Shown in pieces: positions 1-64,000 of a DNA stretch of 64,000 nucleotides. Under the pieces are notes generated by a model. That model was not told the DNA's origin. It saw nothing but the letters and a program-made list of their open reading frames with translations, and searched no databases. This stretch comes from the human T2T-CHM13v2.0 reference genome, Homo sapiens. The stretch lies in assembly GCF_009914755.1 (NCBI RefSeq), contig NC_060934.1. One strand, 5' to 3'. The position numbers and the translations under genes were made by a program. Every line of letters begins with the position of its first letter. Position 1 is the first letter of the stretch.

Positions 1-737
1 ATATGCACCATTATTTTTCCTAATATATGTAGATACTGTTAGAAAACAAATTAAACTTAAAATTGCTGTTGAATGTATATTCGCATTTGGTCATTACTAT
101 CCACCAATGAATTTTACAATGATAGCTACTATGGGGTGGACGGTAGTTGGCAAAATGTCTTGATGTATAAAAGGGGTTCCCATATTTTAGAAAAGGAGGT
201 TTGGAGGCCACATGCAGACTTGGAGGAGAATCTCTGTGTAGACTTCCTGTAGAGACCACTGTGGGGCATGGAGGAAGGGAGCCGGGTGCTGGGGGGAGGA
301 CCCATGATGAGGGAGGTTCCAGAGGGAGTTACGCCTTGTGAGCCACATCCCCCAGCTTCTAGATCCTTCCCATGTTTGGTCTCCTTTTGCTCTCTCACCC
401 TGGCCTCCAGGGGAGTATCACTGGAACATCCCAGCCTTGCTGCTGCCATGCTGTGAGCCTATGAGGGCCAGGACCAGAGCTACACTCTGAAGAGTCCATG
501 GAGAGGCAGCCGCTGCCCTCATGGGCACAGCAGGCAGCAGCAACGGAGAGGCTCGGAGACAGAGGCTCATCCTCACACACTGAGTTCCCCTCCCACACAG
601 CTCAGTTTCTCTTCCCACAGGGAAATCCTCTCTTTCCAGGCCCAACCTTACCGTTCTGGGTTTTGCTTTATCAAGCAAGAAATTATTTCTCATCACTCCC
701 TCAATCTACAAGAATTCCTTCTGCAGAAGCGGGGTGA

Positions 738-1079
<342 letters not shown>

Positions 1080-1362
1080 AGATTTCTTTTTTTTTTTTTC
1101 TAATTTGAAGTAGAATCTTGAGGCGCAAGAGATTTGGCATTTTCAGGGTGTACAGTTCCCAAGTTAAGTGGCACATATAAAAGGTAAATATTTGCCATTA
1201 AAAGAAGGAGACAAAGAACAGCAAATGTTTCTTACCTAAGCCTGCAGAACAGCTACATGAATGTGTTTTCCAGACTGACTGAAGGGCCACAAAGGACCCA
1301 AAAGAGTCACGGAATATTCATAGACAATCACAGATTTGCATGTGGTACTTGCGGCACTTAGG

Positions 1363-1674
1363 TTTTTTTTTTTTTTTTTCTGTTTTTATTTTGAGATGGA
1401 GTTTTGCTCTTGTTGCCCAGGCTGGAGTGCAGTGGTGGGATCTCAGTTCACCACAACCTCCGCCTCCCAGGTTCAAGCAATTTTTCTGCCTAAAGCTTTC
1501 CCGAGTAGCTGGGATTACAGGCACCTGCCACCACACCTGGCTAATTTTGTATTTTTAGTAGAAATGGGGTTTCTCCATGTTGGTCAGGCTGGTCTCGAAC
1601 TCCTGACCTCAGGTGATCCACCCGGCCTCGGCCTCCCAAAGTGCTGGGATTATAGGCGTGAGTCACCACCACCA
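1363..1674 (-). mobile_element. Alu (AluSp/Sq-like)
   Basis: Reverse-complement Alu; TSD-like gcggcacttag / gcgggacttag. Confidence 0.95.
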
Positions 1675-4141
1675 GCGGGACTTAGTTTTGAGTACTGCTT
1701 CCGCAGCTTCCTCCAGACCCAGACGTGGTGCAGGGGGCCTGGGGCTATGAGATAAGCAGGCCTCAGAAAGCACAACCAGCAGGACTCCCTCCTCTGCCAC
1801 TGTGTTTTGCTAACTTGGGCATCCTCTCTGGGCCTCAGCTACTTCATCTGTAAGATGGGGGTGCTGGCCAACAGCCTTACCACTCCTAGGAAGCACAGCC
1901 TTTCTACCCTGGAGCAGGAGTCCTGGCCTGCTGTTAACCATTCACCTCAGCATCCCTGGCACCATCGGCTCTTGGTCATGGGGTCTCCCTACAGTTTCCA
2001 AAGGGCTTTCAGGTGTTGGTAACAACAGTGAACACTGACAGTGTGCCCCAAGCTGTACCAAGTGCTTTATGATGCTAACGCATCGAAACTTCACATCTCC
2101 ACGAGGAAGGTGCCAGTGTTATCATTTCTGCCTTAGAGATGAGAAGGTGGAGCCATGGACAGATGCAGTGAATCGCCCAGTTGCCCAGCAGAGGTCCGAG
2201 AGATCCCAGAGCCGGTATCTACTGTGCCCCTGTTACACTGCCCACCCTATCCCACGCCCAGCAGCCACCATATACCAAGCTTTGTGCAGGGATTTGGGAT
2301 TCAACAGAGAATGAGACAGACCCAGGCCCCATTCTCATGATTCCCATGGGAGCGATGAATACAAGTGATTATATTATAAGCTGGGAAAGTGCCACAACAG
2401 CACTGTTACCATGTGGTGAGAGAGATGGGTCATTTCATTTGGGTATTGCAGGAGGAGTAAGAGTTTGTGAGGCGGAGAAGGGAAGGAAGGAGCGTTCCAG
2501 GGAGAGGATACAGTGTGGGCCAAGGTACAGCAGCGTGAAAGGGTAAGTTGTAGCTGAAGATCGGGAAGAAGTTCAGAGCGGGAAAGAGTGTCAGAATGTG
2601 TATCAGGTGGGAATGTGTATCAGAGGAGACTGGGGAGGGGCTTCAGAGGCTTCACACTTACGAGGTGGGTATTTATCCCCATTCTCCAGATACTGACATT
2701 GAGGCTTGACAAGGGGAAGTGACTTGCAGGTGTCTGAGCTAGGACTGGAAACCAGTCTCCTGTCCTTAGGCGCAGCTCATCCCTCTGCCCAGGAAATCTG
2801 CGTAACATCTTAAGTCTTTCCGGGGCTGCACGGGCTGAGGGGGACTGGCTCCCAGACACCGCACACCAGCAGCCTCGAAGCCAGCTGGTCCTGCCAGGCC
2901 TGTGTATAGGGGAGGGCTGAGCAGAAGAGCGCCCCCCATTAACCAGCAGAGACATGAGGTCAGGAGCAGCAGTGAGTCACCTCTGGCAGCTTTTAAAGGA
3001 CAGAGGCCAAGGAGGCAGAGAGAATTGCACTTTTCAGAAGAATTACAAACAAAACAGATGGTGGGAATACAGTTGGTAGAATATTTTTGCACTTTAATAA
3101 AGCAATTTTTATGTGGGCCACTGAATTTCCCTTCCCTAAATGAGCATCAGCCGGCTCGGAGAGGCAGCTCTGAGTCACCTGCAAGCAATTAGCTGAAAGG
3201 CGGTGGCATGTGTGGGTGGGGCTGGGGCACCAGCAATACCAGGGGCAGTGGAGGCGGGAGGGAAGGGGGGGAGGGGGAAGGGGGGAGGGAGAATGGTTGG
3301 GGTGGCTGCCTGAGCCAGTGACTCCCAGTGGAGCTGGCGGAGGCAAATAGATGATTGGTGTTGTTTTTATTTTCCGGGTTTGGGAGTGAGCTGCCTCAGC
3401 CCGCTGCCAGCTGGGAAGTGGAGGGTGGGCATGTGGGGCTTGGGGGTGGGTTCCGAGCAACCAGGTTGGCGGTGGGGGAGCCCTCGACCAGGGCCATAAG
3501 CAGAAATGCTTATTTTCAGCTGGAGGTCCGTCTGCACCGAGGAGCAGCAGGGACAGGCCAGGGTGAAGAGGGGCTGTGGAACTTGGTGGGGGGGGGTCCA
3601 CTGAGCAAGGCAGGGTCCACTGAGAAGGGACCCCACAGCAAGATGTCGCTATGAGAGCTCTGCACAACACAGTGGGCCCTCTGGGAACCCCGCATGCACT
3701 CATTACCCATGGACGGAGGTGGGGAGTACAGGTGAGGGCCTGCGTCCTCTGGGTGTGCTCCCGCGGGAGCAGACACGATGTACATGGGGCAAGGCTGAGG
3801 CTGTCTGAGAGATGCACACGTGTACACACTCACATACATGTCCGTGTACTCACACATGCGCACTGCACCTTGCTGCAAAGTCATGGGGAGGCAGCGCGTG
3901 ACTCATGGAGGCAGGAAGGGGGCAGGGGCCCTGGGGGCAGGCAAGCTGAAGCCTTGTGAGTGCTGGCAGGGGAGCTTCCCGCCGGCCCCTCCCCTCTACT
4001 CCTCAGTCATGCGGGACCTCAAGGCAGGCCTTTCTCAGATTCATGTTGTTGACATTCCCGCTTCTCACCCCAACTGCTCAGAATTGGAAACAATCTAACT
4101 GTCCTTCCAGAGGGGACTGGGTAAATAGATGATGAGTGTGA

Positions 4142-4538
<397 letters not shown>

Positions 4539-4772
4539 TGGACATAGGTTAAGAGGGGGAAAAAAAGCAAGTTACAGAAACAATTGGAAAATATCATTCT
4601 TTTGATTTTAAAAATTGCCAAGAAATATGTGTCTGTAAGTGTGTTCCTGTGTATATGACACGTAATAAAGGCATATCACAAGCATGACCTGTCCAACCTG
4701 GACCACTGTGTTGGAAAACTGCTCCTTGTTGCCCCTTCCTCTCTGCACTCCCAATCCATTCCTCTGTTCTGC

Positions 4773-5095
<323 letters not shown>

Positions 5096-6639
5096 GCATT
5101 TTCTTTTTTTGTAGCCCATTATATCTTCTAACATTTTATATATTTACCTATTTACTATGTGTATTATGTATATAAGTTCCTTCTACTGGAACGTAGATGG
5201 CTTGTGGCAAGGATCTTCAGTTTTATGTTTGGCACACAGTACGTGCTCAGTAAATATGTAGTCACTAAATGAATCAAATGATATTGAGGGAAGGTGAAGG
5301 AAGAAACATTTACTTTTTCCTTAATATTCCAAACAGTGGTGAAATGATGAGTAATTTTTCTTCTTTTAAAAATAGTTTTCTTATTTTCCTATAATCAATA
5401 TACATTGTTTTTACAATCAGAAAAAAAAAATTTCCCAAACATTCCCGTTCTTTGGACTGGACCTTCCCACTTCTGGGCCTTTGGCCAAGCCAGCCCAACT
5501 CCTAGAATGGTCTCCTTAGGCCCTCGTCCACCCCTTCTAAGCTCCTACTGTCCTTCTAGACCTAATTCCAGTCCCACTTCCTCTGGGAAGCTGCCCAGAA
5601 CAAAACTGATTTCTCTCGCCTGAGTCCTCTCATGGCCACGGGGCCAGTATGGCGGTGTGTCCAGATCTGCCTTGCATGAGAGTCCCGTGTCCATCTGCCT
5701 TCCTCCGCCCACTGCCAGCCTGGAGGGCAGGGGGCATTTCTTCTCTGCCTCTTTCCCCATGTCTCTGCCTCTCTTGGTCTTCCACAGGTTCACCTCTGTC
5801 TTTCTGTCGCCCCCTGTTCTCGCACCCCCATGTCCTTCCCTCCATCTGGCCTTCTCCACTGGCGCCCTCGCTCCTGCTCCATTGCTGGCTCCCCCATCGG
5901 TCAGGAAGGGCTGTGCTGAGCTCCACTCATAAAAGATCCAGAGGGGCCTTGGAGCTGCAGGGATGGAACTGCCCCGCCTCTCGCTGTGTCCCTGGCGGCT
6001 GGGTTGGCCACCTGCTGAGGCGCCTCGTGACCCAAGGGCCCTGCCCCTAGAGCAGCCTGCCTTCTAGTGCCGCTGGGAATGGACCCTGTCAACAGAGAGA
6101 GGAGTCTGCCGGGAGGCCCCTTAGAGCAGTTTGAGCCAGAGTTCAGACCAAGAACAAATCCCAGGGCCTTGCAAAATAGCAAGGACTTGCACCAGGCGGA
6201 GCTCCCAATGAAGTGCAGTGTACATAAGCCTGAGTGTGGGGAGTAGGTGCCCAGAAGGGGCTCTTGAGCCTCCTTCTCCCCACCACATGACCTGGCTAAG
6301 GCTTTCCAGTTAAAAAAGCAATCTATTCTCCTGGCAGGGCAGATTCTGGCCAGAGAAGGGACCAAGTGAGGCCCCTAATACACCTCTTAAAATAGCAGAG
6401 GCTGCCCCTGAGATGTGGGGAAGGAGAATCTCAGCCCCCATTCTGCCCTTGCCATTGATTTGCGAGGTGAGCCTCAATGTCCTTATTGGCACAACGGAGT
6501 GGGGGAGTTGATATCCAACCAGAACCCTGGATAAGCAACCACCTACGATACCGTGGTGGTCACCTTGGTGCTTGGCTGGCTGCACAAAGCAGCTACCAGA
6601 GGTGTTAAGCCACAGTCAGGAACTCAGACCGTGGCGTCA

Positions 6640-6850
6640 GGGAGGTGGGATCCAAATCCAGCTCTCCTTACTCTGTAGATGTGTGGTTTGGGGCAAGTTA
6701 CTTGACCTCAGCCTCAGTTTTCTGACCTGTAAAATGTGGGTTATGTTACCTGATTCTTCAAGTTGTGAAAATCAAATGAAGTGACTTAGGCAAACCACTC
6801 AGCCCAGTGCCTGGCACATACTAATTGCTTGATAAGTGTCGGCTACTGCT
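6640..6850 (+). mobile_element. MIR SINE
   Basis: ggcaagttacttgacctc...cctcagttttct...ctgtaaaatg MIR core. Confidence 0.7.
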
Positions 6851-7129
6851 ACTTTGCAAGACAGGACTATGTATTTAAAAGGTATCTTGTGCCTTTAGGG
6901 CCAGCTTAGCACATAGCTGCCTTAGGAGTGATAAACACTCCAACCTCAGGCTGACTTATCCAGGGTGAAATAGCCCAAGAAAATGATCATATAACCAGGC
7001 TCTGGGTCCCCTAAATATTTATTGCTTCTTTTTCAGACTACACATAAATATTATGTGTTCCCTATAAAAATTGGAGCACACACACACGACAAAACATATG
7101 GAAGAAAATAAAAACCACACGCTCAAGGA

Positions 7130-7330
7130 AGCCTGGGTTTGAATCCCAGTGCTGCCATTTAAGTATCATGTGACCTTGGCAGGTTTCTTAATTGTTCTGA
7201 TCTTCAGTTTTCCCATGTGTAACATGGGGATAATATTGCTCATCTCACAAGGTAGTCATGAGGATTAAATGAAGTAATAAGAGTGAAGTGCTTGGCACTG
7301 TGTCTAGAATAAGTGAGAGTTACTATATTA
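7130..7330 (+). mobile_element. MIR SINE
   Basis: ctgggtttgaatccc...tgtgaccttgg...gggataat...gaggattaaatga. Confidence 0.7.
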
Positions 7331-7679
7331 ATCCAGCCACTCTGACAGAATCACTGTTCTCACTTTTTGCATTGCCTTTCAGTTTTTTTTCTGCACATAT
7401 GTGTGTATAATATTAACATTTGTATTTACTAATTTGAGACCATAGTGCCTATTCCTTTTATATTAAAATGGTATCATCTCATGAGGTGTGAACACCTGGG
7501 GAAGGTGTCTGATTTTGAACCTAGGAATGTTTGACTCCAGTGCTTTCTGAACCATTGCATTTCAGTGAAGACACTCTGGGCTCCTCTACTCCTGCTGGTG
7601 TTTCTCAATGTTTTTTCCATCACTGTAATCCCCTTACCCTGCCAGAAGCCTCTTTAGACTTTTTCCCCAATTCCCCCCA

Positions 7680-8520
7680 TACATTTATTTTAAAATGTTG
7701 TATTTTAAAATAATTATAGATTCACAGGAAATTGCAAAGATAGTACAGAGAGCTCCTCTGCGCCCTTCACCCAGTTTCACCCAATGGTTGCAGGTTGCCT
7801 ACCCAGGGATCTGCCATGGCATGAGGCACCACAAAGACCCTCTCGGGCTGCCCTTGATGATGGTCACACCCACCCCTCTCTCTTCCACCATCTCTAAGCC
7901 CTGCCAACCACCAATCTGTTTTCCGTCTTTATAATTTTGTCATTTTGAGAATGTTATGTAAACAAAAATCTACCATACGTGACTTTTGGAGATGAGCTTT
8001 TTCTCCCCTTTTCTCACTCACCATAGTGCCCTGGTGATCTACCAAGTTTTTGCACGTATCAATAGTTTATTCTTCTCATAGCTGAATAATATTCCATGGA
8101 AGGGCTGTATCACAGTCACTTGAACTATTAACACCTAGGTTGTTTCTAGTTCTGGGCTATTAAGTATAAAGATACTATGAACAAATGTAAAGATGTTTGT
8201 GTGGATATAAGTTTTCATTCGTGTGAGATAAGTGGCTTGCGATATGATAGCTGGGTCATAGGGTAGCAGTTGTTTGCTTAGGTTTGTTTTGTTTTCTTAA
8301 AATAAACTGTCAAACGATTTTCCAGTGTAGCTGTATCATTTTACATTTCCACCAGTGATGTAGGAGAGATCCAGTTTCTCTGATCTCCAGAAGCTACCTG
8401 GATCCTTGTCAGCACTTGGTATTGTTGCTATTTTTAATTTTTGTTCTAATAGGTGTGTAGTGATAGTTCCATTAATGCCACAGATATACTGTATATCTGT
8501 TCATGTGCTATATGCATGTT
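7680..8520 (-). mobile_element. Old L1 (L1M) 3' region
   Basis: AT-rich L1 3'-type sequence (ttttacatttccaccagtgatgtaggagag, gctgaataatattccatgg). Confidence 0.7.
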
Positions 8521-8525
8521 GATGC

Positions 8526-8827
8526 TTTTTTTATTTTTTGAGACAGAGTCTCACTCACTCCAGCATAGGCTGGAGTGCAGTGGTGCAATCACGGCTCACT
8601 GCAGCCTCTACCTCCCTGGGCTCAGGCGAGCCTCCCACCTCAGTCTCCCAGGTAGCTGGGACTACAGGCATGCGCCACCACGCTTGGCTATTTTTTTTGT
8701 ACTTTTGGTAGAGATGAGGTTTCGCCATGTTGCCCAGGCTAGTCTCGAACTCTTGAGCTCAAGGGATCCACCTGCCTCAGCCTCCCAAAGTATTAGGATT
8801 ATAGGCATGAGCCACTGTGCCCAGCCC
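8526..8827 (-). mobile_element. Alu (AluJ-like)
   Basis: Reverse-complement Alu; TSD tgatgcttt. Confidence 0.93.
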
Positions 8828-8837
8828 CTGATGCTTT

Positions 8838-8840
<3 letters not shown>

Positions 8841-8898
<58 letters not shown>
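8841..8898. repeat. (AT)29 pure microsatellite
   Basis: 58 nt uninterrupted. Confidence 0.97.
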
Positions 8899-8901
<3 letters not shown>

Positions 8902-9377
8902 AGGATTTTGTCATCCCCCTGCCCTTGCCAAGAACCCACTCTCTCCCCTTTGGGGTGACTTCACTCCCGTTGAGAACGCATGGTTTCCCAAGCCTTCTGT
9001 CCAAGACTGAACCAGCTCCCAAGAGGCCAGGGAAACAGCTGGTTTGGACACGTTTGGTGCAGCCCAGCATTTGAACAAGCCTACAGCCTTGAACAAATGG
9101 AGGATTAAACACTCTGACCCCAAGGTGAACTAATTCCACAGAGGCACTGGGGTGGGGACTCCAGCAAGTGAGATGCATGAAAATCTAACCAGCACTTCCC
9201 ACTCGCCTCTTCTTGAGCTCAGGCTCATCTCAGAGTAGGGTTTGTCCCCAGTAGCTGGTGTCCACCATGGCTGTCACAGTAGAGCGGAGCGGTGCCCAAG
9301 GATGCTCGGGCTGTGAGTCCCTGAATCAGTCAGCATCCTGATAACAGCTCACTGTCCCCCACCGGACCCCGACTCAC

Positions 9378-9546
9378 CCAGGCCAAAGTGTGCCACGGGC
9401 TCCATCTCACACAGGTAGCCTGAGCCCCCGTCGATGATCCTCAGGTGGGCCCCACTCTTCTTGGTGTAGAGCACGACCTTAGCTCCCCTGGCAAAGGCCC
9501 CAAACCGGGTGCGTGGCACCACTCGCAGCCAGTTGTTGTTGAAGCC
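9378..9546 (-). CDS. CRTAC1: CRTAC1 exon 11 (169 nt), GFNNNWLRVVPRTRFGAFARGAKVVLYTKKSGAHLRIIDGGSGYLCEMEPVAHFGL (ASPIC/UnbV domain start)
   Basis: Translated by hand (the ORF track does not list this frame); acceptor gcag|GGC, donor CTG G|gtgagt. Confidence 0.96.
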
Positions 9547-10017
9547 CTGCAGAGAGGGTGAGAGGCAGACACCCGGTGGGCATCAGCATGGTGGGTGGGA
9601 AGAGCAGGGAGCCAGGGAGGACGGGAGGGGGAGAGGGAGAAGAAGGAGGAAGAGAAGAAAGCAGGCAGAGGAAAAAGATAGAAACAGGAAGCCAAACAAG
9701 AAAAATGAATGAGGCGAAGACAGATTGGCTGAATGAAGGAGAGGCACTGCAGACAGAGGAGACAAAAGCCGAGGGACTCAGGGCACAGTGTTTGGCAGAT
9801 AAATGATACTGGAAGGCAGAGAGGCAAGGGCTTCTCCCAAGGCGGCCCTTCCTGAGCTTCCCGGTGCTGCTGGAATTTACTTCCCTCCTCCAGGGCCCGG
9901 GACTTCCATTACCCACCATGCTGGCCAAGCCAGCACCCCGGCACCTTGCCCTCACCAACTCAAGGTACCCGAGAGCACACAGGGCTGGGATCTGTGGCTC
10001 CTGAGGTCTTAGCGCAC

Positions 10018-10118
10018 CTGATTTCCCCGGAAGACGGACAGCGGCTGAGCCATGGACTCTCCATGGGACAAGATGAGGTCCAGCATCCCGTCTCCGTCGA
10101 AGTCGGTCACCACACCCC
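10018..10118 (-). CDS. CRTAC1: CRTAC1 exon 10 (101 nt), GVVTDFDGDGMLDLILSHGESMAQPLSVFRGNQ
   Basis: Acceptor gtag|GG GGT, donor CAG|gtgcgc; DFDGDG motif. Confidence 0.97.
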
Positions 10119-11042
10119 CTACAAACAATGCAGATTTCACCTCTGGCCGTAATCCAGGAGACCCACAAAGGAGACACGCTCCCAACCAAGTGCAGTATCC
10201 ACAGCCCTGGGCGTGGGAGCCAGAGAAAGCACAGCACCGGGGCAGGAAGGCTGGGGCTTGGCACCCATCTCCTATCCTTCCTAACAGCAGCCTCATGATA
10301 GGACTCACGGGACAGACATTTCCTTCCTTCCCCTGGTCTTTGCATGGAGAGGGTGTGTGCAAATTACTCAGACCACATGGTCTTCTTTCTGGTCTTTCTA
10401 TTATGGTTTGAATAATACACACCTGTTATATTTGCACAGGTTTTTTTTTTGTCAATTTACCAAGTGTTTGCATATACATAGGCTCCTTTTGGTCGTCATT
10501 ACAACCCAAAGAGGTGAAGAGGGCAGATATAATTATCCCCATTTTATGAATGTGGAGAACAAGACCCAGAGGGTAAAGTCACTTTTCCAAGACCACAAAG
10601 TGAGGCAATGGCAGAGCTGGGTTCTGGGACCCCTGGCCCAGTGCTCTGTCTGACAACAAGCTGAGTGCCAAGAGGGGAGGGGTCAGATGGCAAGATCCTC
10701 TGCCTGAGAGCAGAAGGGGCTCTCTCCTCTCCTTTCCATCCCCACCTGGCAAGGCATGGCCAGAGAAGCTCCTGCCCACAGACCCACAGATTCCCATTCC
10801 CCCACCCCCCATCAGCCTGGGATTGGGGGAGTGGACCATCCTCTCCTCTGCTTCCTGCCTGGCCATCCCCAGGGTTCTCCCATCTCCACTCTCACCCCTG
10901 CCCTTGAGTCTCAGCCCTCAGTGTGGCAGGGACAGGAGTGGCTCTGCTGTGGGACTGGCTGCCCCGTCCCTCCCGCCCTCACCCCAGTGTATGAACAGTG
11001 CTAAGGGGGCAGTGCAGGCCAGATCCCCCAGGTGCCCCTCAC

Positions 11043-11125
11043 CTGTGCCCCGGCCCTCAGGCTCCAAGGCGTCGCCGGGATTGAGCTCCTCGATGAGGGG
11101 GTCTCCGTGCTCTCTACGGATGACG
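11043..11125 (-). CDS. CRTAC1: CRTAC1 exon 9 (83 nt), VIRREHGDPLIEELNPGDALEPEGRGT
   Basis: Acceptor gcag|C GTC, donor ACA G|gtgagg; phase 2 in, phase 1 out. Confidence 0.96.
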
Positions 11126-12299
11126 CTGCAGGAGAGGAGACAGGCTTGCTCTGGTGGGGTCTCAGAGGCCGCTGGACCAGAAGGCCCACCTGCTCCATTC
11201 TGTCCCCTGAGCATCCCCGGGTCCCAATGTGCATGGGCTACCACCTGGCTGCCCACGGAGCCACTCTCTGCTCCCAGGCCCTGCCTATACTCTGCCTGTT
11301 CCCTGCCTGGGTTTTAATTTATGTTGGTAAATATTGATTTTTCCTTCTCTAATGGATGAATTATAGGCAGCCTGGGGAAGGGCAGTTGATGGATGAAGAA
11401 GGGGCAGGGACACAACTACCTTCAACCAACCTTCCTTGTCCTTCAAGTGGCCCCTGGGTTTCCTAGTTCTGGATGCTACCCAGGGTTTAACCCCACTCAA
11501 TGCTACCTCCTCCATGCCCTCTTGGACCATCCTGCTGGAAGCAATCCCTTCTTTCTTCATGGGCTTTATTACTTTCTGCCTGTGTTACAGCTCTGTATAA
11601 ATGCATCTGATCTCCCCTGGTAGAATGTGAGCTCTCTGCAGGCTGGGACCTTGCATTGTTCATCTTTGCTTCTCTTGCAGTATCTAACACAGTGCTTGGC
11701 TCTCAGAAAGCTCCAAGCACATGTCTGCAGGATACAAAGGTGAATTCCAGAGGCAAAGAGAGGAAAGGGGTCCCTTTGGGTTGCAGCGGTTCTGTTTGGA
11801 ACTCTGAATCTTGATGTTATTTATTTCAGAAACGTCTGCTAGAAAAGTCCTGCTCTTTCTCTGCACTCAGCTGATGATGGCAGTGAGCTTTCCTCTAGAA
11901 TTTTTCTCACTTGGTGTATTCTCACAGCCTTGGGTGCTCTGCCCTAGATGTGTGGGGCAATGATGGGAAGGTAGGGCGTAAGGAAGAATTGGCATCGCAC
12001 TTCCTACCACATTGCAGGTTGCATGTGAGAAACACCAGAGGGCCGTGATACAGTCATAGCTTCAGGAGGGGGTCGGAGTCCCCTGAGCTGGAGCCTTTGG
12101 TGGCTGGGTGGCAGAAAGAGCTGGCAGATGCCCCATGAGGTGGGCTTGTGTGTTGGTGTGCATGAGTGTGATGCCCACAGTCCCTTTGACCATATGTGTC
12201 CTGCAGATTCTGCCACAGCTGTGCAGAGACACTTCTTGGTTCAGGTGACAATGCAGTTAAGGAGTCCTAAGGATAACACCCAGCAATCAATTCCACTGC

Positions 12300-12850
12300 A
12301 TTTCTGTGTTCATTGAACACATTCTTAGGCAGCAACTATTGTGTGCCGGGCCCTGTGTGAGGTATGGTGCACAGCAGAAAGGATGGAGCTCAGAGTCCGT
12401 GTTAACAGGAACCACCGTTCAGAGGGCTGAAGGCCTAGGGAGAGTGGGTCATGGGGAGTCCAGAGTTGGGGAAGCTCACCCAGATTCGGGCAATCAGGGA
12501 AGTCTCCCTAGAGGAAGGGTCAGCTAAGCTGAGACCACCATGGTGAGTGAGCACATGTTGCTCAGATGAAGAGGGATAATTGGGGGCTAGAGGGAGTGGG
12601 CAGCCTGAGGGTGAGGCCTGGCATAGCCCAGAACTGAAGAAAGCTTGTTGTGCCTGCTGCTTAGATGTAAACAGGGAAGTAGAAAGTGACAAGGCTGGAG
12701 ACGCAGCCAAGCTGGGCTATGTGGATTGTGTCAAAGAGTTTGGACTTCATCCAAAGGCAATGGGGAGCTTCTAGAAGGTTTTCGGTGGGAAAGGGGTGTG
12801 GCCAGACTTGCATTTTCAACGGCTCTGTCTGCAGGACTAGAGACAAGGAG
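12300..12850 (-). mobile_element. L2 fragment
   Basis: Degenerate L2-like 3' sequence (gagtttggacttcatcc...ggagcttctagaaggttt). Confidence 0.5.
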
Positions 12851-14097
12851 AGCAGCTGGGGGAGGTGCAGGAATCTCCGTGGGAGACCAGGAGTGGTGTC
12901 ATGGTGGAGAGTGAAGAGCAGGTTGGAGACATGGCTAGATGTGAAAGGGGGTGACCCTGCACACCGCAGTTGGCCTAGGAGTGTCCTTGTTCATGCCTTT
13001 TTGCCTCTGTGATTCTTTTTCTTTTTTCCTTCTTCTTTTTTTTGCTGTAATTATTAAGAGGGCTCCCTTTCACTCTCATTAAGTGACTGTTTGGGTGCTG
13101 AGTTCCCTGGGTGCTGCAGGTATCATTAAAGGACGTGCAGACTCAAGCACACTGAGGCTTTATGTCCCCACAGAGTTCCTGGCATGTTCCTGGAGAGCAC
13201 CAGGGCCAAGGAGCCCACAGTGCCTGTTCAGTGACAGGTGAAAAGCCCCCGTGGTGTGGGACAGTTGGGGGTTAAACTTCCAGAGCTGCCAGCTGAGTGC
13301 CAGTCCCAGCTGCAGCCCCTCTCGCTGTCCTCTCTGCTGCGTGCTCAGGACCCAGCCATCTGCCACAGGGACTTGGGGCACAGCCACGTACCTGGGAAGT
13401 GGCTTCTGCTGCTGCTGTGTGGAGGCAAACACACTAACCCATTGGGCAGCCACGTGGTGACTTGCTCTGTCCATTGACAGCTCTGGGCCAGCCTGCCTTG
13501 TCCTTCCACCCAGCCCTTTCTCCCCGCTGCAGGGGACGCTGGGAGATTTGAAGCAGGCTGGATGGGCAGGATGGGCAGGCAGACAGAGACTAGGTTCTCG
13601 GGCCACAGAGACAGGAGCACTAGATTCCTCAGTGCTCAGGCCTCGTCCTCCTGGCGAGTGACACTTTATTAGCCAGAGAAGGAAAGCAGTGTCTCTGTTA
13701 ACTAGCAATTGATCTTCTGCAATTTATCTGGAAGTTGTGAATAAGCTTTTCGCAAGGCACCTAATTAGTAAATCTAGCGCCTTCAGGGGGTGATTACATC
13801 CAGTCAGGATTGATGCTTTGTTAATAATTATATTTTAAAACACGCTTAGTCACACTCATGCCTTTTAGTATAAATAGTTGGGCCCTCCCAGGAGATGGGG
13901 TAGGGGTCTTGGGGGGCCGAGCCAGTGATCTGGCCCATGTCCTGGATCCAAGGCCCTGGCACACCCTCCTTTCCCCACCTGGTCCTGAGCCCCATTGGAA
14001 TGTTTTAAGCCAGGAACAGGGACATCTCAGGCCACATGCCTGTCCAGGACTCCACCTATCCAGGACTCATGGGGAGACCCTGAGCTCAGTTCCCCAA

Positions 14098-14291
14098 CAG
14101 TGGTTCTCAAACTTCAGTGTGATGAGAATCACCTGGTGCCTACTGTACTTGTTAAAATACAGATTCCTGGGCCTCACCCCCTGAGATTCTAAGTCAGGGG
14201 CTGTGGGGTAGGTCCCGGGATTCTGTACTTTAAGCACTCTGGGTGATTCTGATGCCAATGGTCTCTGGACGTCCCCTTGGAGAAATATTGC
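14098..14291. mobile_element. MER5-type hAT-Charlie DNA transposon
   Basis: cagtggttctcaaact...gaatcacctgg...cagattcctgggcc...gagaaatattg. Confidence 0.8.
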
Positions 14292-14397
14292 CGCAGCAAA
14301 TCCAGCCCTTCCTCCCTAGACACACTGCTCAGAGGCCTGCACATTCCCTCCATTTCTGAAACCCTTTTCCTTGTCTACCAGGAACCCTTGTCATCCA

Positions 14398-15610
14398 GAA
14401 TTTCCCAAAGGATGGTTTGCAGAACACCAGTCTCAACAGAAAAATCTGTGGAAGAAGTGCCCTGTGATCTGGCCTATTTGGAATACTCCATCCATCTTTT
14501 GGAAAATTAAAATATTTATGGTCAAGTTAAAGGCGCTGAGAAGTCCTGCAGTAAATAAACCTGTATTTACTTGGACCCCGTAGCCCCTTTCTGTGGTAGT
14601 GATTGGACCCCATAGCCCCTTTTCCTGGTAGTGATTGGAGCCCGTAGCCCCTTTTCCTGGTAGTGATTGGACCCCGTAGCCCCTTTTCCTGGTAGTGATT
14701 GGAGCCCGTAGCCCCTTTCTGTGGTAGTGATTGGACCCTGTAGCCCCTTTTCCTGGTAGTGATTGGACCCTGTAGCCCCTTTTCCTGGTAGTGATTGGAC
14801 CCCGTAGCCCCTTTTCCTGGTAGTGATTGGACCCTGTAGCCCCTTTTCCTGGTAGTGATTGGACCCCGTAGCCCCTTTTCCTGGTAGTGATTGGACCCCG
14901 TAGCCCCTTTTCCTGGTAGTGATTGGACCCCGTAGCCCCTTTTCCTGGTAGTGATTGGACCCTGTAGCCCCTTTTCCTGGTAGTGATTGGACCCCGTAGC
15001 CCCTTTTCCTGGTAGTGATTGGAGCCCGTAGCCCCTTTTCCTGGTAGTGATTGGACCCCGTAGCCCCTTTTCCTGGTAGTGATTGGACCCCGTAGCCCCT
15101 TTTCCTGGTAGTGATTGGACCCCGTAGCCCCTTTTCCTGGTAGTGATTGGAGCCCGTAGCCCCTTTTCCTGGTAGTGATTGGACCCCGTAGCCCCTTTTC
15201 CTGGTAGTGATTGGACCCCGTAGCCCCTTTTCCTGGTAGTGATTGGACCCCGTAGCCCCTTTCTGTGGTAGTGATTGGACCCTGTAGCCCCTTTTCCTGG
15301 TAGTGATTGGAGCCCGTAGCCCCTTTTCCTGGTAGTGATTGGACCCTGTAGCCCCTTTTCCTGGTAGTGATTGGAGCCCGTAGCCCCTTTTCCTGGTAGT
15401 GATTGGACCCCGTAGCCCCTTTTCCTGGTAGTGATTGGACCCCGTAGCCCCTTTTCCTGGTAGTGATTGGAGCCCGTAGCCCCTTTTCCTGGTAGTGATT
15501 GGACCCCGTAGCCCCTTTTCCTGGTAGTGATTGGACCCTGTAGCCCCTTTTTGTGGTAGTGTGGCTTTGTATCTTGTGGCGCTTGGGTTCTGGGCACACT
15601 TTGGGCCACA
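14398..15610. mobile_element. Ancient hAT-Charlie-type MER (MER112-like) interrupted by the VNTR
   Basis: Left end tttcccaaag...cagaac is inverted-similar to right end gttctg...ctttggg; internal aagtcctgca...acctgt motif is shared with the copy at about 41585-41850. Confidence 0.55.
14571..15562. repeat. VNTR/minisatellite, 31 copies of a 32-bp unit TTGGACCCCGTAGCCCCTTTTCCTGGTAGTGA
   Basis: Units start every 32 nt from 14571 to 15531; only a few recurrent substitution variants, no indels. Confidence 0.98.
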
Positions 15611-15860
15611 TTTCCCTTCCCTTTCCCTGCAATAGCAGAGGCCGGCTCCTTGGCCAGGCTTTGCCCTGCATTCCCACAGCCTCTTGCCCAGTCCTCGTCC
15701 TTCCTTCCTTTCTGTTTCTTCATCAGGGGACCTGTGTTGACCTTGGCCTGACCCCCTGGCCCTGGGAACCCTCCCCTTCTGATTCTTAAACCTTCTCCCT
15801 GACCGTTCCTCCCACCAGCTGTCAAGGATGAAGAGCCACGAGCCAGGATGGAGCATCTAC

Positions 15861-15997
15861 CGGAAGAGGCGGTTGGCTGAGGAGCTGCGGTAGGCAATGT
15901 TGTTGAAGAAGATCTCCAGCTCCTGGTCATTGTCAAAGTCGGCGGTGATGACCGTGCGGACAGGGGAGGGCATGGAGAACTTGGGTGAGGCGATGTC
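15861..15997 (-). CDS. CRTAC1: CRTAC1 exon 8 (137 nt), DIASPKFSMPSPVRTVITADFDNDQELEIFF...NRLF
   Basis: Acceptor ccag|GAC, weak donor CG|gtagat; within ORF 15857..16081. Confidence 0.96.
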
Positions 15998-16484
15998 CTG
16001 GAGGAAACAAGGCTGGGGGTCAGTGGCAGGAGAGTGGGCTGGGGCGGGAGGCCAGCTCTCCTCTATGGAGTGTGGGGGCAATTAAAAATAAGAGACAGTC
16101 CAACCCAAAAGCTCCTCTCCTGCCTCCCGCAAAGGACCTGGGGGCTGCCTTTAGGACCACACAGACCTCAGGCTGCTTGTACGAGAAGAAGGAGGGAAGA
16201 ATAACAGTCGTGCTAGACACCAGTGAAGTGCTTAGCCGATCCCTAGTCTGGATCACACCTGTCCATCCCTTCTGTCCATCCCTTGAGGCAGTACAGACAT
16301 TAGCCTTCCCATTTGACGGGTGAGGTAACTGAGTCCTGGAGAAGGAGGGGAACTGCGATGTCACAGCTACTGAGTGGGGAGGCCAGGGCTTCTGATTCCG
16401 GACTCTGTGCCCTTTCTCCTAGGCACCCTTCCTCCTCTGTGCTGAGTCAGAAGCTGGGTGGGCACCGGAAATCTCTGTGCATCT

Positions 16485-16640
16485 AAATCCAGGCTCCACC
16501 ACTGACTAGCTGTGTGATCTTAGGCAAGTTACTAACCCCCTTGGATCTCACCTTCCCCATCAGTAATGTGGGAATAGTAATAGCTGCCTGGGTTGTGAGG
16601 ATTGCATGTAAAATGCCTGGCACAGAGTGGGCATGACATA
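16485..16640 (+). mobile_element. MIR SINE
   Basis: actagctgtgtgatcttaggcaagttactaac core. Confidence 0.7.
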
Positions 16641-17522
16641 GCTCGCTGGCAGCCTGTCCTGCCTTACCCACCACCTGCCTCAGGGAAGGTGAAAGAGGTT
16701 ACCTGTAGCTGTGGATTTGGCTGCCTCTACTACCTTACGTTGTTTCTTGGGAGTCTTTTTATTTTTATTTTTTGAGACATTTGCTTTGAGGGGGTTGCGG
16801 TATCAGCTACACCTGTCCAGGACTAATGGGGAGACCCCAGGCCCAGGATAGCCCAGCTGGGACTCCAAAGTACTGGGAGGGCCTTGGGGGACCAGGCAAA
16901 GGGTCCCAGGTGTGTTTCTGCCTCTGAAATAGAAGGAGAGCTGGGAAGGGCAATCTTCTATTTCTGAGCGTAATATCCTCATCATAGGTGGGTTTTTCCC
17001 CTAAAGACCTTGGGGACATGTCTAAGTCCCAGGGCCCACGTGGAGAGGGCTGAGAAAGGTACAGGTGGTGTCTCTGGGAGCATCCTCTACCCGACTTGGG
17101 CCTGCTCTCGGCCTCCTGCTGCAGACCCTCTTTGGCAGCCACAGGGATGAGCAGGCTGGGTCAGCGGTCGAGCTGCCTGCTCTGGGGAGGCCAGGGAAAG
17201 AGGCTGTCTCCATCAGAGGAGTAATGAGGTTGAATAAGCCTGGCCAGCTGGTCTGGGTGGGTTGAGCTGGGCCTTAAGAGCCAGGGAGCAAAAAGACCTC
17301 AGGATCTCTAGCCGTTATGATTCTATTGATCCTATAAAAATGGAAACCTCCCATAGCCCCCTTGGGGTTGCCCTATTCGATGCCTGAGCTTCCGAGATAA
17401 TGTATGTTAAGCTTAGCACAGTTCGTGACACATGGAAGGCACTTGATAAATAGGGCATTTATGTATTATTAGTATTATTATTGCTCCTGAGAGCTCTGGG
17501 GAGGGGCCTTCGGAAGAATTAA

Positions 17523-17738
17523 CAGGGTTCCTCACCCTCAGTGCGTTGGCGTTTGGGACTGGATAATCCTTTGTTGTGGGGCTGCTTTGTGCACTGTAGG
17601 GTGTTCAGCCCTATCCCTGGGCTCTGCATACTAGATGCCAGGAGCCCTCCCTTCCCCAGCTGTGACAAACCCAAATGTCCCCAGACATTGTTGAATGTCC
17701 CAGAGGGAGGGCAGCAAGATCATCCCTGTTGAGAAGCT
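17523..17738. mobile_element. MER20 DNA transposon
   Basis: ggataatcctttgttgtggggctg...gtgacaaacccaaatgtccccagacattg...gttgagaa. Confidence 0.8.
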
Positions 17739-18369
17739 GGGTGAGAACAAGAGTAGAATAAAGGTGGAAATCGTCCAAGATCCCAGGACGAGCTGTCCTG
17801 GGCTCAGGGCATGCCTCTTCCCAGCCCAGGGAGCCTGAGTCTCAAGCCTTAGCAGGGAGGGAGTGGCTGGGCCTGGGCGTCCCAAGGTGGCTGCTTACAG
17901 GGAAGGGACTTGGTAGGGGTGGCCTCTTCTTGGTTACACAGACATGAGGTCCCTGGGGACTTCCCTGGGATCCTCAAGCCTCAGGAAAACCCTGGAACTT
18001 TCCCATTTCCTCAGGGGTTTTTGGCAGACCTAGGTATCTGCAGAACAGTCCTGGATCCCTGAGATCAGCTTCAACCAGCCCATGCCCTCTGTTGCCCTCC
18101 CTGAGAAAGTTCCAAACCCATGCCCCTCATGCTGTTGGCACCTCCATCACTGTCACTAACAGCCCTTTTGAAGAATTCTTGGCATCGGTCTATCAACAGC
18201 TCAGGGAGGGGGCACAGAGAGGGCTCTGAGGCCACCTTGCCTGCCATCTGCTGTTTGTCTTTAGGGGCAGCTGTTGGGAACTCCGTGGCTTCAATCTTCC
18301 ATTCTCTCCACCACTTTGCCCTTGGTTTGAACGTCAGTCTGAAAAGGTCTAAAAAGCTGAGGCCTGGCT

Positions 18370-18421
18370 TTTGTGGAGTGTGCAGGGGATGCCATCCTGT
18401 ATCCCCTGCACACTCCACAAA
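18370..18421. repeat. Perfect 21-bp inverted repeat with 10-nt spacer
   Basis: tttgtggagtgtgcaggggat (18370-18390) and atcccctgcacactccacaaa (18401-18421). Confidence 0.97.
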
Positions 18422-18764
18422 CACTCTCTGCTCTAGCTGCTGGATCCTTTCCAGGAGCCACCAGAAAAAATGGCCTGGATCCAGAGAGTGCAGTCCACCT
18501 CCCAGGACTCCGGCCCACCTCGGAGGCTGCTCTCCCACCTCTGCTGACCTGGTTCTTCCTACTCTTGGATCCAGAGCTCCTACAGCAGCCCAGCTGTAGT
18601 CCCTCGTCCCCTGGTGTAACCTTCCTTGTCACCCCACCCCCACTCTGGGCCCTGAGAGCCTTGAGCCCTGCTCAGCCTGGTGGGAGGAGCGAGGCAGCTC
18701 CATGGCATGCCGGGGCACCCCTGCAGTGGTGCTGTAGGGAGGAGTGAGGGAGAGGCCCTTTCTT

Positions 18765-19007
18765 TTTATTTTATTTTATTTATTTATTTTTTTATTTGAG
18801 ATGGAGTCTCGCTCTGTCACTCAGGCTGGAGTGCAGTAGCACGATCTCAGCTCACTGTAACCTCTGCCTCCTGGGCTCAAGATTCCTGTGCCTCAGCTAC
18901 CGGAGTAGCTGGGATTATAGGCACGCACCACCACACCTGGCCAATTTTTGGTATTTTTAGTAGAGACAGGGTTTTGCCATGTTGGACAGGCTGGTCTTGA
19001 ACTCCTG
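18765..19007 (-). mobile_element. 5'-truncated Alu (AluS-like) adjacent to exon 7 donor
   Basis: Reverse-complement Alu ending at gaactcctg; 17-bp TSD 18748-18764 / 19008-19024. Confidence 0.93.
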
Positions 19008-19026
19008 GGGTGAGGCCCCTTCTTAC

Positions 19027-19172
19027 CCGGAAGCGGACCTTCCCATGGGTGCTCATTTGCAGATAGAGGCGGTGGGGGCCATTCCAGTTGCCATAGACGA
19101 TGTCCACTTTGCCATCACGGTTGAAGTCAGCCAGGGCGACACCTCGCCCATGCTGGTGGGGGTCGTCCACAC
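19027..19172 (-). CDS. CRTAC1: CRTAC1 exon 7 (146 nt), VDDPHQHGRGVALADFNRDGKVDIVYG...KVRFR
   Basis: Acceptor ccag|GT GTG, donor CGG|gtaaga; DFNRDG FG-GAP motif; within ORF 18877..19233. Confidence 0.97.
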
Positions 19173-19639
19173 CTGGGGAGGAGAGGCAGGAACTCTCAGG
19201 GCGGCATCCCCTGCACACTCCACAAACACTCACCCTGCTCTAGCTCTGTGACAAGCAACTAGGGAGGGTGACTCTCATCTTGTTCCCGGGAGGAGATACG
19301 GGAGACATAGCTGCAGTCTCAGAAGCTCTCTATAGGGGCAGGAAGTGGGACAGTCATGTGCTTGAAAAGAAGACCCAAGACTTGTGTTCAAGCTGTGTTT
19401 GCCCAGCATGCATATTATTTTTACCCTGTTTGGGGGGTGGCATGGGTTGGGGGAGGGAGACTGGGGGAAATTCTGGAGGACCAAAGGCTCTTCCCGGCCA
19501 CCCCTAACACTGCCACTGGAAGACATTAAGCTGATCATGCCACTCTTTTGCTTAAGCTGATCATGCCCTCCAATCCTTTTAGGGAAAGTTCTAATTCCTG
19601 CCTGGGGAGCACAGGGTTCTGCCTGACCATGGTCCTGTC

Positions 19640-20065
19640 CGCCTTATCTGGTCTTGATCTGGTCCCACTCTCCCCATCTTTCCAGCTCCTGGGCCTTTGC
19701 TCAAGCAGGTCTCTACCTGGGATGCTCTCCCTCTAGCTCTAGGTTACCCAGCTCCTGGTTATTCTGCTCTCAGCCACAATGTCACTTCCTCCGGGAAGCC
19801 CTCCCTGACCACGCATCTGAGACAGCTCATCTTGCCCACCCTGTCAATCTCCCTGACAGCCTCTTAGTCTTCTCCTCCAACATGTTGATCACAATGTGCG
19901 GTTACGTTCCTTTGTGGTTGACTTGTTAGGGTCCGGTTTTCCCACTATCCCTGACGTTCCATGAGGTCAAGACTCTCTTCTTGGTTCACCTGGGTACACG
20001 CAGCATCTATCTCAGGGCCTGTGGTTGCCTGGTAGTTTTCAGTAAATACTTGCTGAATGAGTGCA
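19640..20065 (+). mobile_element. L2 fragment
   Basis: Ends in cagtaaatacttgctgaatgagtg, L2 3' end-like. Confidence 0.55.
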
Positions 20066-22370
20066 CAGACATAAATAACATGACAGAAGGCAAACCGGGG
20101 ACGTGGGTGACAGCAGAGGAAATACTACAGCCACGACAGAGAAGCCCACAGCATGCCTGGTGAGACCTGGAAAGCGAAGCCTCTGTGCCCAATGCCACCT
20201 GCTTATACTATCCACGGAGTGGGTGCTGGGGGAGGAGAGAGGGTGGCTTTGCCCAGAGCGATGGGCTGACCTCCTAGCTGCTCACTGGCCAGTGCATAGC
20301 TTGAGAGACAGAGGTGAATGCGACTCTAAGCACCCACCCACGTTGACTCTTTCAGAGGACAAATAGCTGTGGGTCATCAGGCTCTCTGGGATGGCAGACC
20401 ACAGGACAATGTAATAGGCAGTGGGGATCAGAGACCCCAGGACACAGGGAGCTCTTGCCAGAAGGCAGGGTGGGGCCCCCTGAGAACCCTGGAGGCTGAG
20501 TGTCCTCCTGGGGGAGAGAAGGAGCTGGGGGAGGTGTGGGAAGAAGAGGCAGTGAGACTTGAGAAAGAGGGTTCGCAGAGGACTAGGGGCAGCCTCCAAT
20601 CCCTAGGATTAATACTCCATTAATTCTCTGCCAAACTCCTCGGCCCAAATGTCGGTGGCCTTCTGCGTTGGCCCATTTCTCTCCTATCTATGAGGCACCT
20701 TGACAAGGAGCTGGTTCCCTTTCACGGGAATAATCGGTGCCAGGCTGCATTTCACAGCAGCATCTGTTTGGGTGATGAATGCCCTCTTGACATGTCTTGT
20801 TAAACCCCTGCAATCATTCTGACTTTCAATTACGGGCCTAGCACCTTGCCTCTCTCCTCCCGCCTGATACCTTCTCCCACTCCAACTTGTTCGCTCACCT
20901 CTGCTTCCATCTCTTTAACACCTTATCAAATCCTCTAGGTTTTCTCCACTATTCCCTCCCCTTTGCTTTATGATTTTTCAGCAATGAGAAAATTTGCTGC
21001 CAAAGGATAGCACTAGGAGGGGTGAGCCAGGTGGGAGGACAGGCCAGGGGAGTCCAACTTCTGCCTTGCCAGAGAAGGATAAGAGGTAAGGCAAGGTAGG
21101 GAGCTGAATGGCAAAAAGCTGGGGGTGGGTGTGCATTCTGGGCCAGTAAGTCCCCACAGTGGAGCTCCTGGGCAGAATGCTGGGGTGGTAGGTACTCGTA
21201 AGTCCAAGAATCCAAGAGAACAGACTGGCACACGTGCAGGGATTCGATGTGAACTGCTGGCAACAGCCAGAGCTTGCAGGACCCTTGATCTCTGTGTCTA
21301 GATCCCACTCACCACTCCTGCAGGCCAGAGCTCTTCCCCATGCCTCCAAGAAGGAGGTGAAATCAAACCTCCCATTCATTGGCAAGGTCGGGGGAAATGG
21401 TCAGGGGTGCCTGGGATGTAATCATACATCCGAAAACTTGCAGGAAGTGTCCACTCTGTCATTCAGCAGAATTTACCGGTGGGCACTGGAGGCCAAGCCT
21501 TGCGTCAAGAATGAATAGAACCGTGACCCGGTCCTTGTAAAGCTCATAGACAAACCATGATGGCAATGTGGAGCCTGAAGAAGACGTGCATGCCAGGGGC
21601 AGCAGGAGGAGGAAGGACCAGTTTCTGCTAGGTGGCACAGGGAGTGAGGAAAATCTCTGCAGAGGTGATATTTGAGGTGAACGATGAAGGCTAAACGACG
21701 TTCTGCAGGTAGAGAAGGGGGAGGGCAGTCCAGGCAGAGGCCATGGCAAGTGCAAAGGCCCTGAGGTGGGTGGGGGATGAGTGCAGAGGAAGGAGGAGGA
21801 GCACAGCTGGGGGCCTGGGGCACTATTTTGTGTGGGTTTTATCCTGCTTCTTATTACAGCCGGATATTTTTGTCTACATCTGTTTCTAGAAAGTCATTGC
21901 CTTTTCTGTGTGTAGGGTGGTCTTAGCCTGATTCAAGTGGGCATCCCTGGTTCCCAGTGCCAACCTGACACTTAGTAGGGGCTCCATGAATGCTCACTGT
22001 ATTGAACTGAATGTTGAAGATAAATGTGGGAGGGGGCCAAGGTGGGGAGAGGCAGCTTGGAGGATAGGTTGATGCTGAGAGACACAAGCAGGACTTGGAG
22101 GGTCGCGGGCAATCTCAGGTACTGGAAGATGGCAATTGGCAGGAGTTTCAGACCCCTTTCCCCAGCAGCAAACACTCCCTGTGGCTGGAGCCAAGGGAGC
22201 TAAGGAATAGGAAGTGACAAGCAGCGTTTCTCTGTGTGGTGCAGACGATGACTTGCCCTGCTCTCCCTCAGCCAGAAGAGACTATCCTGGAGGGGGCAGG
22301 GCAGTCTGGAGTCCTCTGTGGGTCTGGGGTGAGGGGTCAGGGTGCACAGGGCATGGCTGCCTCCACTCAC

Positions 22371-22505
22371 CAGCACTGGCCGCAGCGTCCACAAAGGTGC
22401 CATCGCCCCGGTTGTGGAAAAGGAAGTTAGGCCCATTCTCATTGTCGCAGAAGATATCCGAGGCACTGCTGCTGAGGATGGGGCCCACGCTGACGCCTCG
22501 GCCCC
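22371..22505 (-). CDS. CRTAC1: CRTAC1 exon 6 (135 nt), GRGVSVGPIL...HNRGDGTFVDAAASA (RGD motif)
   Basis: Acceptor ctag|GG GGC, donor GCT G|gtgagt; symmetric phase 1-1; within ORF 22282..22764. Confidence 0.97.
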
Positions 22506-23867
22506 CTAGAAAAGACATCGACCCACAGTGAGTGGCAGAAGCAAGCCCCAGGCCCACCTGGAGGACAGGGCTGCCTCTGAGGCCTGAGGGGAACTGCAGC
22601 AGAGGCTCCTCAGAGGAGCCTGGGGGGAATTCTGCTTCCCGTGCTTTCCTGAGCCTAAATCTGGGCTCATGGTCTCCATGAATCTGTGTGGAAGGTAACA
22701 ACACTGATGAAGAGGGAAGGAAGGAGCTCAACCGGGCATGGGGACCCCACACAGAGGCCAGCATCTGCCTTCCCCTTCTAAGAGAAGTGGCTGAACAATC
22801 ATCTTAAATCCTAAACCCACAATAATCCTAAACCCAACTCTAAGCACGCCATTTTGGTCAAGTCACAGATACCCCAACAGACTCCCGACTCTCACTTTGA
22901 GTGATACATATGCTGGTCAAGACCACTGGGTATGTCCCAGCTTTAAGAACCTATAGGGATAGGTCCCAGCTATAGGTACGCAGATGCTTACTTTGCTTTG
23001 TTTGACGTTAAACAATTACATCCATCAATAGTGAATGGGTTGAATGGATTATGGAGCATCCATATGACAAACCATTCTGCAGTAAAAAGACTGCATAGAT
23101 CCATATGGATTGACTTGGAGGAGTGCCTGTGATATATGGTTGAAAGAATCAGCAATTCACCAAGTAATGGTATTGTGAGATCTTGCTTTTATTTTTTAAA
23201 ATAGGAAAATACATGCTAGTTCTGAATACACATGTTTGTGCAGAGTTATTCAGTTCGGAGAAAAGTGGGAAAGGCCGCACCCCAAGCTGTGAACACTGGC
23301 TACCTTCCTTGATGGGGTAGGATGTGGGGAAGGAAAGAGAAACGATAGTTGGCCTTTTTTCTTTGAATGTCTTTGTAGTGTTTGACTTGTTGCAATAAGA
23401 ACTGCTTCTGTAGTTTGAAAGGAAGAAATCCAATAAAGTATATATGTTTTTTAAAACGGAAAGAAATCAAGCCAGCTCCACATTGGGCTTTGAAGTCTCT
23501 AAGATCAAATCTGAGCTATCCACGTCAAGAAGTCTAACCTTAATACGTCCTGAACAAACCACCCCCACCCAGTGGGTTTCAAATGAAGACTCTCTGCTTG
23601 CCAGGCCCCACCTCCAGCTCCCAGGAACACAAATCTGCCCTGAGAAAGCCTTCCCTCAGCCACGCCCCCAAACGCTGGAAATACTGTGCAGAAAATGGCC
23701 CGACCAGGATCAAGACACGGCTTCTAGCCCCAGCCTGGCTTCTAACAAGCTCTGTGACCCTGGGCAATTTACGTTACCCTTGAGCCTCAGTTTCCTCATT
23801 TGTAAAATGGGGGAGAGTCCGACCTGCTTTTTCTACTTTGGGGTTTTGAGAGGACCAAATGAGGTAA

Positions 23868-24660
23868 GATGCACCTGTCAGAATGACCATTATCAAAAAT
23901 ATGAAAGACTACATGTGTTGGCAAGGGTGTAGAGAAAAGGGTACCCTTGTATACTGTTGGTGGGAATGTAAATGAGTACAGACATTATAAAAAACAGTAT
24001 AAGGCTCCTTAAAAATTAAAAATAGAACTGCCATATGATCCAGCAATCCCACTACTAGGTATATATATCCAAAGGAAATGAAATCAGTGTGTTGAAGAGA
24101 TACCTGCACTCTGAGGTTCACTGCAGCATTATTCACAATAGCCAAGATATGGAATGAAGATACGAAGTGTCCATCAATGGATGAATACATAAAGAAAACG
24201 TGATATATATACATAATAGAGTATTACTCAGCCTTAAAGAAGAAAATCCTGTCATTTGTGACAACGTGGATGAACCTGGAGGACATTATGCTAAGTGAAA
24301 TAAGCCAGGCACAGAGAAGCAAATACCACATGATCTCACTTATATGTGGAATCTAAAAAAGTTGAACTCATAGAAGAAGAGAGTAGAATAGTGTTTACTA
24401 GGGGCTAGGGGTAGGGGTGTTGGGGAAATGTTGGTCAAAGGATACAACACTTCAGTTTAACGGGAGGAATAAGTTCAAGAGATCCATTGTACAACATGGT
24501 GACTTTAGTTAATAAGAATGCACTATATACTTGAACTTGCTAAGAGAGTAGATTTTAAGTGTTGTCACCCCCAAAAAAGTATGTGAGATAATGCATATGT
24601 TGATTAGCTCGACTTAGCCATTCCACAATGTCTACATTATTTCAAAACATCATGTTGTAC
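23868..24660 (+). mobile_element. L1MA-type LINE 3' fragment
   Basis: atatgatccagcaatcccact, gcagcattattcacaatagccaag, tggatgaacctggaggacattatgctaagtgaaataagccagg hallmarks of L1 ORF2 end/3' UTR. Confidence 0.9.
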
Positions 24661-24694
24661 GATGAGCTGTATGAAAGGGCTCTGTGGACGCTGC

Positions 24695-24857
24695 AGCCTT
24701 GCTGCTCAGAGCCAGGTCTGAGAAGCAGTTGCAGGAATGTCACCTGGGAGCTTGCTAGAATTGCAGAATCTCAGGCCCCTAATGAAATCAGAACCTGCAT
24801 TCTAACAAGACCCCTGGGTGGTTTATGTGCGCATTAAAGTTTGAAAAGTACTGCTCT
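24695..24857. mobile_element. MER5-type element
   Basis: cacctgggagcttgctagaattgcagaatctcaggccc...aaagtttgaaaagtactg. Confidence 0.7.
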
Positions 24858-25689
24858 AAAGGGTTGTTTACTATAATAAGAAGAGTTATCAGAGCACTCC
24901 AGAAGAACTTGATTTTTAAAAAAATAAACGAAAGCTCAAGTACACCTGTGTAAAGAAAGGCCAGGCCCGCCTCTGGATGGGGCAGAGGTTTCCCCAAAGT
25001 GACCATGCTTATTTGAGACAGGGGTTCTCTTGGTCTCTAGGTGCCTCCCATCCTCTGAGAGATGCCCCCAGGGGAAATCATGGGGCCTTTTTCGCCTATG
25101 CAAATGGAGCCTGCCCACCAGAGCTGGCATTTGAGGCCAGGGAGATGAGGTGGGGCGATGGCACTGCCACTCTTATTGCGCTCATAGTTAACACATTCTG
25201 GGCTGGATGCCTCCCAGATTCCTCCCAGATAATCTCATTAGCTGCCAAAGAGAGCCCAAGCCGCATGAAAATGAAGCCACTGAATTCACATTGCTCCTCT
25301 GGAATGTCCTCCAAGACACAGCATCCACTCTTCATGATGGGAGCTATGGAGTGGCATGGGTGGCTTCCAGAGGCCTGTCCTAAAGCCAGCAGGAAAGGAT
25401 GTGGGGTCACAACCTGGGCACCACCTCTGCCCATTAAAAGAGGTGCCACTAAGTGGTTGCTGGCAGCTGTCCCTGCCCTGGTCTTACCAGCTTCTCTGAG
25501 AATCCCTCAGCCCTGCCCGGGCCCCTGGAAATTCCAGGTGGGACTCAGGCACTTGCCTCCACGCAGCTCCATCCTTCTTCCTCCGCTTCCACATCCTCCA
25601 ATTTCCTCTCTGCCTCTGGCTCCCAAGCTGTGACACATTCCCTTCATTTTCTACAAAGCAGGTTATTTCCCTTTTGGACAAATTTCTAA

Positions 25690-25860
25690 ATCTTTCTAAT
25701 TAACTAATTGGGTTGGGTTGAAGCCTTGTACCATTTGTAACCTGTAATTACTAGAAAATTGCCATGGTAACCACACTACTAATTAGCCACAATTTATTGC
25801 CATGGCAACCGGACCATAACAGAGATGTTACCCACACCTCCTTCTCGGCAAGTTGGCTGC
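25690..25860. promoter_or_regulatory. Candidate intronic enhancer with two RFX X-boxes and TAATTA homeodomain motifs
   Basis: attgccatggtaac 25758-25771 and attgccatggcaac 25796-25809; motif evidence only. Confidence 0.5.
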
Positions 25861-27472
25861 ATAGTTGGGGAGCAGGTGAGTCGACAGTCAGGAAGCTGGC
25901 CTCCTGGGTGCCAGCCCCAGCAGCTTTACAATGGGGGCCCAACGGGGGGCTGAGGTGGGGCAGCCAGGTACCTGCACCCCTCACTGATGCCATAGGGAAA
26001 CGACTCCCAGGTCGACAAGCAAATCTTCTTCAAACCAATAGAATCCACCCATCATTATGTAGGCTGCCATGCCTATGCTCTGCCAGGCCAATGTCAAAGG
26101 CCAATTATTCAGCAAATGTCTTCTACCAGGGCTTTCCCCTCCTCTCCTCTCTCCTTTGTCACACCCTCCCTCTCCTCCATCTCTTAAGGTTTAGTACACA
26201 CCAAATTCGGTCACCCAGGGGGCAGTTAGGAACATCTTTATTTAGCTTTGGAGAATGATGTTCTAACAGGGAATTAACTCCACCTTGCATCAATTAATTC
26301 TTTTATAATTTGAGGCCAGCGCATTCTCTCGGAGCTGGAGAGGCAGTGCTGGTTGTGGGAGACACCACGGCACCGGGGGTCAGAAAGTCCAAGTTTGAGC
26401 TGTGTGACCTTGGGCTCATCACTGAACCTTCCTGGGCTTCTGTTTTCTCAGCTAGAACATAAGAGTGATAATAATAATGGCTCCTTCTCGGGGCTGTCAT
26501 AAATATTAAGTGAGCTGGTTTTTGGAAGGTGCCTTGGAAAATGTCAGGTGCCACACAGTCATTAGCTGGGACTATTTACCACCTGCTGGGTGAATAATAT
26601 CCCTTTATTTTTTCCCAGCACTTTCAGGCTTCAAAGACCTCCTTGTTCTGCTGTTGGGGTGTGACTGCTCCTCCCTGCCCATCCCTGCTGAAGGCTTCTG
26701 CTCACCCTGCCCATCAGGCTGGGTAGGGGCTGGAGTTAGAGGGGAAAATGCCCCTTGGAGGTCCCCATTTCCCCTAGCCACATTCTGGCACTCTGATGAT
26801 CTGTTCATTGGGCCCAACCCCCAAAGGGCAGCCTTGGTTGTCCTCAAGAACCATCCCTTTACCTCTGAGCCCTGGCACGCTGGCAATGCAGACCCAAGTA
26901 CAAGTCGGGTGCAGACAATCCATCTCTCAGACTGCATCTGGGCCAGCCCTCAGGGACTGGGGGGTGAGACAGGGAAAGATGGTGGGGAGGGAGGGTGTGC
27001 ATGCAGCTGAACTTCTCCAAGCTGTGGGTCTGAGGACCCAGGGATGAGGCAGCACAAGGATTCGTGGTGCTAAGGTAAAGCCTCTTGCTTCCTGCCTGGC
27101 CTCTGCACCTCCCCTCCTTCAGGATCACGGGAAGCATGCTCTCCAGGCCTCAGTTTCCTTCCTGTAAAGTGGGTGGGAATTGAGAAGATCTCCAAGATTG
27201 CTACTAGCTTACTTTGCAATGAATGCATCCTCCAGGGTGGACACAGGATAAGCATGTTGGGGGCTGATTCCTGTGCCCATCTAGCCCTGCACCCTCTGCA
27301 TCAGCAGAGACTCTGAGGTGAGGCCCCTCGGCCAGGGAACTTGGCCATCTGCTGAGACCTTAATAGAAACAGGATTCTGGTGAATGCCATGATTCGCAGG
27401 CTGCCAAGAGCATCCAAGATATTGTAAATGAGTAGGGCAGAAATGCTGGAAACGTGGTGCAGGAATGGGCAC

Positions 27473-27507
27473 AGAGAGAGAGAGAGAGAGAGAGTGTGTG
27501 TGTGTGT
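27473..27507. repeat. (GA)n(GT)n compound microsatellite
   Basis: Direct reading. Confidence 0.9.
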
Positions 27508-30500
27508 AAACATGCTGGAAAATGGGATGTGAGGATCAAGTGCAGGATGGTAACAGGGTCTCTCATCCTAAATTTCCTGAAAAATTATAAGACAAGATAA
27601 CTGTGTAGGTGCTGGTGTTGCCACTCCCAAGCCTTCTGGGAGCCTTCAGAGCCTGGGCAGGACTTGACTGTGTGGCGGGTATTAGACAAGGATACACCCC
27701 CGCTCATCCTTCCTGCCCTGTCTCTGCAGAATGTTAAGGCAAGGGGTGGGGCAGCAGGACAGGCCCCATCATTTGTTTCCTCTTGACAGAGGAGGGATTT
27801 GCACTGGCAAAGCCTGGGGGTGTAGCCTAGGGGTATAACCCAGAGAGGCTAGCCACAGGCTTGACATTTCTTTAAAATCTCTTGTGTTGAGAAAAATGCA
27901 CACAAAAATTACATTTCAATTCTATAACATATCTGTGTTTGTTTTAAAAGAAACGCAATGTTCCCCCCGATACTCATCAAATGCATCTGACACCCCAGGG
28001 AAAAGGTCTCTGTGTGTCCTGGGCTTTGGGTACCCCTAGCAGGCCCGTGCTGCACTTCCTGGGGGTCCCGGGCCCTGGCTGGGGAGCCTGTCACTCCAGC
28101 CCTGCCTGGTCCCTGGCTGTCAGATCTGGCTTCACTCCCGATGAAAGGCCAGCGCCCACCTGGGAAGCTAGGAGGCCCCTTGGCCCCCACTCTGTAGCCC
28201 CTGGTTGAGCTCACTGGTGAGGATCTGCCAGAAGGCCTCAGCTGGGCTTTAGGCATCTCCGTCTCCTTCAATAATGACTTCCTATAAATCAGATCTGCCC
28301 TCCGCTTTGTTCCATACTGCTCCCAGCCAACAGCAAAACTCCCCACCTGACATCATAAATCCACCTTCATTTTCTTTCCGAATTTCTTTTAAGGCTTCTT
28401 TAATCACCACCTTGCAGCCTGGACAGATGCTGCCTCAAAGGGTGAGGCCAAAATGCAGAGTTCCTGGGGAGGAGGCGAGGCCTAGGGGAGGCAGGGCAGG
28501 CAGGAAGGAGAGCAGAGAGATGGACCCCAGAGGGGATGGGGATGAAGATGCCGCTGGCCATGCCCAGGACTGGAGGTTTGGGGGGACACACAGAGAATGT
28601 TTCCCAGGCAGGGGCTGGGCCTGCTTCTCTTGTGCATCCCCCTGTACCTTGCACAGTGCTCCCTGTACCCAGGAGGTGCCCAGCAGAGGGCCCTGGCATC
28701 GCTCTGGCAGAGCCTCAGAGTGGAAGGTGTTGGTATTTGCTATACTAGGTGGGCACTGCCCGTGTGCCAGGCCATGTGCCAGCCATGTCCCATGTGCGCC
28801 TCCTTTCGTTCTCACAACACTCTCATTTTGAAGATGAGAAAACTGAGGCTGGGAGAATAGTTTGCCCACTACTGCCTAGGCTGTAATGCACAGGGTAGGC
28901 TGGACCTGCACCTGTGGCCTGGCTCCAGACCCTGTCCCCTCACCTGCTAGTTCAATGTCCTCAGAAAAGCTGAGGGGCATGCCCAAGGTCACTGGGGCCT
29001 GGACCGCGGAGGCAGTGCAGGACTCTTGCCTCTCACCTTCCCCTCCTCTTTTTCCATCTGGTTCCATGCCAGGGCCTTGGCCATGTCCAGAACCCAGTTC
29101 CCAGGATTCCCAGGCAGGGCAGCTCCCGGCACTGTCCCGGCTTCAAGAGGCCTCAAGCAGCTGGGGAAGTTGGGGACCAGGGGATGGGAGAGTGGTCTTC
29201 CTACTGCCCCAGTCTCTCTCCCAATCTCTCGCTTGGCCACCCTCCCGGGGCCCTCGAGTCCCCCGAGAGCTGGCATGGTGGCCACTAGATGGCACTGTGA
29301 CCCAGCGGAGCAGCTGCAGCTGCGGAAATGGATAATGTCTAGAGAGGAGGCCTCCCCTCCCCCTCCCGCAGTGCTGAAGGCCGGTACCTGGATAGCACCT
29401 TTGCCTAGCCTGCCCTGGGGTGGCTGGACCTCCCCCGCTGTCCTGAACACTCAGCCAGGCAGCTGCTTCAGCCACAACAACCCGGGTGGGGCTGCCTCAA
29501 GTCCGGGTGCCAGCCTGGGGCTGTCATCCCAGTGGGTGTGGGCCTCCCCTCACAGCCCCTCCTGTCTTGCAGGCTGGTAGGGTTCTTAAGTTGGAGGTCA
29601 TCGGAAAGGTCAGCGGGCTGTGGCAGTTTAAGCATCAGGAGGAGATGGGGCTCTAAGTGCTAGCTCTCTACCAACCTCCTGTGTGACCTTGGGCGAGTCC
29701 CTTCTCCTCCCTGGATCTCCGTCTGTTCTTTGTAAAATGGGAGGTTCTCCCAGGTCATACAGCTCTCTAGCAGGCAGGTGCTGTGTGGCTTGGCTCCAGG
29801 GACCTCCCAGCTCCCTGAGTGCACATCTGGACATGGCCTGCCCCTTCTGCCTGCTTTCCTCCCAGCTTCTCAGGCCCCCTGGCACCACAGTGGTGCTGAG
29901 CGCTGGCCACGCGCCCAAAGCCTCAGCCATCAGGCCGGGCTCAGCATGGCGGCCCTTACATTTGGGGTCCATTCCTGGGGCTCGGGGGTGGGGGACACTC
30001 CGGGCTAGTTTTCCAGCCAGACGTCCATGTGTCATTAGCTGAGTGACAAGGGGGGCTACAGGGTAGTGTTGGGGGGCTTGGCGGGCAGGGAAAGGGTGGG
30101 CTGGAGAAGGCGCGCAGACAGAATAGTAACATGGTGGGCCAAATAGGTTCTTGTCAGCCAAATGGCTTTTGGAAGTCTGCAGAGCTGTTCGAACACGTCC
30201 TCTGGGCACGCCAGCTGCCCCAGCCTCCCTCTGTTCCTCCACCAAAGCTGCTGCTTCTTCCTTGAACTGCCCGTCCTTCCAGCCCAGCCGGCACAGTTGG
30301 CTGGTGCTTCCATCCCCACTGTGCTCCTCATCTGCCTCCTCTGGGTCTCCTCCTTCCCGCTCCTCGGTTCTGTGCCAGCCCAGCCAGCGTGAACAATGCC
30401 CCCTTCATGCTCAAACCCAGCCGCAACCTCCAGATTCTTTTATTCTGTGTCTAGCCTGCTCTCCCAGTCCTTGCCTCCCTTCCACCTTGTCATTTTCAAG

Positions 30501-31857
30501 TGCTTCATCCCCCCAGTGCACCCCCCTTCCCTTGCAAGATCAAGGCACTTAATTGCCAAGCCAGCCCAGTGCACAGAACTGGCAACTATGCAGAAAAAAT
30601 TGACTGTACAAATCTAGGCTGAAGCGCCTGCATGTTTATTTCTTTTCCGGGGGAAACATAGTTTATTACTGATACAGCCTTTCCATGGTACCTTCACGCG
30701 CGGAGCTCTCAGGCACTTAGATGGGGCTTGAGCTGTGCTAACCATTTTATTGTCTAGTCATTTGTTCCCACAAACTTTGTAAGACAGGTCAACATTAATC
30801 TCCCCCTTTCACCAGGGTGAAAAGTGGCTAGGGAAAGGCATTGTAAACTCAGGAGAGGCAGTGACAACCCTTTCTGGGCAGGACTTTGAGATGATGCCAC
30901 CACCCAGGTGTCTGGAGGCAGGGTGGTACCCCAAAGGACCCCTCAACCATCCTTCCAGCCCCAGGATTCAGACTGAGGGAGGCTGCCACTTTGGAAGCCT
31001 CTGCTGCACACGTTGGGATGGGTATGTTGGGAAGGCCGACCAACAAGAGGATCTCTCTGTCCCAAGTGCAGGTCTGGTATGAATGTGGCTTAAGTTCACA
31101 TGACAAGTTGTTGTGTACAGCTCTGGCTTCCTGATTTTTGGCACCCAAAACAGGAACTGGATTGCTCTGCCATCAGCAGTCTATTGGCAGATTATCAGAG
31201 TTTAGTCAGCAGCCGTGCTGGAATTAGAAAAACAGCCTTCCCTAGAAAGATCTCCCTGTCAGAGAGTCTGACAATAGGTCCCCCAACCAGAAAGATGAGG
31301 GGAGAGCGTGCCTTCAAAAAAAAGTGCTGGAGAGGTTTTGGAACAAGAACTCAATTCTTTGAGCTCAGTTATCCGAGACGGGACCCAGCTGAAGCCTAGG
31401 GATTTAGCACTCAATTCCTGGTTGCTTATGTGTAAGTAAATAATTTCATCTGCGATTTGGCAATAAAGAATGCTTTAAATCTCGGCTTTTGTGATTTGTC
31501 AGTTTTCTCCTACAGAACCTGCTCACCCATCATTGAGGTTACCAGAGGCAGTGGGGCAAGAGGTTCCAGGGAGAAAATGATGTGGTGTTCTCACATCCCA
31601 CTTTCCAGCAAGCCAGATGTCCCCTCTTGGGTACCCCAAAACTCGTACCTGCCAGATATCTCACCAATGCTTGGAGAGGCAGTGTGGGAGAAGCCTTCTG
31701 TGGGTGGCAGGATGGAATGGAGCCTTCATCTCCCCTCACCAGGGACATAAGGCCACCCTTTCCTTGTGGTCTCTGATGAATTAGACTCAGCCTTGCAGGG
31801 CCCTGGCCCCCAGCCCCAGCCCCTCCAGCATACTACCTCCCATGTCACTCTGCATAC

Positions 31858-32014
31858 CTGTATATTTGCTGACCCCAGCCTCAGCAGCCACATCTCTGAG
31901 CGCCAGAATGCCCCGGGAGAGGTCACTGGCCTCAGGGTCCATTTCAATGAGGGCATCAGGGCCCACATTACCGTAGGCGTAATTGGCAATGTAGATAGAG
32001 TAGCGTCCAGAGCC
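31858..32014 (-). CDS. CRTAC1: CRTAC1 exon 5 (157 nt), GSGRYSIYIANYAYG...AGVSKYT
   Basis: Acceptor tcag|GGC, donor ACA G|gtatgc; within ORF 31787..32275. Confidence 0.97.
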
Positions 32015-32998
32015 CTGAGGAAGAAGGGAAGGGAGAGGTGAGCAGGGCCACCTTGGCTCATCCCAGAAACCGCCCCCTCCCCACCCCAGGTAGGACCATA
32101 GCTCTTTCACAGGGTTGGGTTCTTCTCCCCAGGTCTGTTGCAAATGGCCTTGCAGGCTGTGCATGGCGCATTTCCAGAGGGGCTTTTCACAAAGGCTACC
32201 ATGTGAATGACACTCCCAGGAGTTGTACAACAAAGCAGGCTGCTTTTCCTTCCATCCTGTTCCAGAAGAACACACCCCTCCCTCTCCCCCACAACCACCT
32301 TTTTATAGACAATTTTCTAATGTGCCTCCCTCCAGCTGAGCTCTCTCCAGCTGCCAGCCAGGGTAGCTGCTCAATAAATATTTGCTGATTGATTGATCTA
32401 CCAATTCCCATTATTCTCAGTCTCTCTCTCCCATTCAAGCTCACTCCAGCCAAGATGACAAGCAAATTCCTGAGCCATCTCCCTCCCCCTGTTCCCACCC
32501 CGCGCTTCTTCATTCCTCTGTTTTGGTAGCACGAGAGGCACAGATTTGCAGGGGTCCTACTTCCCTCGTCCCTTCCCTTATTTCCCCTGTATTACCAGGA
32601 AGAAAGATAATATCACTTCTGTCTTTATAACACTGTCTCAAAGATTTGCTTTTCCCTTTGCATCCAGGAGCAGCCCTGGGCACCAGCTCCTCCGTGCAAG
32701 AGTCATTCTCTTCTCTAGTCCAAAACACTGCTGATGAAAGACTCTTCTCTTCTGCCTGTTATTATAATGGTGCTATTTCTTCAATGGATGACTTCTTCCC
32801 AAGAGATCCACACACTTTCTAAATCAGTTTTCTGGCTTTTCTCTCATCCTTTTCATCACTTCCCTCCAATTAATTGGACAGTAAATATTTCTTAAGCTCT
32901 AACTATGTGCCAAGTGCTGTGTTAAAAATGTACTTAAGACAAAGTCCCTGACCGTAGGTTGCTTGTAGTCTAGTTTGAAAGACAAGCCATAAACCTAA

Positions 32999-33451
<453 letters not shown>

Positions 33452-33947
33452 AATCTTTGAAGGGATTATTTTCTTTGAGGAAGCTGATTAAGAGCCACAT
33501 GAGTCTGTCTGACTGGTGGGTGAGGCCAAGGAGGGAGCTTAGAGTTTCCTGTTAGAGTCTCCTGGGTGACACAGATGTATCAACAATGATACAAGCATAT
33601 GGCAGAGAACACGTACAGGATTTCCTGGGCACACAGAAGAGGAGCTCCTCACCCAGAGGAAGGGCACCTAACTATGGGAAGTTCTGAAAAACTTTTCTTA
33701 AAGGAGTCTCAGTCAGGTGAATTGGAGGGAAAAGAACCTTCCAAGTAGAGATGAGAAAGAGGAGGATGTATGTAGAGAAACTACAGCAGTTAGTTCAATG
33801 TTGCTGGAATATAAAATGCAAGGCAGAGAGTGTCAAGGGATGAAGCTGGAGAAGGTGGTAAATTTGTTCCCTACAGATTGCTCTGTTCCTTCTCTTTTGG
33901 TTATCTGAGTCTTTATGCTGCTACCCGGAAATCTGTGCTTTACAAAT

Positions 33948-34115
33948 CTTGCTACTCAAAGTGGTCCCTACACCAGTGGCATTGGTGACCTCTGGGATCA
34001 TGTTTGAAATATAGACCCTCAGCAACCACCCCCTAAGACCTGCTGAATCAGAATCTGCATTGTGGCAAAACCGCCATGTGATTCCTGTGCAAAATTGGAG
34101 TTTGAGATGCACTGC
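33948..34115. mobile_element. MER5-type element
   Basis: ctactcaaagtggtcc...gacctgctgaatcagaatctgcatt...agtttgagatgcactg. Confidence 0.7.
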
Positions 34116-34128
34116 TTTACAGTACAGC

Positions 34129-34406
34129 CTTTTTTTTTTTTTTTAAGACAGGGTCTCCCTCTGTCACTCAGGCTCACTGCAGCTTCGACTGGGTTCAAGT
34201 GATCCTCCCACTCCAGCCTCCCAAGTAGCTGGGACTACAGGTGTGCCCCACCACACCCAGCTAATTTTTTTTTTTGTTTGTTTGTTTGTAGAGACAGAGT
34301 CTCCCTATATTGCTGAGGCTGGTCTTGAACTCCTGGTGTCTCAATCTATCCTCCCCATTTGGATGCCCAAAGTGCTGGTTAAGGGTTTGAGCCACCACAC
34401 CTGGCC
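34129..34406 (-). mobile_element. Alu (AluJ-like, internally deleted)
   Basis: Poly-T plus reverse-complement Alu. Confidence 0.88.
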
Positions 34407-34800
34407 TAACATGGCTTCTTGATTAGGGGAGAACTTTGAGAAGTTCTCAGCCATCCTAGGCTGTGCAGAATGACTGGATGAAAAGTGAATGAAGGGGCCA
34501 AAGAGGAAAGTGCGCCATCACAAACCCTTCCCGACCCTACCAGCTGGCAGCAATCTCATCAACAAATGAGCAATAAGTTCAATGGACTGAAATTCACTCT
34601 GCTAGAAATTAGGATATTTACAAAATTCAGTTATACCTAGTTCCTTACTTTGATTTTTCGGGGGTATAAACTGACAAACGCAGATGTGTTACGGTTGTAG
34701 AAGACTGCAGAAATTCATATGTGAACTTGACCATGGTAATTCTGGGAGGGTGAGATGATTCCAAGGGAAGGAAGATGTTTCTGCAGCTTTGGGGCCAATG

Positions 34801-35002
34801 CAGTGGTTCCCACACTTTAACCTATATCAGAATCACCTGGGGGGCTTGTTAAAACACAGATTTTTTTTTTAAACATCTGGCCCCATCCCCTGAGTTTCTG
34901 ACCAACAGGTCTGGCGTGAGCCATGAGAATCTGCATTTCTAACGAGTTCCCAGATGATGCTGACACTGCTGGTCTGGGAACCACACTTTTGAGAACCACT
35001 GG
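34801..35002. mobile_element. MER5A-like element
   Basis: Inverted ends cagtggttc...gaaccactg. Confidence 0.8.
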
Positions 35003-37621
35003 TCCAGGGCCATTAGCCCGGGTCCTAGTCTAGGGCCTGCCCCTAACTGCTCCTCGTCCTCGGGCAAATCCCTGGCTGCCTCCAGGCTGCATCTCCTCAG
35101 ATGTTAAATGGAGATCATACTCCCCCTGCTTCCTTGCAGGGTTCTTGAGAAGATGAAATGAGACAATGTATGTGAAAAGTCTTTGAAAAGATAAAAATGC
35201 TATATAAACAATGAGGCATAATCATTATTGATCAGAGGACGTTCTTGTAAGAGATCAGCTTTGAGCTGGATCCAGAAAGGTGGGTGAGTGATGAGGCAAC
35301 TGGTGAGAAAGGACAAGTGGATGTTCCGGGTTTGGAGCAGAGAATGAGTGAGGGGTGGAAGGGGAGAGAGAGAGAACAGCACATGGCAGAGTGGGGGCGG
35401 GGCTGAGGCATTTATGGAGCAAAAGGTCTCATACTTCAGCATGCATTGGAGTCACCTGCAGGGCTAACTGAACCTCAGATTGCTGGCCCCACCCCTGGAG
35501 TTTCTGATTCAGTCTGTCTGGAGGGTGGAGTGGGGCGGGGCCTGAGAATGTGCATTTCTAGCAATGCTGCTGCTGCTGGCCCAGAGGCTACACTGAGATC
35601 CACTGACCAGGTAGCTAGATTAAAAGGCCCTGCCCCAGGTAGGGGCTATGGGGCTATGGAAGGATGACTAGGGTGAGTGCTATAATAAAGTTAGAAACTT
35701 GTGTCTGCTATCATTTCACCCAGGGGCAGGGAGGCGGAAGGTAAAAAGGCATCTTCATTTTCAGGCAGGCAAGGTTCAATTCCTGGCTTTGCCTGTTGCC
35801 TCATGTGTGATCAAGGTCAAGTTGCCTAATTTCTCAAAACCTGAGTTTCCATATCTGTCAAATCGGATAGTGACAGCATCTACCTCATTGGTGTCTTATG
35901 AGGATTCAGTAGGACGAGGCAGCTAAAGCATGCAGCATAAGGCTCGGCATGTCCCTAGTGTAAGAGGTGTTGGCTGTTACTGTTGTCCTTGCTCTCGTGT
36001 TTTCCTGCACCATGCTGCATTCCTCTCTGTCAACTTCCAGGCTGCCCTTGGCCTCTCTCCATTCCTCCCCTGGCAGTCCTCAGGCCCCAGGGATGGCCAA
36101 GGTGGTGGCTGGACTCAGAAAGCAACCCTCCTCTGCTGGCAGACTGACCATAGGGCTTCTTTCTAGTTCTCTGAGGCCTGGGAGACTGAAGTCAGGGGCT
36201 AAGCAGGGTGTGAGCAAGCTTCTGGACGCCTGCCTCCTGTGCTGCAGTGCCAGGTCATCTTTTTTTTTTTTTTTCATTTCACATAGTGCCTTTGTCCTGT
36301 GGTTAAATGCGTGGGTGTGCAGATGACCTTGTTAGGACAGAGTGCATCTCTTTGTGATTAACCTGCATGCCTCTCCCCCCAGTTCTCTGAGAAGTTGCCC
36401 ACGTTAGCTGAGTGTCAAAAGCCTTGGTCCTGAACGGGTGAGATGGGAAACCGGGAGGAGGCTGGGAAGAGGCCCCTAACCGTGACCAGGTCTGGCACCC
36501 CCCAGCTCCACCCCACACTCTGGGGCTGTTCACAGAGCTGCCTTCCCATCTACTCCCACCAGGCAGGAGTCCAGGTGGCACAGATTCAGGTCAGGCTAAA
36601 TGTGGCTTCACAGCCCAGCTTGGCTTCTCTTCCCAGCGCCAGCTTGTTAAGAAATAAATATTTATACCTGGCACCTGCCTTCTCCCAAGGCCTGGAGGCC
36701 CCTGCTGTAAAGATTCACACTGAATCCCCAATCCCCTCGGTGCCATCTCAATCCCAAAGTGAGCCAAACCTCTTGCCCCTGCCCCCAGAATGGGGGCCAT
36801 AGACACTCCTGTGGCAGCCGGGCAGCAGCTGGGCCCCTGATTTAGTGATGACTGTTTACAAAGCCAAGGAGGTGGGTGGCAGGGGAGCAGGTGACAGGAG
36901 GGATAAATCACCTTTGCAGCAAGCTGCTGGCTCTGGCGAGGCCTGCTGGGACCTAAGCCTGGGTGGGCGGCTGCCCCCTCACCGGGCAGATGGCTGCAGT
37001 GGCTCATGCCCCTTCCCACTCCGTCTTTCCTCCCCATCCAGTTTGGGTGGGGCACCTCTGTGTAGGGTGCACTTGCAGAGCATGAAAACGTTGGAGGAGC
37101 TATTGATGAACTAAAGTACTCGTATATTGAGGCAACCCTCCCTTCACCCATCTAGGAACCCCTCCATTGTGCCTTCATTTATTCCGTAAATATTTATGAA
37201 GGGCCCCACGGCTCAGTGCCTGGCACACAGGAGGCACTTAATAAATGTTAGTTGAGTGAATGAATACAGGCAGGATTTAGAGCTAGAAGAGGTGGGTTCA
37301 TGTCCTAGCCACACCACTCATCTGCTTTGGGCTCCCATGCAAGTCACTGCTCCAAGCTAGGCTTCCATCCCCACAAGTGTCCCGAGGACACAATGATCCC
37401 TTGGCTGGCTTCCTCACTGGTTTCTGGGAGGGCTGCATGGGAGACAGGATGTGAAAGGTACATAGGAATGCATTCTGCAAGTCTTAGTTGTTGGTATTTA
37501 GCACCCAATCTATCCAAGACACCGCGGGAGACGCCACTCTGTCAGGGGACGTCTACACAGTGGCTCCTCTCCTGGCTCTCATGTGGCTTCTCCCCAGGAC
37601 CCCATGTGCCCCTGCACTCAC

Positions 37622-37758
37622 CTTTCTGTCCACACAGGCCACAGAGCGTCCGGCAAAGAGGCTGGCCACACCACGGGCCACGTTGACCTCATCGCTCAGG
37701 ATGTCTTCCCACCGGTTATTGCGGAACTTGAACAACTTGTCGGTGTACGTGGCCACCC
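37622..37758 (-). CDS. CRTAC1: CRTAC1 exon 4 (137 nt), VATYTDKLFKFRNNRWEDIL...VACVDRK
   Basis: Acceptor ccag|GG GTG, donor AAG|gtgagt; phase 1 in, phase 0 out; ORF 37553..37756. Confidence 0.97.
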
Positions 37759-39189
37759 CTGGAGAGAGGAGGAAAGGGAGGGCTGGTGGACAGTGGATCA
37801 GGGTCTTGGTTCTGATCTCTGGGTATGTCTCATGGCACCTTTCACAAGGTGGTTGGGACCAGAGGAGGTTGGGTCATCTGCGGCAAGGAAGACCTCAAGC
37901 AGGTGAGACTCCTCTGTGTTTGGGGAGCACTCACATGTTTCCAGTTGAGGGAAGAGACTCTGAGCCTCATGAAGATGGCTGGCCCAGGCCTCAGGAACTA
38001 GGGAGGAAGTGCCACTGCTGCAGTGTGCCCAAGATGACCCTCAGCAGCTGGATTTCATGCCCTGCCCCGTGCTCCTGCAACAGCATCAAGGAGCTCCTGG
38101 GACTGCAATACGGCAACATCCAAACTCAACCCAGGATGGCTCTTTCTCCAGGCGCTGTCCCTACATTCTCTACTGGATCGCAGGACCTACCTGATTTGGG
38201 TCTCAGAAGAAATGGTTCTGGTTCATGGGTAGGTCTCAGTCCACCCTGAGGAAGGGGCTGGAAGTTGAGCTCTGATGGGGTGAGAAATGAGGGGTTGTTC
38301 TGCCTGGGGTGTGATGAGTTTGGGCAGCCCTGGGAGGCCCCTGGTCCCAGGACTGGGGAGCCCCAGAAGGCAGTGGTTTTCACCTCTTTTGGATTACTGG
38401 CCCCTTTGAGAATTGGAGGGAGGTGAAGGACCTTCAGCTCAGGGAGTTGCAGGTCTGCACACCACACAACATGCCATACATCATTTCAGGTCTGTGGCCT
38501 TCTGGAGCTCGTTCGTGACTAAGAAGCCTTGTTCTGGAGAAGAGGGAATAACTGCTGGTTGCTGAGGTCTCAAGCCCATTCAAGTGACCACTTGAAAGGC
38601 AGAGGTCTCTCCTCCGCCATCATCCTTAGTTAATTTCTTGTTAATGCAAGACCCCGAATGTTCGTAGTTTAGGGGGGTCCTCGTTCTACCCCCTGGGCTG
38701 GACAGGAAACACAGGGAGAGGAGCAGCTGAAGGAATTGGGGAAGGTGAGGTTGAGGAAGAGTGGACTTGGGGACAGAACCCTGAACTTGACTGTCTGGGC
38801 CAGGGAAGAGGCAGCAGGCTTAGACTGAGGAGAGACAGCATGGCACAGGGGCCCAGGGGCCAAGAGCTCAGGGTGATGGAAATGATCTGGAGCCCCAGTG
38901 TTGGTTCTGCTTGGATTCTACTTCTAGGCTCCAGACTCGAGGCATGCTGCCCAGCATCTCTGAGCCTCGGTTTTCCTACTTGTGAGTGGGGATGACAGTA
39001 GTTACAGTCAAGTTTACTGTGAGGAATAAATGAGATGATGCACATTAAAGGTTTGGGATGGTCCCCCCACCAAAGTGGTAGCTATTTTTCGACAGGAATG
39101 ATTTTTCTCATGTTATAGATGAACTACTTTCCAAGGTTCTTTAGAGACATCAGCCCTGCACTGCAGGGGTTTGGTGAAAACCAGTGATT

Positions 39190-40220
39190 CTGTGAGTGGG
39201 TGTGTGTGAGGGTGGGAAGTATGTGAGTGTGAGCATGAGCGAGAGTGAGCATTGTGAGAGTGAATGTGTGTGTGGATGTGTGAATGAGTGAGAGTATGCA
39301 GGAGTAAGAGCCAGCATGAGTGAGAGTAAGAGTGTGTGAGTGGGCTGGGCACAGTGGCTCATGCCAGTAATCCCAGTACTGTGGGAGGCCAAGGCGGGCA
39401 GATCACTTGAGCCCAGGAGTTCTAGACCAGCCAGGCAACATAGCAAGACCCCATCTTTACAAACCCTCCCCCTCAAAAATTAGCCAGGTGTGGTGGCACA
39501 TGCCTGTAGTCCCAGCTACTCAGGAGGCTGAAGCAGGAGGCTCACCTGAGCCCAGGAGGTAGAGGCTGCAGTGAGCTGTGATTGTGCCACTGCACTCCAG
39601 CCTGGGTGACAGAACAATACCCTGTCTCAAAAAAAGAAAAGGGTATGAGTATGTGAAAGCAAGTGCGTGAGAAAAAGTGTAAGCATGAGAATGAGTGGTA
39701 GGTGTGAGAGTGAGACAATGGCTGAGAATGAGTGTGTGTCAGCATGAGAGTGGGTGTGTGAGTGAGGGTGTGTGGTGAGTACACGAGAGTAAGAGTGTGT
39801 CAGAGAATGAGAGTGGACAAGAACGAGTGAGTGTGAGAGAGTGGGCATGAGTGAGTGAGAATGTGGGCATCAGTGAGAGTGAGTGTGGGAAGGAGTCAGA
39901 GTGAGTGTTGAGAGGGGATGAGTGAGAGTGAGTGTGAGAGTGGGGATGAGAGTGTGAGAGCGGGGATGAGTGAGAGTGAGTGTGAGGGGAGGGTGAGTGA
40001 GAATGAGTGTGGGCATGAGTCAGAGTGTGAGAGGGGGGTGGGTGAGAGTGAGTGTGTGGGGGGATGAGTGAGTGTGAGGGGAGGGTGAGTGAGAATGAGT
40101 GTGGGCATGACTGAGAGTGAGTGTGAGCGTAGAGTGCGCGAGAACAGTCAAGTGTGTGTGTGGAAGTGAGCGGATGAGCGTGAGTACTTGTGGGAGTGTG
40201 CATAGGTAAGAAGCGTGTGT
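39190..40220. repeat. Degenerate (TG)/(GAGT)-rich low-complexity tract, split by an Alu
   Basis: Recurrent gagtgtg, gagtgagag and gagtgtgggcatga units. Confidence 0.9.
39343..39640 (+). mobile_element. Alu (AluJ-like)
   Basis: ggctgggcacagtggctcatgcc...ccctgtctcaaaaaaag. Confidence 0.93.
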
Positions 40221-40794
40221 AAGTGACCCCTTGACCCCTCAGGTGGCTCCACCCAGGAGAGGACAAAAGGGTTGGTCTCTGAGGGGGCCTCACGTTGGGA
40301 CCCCTTGAGACCACAGGACCCACAGGAGCAGAAGCATCATCTGTGAGGTCTGGAGTTGGCCTCAAGGGTCCTCACCCGACAGCAGGGAACCGGCACCCTC
40401 TCTCCCTGCCTGCTGTCCGGAGAAGCCTGACCCAGGGAGGAGGAAAAGTCCCTTCCGCTGAGTGGAGGCAGACCCAGGAGGCCTGCAGGGGTTGTAGGTG
40501 GAGGCTTCAGCACAGGCCTGTTTCTGTGGAGCCCAGAAGGGACCTGCGCTGAGCTGCTGTGGCCTGGATGCACAGGGGGGAAACTGAGTTGCGGGTCACC
40601 CTGAGAAAAGCACAGGGCCCCGACCCAGTCGGCCGGAGTCGCATCCCACATCTGAGGCTTGTTAGCTGCGAGGCCCCAGGTCTTGGTTTCCTCATCTAAA
40701 AGTTGTGGATAACAGCTCTGCCTCCCTCTCAGCGTCGTTGTGGGAATTACACGAGAAATGCACTTGGAGAGAGTTCGGCAGCAGCTTTGAGACC

Positions 40795-41157
40795 CCAGGT
40801 CCACAGCCCCTCCTCAAAATTCCTGGGAGTCAAATGTGTTCAGGAATTTGCATATTTTTCCTTCAGACTTTGGAAAGGTAACACAGTGCACACATAACAC
40901 CCCCAGCAGGGATGGGGGTTTATTACATAACACCCCCAGCAGGGATGGAGGCAGCACCCAGTAATTAAACACATTAATATTTCTGCAGTGAATTATATGA
41001 ATATTCACCCTAAGTAGGATAAATAAAGCCTATAAATAGCTCAGATTAGCCCAGGACAGGTTTTGCTATCAATTGAATTTCCCACAAAACTTAAAAAATG
41101 CACTTGAAGTGTTCAGAGGGTTCTGGATTTCAGGGCTCTCGAGAAGGGACTTGGACT
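40795..41157. mobile_element. Tigger-derived MER (MER46C-like)
   Basis: Resemblance to recalled consensus (ataacacccccagc...gcagcaccc.gtaat.aaacacattaatatttctgcag). Confidence 0.6.
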
Positions 41158-41584
41158 TAGGCCGCCATCATCATGGCTGTCCTGGAGGCAGTGGCAGGCT
41201 TGCTATTGCTTCCAGATGCCTGGGAGCCTCTGAGGATGGTCTCTGCAGGCTTCTGGGTCTCCAGCCTTCACCATCAGCAAGCAGCCCTTGCCCATCTCTG
41301 CCCAACCATGGCCCCTTTAGATGCTGTACTTCCAGCTAGCTTCATCCCTGAGATGCCTGGGTCACACTCCACTGAAGCCTGGGCCAGCATGGAGTCGGGG
41401 AGAAAATGGGTGTGGCAGCTGGGGTTCTGCAGAGCTCTGATGGACACCTCTGGATTCAGTGAGAGAAATTTCTCAAGCTGCAGAGTTCCTGCGTTAGCTA
41501 TCTAGAGGAGAAACTAGGTCTAGGGTGACTCTGTCCCCCTCTGTTTGCCTTCTCACCTCCAGTTCCTCCTGTCCATCCCGAGCA

Positions 41585-41850
41585 ACATTTCCCAAAGAGT
41601 GCTTTGTGGGACTCTGATCTCTACGAGGTGCCTGGAGAAAGGACTCTGTGATCATGTGAGCTTGGGAAAGAACGCACACTCACCCACCTCTTGGAGATTC
41701 CCCCTGGACATTGATCTGTTAGAACTTCAGAAAGTCCTGCAATGAATTACCTGTTTAATTTTATTTAACCCAGCCTTTCCCAAATGTTCCTTGGCCATGG
41801 AACTCCTTTTTGTAGACCACCTCTTAGCACCCTGCGTAACTGGTGCTGTC
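41585..41850. mobile_element. Ancient hAT-Charlie-type MER (MER112-like)
   Basis: catttcccaaag start; aaagtcctgcaatgaattacctgtttaattttatttaacccagcctttcccaaa core. Confidence 0.55.
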
Positions 41851-44800
41851 CTTAGCAAGGTGCCATCCTAAGCTGCTGATGTCTGGTCAGGCTCAGAGCT
41901 TTTCAGCTGGAGGTGTTAGGGCGCCTGTGCTGTTGGCCTCTCCCCCTCTTCAGCCTCCTGGCTCCCGAGCTCACCAGGGATGCCCAGAAGAATAAACTAA
42001 TTAAGGTAAAATGTGCAACAGCCATGCAGAGCCTTGTAGATCATAAATGGGAACGGCAAAATCAATGGCAGCCCTTCTGCAGGCAGAGGCCCGGAGGCCT
42101 GGGCGACGGGAGAGATGGGAGCCCGTGATTTAGGAAGAGCAAACGCTCTGGCAGCTGCAATCTGGGTAATTAGGTGTGTCAGGAAGACAGATAAACAGCG
42201 AGCTGTGCGGGTCGATGGCACAGGCAATAAACACCCAGCACTGGCCCCTGGCCCATGTCAGCATGCAGTCCTGCCTTCTGGCTCCTTGTAGCTGCATAAA
42301 AGCTGCACTCTGCCCTGGGGTCCCTCATGAGAGGGTGGGGGCAGCTGCTCGGGAAGAGGTGAGACTGTTAGGAGCAGGAGAGAGGTATTCTCTTGAGTCC
42401 CCTGGGGAAAGACACTGAGAAGGTAGAGGCGTGGGAGAAACAGGAGAGCATTTGGGGCAGGGCAGGGGGCCATGGAGCCACAGCCCTTACGAGGGGCAAG
42501 TCTAGTGATTCCCATTTCCACCCTGATTCTGGCATCTTGGCATTAAAGGAGACTTGAAGGTCTCAGAGTCCAGTCCAGTAGAACCACCATTTGCTGCCAG
42601 GAGGCCAGAGGGAAGGGTCTGCAGGTGAGGCTCAGGTGCCCACCATGCCCTGCAGGGGGCCAGGTGCTACACCAGATGCCGTTGGAGGCTGGGGGAAGTA
42701 CGCCTTGGTCCCTGACTAGGGGCTTTTAGAGTCCATCCACAACACCAGGGACAGGTAAAGGAGATACCAAGAGACAGCCATGAAATGAATGATACTGCCA
42801 CGTCTATAGCACTTGCCAGGTACCAGGCAATTCACGTATATTCTCATTAACCCTCACCAAAACCCCTCGAGGTGGGTACTATTTTCATGACCCCTTTACG
42901 TATGAAGCGCCTGGGGCATGAGAAAGAAGGGGACTTGCCTAAGATCCCACAACTGGCAGAGCCCAGCAGGGCAGAACCAGACAGTATGTCTGGGAGATGC
43001 CTTGAAATCAGGATGGAAGAGTCGCTGTGATCAGGGAGGGCTTCATGAGGGAGGAGGCAACTGAACTGGGACTGGAAGGGTCAGAGTAACAACAGCAATG
43101 CACTCTACAGTTTAGGCAGGATGGCGAGAAAAAGGCACAGAGGGGACATTGAGTTTGCCCAGGGAGGGGGGTTTGTGCAGGTGGAGGAGGCAAAGCATGG
43201 CAGGGCAGGGGAGACCCAGTAATTCCAGGACTGAGGGCAAAGGGGCCATTGGTGGCTTCTGATCTGGGGAAAGTCAGGGGAAGACAGTGTTTCCGGAAGA
43301 TTAAGTTGGCAGTGGAGTGAAGGGTGAATGCGCCAGCAAAGGAGAAAATGCAGCGAGTGGCCACTATTTTAGGAGCTCAGGCTTGATCGGGATGGGGAAG
43401 AAGCACCGGTGCAGGAGGGGTTGGCTGAGTGTGGCCGGCAGAGTGAGGGAGCTGTCCAAAATGTGGAAACAGTGACCCAAGCAGGGACACTGAGCTTACT
43501 GGGGGTGAGCAAGAGCCTGACTTCAGACAGTTTGCATTTAAAGTGACCATGGGGTGGCCAAGAGGTCACTGGCCAAGAGGCATGACTGCTTACAGAATAG
43601 AGTCTGGAGCTAGGGAGAAGGGAAAGACCAGGCCATAAACAGGGTCCCTTGAGTCCCAGGGAGAAGCCACATTTGGGACAGAGATGGAGGCATCAGAAGA
43701 CTAGAAAAGGGGAACAAGAGGGCACCTAGAGCCACTGGGAGCATGAGGTTGTGTCATAAAGAACTCTTCCAAAGGATCACTGGATCAGAATGCCTCCTCC
43801 CCAGGAGGCTTTCCCCACCTGGGAGATGTCCTGACTCATGGTCTGGTATTGGTGGTAGAGAGAAGGGTGGGCAGGTTTGTGTGGCAAGGCAGAGGCCTCA
43901 GCCTCCAACCTCATTCATCAGGCAAACAGCAGGGCTGGGGAAGTAGCCAGCAACCCTCCCTCTAGGTGGATCTTGGGCAACTCATGAACTTGTGTTTTCC
44001 TGATCTGTAAAATGGAATGAGAATGGCCACCTATTCGTCAGGTTGTTGTGAGGGTTAAATTAGATAATGTATGTAAAGTGCTGAGAACAATACCTGGCAC
44101 ATGATAAGTTAAATAAATAATAACAACACCGTCACCATCACCACCATCATCCAGGAAATCACAGCACATGACCACAGCAGATCCTCAACTCAGGAGGCAA
44201 CTGTGATGTTAAGTATAAAAGGCTTTATAAGACTTCGTCAATGGAAAACCAGCAAGACAGTGATGGCTCCAGGGGAAGAAAGAACTCATTCAGGCAAAGG
44301 ACATTTTAAAAGAGGAGCCCAGGCTGTGCTGGGTCCCTGATGTAAATGCTGACCCCAGCCTTCCTTCCCTCATCCCAAGGTTAAGAGGGAAACCCGATCA
44401 GCTCCCGCCAGGCACTTTGCCCACATCAGCTCCTTCAGTGCTCTCTGTAGCAGTGCCAGGAAGGCAGAGTCTTCATTTCACAGAAAGAAACAGGGGCTCA
44501 GAGGCTTAGGTCATTTGCCTAAGGTTGCACAGCTGTTGTGAGGTGGTCTGTCTGTTGCAGATCCCCCTCTCATGTTATTAAAGAGCTGAGGTTGCTCGTA
44601 GGAGGCAGTCCCAGTTCCTAAGGAAGCTTGTTCCTTGTTAGGACCATGGGGATGGCCTCTGGGGCCCCATATTCCATATTATGCTGCTTTGGCCCATGCT
44701 GGGAGAGCTGCAAGTCAGGACTTTGCATCCAAGTGAAATCTGGCTGGGGGATCAGGAGACCCCAGAATCCATTTTAGGACCTAGAGAATCCTAGGAAAAG

Positions 44801-45199
44801 AGGGTGGAGCCATAGGGCCATACATCTCAGACTTTGCTGGGTTCAGGAAGCTCCTGGAGATTAAATACAGATTCTGGTTTTGGAGGTCTGGTGTGGGGCC
44901 TAACAGTCTGCATTTTTAAGAGCACCCCGCTGATTCCCATGCTTCTGGCCCATGCATCAGACTTGGAGTAGTGAGGTGCAGAATATCTGGGTACAGTTGG
45001 AACTGGACTAGGTGGAGGAGCTGCCCGACCAGGGGTGCTTCTCTCAAAAGCAGTCAGCTCCTCTGCTGTGAGGGCAGAAGAGGCTGGAAGTACCACCCAT
45101 CCAAATACCCTTCTCTCTAGCGTGGTGACTGACGCTCCCTCTCCTCTATAAGAAGTTACAAGAGCCTCTGCTGAAGACCTCTTTAAGTATGACACAGAG

Positions 45200-45960
45200 C
45201 CCAAAAAAGAAAAGAGTGATAAATCCAAGTCCATAAAAAGGAAAATTTTCCACATTACAACATCCACCAAGAGCAAAGACAAAAAAAAAAATGACAAACA
45301 AGGGAAAAGTATTTTAAACTTGTCCTATAGACAAAGGGCTAATTCCCTAATTTATAAAGAGCTGTTACAACTCAATAAGGAAAAGACCAATAATCAATAC
45401 AAAAATAGGCAGAGGCTATGAGCAGATAAGAAATTCAAATATATAAAAATATTCTCAGTCTCCTTCATTTTAACAAAAGTGAAAATTAAAACTGCACTTA
45501 GATATAATTTTTCCCCATCAGATTAGCAAATACTGTAAAAATAGATGAAATATTTGTTGGGAGTGTCGGAAAGTGCTTGCTTGCATATTTGGTCGACACG
45601 AACTTCCTGAGCAGTGGCCCTAGGAAGGACAATCTGGCAGTGGCTATGAAAACTACACATGTATATTCATTTGAGACAGTAATTCTATTTCTATGAACTC
45701 ACAAATATGCCTGCAATTGTGGGAAATAGCATGTTGTACAAACTTATTCATTTGGTAGCACGTTTTGTGAGGGCAAAAGGCAAAAGACTGCAAGTAATCT
45801 TTCATCAATAGAGGACCAATTAAATTAATGGCACAGTGGAGTACTATACAACCATAAAATGAATGAGAAAGCTCTCTGTGTACTGCCATGAAATCAAATC
45901 CAAAATGCATTGTTAAATGAAAAGAGCAAAGAGTGGAACCATGAGTTGGGCATGCTGTTT
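45200..45960 (+). mobile_element. Old L1 (L1ME-like) fragment
   Basis: A-rich degenerate L1 ORF2 end/3' UTR (gacaaagggctaatt, tataaagagctgttacaactcaataag). Confidence 0.65.
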
Positions 45961-46659
45961 GTGTAGAAAGGAGGGAGACACATAAATTATTAGAGCAGTG
46001 CTCTGCACATAGCAGCTCTTCAATCATTTTGTGGAACTGAATGCATGAAAGTACGGTAGTGGTGGGGCTCACAGTTCACACTGACCCATCCACTACCCAT
46101 GCTCCTGTTTGTTACCCCAGGCCAGCTCATGCGGGCGGGAGTGCTCAGGGCTATTCAGTGAAGCAGCTGGGGTGAGCTAGTGTGTGACCCCCCCCAGGGG
46201 ATGGGCTTTGACCAGGAGCTGCAGAACATCCTAGGTTCCTGGATGTGGAGGGAGGTGTCAGCACCTGTCTCTTGTCCCCCTGCGTCCTGCACACTCTCCT
46301 ACCTGGTTTCACTGAGTAGTGTTGCCTGAGATGCTACTCAGTGGCTTGTATTTTTCTAGGTTGCTGAAGCCATAAGCCAGTTTCCTGGCCCAGGCCCTCC
46401 TGGGATGGTGGTCAGTCTTCCTCCTTCTCCTTTCCCTTACCCGCTTACCAATTCTCAGCCCTTGACCCAGACTCACTGGGCCCCCCATCTGCACAGTGTT
46501 ACAATGCGGTCCTTTTCTCTTTGCTCCCACGGTTTCTCTTTCCCACAGGCCAGGAGGAAGGCCTGTGGACCTCTGCCCACGACACTTTGAGAGGCTCTGG
46601 CTTTCTTCAGAGCCACAGGACTAGAACGGCTATTGTGTGGAGGGCTTATAAAGTCCTGG

Positions 46660-47130
46660 GCACTGTAATAAGTGCTTTCATTCGTTATCTCAGGTGTTCA
46701 TTCAAAAATACGTATTTAATGCTTACTAAGTGACAGTCACTCCTTTGGATCTGGAGTACGGCAGTGAAAAAGGCACCCCCATGGAACTAAGACCCTAGTA
46801 GGAGAGATGGACAACAAACAAAAATCGCCTGTTTTCAGATAGTGGTCAGCACTGTGAAGGAAAATAAAGCCAGTTAAGGGCACAGGGGGTAATGGGGGTA
46901 CAATTTTAGATACGGGGCTCAGGAAAGATCTCACTGGAGGAGGGGCCTGAATGAAGGAGTGAGCCTGGAGAACATCAGTGGGAAAAGCATTTCAGGCAGA
47001 GGGAACAGCAAGTACGAAGGCCTCAGGTGGGAAGGCAGTGAGTGAGAGGAAGGATGGAGGAAAGAAGGTCAGAAAGGCAACCCGGGTCACATAGGAGGGG
47101 TGCTGTAAGCGATGGGAAGGGCTTTGGATA
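46660..47130 (-). mobile_element. L2 fragment
   Basis: ttcattcaaaaatacgtatttaatgcttact...gcatttcaggcagagggaacagcaagt. Confidence 0.6.
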
Positions 47131-49469
47131 TAGTCTATGGCGCCACTAGTGGGAGTTGAGCTTAAGAAGTTGGCATGATTTTAGATGAGGGAGTTGAGGC
47201 TGAGAGAGGTCAAGTAACTTGTCCAAGGTCACACAGTAAATAAGGGGCAGACCCCAGGTTTGTACAAAATGACTCCCACAGGATGTTGTTGGGATGCAGG
47301 GTGCTTGCCCTCTTCCAGGAACTCCAACGCTAGCATCCCAAAGGCTGGCCAAGGGAGGAGAGTGGGACCATGCTTCCACAGGTCGCTCTAACACACTGGC
47401 ACATGCCATGGGCACAGCCAAATGCCATGGGCATGCCTGGGCTGGTTGGGACCCCTGGAGAGTGGGAAGGGTGGCAATGGCCAAGTGCCATGCCAGCTGG
47501 GCCCAAGGAAGTGCTGACATGGCACAATGTCCCTGCTCCACACCCCGCCCACTGTCGATTAACCAATGGGATCACTCAACTGAAAAATTAACTAAAACCG
47601 ACAGACATCCCTCAAACCCACACAAGGTCAACAGCACTGAGGCTGCTGGGCACTGTTGCCTCACCCCCACCCTGGAGGCCGGCTCCGGCCTCTCCCAGTG
47701 CACACTTATGCCCTCGATCTCATGAGCCCAGGGCCCTTCTGGCGCCTTCACCGTGTCTGCCTTTCTTGACTTCCCTCAGTTGGCAAACCTCCTCTCAGGC
47801 CCAACAGCTCATGCCCACCTGTTCTTCCTGGGATTTATTTATCAAATTTTAACTTAGCTCTTAGGATATGCAATGTCTGGCTGGGGCCAAAGGGGGCCAC
47901 AACATGAACGTACAAGGCTTTGCCTTCAAGGAGCTTAGAGTCCAGGCAGAGGATTGGGAGAGGGGACTCAGATACCCGGAGAAACACAAGGCCGTGTTGA
48001 GGATAGAGTGTGAACTTCACGAGGGCAGGATTTTTGTGTTTTGTTCACTGAAGCATCCTCAGTCCCTAGAATAGTAGGTGCTCAGTAAATATTTGTCCAA
48101 TGGATGAATGCATTAATAAATGAGTAGGGTTGTTGTGGGGCTGAGCATGAAACTAGCATGATTCTGAGATAGTGGCCTTCCACCTTGGTGTATGCAGGAA
48201 TCGCCTGGAGGTCTTTACCATCTGGTGACTGGGTCCCCCTCCTAGAGGTTCTGATGGGATTGACTGGAGTGCAGCTTAGCTGGGATTGTTGAAAGCTCCC
48301 CAGGTGACCCTAATGTGCAGCCTGGGCAGGGAACCAGGGCTCTGGGATTCACAATGCAACACTCTAAGAGCGTGGGAGGGGCTGCTGCTTCAGAGATAGA
48401 TACCTGGTGGCTGCCACTGCAGATGCTCTGTGCTTGGTGAATAGGGGATGGTCTGTCCCCTTCCTCTGGCATCTGCCTGCTGAGCCCAAACTTCCAAAGT
48501 TCTCCTCGCTCCAGCTTCCAGGAGACTTCCTGGGGACTCACCCCTTCTATAGGCATCCCTTGACGCTGATCCCTTTCTGACCTTGTCCAACGTTAAAGAG
48601 TTGATCAGCCCATCAATTAATTGTGTCCTAATCCAATCTTGGCTTGGCTGGAGAGAGGGCAGTAAATCCAGCTGCATAATCATGCCCTGATATTTGTGTA
48701 GGGATAATTACTATCTCTCAGGCCTCACTTGGTGGCAAGATGAGATGAAAACCCATAAAACACCACTCAGGGCTGTGGCTCATTGTTTCTTGGCTACACA
48801 AGGCTGGCTGCCAGCCAGACAGCACTGCCTGCCCCTGCCCCTGGCATAAGCCCCAACCTCTTCCCCTCCCGTTTATGCAACTGCAGGACTCAACATCAGG
48901 GGCAGTCTAGGGGCTGGATCCTGGTTTGGGCTCAACAACCAGTAATGGTAATGTCGTGGCTCAGGGGAAAGCCAGTGTATATGTGTCAGGGTGGGGAGCG
49001 GAGCACAAGGAAGGTGGTCCTCATAGCCAGGCAGTCACCGGCCTCCAGGAGGTTGGGAGGTCCAGGATGATGACTGCTCAAGTCTGAACCCCAGGGCTTC
49101 ATCCAAAGCTGACCCAAAAGAGGGCTGCCTTCTGGAGGAGCCCACTGCACATTCAACCTAGCCCCACAGGGACACAGGGCCCTACATCCCTCACAGTGTC
49201 CCTCACCTAGGGACACTGTGACCTGGGACTTCCGCAGAGATGTTACAGCCCCACAGGCCTGGGCTGAGATCCTGAGAGCTGAGCCTAAGAAAATGCAAGC
49301 ATCGCGGTGGAGGGGGGGTGGGTGGGGGGGAGCGGCGGGCGCGGCGGGGAAACCACCTTGATCTACTGCCACAAGAGCACAGCCCCCAAATCATGAGACA
49401 CTGAGCAACAACTGCAAGCTAGGCTCTCCAAGAGGCAGTGAGGACATAGGGTTGAGGAAAGCCGTAGAG

Positions 49470-49715
49470 CATCTTGATTAAGAGGATGGATCTGGAGTCA
49501 GACACCTGGGTTTGAATCCTGGGACTTACAAGCTGCATGGCCTTGGGCAAGTCAGGTAACCTCTTTGTGCCTCAGTTTCCTCAATTGTACAGTGGCATTT
49601 ACCAGTACCTACTAATCGAGGTGTGTGAGGCCTAAATGAGATAATTAATGTAAATGCTTAGATCAGGGTCTGACACGCAATAGGTGCTACTTAAGTATTA
49701 ACTGTTATTATTGTC
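49470..49715 (+). mobile_element. MIR SINE
   Basis: ctggagtcagacacctgggtttgaatcctgg...ccttgggcaagtc...cctcagtttcctca. Confidence 0.75.
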
Positions 49716-50526
49716 ACTGTCATTTAGCCTTCTGGGCATCAATTTCCGTCATCCATTCCTTAGTGTGCAGGACCTTGTTACTCAAAGTGTGGTACCTGAC
49801 CCAGAGGCATCATCATCATAGCCTGGGAGCGGGTCAGAAGTGCAGGGTCTTGGCCCCACCCAGACCTGCTGAGTCAGTCTGCATTTGCACAAGACCTCTA
49901 GGGGATTCGGATGCACACTTCAGTTCGGGAAGCTCCTGCAAGAAAAGGCTCCACGAACTCAAGGTCTGTCTTCCTCACGGTTGTGTCCTCAGCATCTCTA
50001 GGCTGGCATAGTGTAGGTGCTTAGCAAGAATTTGGGGAGTGAACAAGTGAGCTCAGCTGAGAGTAGTGGGGGGCTCCTGAAGGATTTCAGAACATTTTAG
50101 AAAGGTCCTCTACAGCTAGCATGGAGGCTGATTCTAGTGGCATCTTCCGATCACGGCATAACCCAGGTGAGAGTGATGCATGCTTGAGCCAGGGCAGGGC
50201 AGTGGGGCTGGAGAGGAGAGGAGGGGTCAGGAGGGCTCACATTAGGAGGCGGTGGTGGGGACACACAGTCTGAGGGAGAGACTCGGTCTCTGCTCACCCT
50301 GTCCATCTCCAGGTTCGGGTTTCAGGAGATGAGACCTACAGGCTCACACGCAAGAGAAGAATAAGTCATTCTGGGACCCAGGGAGGTCCTGTGGCAGCAG
50401 GGGGCAGTGCCTAGGGGGACAATGACAGTTGCCTGAGGAAGGGCCAGGGTTCCCATGGCCCTCCCCAAGTTGCTACTGGGAGGGAGAAGATGGGAAGCAG
50501 GAAGAGGCCTGAGCCCCAGCCCTTAC

Positions 50527-50723
50527 CCGAGAAGGCATTATTGGTGTTGAGGAAGTAGATCTCCTCCCGGCCGTCCCCGTCGATGTCGCAGGCTGTGACC
50601 CCGATGGCGTTCCCCTGCCGGTCCCGCAGCGCGTAGTAGGGTGAGCTGCGCTCATCGACCGCGATGTTCACCAGCCGCTTCTGGGCCCGGTCATACTTCA
50701 GAACCAGGTTGGGTCCATTGTAC
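50527..50723 (-). CDS. CRTAC1: CRTAC1 exon 3 (197 nt), YNGPNLVLKYDRAQ...DIDGDGREEIYFLNTNNAFS
   Basis: Acceptor ccag|G TAC, donor TCG G|gtaagg; DxDxDG FG-GAP-like Ca motif; CpG-rich; within ORF 50411..50860. Confidence 0.97.
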
Positions 50724-51559
50724 CTGGAGGAGGAATGGGGAGGGGATGCTGGGGAGGAGCCGCTGGGCCCACCCAGTCCCATCCAACCAGAGCAACGGGC
50801 TGGGAGTCCTCCCGGACACGCCATGGGGCAAGTCAGACCTGGAGTGTTCCCAGGGAACACGGCCAGCCTTGCCTCATGGAACCCTGAGTGTTGGATGAGT
50901 GTCCCTGAATCAGATCTTGCGCCCGGGCGCAGTGAGAGTCAGCAGGGGCCATGTGGGACACCATATAAGCAGCAGGGTGGCAGAGGGGAGTGGGAGCCAT
51001 GGACAGCCCGTTCCCACAGGCTTCACTGAAGAAAACAAAGAACTTCCTGATGCTCATCTTGCCCATTTCAATGCAAAAGGCACTTTCACATTTATGATCT
51101 CATTAATTTAAATTTAACAATCAAGAGAGGTAGGCATGTATTAGTAACCCATTTTATGGATGAGGCAACTGATGAGGTTTATCAGGGAAACTGAGGCTCA
51201 GAGAGGCTGAATGCCCTTTCCAAGGTAACACGGCCTAGGAAGTGTCAGGTGCTGGGAGTTGAACCAAGGTGCTTTCTACTATCCCGAGTCCTGAGTCCCT
51301 GTGTGAATGAGCCCTGGAGGAGCAGGAGGCTTTGTTGTTGAGGTTTGAACAACTCTCTCGACAAAGTCCCTGCATTTAAACAAAAGGATGAAGTTTGCAT
51401 CTCAGATGGGAGAACATGAACACGTCTAAAGTTATTAGACAGACCTGCTGGATCTTTTTCTAAGAAATCAAGAGAAAAGGTTAAAAGGCATCACTACTTA
51501 TCTCTACTCTGTCTCACTCTCCTGCGCCTGCAACTCCCTCCTCGCTGCACTGAAGCCCC

Positions 51560-51965
51560 AGGCACTTTCTTGCCTCAGGGACTTTGCACTTGCTGTTCTC
51601 TGCCCAGGATGCTGTTCCTCCAGACATCCACACCGCTGGCTCCCTCCTTCATCTCCTTTAAACCTTTGCTCCCCTGTTCCTTCTCAGTGAGGGCTTGCCT
51701 GCCCATGCTCCCAAAATTAGCAACCACCCCCGCCACTGCACCACCACCCTGTTCTCTATCTCTCACTAATGCTCTCTTCCCACAGCTCTGACCAACAGCT
51801 GACAATTCCATATTCTCATTTACCTCTTCCTTCTCTGTCTGGTCCCACTAGAATGTCTGCCTCATGAAGGCAGAACTTCTTGTCTGTTTTGTTCCCCAGT
51901 GCCTAGAACCATGCCTAGTATACAATAGGTGCTCAATAAATATTTGCTAGCTGATTGAATGAATG
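51560..51965 (+). mobile_element. L2 3' end
   Basis: taggtgctcaataaatatttg...tgaatgaatgaa terminus. Confidence 0.7.
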
Positions 51966-54900
51966 AAAGCTCAGAGCTCATGTCTGAATCATAAAAGCTC
52001 AGGTGTCCCATGGTCTGTTTCTTCACATCACCCTCCCATATGGAGAAAACAAGGGCCCTGCAGGAAGTCGGTGTGCCCAAGGTCACACCCCAGGCAGCAC
52101 AGAAATGAATGTCTGAGGCCTCTTCCTGCCCACTGGGAGCACCAGCTTGCCAGGTTCTCCCAAAGAATGGAACAGACCCCATCCACAGGGTCCCCCACCT
52201 CTTCCTGTGTTTCAGCCTGAATGTGCACATCCCGAGGGAAATGCAGATACTGCCTCCAGAGGGTTCCCAGCTGGTAACACCCAGGGAGGGCAGGAAGAGC
52301 TTTCTAAGGTCTTTGAGAGAAATCACGCCTTTCTTTCCTGAAACAAATCCAGTCTGGCCCGCTGCATCATCCCAAGATGCAGAAGCCAGTGAGGTTTGGG
52401 GGATGCTGAGCAGCTGGCTGGGCACCTTCGGGCACCCATAGGGTGTGAAAGGAGAGATGGAGCTCCCTGGGGGCTGAGTCAGCGCCCGGTGATGGAAGGT
52501 CATGCCTTAGACACCTTGATGAAGAGTGTCTGAGGGCTGCATGTCCAGGGCGTGGCATGACCTATGGAGACGTGTCTAGGCAGGAGAGACAGGTACTTGG
52601 GTTCCAGCACTGTCAGCAGCTGGCTCCAGTGCTTGGGGACAGGAAGTGCCTGTGAGGGCTGAACACGAGTCTTGCAAGCCTTGGGGTCTTCTGCTTTTCC
52701 ATCACTACTGCACCTTGTAAGATGGCTGTATTTGTGGAGTGCTTGGCCTTGTTAAAAGCACCCTCATATGCACAGTCTCACTTGAGCCCCACACCATCTC
52801 AGAAGGAAGGTAGGCAAAGCATTTTTCCAGAAAAGGAAACTGAAGTGAGGTCCAAGGTTACACAACTTGTTAGTGGCAGCGCTGGGCCTCTGTGTCTTCA
52901 GGGTCCAAACCCCATGTTCTTTCCGTGCTGCCTATGATGCCAGCACTCTCAGGCCTGTTCATTTTTCCCCCTGGCTGCCTCCCACAAAGTAGTGCCCCTG
53001 AGAAATGCCTGAGAACTTCACAGAGATGCAGATGGCGAAGATTATGATAGTCTTACATTTCAATAGCACTTTACACTTTACAAAGCACTTTCTCATCCTT
53101 GGGCTCATTTGCCAGAGATGAGGTTGGTGGCCTTGGGCTGGTCAGTTCTCTCTAGGCTCTGCATTTCTCTTCTGTGAAATGCAAGAGTTGGACAAAATCT
53201 GAGGGTCATGAAATGTGTGGCAAAAGGCAGCCCTGGGGGCCCTCTGCTCCATTCAACTAGAACATCTCTATGTTTTATGCATCACGTTCCACAGTATGTT
53301 GTTTGAACAAGGGATTCCAGAGCCAGAGTTTAAAAGCCCCTGGACTCTGTGGGTCCGTGAGTCTCACTAACCTTATGAGACGATCAGAGCAGGTGCTCCC
53401 TGCCCCAGGCTGTGGCTGAGAAGCCACCATAGAAGCCCAGCACTGACACCCTTCCCCTGCACCCCTGCCCGTTGGGTCTCCTAGAATGTCTTCACCACCC
53501 CCTGAAGCCAGTTCCAAGGGAGAGGTGAGGGATCATGGCCTCCTCACATATTGGAGTCCAGTCCTTCTACCCTGAATCTGGAGTAGCTGGGGTACACACA
53601 AGGTCCCTGCACCATGGTAGTAACCTCGGAAAGGCAGTTGGCCCTGGCTCTCTTCTTTAAAGAGTTTTAAGGTGCCAGTTCCAGAGGTAAGGTTGCTAGG
53701 CTGGGTCAAATTCTTCGATCAGTTACTGAGTGAGCACACGCCACAAAGGCTTCCCTAAACTGACATGGTAGCTTGGGATGCATCCTGACACTCTGGCCCT
53801 CATCTCCCCCAGTCCCCACTGCCTCCCAGGACTACAGATACAAAGCCAGACCAACAGCTCCTAGGTTGGGTTCTTGGCACCCCATGGTGCAAGGCCAGGG
53901 CAGTGCCTGGAGTTGCCACTTCCTCCTTTCACCCAGGCTGCTCTCTGCTGAGTCTGCTGGACCAACACTCAGAGCCTCTCACAATCCCCCAAGAAAACCA
54001 GGAGAACCAGTCTTCTTCCCTCCCCACTTCTTCTTGAGGCTGACGTTCCTGTTTGCTTCCTCACCATCCCCTGAGTGTGCTCTGCCCTTTCCAGCTCCTG
54101 TGGTTTTGCTCAGCTGCAGCAGTCCCCTCCCACGGGGAATGCTTTCCCCACCTTCCCAGCCTCCCACAATGCCTGCCCCGACTGCCCCTGCTGGATGTGA
54201 CCTTCTCTTCTCTGGAAACCCACAGCATTTTGCACCTCGCTTATTCCTGTGAGGCCAGAATTGTTTGTGTTCCAACATCACTTTCCTCATTAAAACATGT
54301 GCTTCTTGAGCTCAGGAAGCATGTGGAGTGGATGCATCTCTTCATTTGCTGTGCCTGAAACAATGCTTGGCACAGAGTAGGTGCTCAACAAATGTCTGTT
54401 TGATACAAGAATGAGTGAATCAGTGGATGAATGAATGAATAAATAAAAATAATCATGGGTAGCCTTACCAGAGCAGCCACTGCGTGCCTAGAATTATGCT
54501 AAGTGCTTTGTACCCATTGTCTCATTCCGTCCTCACAACAATCCTAGGACATGGGTCTTATTAACACCCCATTTCACAGATGTGGAGACTGAGGTTCAGA
54601 GGTTAGATGACTTGCCCACTATCACTCTGCTGGCAGTCCCCACGCTGACAAGCCTGGGAAGCTGAGTGTGAGCTACATGGGCTTACACACTTTCTCTCTC
54701 TGACACCTGTCAGATTTCTGAGCACTTCTAGAAATTCTGGAGGCTTCAAAGCTAAATTCTGGAGGCTTCAAAGCTCAGTTAAATGGAGCCAAGAAGTGGG
54801 GCAAGGTCCCATGTTTTGAAGCAGCTATGGCTTCCTAAAGGATGGGCCAGCAGGCAGGGGTGATGGGCTCAGTGGCAACTGTAAAATATGCTTGAGAGAC

Positions 54901-55639
54901 GCCATCAAGGGCATGACCAACCCGTGCTGTGAGAGCCATCCCATTTTGGTGCCAGTTCACTGGGACAGCACCACTGTGGGGAGGGCAGGGGCCTGGGGTT
55001 TGCCGAGAGCAGCCTGGGGGTGGGGTCCTGGCCCTGCCACCTCCTGGTCTGACCCCAAGCTTGTCCCTCGGTTCCTCTAAGCTTTGACTTCTGCATCTGG
55101 AACAGGGGGCTGCTGCATACCTCACAGGATGGCTGTGAGGACGAGGTGCCAGAGTGTGTGTGACAACACTTGGTAAACTGTGAAGAGTTACACAATCAGA
55201 AGTTCTTATCATTATTTAGAAAAACAACAAACCCGGGGCACAATCTCTCACTCTCTGGTGATCATGTTGATATTTCCAAACACACTCCAGCATTTCCTGT
55301 CCCCAAACATCCCGCCCTCGGTAGCTCATCCTCTGCAGGTATATTTCTTTATTCCCATGTAAAACCAAACTTCTCTCTCCACTTTCCCGCTGCCTATTTG
55401 CCCCACCCCCATCCACCTTCCCACCCCAATTCTGCCACAGCTTTTCCTGCTACCATCATCGGTGGCTTTTATGAGGCCATATCTCAGGGTGCCCTTTTCT
55501 GTCCTCATCCCCCTCGGCCTCTCAGCTGTATTTGGCACAGTTGCTGCTCTCTCTCTTCCTTTTCCCCACCGCTGTCCTCTGAAAGCACTCTCTCTTCTAG
55601 GCCAAGGAGGCCAACTTCCTCTGGTTTCCTGCGCTCTCT

Positions 55640-56650
55640 CTGGCTTCCTCTCCTTTCCCCACCGTAATTCCTTCTTCCTCTCCCTTCCCTTTTAATGTTG
55701 GAGTCCCCAGTCCTGGGCATTCTCTTCTTTCTCTCCCCTTTCACTATGGGATAATGTTCATTACCCTGACTGACAATTCCAAATTCATACTTCCAACCCA
55801 AATCCCCAGTCCCAGGTCAGATGCATATCTCTGACTGGCTACCTGACATCACCCCTTGGACGTCCACTGCCACCTCCAATAGAACATGTTCAAAGTGGAG
55901 CTACTGACCACTCCACCCCTCCCTCCCACAAAGGAGCACCCAAATACTAAGGCCAGGAACCTGCGTCAGACTTGGCTGTCCCTCCCCTTTGTCTTCGCCT
56001 CTCATTAATTGGCCCATCCTGTCGTTTCTACCTCCAAAAATGTTTCACAAATCCTTTTTCTTCTTTCCTCCTCCACTGCCACCATCTCTGGGCAGACACC
56101 CTTCTCTGTTGCCTCACTTGACCGTCCCCTAATTTAACTCCCCCACACTGTAGCCAGAGTCATCTTTTTTACTGCATAAATCAGATCATAGCTAAAACCC
56201 TTTGGTGGCTTCCCATTGCTTGGGAATGAAACCCAGACCTGTGATCACTCCTGGCCTTGGAGCCCGCATGGTCTGCTCCCCTACCTCACTGGCCTCCTTC
56301 TGCCACAGGGTCTCCTTTCAGCTCCTTGAATTCTGGCAAGTGCTTCCCAACCCAGCACTCTCTTGCAGAATTGCTCCCACCACCCAGAACACTCTCCAAC
56401 CATTCCCCGCCTGTTTGGTCCTACAGTGAGCTCCTTCTCATCCCTTGGCCTCCTCTTCAGAGGCTCCTCAGAGAGATCTCCCTCATTGGTATTCTCATCG
56501 CTGCATCCAGCACCTATTCCTGTTTCTTCACTTGTTTATTGCCTGTCTCTTCCAGTAAACTATAAGCTTCCTGAGGTCAGAGACTGTGTCTGGTTTGTTC
56601 ACTCCTGTCTCTCCATCATCCAGCCCATAGTGAGCTCTTAATAAACCACC
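55640..56650 (+). mobile_element. L2 fragment
   Basis: Pyrimidine-rich L2-like body ending in gagctcttaataaa. Confidence 0.55.
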
Positions 56651-57141
56651 GCAGAGTGAATGGAAGAGATGAAGCCCGTGGAAGGTACAAAGAGCTGAAC
56701 AAAAGGTTGACTGGGCCACCAATCCCTTGTTTGTTCTTGGACTCTACACTTTCATCAATTCCCAAAATATTAATATATGTACAAACATAGTCATGAAAAA
56801 GAGCTTTCAGCACCAAGAATTGGTGTCCTGGGTGAGGAGGAGAGAAAACAACAAATGCTATAGTTATGGAGGATCGACTTCTTTTCGCTTAGAATCTTTG
56901 ACCTATGTGAAAAAAATCGCTTAGGGAGTCACATAAGGGGAAGCCAGATAGAAGGATGTGAGCACCTATTATATACCAGAAACTGTGCTAAGTAATTTAC
57001 ATATGACATTTCATTATATATAAATAGAAACATTTTTTAGATTTGAAAGATACAGAAAATATGCTATCTGTTTGAAAATTAAGAACAGAGAAATTGTTTT
57101 CATTAAAATTTTTTTTCCATTAAAAAGTGAAAAAAAAAAAA

Positions 57142-57491
<350 letters not shown>

Positions 57492-58033
57492 TCAGGGCAG
57501 AAAGAAGAGAGAGATGTATGAATGCACAAAGAGTGCAAGACCGAGACCAGAGACACATGGAATATACAAAAATGGAAATGAGGAAATATACAAAAAGGGA
57601 AGAGGAAGCCGACAAGCACAGAGAAAATGATATCAGAGCATACCTAAAACCTTTTAAGTAAACATAGATACAGAGGTAAAGACACCTACCCATATAAAGG
57701 GAGCCACATGAAAAAGGGCATCTGCAGATCTACAAAGACAAATGGAGAGACCCCTAGAAAGTCTCGAAGTCATGGACACATCAACAGGACTCTGAGATAT
57801 GATCATAGAGAAATAATTCCATCTTGTGGCCACTTGGGGCATTTCCTCTAAACGTTTTTAAAAATGTGTTGCATTTTCACAACTATGGGCACACAGGAGT
57901 ATTTTATTGTTGGTCACTTTGATACTCTCATTTTATAGATACACAAAGTTTCTGAGAAAAGTGACTTCTAAAGTCAAACAGCTGGTCATTAGATAAAATA
58001 AATGGAAAGACAAACTTATCCCTTAGTCTAAAG

Positions 58034-58249
58034 CAGGGATCAGCAAACTATGGCCTGTGGGCCAAATGGTCTGCTTCCATTTTCGTAAATATGGTTTTAT
58101 TGGAATGCAGACATACTCATTCACTTATGTACTATCTATGGCTGCTTTTGCTAAATATTGAAGTTGATTAATTGCAATAGAGACCGTATGGCCAAAAGCT
58201 GAAAATATTTTCCATTTGGCGCTTTACTGAAAAAGATTGCCAATCCCTG
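58034..58249. mobile_element. MER58A-like hAT-Charlie element
   Basis: cagggatcagcaaactatggcc...ttgccaatccctg inverted ends. Confidence 0.8.
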
Positions 58250-58432
58250 GTCTCCAGGATTGTCAGCCTTATAGTATGAGTATATTACAAATTTTAAATG
58301 ATAATTATCATAACAACAAAAAATTAGAATAAGGTTTAGTAAAAATTAATTTGGGCTCAGTACTTGGGAATACATAGTTTCCTGAAGCAAGTATTTCAGG
58401 GAGATTGAAGGTTAAATGTATGAAAGATTTTA

Positions 58433-58802
<370 letters not shown>

Positions 58803-58911
58803 TGATAAAAGAGTTGCTTAAAATGACAACAGTGTTCTCTAAACAGGGATTTAATCTAAGGCTAAGAAATGAGCAAAAGCATTTGTGCTCTAAGTGAGGG
58901 GGTAAAAAGGT

Positions 58912-59405
58912 TGTGGTAGATGGTCTCTAAAAATGGTCACCATCATTTCCTTTCTTCTCTGTATGCATGTGTTACTCCACTCATGAAGACATGGAGTCTA
59001 TTTCTCCTCCCCTTGAATTTGGGCTGGCTTTGTGATTTGCCTTGATTGCAGAAGACGGTGGAAGTGATGTTGGAGCAGTTCTGAGCCTAGCCTGCAAGGG
59101 GCCCAGTAGCTTCCACTTAGTCTCTGGAGGAAGCCAGTTACCATATACAAAATAAGACCACCATGCTCTGAAATCAAAGCTAGCCCTATGGAGAGGCCAT
59201 GTGAAAGAGCACCAAGGCATCTGATATGTGAGCAAGAACTTCTCAAATCTTCCAGCCTAGCTCACTGACAGCTGAATGCAGCTAAGTGAGTGACACCAGC
59301 TGATGTCACATGGAGCAGAAGAACCATCCAGATGAGCCCTTTCCAAATTCCTGATTGGCAGAATAGTGAAAAATAATAAATTGTTTTTAAGCCCCTAAGT
59401 TTTCA
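58912..59405 (+). mobile_element. MLT1-type MaLR solo LTR
   Basis: tgtggtag start; gagtctatttctcctccccttgaa...ccagatgagccc..ccaaattcctga...tgtttttaagcc.ctaagttt. Confidence 0.75.
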
Positions 59406-60541
59406 GAAAAGAAAGTAGATAATGATGACCTATCATCTCAGATCTAAGGAGAGGAAAAATTTATCTCTGGCAAGTAGGAAAAAGGATTATTCATAAATCA
59501 GTGGAATTCTCTAGGATGGCTATTTGAATTCACAGTAGGCAGGTCTCCCCAAGGGAGGCCTGGACTAGTTGTGTTGGTACTTGGATCTGAGGATATGGGA
59601 AGGTCTGTGCAGAGCCCGAGGGTGGAAGGGTAATAAGAATACAGGGATCCCAGAAACTCCTGTTTTTCTACTCCTCTTTCTCTTTCTTCTTTCCTTTCTA
59701 ACCATATCTAAATGTTTCCCATTTTGAATGCACACTCTTGAGAATAGATCATTTCTTTGGAAATGTGTGTAATGCTCTTTTTTTTGTTTGTTTTTACACA
59801 TTTTATTCTTTGAAAGCCATTTAAGTTAAATAGGACCAGAAAACATATGGGAAGACATTCAAACAGGAGATTCACAGAATGTATCCTGGAATAGGATATA
59901 TCCAGAGGCCATATATTAGTTTAAAGGAATAGAGACTTTGGTAATGGGAAGGTTCTGGGCGTGATGAGAAATCTGGGGCAGGGTTCCGCTAGGGAATAAA
60001 TTGGGTAAGGTTGGAAAAATAACAATAACAAAATCAGATTTGATCCTGATTTAGGAGCTGGCCAGAGTGGAGAAGACTCCACAAATAGAGTGCTCTACTG
60101 AAGAAGGTAACTTTAAGAAAAAAGAGAAAAACCTTTTGTCCTAAGGGGCAGATGGTTTTTCAAGAAAGGGATGGTTGGCACCAAAAGGTCAGAATAATCT
60201 GCAGTGATGGTGTCTGTGTTCTGTAAAAACTCCACACAGACTGATTGATTTCGGCCTTGTTCTTAAAAAGATCTGTGCTCAGCATGTGCTCGATGCCCTC
60301 GGAATTTCTTATATTTTCATGAGCATAGAGGCACACAGAAGGCAGGGACTATCCTATGCAGCTCTATTCCCCATCACACCTAGCCCAGTGCCAGGAAAGA
60401 CCAAGTGCTCAGTCATGTTTGCTGATGATGACGAAGACCATAACTCCATTTCTCAATGCATGTTTCTAGGAAAAGAAGAAGACAGGGAGTCAGGAATTCC
60501 CATAAACTGTCAAAGAAGGGATTCAGGTGACAGATGGAGGC

Positions 60542-60960
60542 TGTGTTAATCAGGATTCTTTGGTTGCAAGTGAACTAGTTGAGAAATGTATTGGCTTAAA
60601 TGTCCAAACTGCAGGAACAGCAAAAGTGCAGCTAGGCTTCTGGATGACTGGAACCAGGATGTGGTCAGCACTTCCTTTTCCTTCTTTCTCATTCTTTTCT
60701 CTGCCTATGGACCTCATTCTCTCACATGATCCTCCTTCCCAAGACTTCAACTATGGCAGCATTCCCAGACTCACATCTCAGCTTCAGGACCAGAGGGGAG
60801 ATTGTGTTCTCTCCTCAGTTTGCATGTAAAAAACCCCAGAAAAGAGCTCTGATTGGCTCAGGGTGGGTCACCTGTCCATCTCCAGAGGCAAGAGCTGGGA
60901 GCCTGTGGTTGGCAGCTTTCAACTAGTAGCAAGGCCAGTGAAAGTGGCATCTTGGGATCC
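60542..60960 (-). mobile_element. Old MLT1-type LTR fragment
   Basis: tgtgttaatcaggattctttggttgcaagtga...ctctgattggct...gggtcacctgtccatc. Confidence 0.55.
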
Positions 60961-62119
60961 ACCTATATGCAGGAAGAGAAGTGCCAGGAAGGATAAGGAT
61001 GTGGTTTTAGATGACAGTGACTCATTTGGGTCTGCATATTCTGGAGACAAACCTACCAGGGCCTCCTGATGGAAGACAACAAATGCTTCCCTGGGACCAC
61101 CAAGTCACTGTGTCCTCTAGACACATCTCAAGGGCCCCCTATTCCCCTCCAGAAGCCCCAGAAAGAAGTAAACACAGAAACTGGAACAATGTTTGAGTCA
61201 CTAGGTTCTCGAAACGGTCTGGTTCGAGGACACTAAGAGTTGGCAGCGATGAGATCAGCAAGTGGATCCCAGAGTCTGGCCAGAGCTCACCCACTTGCTG
61301 TGGATTCAGGCAAATCACTAACTGCTTGGTCACAAAACACTTTAAATATCTATTCAAACTTTCTTTCCTTCATGCTATAACTACCCAGAAGCTTCTAGCT
61401 AAAAAGCTGTTGGTCTTTATCTCTCTTTCAGTTGAGGAGGTAGGCCAATTTAGGGACAGAATAGTTGGGGCAAGGAGCCAATGAATGCTTCACTCTTCTT
61501 TAAGAGTAAAAAGATAAGTCAGGCATTGACTTCATTCCACCCTTCTGGGATCCTATTTCTAGGCAGGCACACCGCGAGGTACTGTGATGGACGCACATGG
61601 CATATGATGTAATTCTCTGCTCAGAGTCTCCAGCCTAGTATAGCAAATAAGGAGTGGTCCCAATCCCAAGCTTTCAGAGGGCAGAGGGCCAAAAATTGTT
61701 GGGGTAAAAGTTTTAATAAAGGTTTGTTTGATCTGGAACTTGAAGGATGTATAGGATTTTAGTAAGAGACATATGGGTCAGGCATTTATGAAAGAAATGG
61801 TGTGAGCAAGGAACAGAAAAATATGTTTAGGGAATACGGGGTAGACTAGCTGGACAACATAGAAGTGTGTGTTGGACAGAAGTGAAAAATAGTGAAAAGC
61901 AAATTGGAAAAGTACACGTTCCGTGAAAAGCCTGTATATGCAAAGCATTCCCCAAATGTTAAAGGAGCTGAGAAATAAAAGAATGAGGTAGACAGATACA
62001 GATTGTCGGTAAAGGATGTTTAATTGGGGGAACTTAAAGACAGAAGCATGGTCTTGGTGTACTGGGCAACTAAGATTGTGGAAGATGTGGCATGAAACTA
62101 AGGATTTATATTTTCTGGG

Positions 62120-62260
62120 TCAGGTATGGTGGCTCATGCCTGTAATCTAACACTTTGGGAAGCCAAGTTGGGAGGATCGCTTGAGACTAGGAGTTTGAAA
62201 TCAGTCTGGGCAAAATAGTGAGACCTCATCTCTAAAAATAAATAAATAAAATAATAATTA
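62120..62260 (+). mobile_element. FLAM / Alu left monomer
   Basis: Monomeric Alu followed by an (AAAT)n tail. Confidence 0.85.
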
Positions 62261-63055
62261 AGAAATAGATGAAGATTGTGTTTGCTAGGAAATAGGGGGC
62301 TACTGAAGGATTCCGTGCAGGGTATACTGTTATGTCAAAACAATGTTTTGGAGATCATTGTCTGGTATGCATGAAGGATTGGCCAAGGAAGAGAATTGAA
62401 ATGATAGTGCAGAATAATGGCAATTGGATTCCATGGCATTCCCTGAATTATTGCAAAAAAAAAAAAAAACTCTTCTGAGCTGATGTGATTAGGTTTCTGT
62501 TCCTTATAATAAGTAAATTACCCTTAAGACAAAGTAGAGTCAAAAAAGCACAGAAATCAGGAAGGCAAGGGTTAAAATAAGAGGGGTAGCCAACAGTGTC
62601 AGATGCTTTCAAGGGTCAAAAAGGCCAAGGACTGGAAAAAGCAAGTGTATTTGGCAATTTGGAAGCCACTGATAACCTTCAAGAAAGCTGTTTCCTTAGA
62701 GAGGAGAGGAGAGGAGAGCTAGACTGAGGAGGGTGCATGGGAGTGGATGGGGCCACAGTGTGGATGGGTCATTTAGGACAAAAAGTGCTCTGAAAGTCCT
62801 AAGATATGTGCTGGGGGACACGTGGTTAAGCAAGGGTTTCACCAAGCTTTGGGACTGTGCATGTTTGTGAGCAAGAGGAAAAGACCTTGGAGAGGCAGTG
62901 GATGCTGCAGGCATCTAGGCAGGGTGTGCAGTAGGTCAGCAGAACAGAGTGTCATGTACCAGCTGATGGGTTGGGCCTGGAATTAAGAGGAAAGGAAGCC
63001 AGGATGGGCAAGAAGATAGAATGAGGTGGAAGAGAGCAACTAGACAGTAATATCC

Positions 63056-63420
63056 TGTATTAGTTCATTCTCATGCTGCTATAAAGAACTGCCCGAGACT
63101 GGGTAATTTACGAAGGAAAGAGGTTGAATTGACTCACAGTTCCGCATGGCTTGGGAGGCCTCAGGAAACTTACAATTATGGAGGAAGGGGAAGCAAACAC
63201 TTCCTTCTTCACATGGCGTCAGGAGAGATAAGTGCAGAGCAAGGAGTGGGGGAAAGCCCCTTTTAAAACTATCAGATCTCGTGAGAACTCACTCGCTATC
63301 ATAAAGACAGCATGGGGGTAACTACCGCCCCATGATTCAATTCCCTCCCACAGCACATGGAGATTATGGGAACTGCAATTCAAGATAAGATTTGGGTGGG
63401 GACACAGCCAAACCATATCA
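63056..63420 (-). mobile_element. THE1-type MaLR solo LTR
   Basis: tgtattagt...gagactgggtaattta...gatttgggtggggacacagccaaaccatatca, complete with TG...CA ends. Confidence 0.92.
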
Positions 63421-64000
63421 CACCCAGAAAGCTAGGGTTAGGTTCACAGCTGAGAGGACAGTGTGGAAGTCACAGTGCAGCAGCCTGCTGGATTAGCAAG
63501 AGATGTTGAAGGAGAAGCTAGATTAGCAAGTGAGAGACTTACACATGACCACTTGCCATGGTAAACAGGGCCTGAAGGATCAGCCACCTCAGAGGGGGAT
63601 GTCAGGCCAACTCAAGGAATGTGAGCTGCTGTGAGCAGGTGCTGGGACCCTGGTCCCACAGAGAAGACAGACCCTGCACCAGGAGGGGAGCAATCTGTGC
63701 AGAGAGTCCTGGGCAGGGCCAGGGAGCCAAATTGGACAAAAGGGCACAGGCAGAGGTGGAACAGAGGCAGGGCTGTCTCAGGGAACCAAGCTGGGGTGGA
63801 ACAAGGGAAGGCAGCCATGCAGAATGTGGGGCAGGCATTTAGGGTCTTAAGATCCGGGACAAGGGCTGCCTTCCCCCAACCCTACGGAGTGTCTTGGTAA
63901 AGGTGGCAGAAGCATCTGCTCTCCAGAGTGAGGTGAGTTCTGTGGGGGTAGCACAGAGTGGCGGAGAGAGCCCTGGACTTGAAGTCAGACATAAAGGCTG

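What the first reader, a model, noticed from the sequence alone, without database searches (positions are those of the whole stretch)
18370..19245. Competing RNA-structure module around exon 7: branch-point-masking duplex plus a local decoy hairpin
SEEN: three related non-transposon segments. X (19197-19226, intron 6) is the reverse complement of anti-X (18370-18399, intron 7): 24 perfect bp (19203-19226 vs 18370-18393), extendable to 30 with one G.U and one mismatch in the pre-mRNA. X' (18401-18438) is a direct copy of 19206-19245 (26 identical nt, a small indel, then 11 identical nt). It sits beside anti-X and forms a perfect 21-bp hairpin with it. X covers intron positions -54 to -25 of the exon 7 acceptor, up to the base next to a plausible branch A (CCUGAG, A at 19196 = -24). 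Skipping the 146-nt exon 7 shifts the frame to a TGA at 15935-15933 in exon 8. KNOWN: competing docking/selector pairings and loop-out duplexes regulate splicing (Dscam1-type), and premature stops trigger NMD. INFERENCE: X:anti-X would mask the branch point and loop out or circularise exon 7, while X', transcribed just before anti-X, would sequester it. This could be a riboswitch-like inclusion/NMD toggle, or a template-switch accident neutralised by a compensating duplication.
Basis: partly seen in the sequence, partly recalled or inferred. Interest (0 to 1): 0.8.

Follow-up and report, generated by a model that had tools for sequence, protein, structure and literature searches.

The report
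Template-switch hairpin scar flanking CRTAC1 exon 7
A roughly 50-base piece of the intron just upstream of CRTAC1 exon 7 has been copied into the downstream intron in both orientations, making a perfect hairpin that also matches the original; it is most likely a harmless replication scar rather than a splicing switch.

Summary
The three segments are real, far beyond chance, unique to this locus in the genome, and not a transposon.

The anatomy fits a known mutational class. About 52 nt of the 3' end of intron 6 (19197-19248) was duplicated into intron 7. A short-range template switch of four-point type 1-3-4-2 then wrote a reverse-complement arm beside the copy and inverted 9 nt of its left flank into the hairpin loop. 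On this history, or on a one-step compound insertion, anti-X never existed without X' beside it, so no separate compensating duplication is needed.

Folding shows two real competing conformers. The X:anti-X duplex is intrinsically stronger (about -58 against -40 kcal/mol). The predicted winner flips with the amount of flanking RNA: the long-range duplex wins up to 1.6 kb and the hairpin wins at 2 kb and above.

I found no evidence of use. Searches gave no report of exon 7 skipping or a CRTAC1 circRNA, and there is no Rfam family match. Conservation could not be tested because no vertebrate genomes are held. My verdict is a probably neutral scar, with the regulated toggle physically possible but unsupported.

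The parts
19197..19248 (-). Source segment (X plus its extension) in intron 6, spanning intron positions -25 to -76 of the exon 7 acceptor. It is the only contiguous sequence that contains both the part copied in inverted form (19197-19226) and the part copied in direct form (19206-19248).
19197..19226 (-). X: the 30 nt complementary to anti-X, with a perfect 24-nt core at 19203-19226. It lies directly 5' of the predicted branch A.
19196..19196 (-). Predicted branch-point A at intron position -24 (CUGAG in the transcript). It is the only A with U at -2 in the usual branch-point zone. This is a prediction, not a mapped site.
19173..19195 (-). Polypyrimidine tract and AG acceptor of exon 7. The stretch -21 to -1 has no AG apart from the acceptor.
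19027..19172 (-). CRTAC1 exon 7, 146 nt, encoding an FG-GAP repeat. The donor is GTAAGA.
18765..19011 (-). A 5'-truncated Alu, in sense orientation in the transcript, lying between exon 7 and the hairpin. It is flanked by 13-nt target-site duplications at 18752-18764 and 19012-19024 (12 of 13 identical). It has no inverted Alu partner within 15800-22600.
18401..18443 (-). X': the direct copy of 19206-19248 in intron 7. Its first 21 nt form the 5' arm of the hairpin in the transcript.
18391..18400 (-). The 10-nt hairpin loop. Nine of its bases (18391-18399) are the reverse complement of a sequence that matches the X flank 19197-19205 at 7 of 9 positions. I read this as an inverted spacer.
18370..18399 (-). 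Anti-X: the inverted copy of 19197-19226. Its first 21 nt (18370-18390) form the 3' arm of the hairpin in the transcript.
15933..15935 (-). The first in-frame stop (TGA) in exon 8 if exon 7 is skipped.

Best explanation
This is a neutral scar of template switching during DNA replication or repair, not an evolved regulator.

**Step 1 (inferred).** About 52 nt of single-copy sequence from the 3' end of CRTAC1 intron 6 (19197-19248) was duplicated in direct orientation into intron 7, about 800 bp away. That distance was about 550 bp before, or without, the Alu.

**Step 2 (inferred from the anatomy).** A short-range template-switch mutation of four-point type 1-3-4-2 occurred at the new copy. The polymerase jumped to the end of the 21-nt core, copied backwards through the core and 9 nt of left flank, then returned to the start of the core. 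That single event writes a perfect 21-nt inverted arm and leaves the old left flank as an inverted spacer, which is now the hairpin loop.

**Why the arm matches X.** The arm was templated on a paralogue of X, so it is also complementary to X across exon 7. Because the loop is the inverted flank, the match runs 9 nt further than the hairpin stem.

**Alternative route.** A less favoured route to the same product is one compound templated insertion copied from X in both orientations.

**Consequence in the pre-mRNA (inferred).**
- Anti-X emerges 10 nt after X' and about 830 nt after X.
- By then X is predicted to be already paired elsewhere. I also expect it to be occupied by U2 snRNP components on a strongly defined exon.
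- The local hairpin therefore captures anti-X, exon 7 is spliced constitutively, and the module has no appreciable effect.
For: **The copies are real and locus-specific.**
- Three copies of the 21-mer occur in the window against 0 expected.
- In the whole genome the only exact copies are these 3, of 7 places with up to 2 mismatches.
- The 86-nt and 601-nt queries are single-copy.
- Homology stops at about 44 nt (direct) and 30 nt (inverted), and nothing else is shared between the flanks 17900-18753 and 19014-20200 beyond words of 12 nt or less.

**The layout matches the four-point model.** The hairpin has perfect arms, and its spacer is the reverse complement of the paralogous flank at 7 of 9 positions. 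[quoted passage not shown] Template switching is reported to create perfect stems, or combinations of inverted and direct repeats, in one event (PMC10710096, passages). Thousands of such events are reported in human genomes (PMC5453318 and PMC9435742, passages).

**The two flank differences look like ordinary decay.** Both are transitions, and one is at a CpG (read).

**Folding gives no clear advantage to the long-range duplex.**
- With 2001-3001 nt of context, the hairpin conformer is favoured by 11.8-14.3 kcal/mol, with P = 0.97 at 2001 nt.
- Before anti-X is transcribed, 13-23 of the 24 X core bases are already paired elsewhere in prefix folds.

**Exon 7 looks constitutive.** It has a strong pyrimidine tract and a GTAAGA donor, and it encodes an FG-GAP repeat above Pfam cut-offs.

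**Nothing in print points to use.** Searches returned 0 papers for four spellings of a CRTAC1 circular RNA and 0 papers holding both CRTAC1 and 'exon skipping'. A passage in PMC8536980 mentions only a long and a short splice variant.
Against: - **The long-range duplex is intrinsically the stronger one.** It scores -57.6 to -61.7 kcal/mol against -40 to -42.9 for the hairpin.
- **It wins in shorter contexts.** It is the predicted equilibrium state in contexts of 921-1601 nt, with P = 0.96-0.98 and 2.9-9.8 kcal/mol in its favour. It is also the MFE in prefix folds from 19800 once anti-X is present. Thermodynamics therefore does not show that the hairpin wins.
- **The loop could act as a toehold.** It is complementary to X, which could allow invasion of the hairpin by X.
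- **The differences avoid the pairing core.** All 5 differences between the X lineage and the intron 7 copies lie outside the central 26 nt. By my arithmetic, uniform placement gives about 0.03. This test is post hoc and weak.
- **The feature is rare.** It is the only non-transposon, non-low-complexity perfect inverted repeat of 20 nt or more within 3 kb in 264 kb examined.
- **Step 1 is unexplained.** Short-range template switching does not itself account for a dispersed direct duplication over about 800 bp.
- **No outgroup or population data were available.** The order of events, their age and their fixation are all inferred.
Confidence: 0.65

Rival explanations
1. Unregulated side effect. 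In a fraction of transcripts X:anti-X forms, occludes the region just 5' of the branch point and loops out exon 7. This would give low-level exon 7 skipping, with a frameshift, the TGA at 15935-15933 and NMD, or a 146-nt exon 7 circular RNA. Nothing would switch between the states.
For: - X:anti-X is the only sizeable complementarity flanking exon 7 within 15800-22600.
- It is stronger than the hairpin and is predicted to dominate in contexts up to 1.6 kb.
- It abuts the predicted branch A.
- Inverted repeats of about 30-40 nt can suffice for circularisation in plasmid assays (PMC4201285, abstract and passages).
- Exons looped out by complementary intronic pairs have lower inclusion on average (PMC8052449, passages; PMC13019944, passages).
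Against: - The adjacent X' competes at a distance of 10 nt, and it wins in contexts of 2 kb or more.
- Exon 7 has strong splice sites.
- Not every short repeat supports circularisation, and G.U pairs can abolish it (PMC4201285, passages). This duplex has one G.U and one mismatch.
- No report of a CRTAC1 circRNA or of CRTAC1 exon skipping was found.
- CRTAC1 is absent from the 3 held supplementary files of PMC8052449.
Confidence: 0.2
2. Regulated three-element switch. X' and X compete for anti-X, and a trans factor, elongation rate or helicase shifts the balance. That would toggle exon 7 inclusion against NMD and so tune CRTAC1 output.
For: - Two mutually exclusive conformers exist, and their predicted ranking flips with context. 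The difference ranges from -9.8 to +14.3 kcal/mol across six contexts.
- The hairpin loop offers 9 nt of extra complementarity to X.
- Competing intronic pairings do regulate splicing in human ATE1 (PMC7797038, search listing and abstract only).
Against: - There is no evidence of alternative use of exon 7.
- The layout is exactly what a mutational mechanism produces in one or two steps, so it needs no selection to explain it.
- Skipping destroys a repeat of the folded domain and yields only an NMD substrate.
- Conservation and covariation were not testable here.
Confidence: 0.07
3. A different origin only, compatible with neutrality. A single compound templated insertion, of the microhomology-mediated break-induced replication or polymerase-theta end-joining type, occurred at the intron 7 site. 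It copied 19226 down to 19197 from one strand, then 19206 to 19248 from the other, and then returned.
For: - X is the only contiguous source for both partial copies.
- This route avoids a separate dispersed direct duplication.
- Longer-range template switching (FoSTeS, MMBIR) is discussed as the same family of processes in PMC5453318 (passages).
Against: - It needs three switches over about 550-800 bp.
- Reading the junctions, I see no microhomology at them.
- Insert lengths of 30 nt plus 43 nt are long for end-joining insertions; this point is recalled, not tested.
- The inverted-spacer layout is explained more simply by a local 1-3-4-2 event.
Confidence: 0.3
4. Small-RNA precursor. The intronic hairpin at 18370-18421 is processed into a young microRNA or endogenous siRNA, as reported for other hairpins born by template switching.
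For: - The stem is a perfect 21 bp with a 10-nt loop, in sense orientation within a transcribed intron. Its fold z-scores are -5.85 and -5.03, with 0 of 200 shuffles folding as well.
- There are sub-threshold resemblances to young miRNA families.
- Template-switch hairpins have given rise to miRNA genes (PMC10710096, passages).
Against: - All 5 miRNA-family matches over the hairpin fall far below their gathering scores, at 22.6-33 bits against cut-offs of 90-100.
- The stem is 21 bp, with only interrupted pairing below it, against a preferred 35 bp (PMC10710096, passage).
- The gene table supplied with the finding lists no miRNA gene here.
Confidence: 0.04

Closest known systems
[quoted passage not shown] 2023, PMC10710096)
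   Same: The arm is a perfect reverse-complement copy written beside its template. The spacer is an inverted piece of the former flank. The result combines inverted and direct repeats, lies in unique intronic DNA, and gives a perfect stem at once.
   Different: The ancestral state is inferred from a paralogous copy (X) 800 bp away, not from an outgroup genome. The template was itself a recent duplicate, so the new arm also matches a distant site across an exon. I did not see that situation described in the passages I read.
Intronic complementary pairs that loop out exons (conserved pairs of PMC8052449; inverted Alu pairs of PMC13019944)
   Same: Complementary segments sit in the two introns flanking one exon. 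The duplex is about -58 kcal/mol and spans about 800 nt.
   Different: This pair is not Alu-derived. Its conservation is unknown, and no lowered inclusion of the exon is documented. One arm has a closer competitor 10 nt away.
Short inverted repeats that drive exon circularisation (Liang & Wilusz 2014, PMC4201285)
   Same: The complementary repeats flanking an exon fall at the lower edge of the reported size range of about 30-40 nt. The upstream arm lies next to the branch point and acceptor.
   Different: No circular RNA from this exon was found in print. The duplex carries a G.U and a mismatch, and an intra-intronic competitor is present.
Competing RNA structures in splicing (human ATE1, PMC7797038, abstract only; Dscam1 docking/selector system, recalled)
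   Same: One segment (anti-X) can pair with either of two like segments (X or X'), and the two pairings are mutually exclusive.
   Different: There is no cluster of mutually exclusive exons. The alternative outcome would be a frameshifted NMD substrate rather than a second protein isoform. No conservation has been shown.

Membership tests
[quoted passage not shown] | A segment that is the exact reverse complement of directly neighbouring sequence | tested here: met
   18370-18390 against 18401-18421 is 21/21 complementary with a 10-nt spacer.
[quoted passage not shown] | The spacer between the arms is the inverted form of the ancestral flank | tested here: met
   This was tested by proxy only. 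The reverse complement of loop bases 18391-18399 matches the X flank 19197-19205 at 7 of 9 positions. The true ancestor was not seen.
[quoted passage not shown] | An ancestral or outgroup sequence lacks the inverted copy, so that one event explains the whole cluster | not testable with these tools
   No vertebrate genome other than the window's own is held (one search states that the genome has no relatives here).
Interspersed repeat / transposon fragment | Many dispersed copies in the genome | tested here: not met
   Only this locus matches the 86-nt and 601-nt queries. The 21-mer has 3 exact copies, all here, of 7 places with up to 2 mismatches. The tool warns that its counts are lower bounds.
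Exon loop-out by flanking complementary intronic segments | Stable complementarity between the two introns that flank the exon | tested here: met
   The pair is 30 nt with 28 complementary positions, at -57.6 to -61.7 kcal/mol.
Exon loop-out by flanking complementary intronic segments | The duplex forms in the transcript and lowers inclusion of the exon | tested here: inconclusive
   The predicted winner flips with context. No skipping is reported. CRTAC1 is absent from the 3 held supplementary files of PMC8052449. RNA-seq and duplex-capture data are not available here.
Dscam1-type docking/selector system | One docking site and several selector sites, each tied to one exon of a mutually exclusive cluster | tested here: not met
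   A single 146-nt exon lies between the arms, and no duplicated exon lies in the flanks. The definition of this family is recalled.
Circular-RNA-promoting inverted repeats | A back-spliced product of the enclosed exon | not testable with these tools
   No expression data are held. Literature searches gave 0 papers naming a CRTAC1 circular RNA. The listing of 15 of the 26 papers holding both CRTAC1 and circRNA showed no title or abstract about such an RNA, and only one of them (PMC6691371) was opened, for a single passage.
microRNA precursor | A match to a known family, or a stem of about 35 bp with processing evidence | tested here: not met
   The best Rfam match scores 33 bits against a gathering score of 90. 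The stem is 21 bp plus interrupted pairs. Processing evidence is not testable here.

The most novel reading that the evidence does not exclude
A lineage-specific, mutation-born three-element RNA switch. A template-switch event created in one stroke both an arm that masks the branch-point region and its own local decoy, and the balance between the two now sets how much CRTAC1 pre-mRNA keeps exon 7. The alternative outcomes would be NMD or a 146-nt circular RNA. It would show a regulatory RNA switch arising ready-made from a single replication error.
Probability: 0.06. Interest if true: 0.65.

Novelty: new member of a known kind. Interest (0 to 1): 0.3.

Why it matters
If neutral, as I think, the locus is still a clean worked example. 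The third, paralogous copy acts as an internal outgroup, so a template-switch event, including its inverted spacer, can be read from a single genome.

It also shows that a 24-30 bp duplex able to mask a branch-point region can sit across a constitutive, frame-shifting exon when a closer competitor is built in from birth. That makes it a natural test case for how local and long-range pairing compete in nascent RNA.

If it does affect splicing, it would touch CRTAC1, a secreted matrix protein used as a biomarker in osteoarthritis and lung disease according to abstracts listed. It would then be a lineage-specific source of variation in expression.

Tried and rejected
**Explanations tested and rejected**
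- Interspersed repeat or MITE: rejected by the own-genome searches.
- Larger segmental or tandem duplication that includes exon 7: rejected. The flanks share nothing beyond the 44-nt and 30-nt matches, and the next best word is 12 nt.
- Inverted Alu pair as the real loop-out element: none within 15800-22600.
- Known RNA family: 9 matches at E up to 1 in 17500-20000, all below their gathering scores. Three lie over the Alu and five are generic hairpin matches.
- Deciding the conformer by thermodynamics: this failed, because the ranking flips with context.

**Base rate**
I examined only 264 kb: the window plus 20 stretches of 10 kb. In that scan I labelled the other hits as Alu or L1 from their k-mer multiplicity in the sample and from recall, not from a repeat library.

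**Literature**
- CRTAC1 with circRNA: 26 papers hold both terms and 15 were listed. No title or abstract in that listing concerns a CRTAC1 circle. I opened one, which only lists CRTAC1 as a differentially expressed gene.
- Four spellings of a CRTAC1 circular RNA: 0 papers.
- CRTAC1 with 'exon skipping': 0 papers.

**Sources that were closed**
They may list this pair or contacts across it.

**Dating**
Dating the copies from their differences gave no useful bound. There are 5 differences in about 53 columns between the X lineage and the copies, and 0 in 21 between the hairpin arms.
Full report
**What is there**

The window is human chr10, and CRTAC1 is transcribed from the minus strand. I read 18200-19400 and ran the repeat finder on 17800-19800.

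- **X and anti-X.** X (19197-19226) and anti-X (18370-18399) are 30 nt and 93% complementary. The perfect core is 24 nt, at 18370-18393 / 19203-19226.
- **Hairpin.** Anti-X bases 18370-18390 and X' bases 18401-18421 are 21/21 complementary across a 10-nt loop.
- **Direct copy.** X' is a direct copy of the X region, with 26 of 26 identical (18401-18426 = 19206-19231). A gapped alignment carries the match to 18443 / 19248 through a 2-nt indel, one substitution and a 1-nt indel.
- **Pairing in the transcript.** The six non-core positions of X:anti-X are one G.U, one unpaired C/A and four Watson-Crick pairs.

**Is it more than chance, and is it a repeat family?**

- The 21-mer has 3 matches in the 64-kb window with up to 3 mismatches allowed. 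The expectation is 0.00, and 0 of 100 shuffles gave any match.
- In the whole assembly, 7 places match with up to 2 mismatches. Three are the exact copies here and four are scattered 2-mismatch hits. The reversed control pattern gives 1, which is about what chance predicts.
- An 86-nt query across the hairpin and a 601-nt query across its flanks found only this locus. The tool warns that repeat counts are lower bounds.
- The flanks 17900-18753 and 19014-20200 share no further similarity beyond words of 12 nt or less. This is therefore a duplication of about 50 nt, not a larger one.
- Within the window, the only perfect inverted repeats of 15 nt or more within 3 kb are these two pairs and an (AT)n tract at 8840-8899.
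- In 264 kb (the window plus 20 arbitrary 10-kb stretches of the same genome), every other non-low-complexity perfect inverted repeat of 20 nt or more had arms that I recognise as Alu or L1. Their 14-mers recurred 3-49 times in the sample; I did not use a repeat library.
- The feature is therefore uncommon, at less than about one per 200 kb. In a 3-Gb genome it is not unique in kind.

**Splicing geometry**

- The nine annotated exons in the window give one open frame. Removing the 146-nt exon 7 gives a first stop TGA at 15935-15933.
- The acceptor has a strong pyrimidine tract and the donor is GTAAGA.
- In the last 80 nt of intron 6, the only A with U at -2 in the usual branch-point zone is 19196, at position -24 in CUGAG. 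The stretch -21 to -1 has no AG apart from the acceptor.
- X (-25 to -54) therefore begins at the base next to the predicted branch A. From recalled knowledge of U2 snRNP binding, this is the region that U2 components contact upstream of the branch site.
- The branch point is predicted, not mapped.
- Exon 7 encodes an FG-GAP repeat: PF13517 scores 34.7 bits against a cut-off of 26.9, and PF01839 scores 23.8 against 22.1. Skipping would damage the folded domain as well as shift the frame.
- No inverted Alu partner exists within 15800-22600. X:anti-X is thus the only sizeable complementarity across the exon.

**How it arose (inferred)**

Only the X region holds, in one contiguous piece, both what anti-X copies (19197-19226) and what X' copies (19206-19248). 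X cannot be a simple copy of the present intron 7 locus, because its left and right parts match different arms there. Either X or a full-length ancestor of X' is therefore the source.

The hairpin loop is the key detail. Its bases 18391-18399 are the reverse complement of a 9-mer that matches the X flank 19197-19205 at 7 of 9 positions. Perfect arms separated by an inverted spacer are what the four-point template-switch model calls type 1-3-4-2, which made up 23% of high-confidence human-chimp events (PMC5453318, passages). [quoted passage not shown] It also reports thousands of such events in human genomes.

My preferred history has two steps.
1. A direct duplication of about 52 nt from intron 6 into intron 7.
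2. A local 1-3-4-2 switch that wrote the inverted arm and flipped the 9-nt flank into the loop.

A one-step compound templated insertion copied from X in both orientations is the alternative. I see no microhomology at the junctions that would favour either route.

In both histories anti-X was born next to X'. The two flank differences are transitions, one of them at a CpG, as expected for ordinary decay after copying. The counts are too small to date anything: 5 differences in about 53 columns between the lineages, and 0 of 21 between the hairpin arms.

**Does the RNA switch?**

- The hairpin alone scores -40 to -42 kcal/mol. The X:anti-X duplex scores -57.6 by cofolding and -61.7 with flanks.
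- In partition-function folds, the mean pair probability of the long-range core is 0.96-0.98 in four contexts of 921-1601 nt. In a 2001-nt context it falls to about 0, and the hairpin rises to 0.97.
- Forcing each conformer gives the long-range form an advantage of 9.8, 2.9 and 3.0 kcal/mol at 921, 1201 and 1601 nt. It gives the hairpin an advantage of 14.3, 11.8 and 13.9 kcal/mol at 2001, 2401 and 3001 nt.
- In prefix folds starting at 19800, 13-23 of the 24 X core bases are already paired elsewhere before anti-X exists. Once anti-X is added, the MFE uses X:anti-X in all three prefixes tried.

The two conformers are real and close enough that these models cannot rank them. On kinetics, anti-X emerges 10 nt after X' and about 830 nt after X. 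By then X is folded and probably bound by the spliceosome. I therefore infer that the hairpin usually wins, but this is inference only.

**Evidence of use**

I found none.
- No Rfam family is matched. There are 9 matches at E up to 1 in 17500-20000, all below their gathering scores. The five over the hairpin score 22.6-33 bits against cut-offs of 90-100.
- The stem is 21 bp with only broken pairing below it, which is short of the 35 bp preferred for miRNA precursors.
- Searches of the paper library gave 0 papers for four spellings of a CRTAC1 circular RNA and 0 for CRTAC1 with 'exon skipping'.
- Twenty-six papers hold both CRTAC1 and circRNA, and 15 were listed. No title or abstract in that listing is about a CRTAC1 circle. 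I opened one, for a single passage.
- One passage mentions only a long and a short CRTAC1 splice variant (PMC8536980).
- CRTAC1 does not occur in the 3 held supplementary files of the conserved long-range-pairing catalogue.
- No other vertebrate genome, RNA-seq data or population data could be reached, so conservation, covariation and fixation remain untested.

**Comparison with what is known**

- **As a mutation**, it fits the template-switch class. The missing membership test is an outgroup.
- **As an RNA**, it resembles exon loop-out pairs, which are associated with lower inclusion (PMC8052449; PMC13019944). It also resembles the short inverted repeats that can drive circularisation (PMC4201285). 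That paper stresses that not every repeat works and that G.U pairs can abolish the effect.
- **Competition of two like segments for one partner** resembles ATE1 (abstract only) and Dscam1 (recalled). There is no mutually exclusive exon cluster here, so it is not a member of that family.

**Verdict**

The best reading is a neutral template-switch scar whose built-in local partner neutralises a potentially harmful long-range duplex (0.65). An unregulated low-level effect on exon 7 is plausible (0.2). A regulated toggle is possible but unsupported (0.07). I rate interest at 0.3, as a new member of a known kind.

Noticed in passing
window 18752-19024: A 5'-truncated Alu (18765-19011, in sense orientation in the CRTAC1 transcript) sits only 15 nt downstream of the exon 7 donor. 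Its 13-nt target-site duplications (18752-18764 and 19012-19024, 12 of 13 identical) abut the GT, so intron positions +3 to +15 are one copy of the duplication. The exon is still annotated as constitutive.
   Followed up: partly
window 19526-19567: An exact 16-nt direct repeat (19526-19541 and 19552-19567) is separated by a 10-nt spacer in intron 6, about 300 nt from X. It is a second small local duplication in the same neighbourhood, and its origin was not examined.
   Followed up: no
window 18401-18416 with 19180-19192: In the 921-nt MFE where X pairs with anti-X, the freed purine-rich X' is predicted to pair with the pyrimidine tract of the exon 7 acceptor. This is seen in silico only, and I did not check it in other contexts.
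   Followed up: no
window 8840-8899: An (AT)n tract forms the longest perfect palindrome in the window, with 30-nt arms and no spacer. It lies in the intron just downstream of the 9378-9546 exon.
   Followed up: no
window 18095-18124 and 18181-18210: A weak 30-nt inverted repeat (70% complementary, 56 nt apart) lies about 200 nt from the hairpin. It is probably chance.
   Followed up: no
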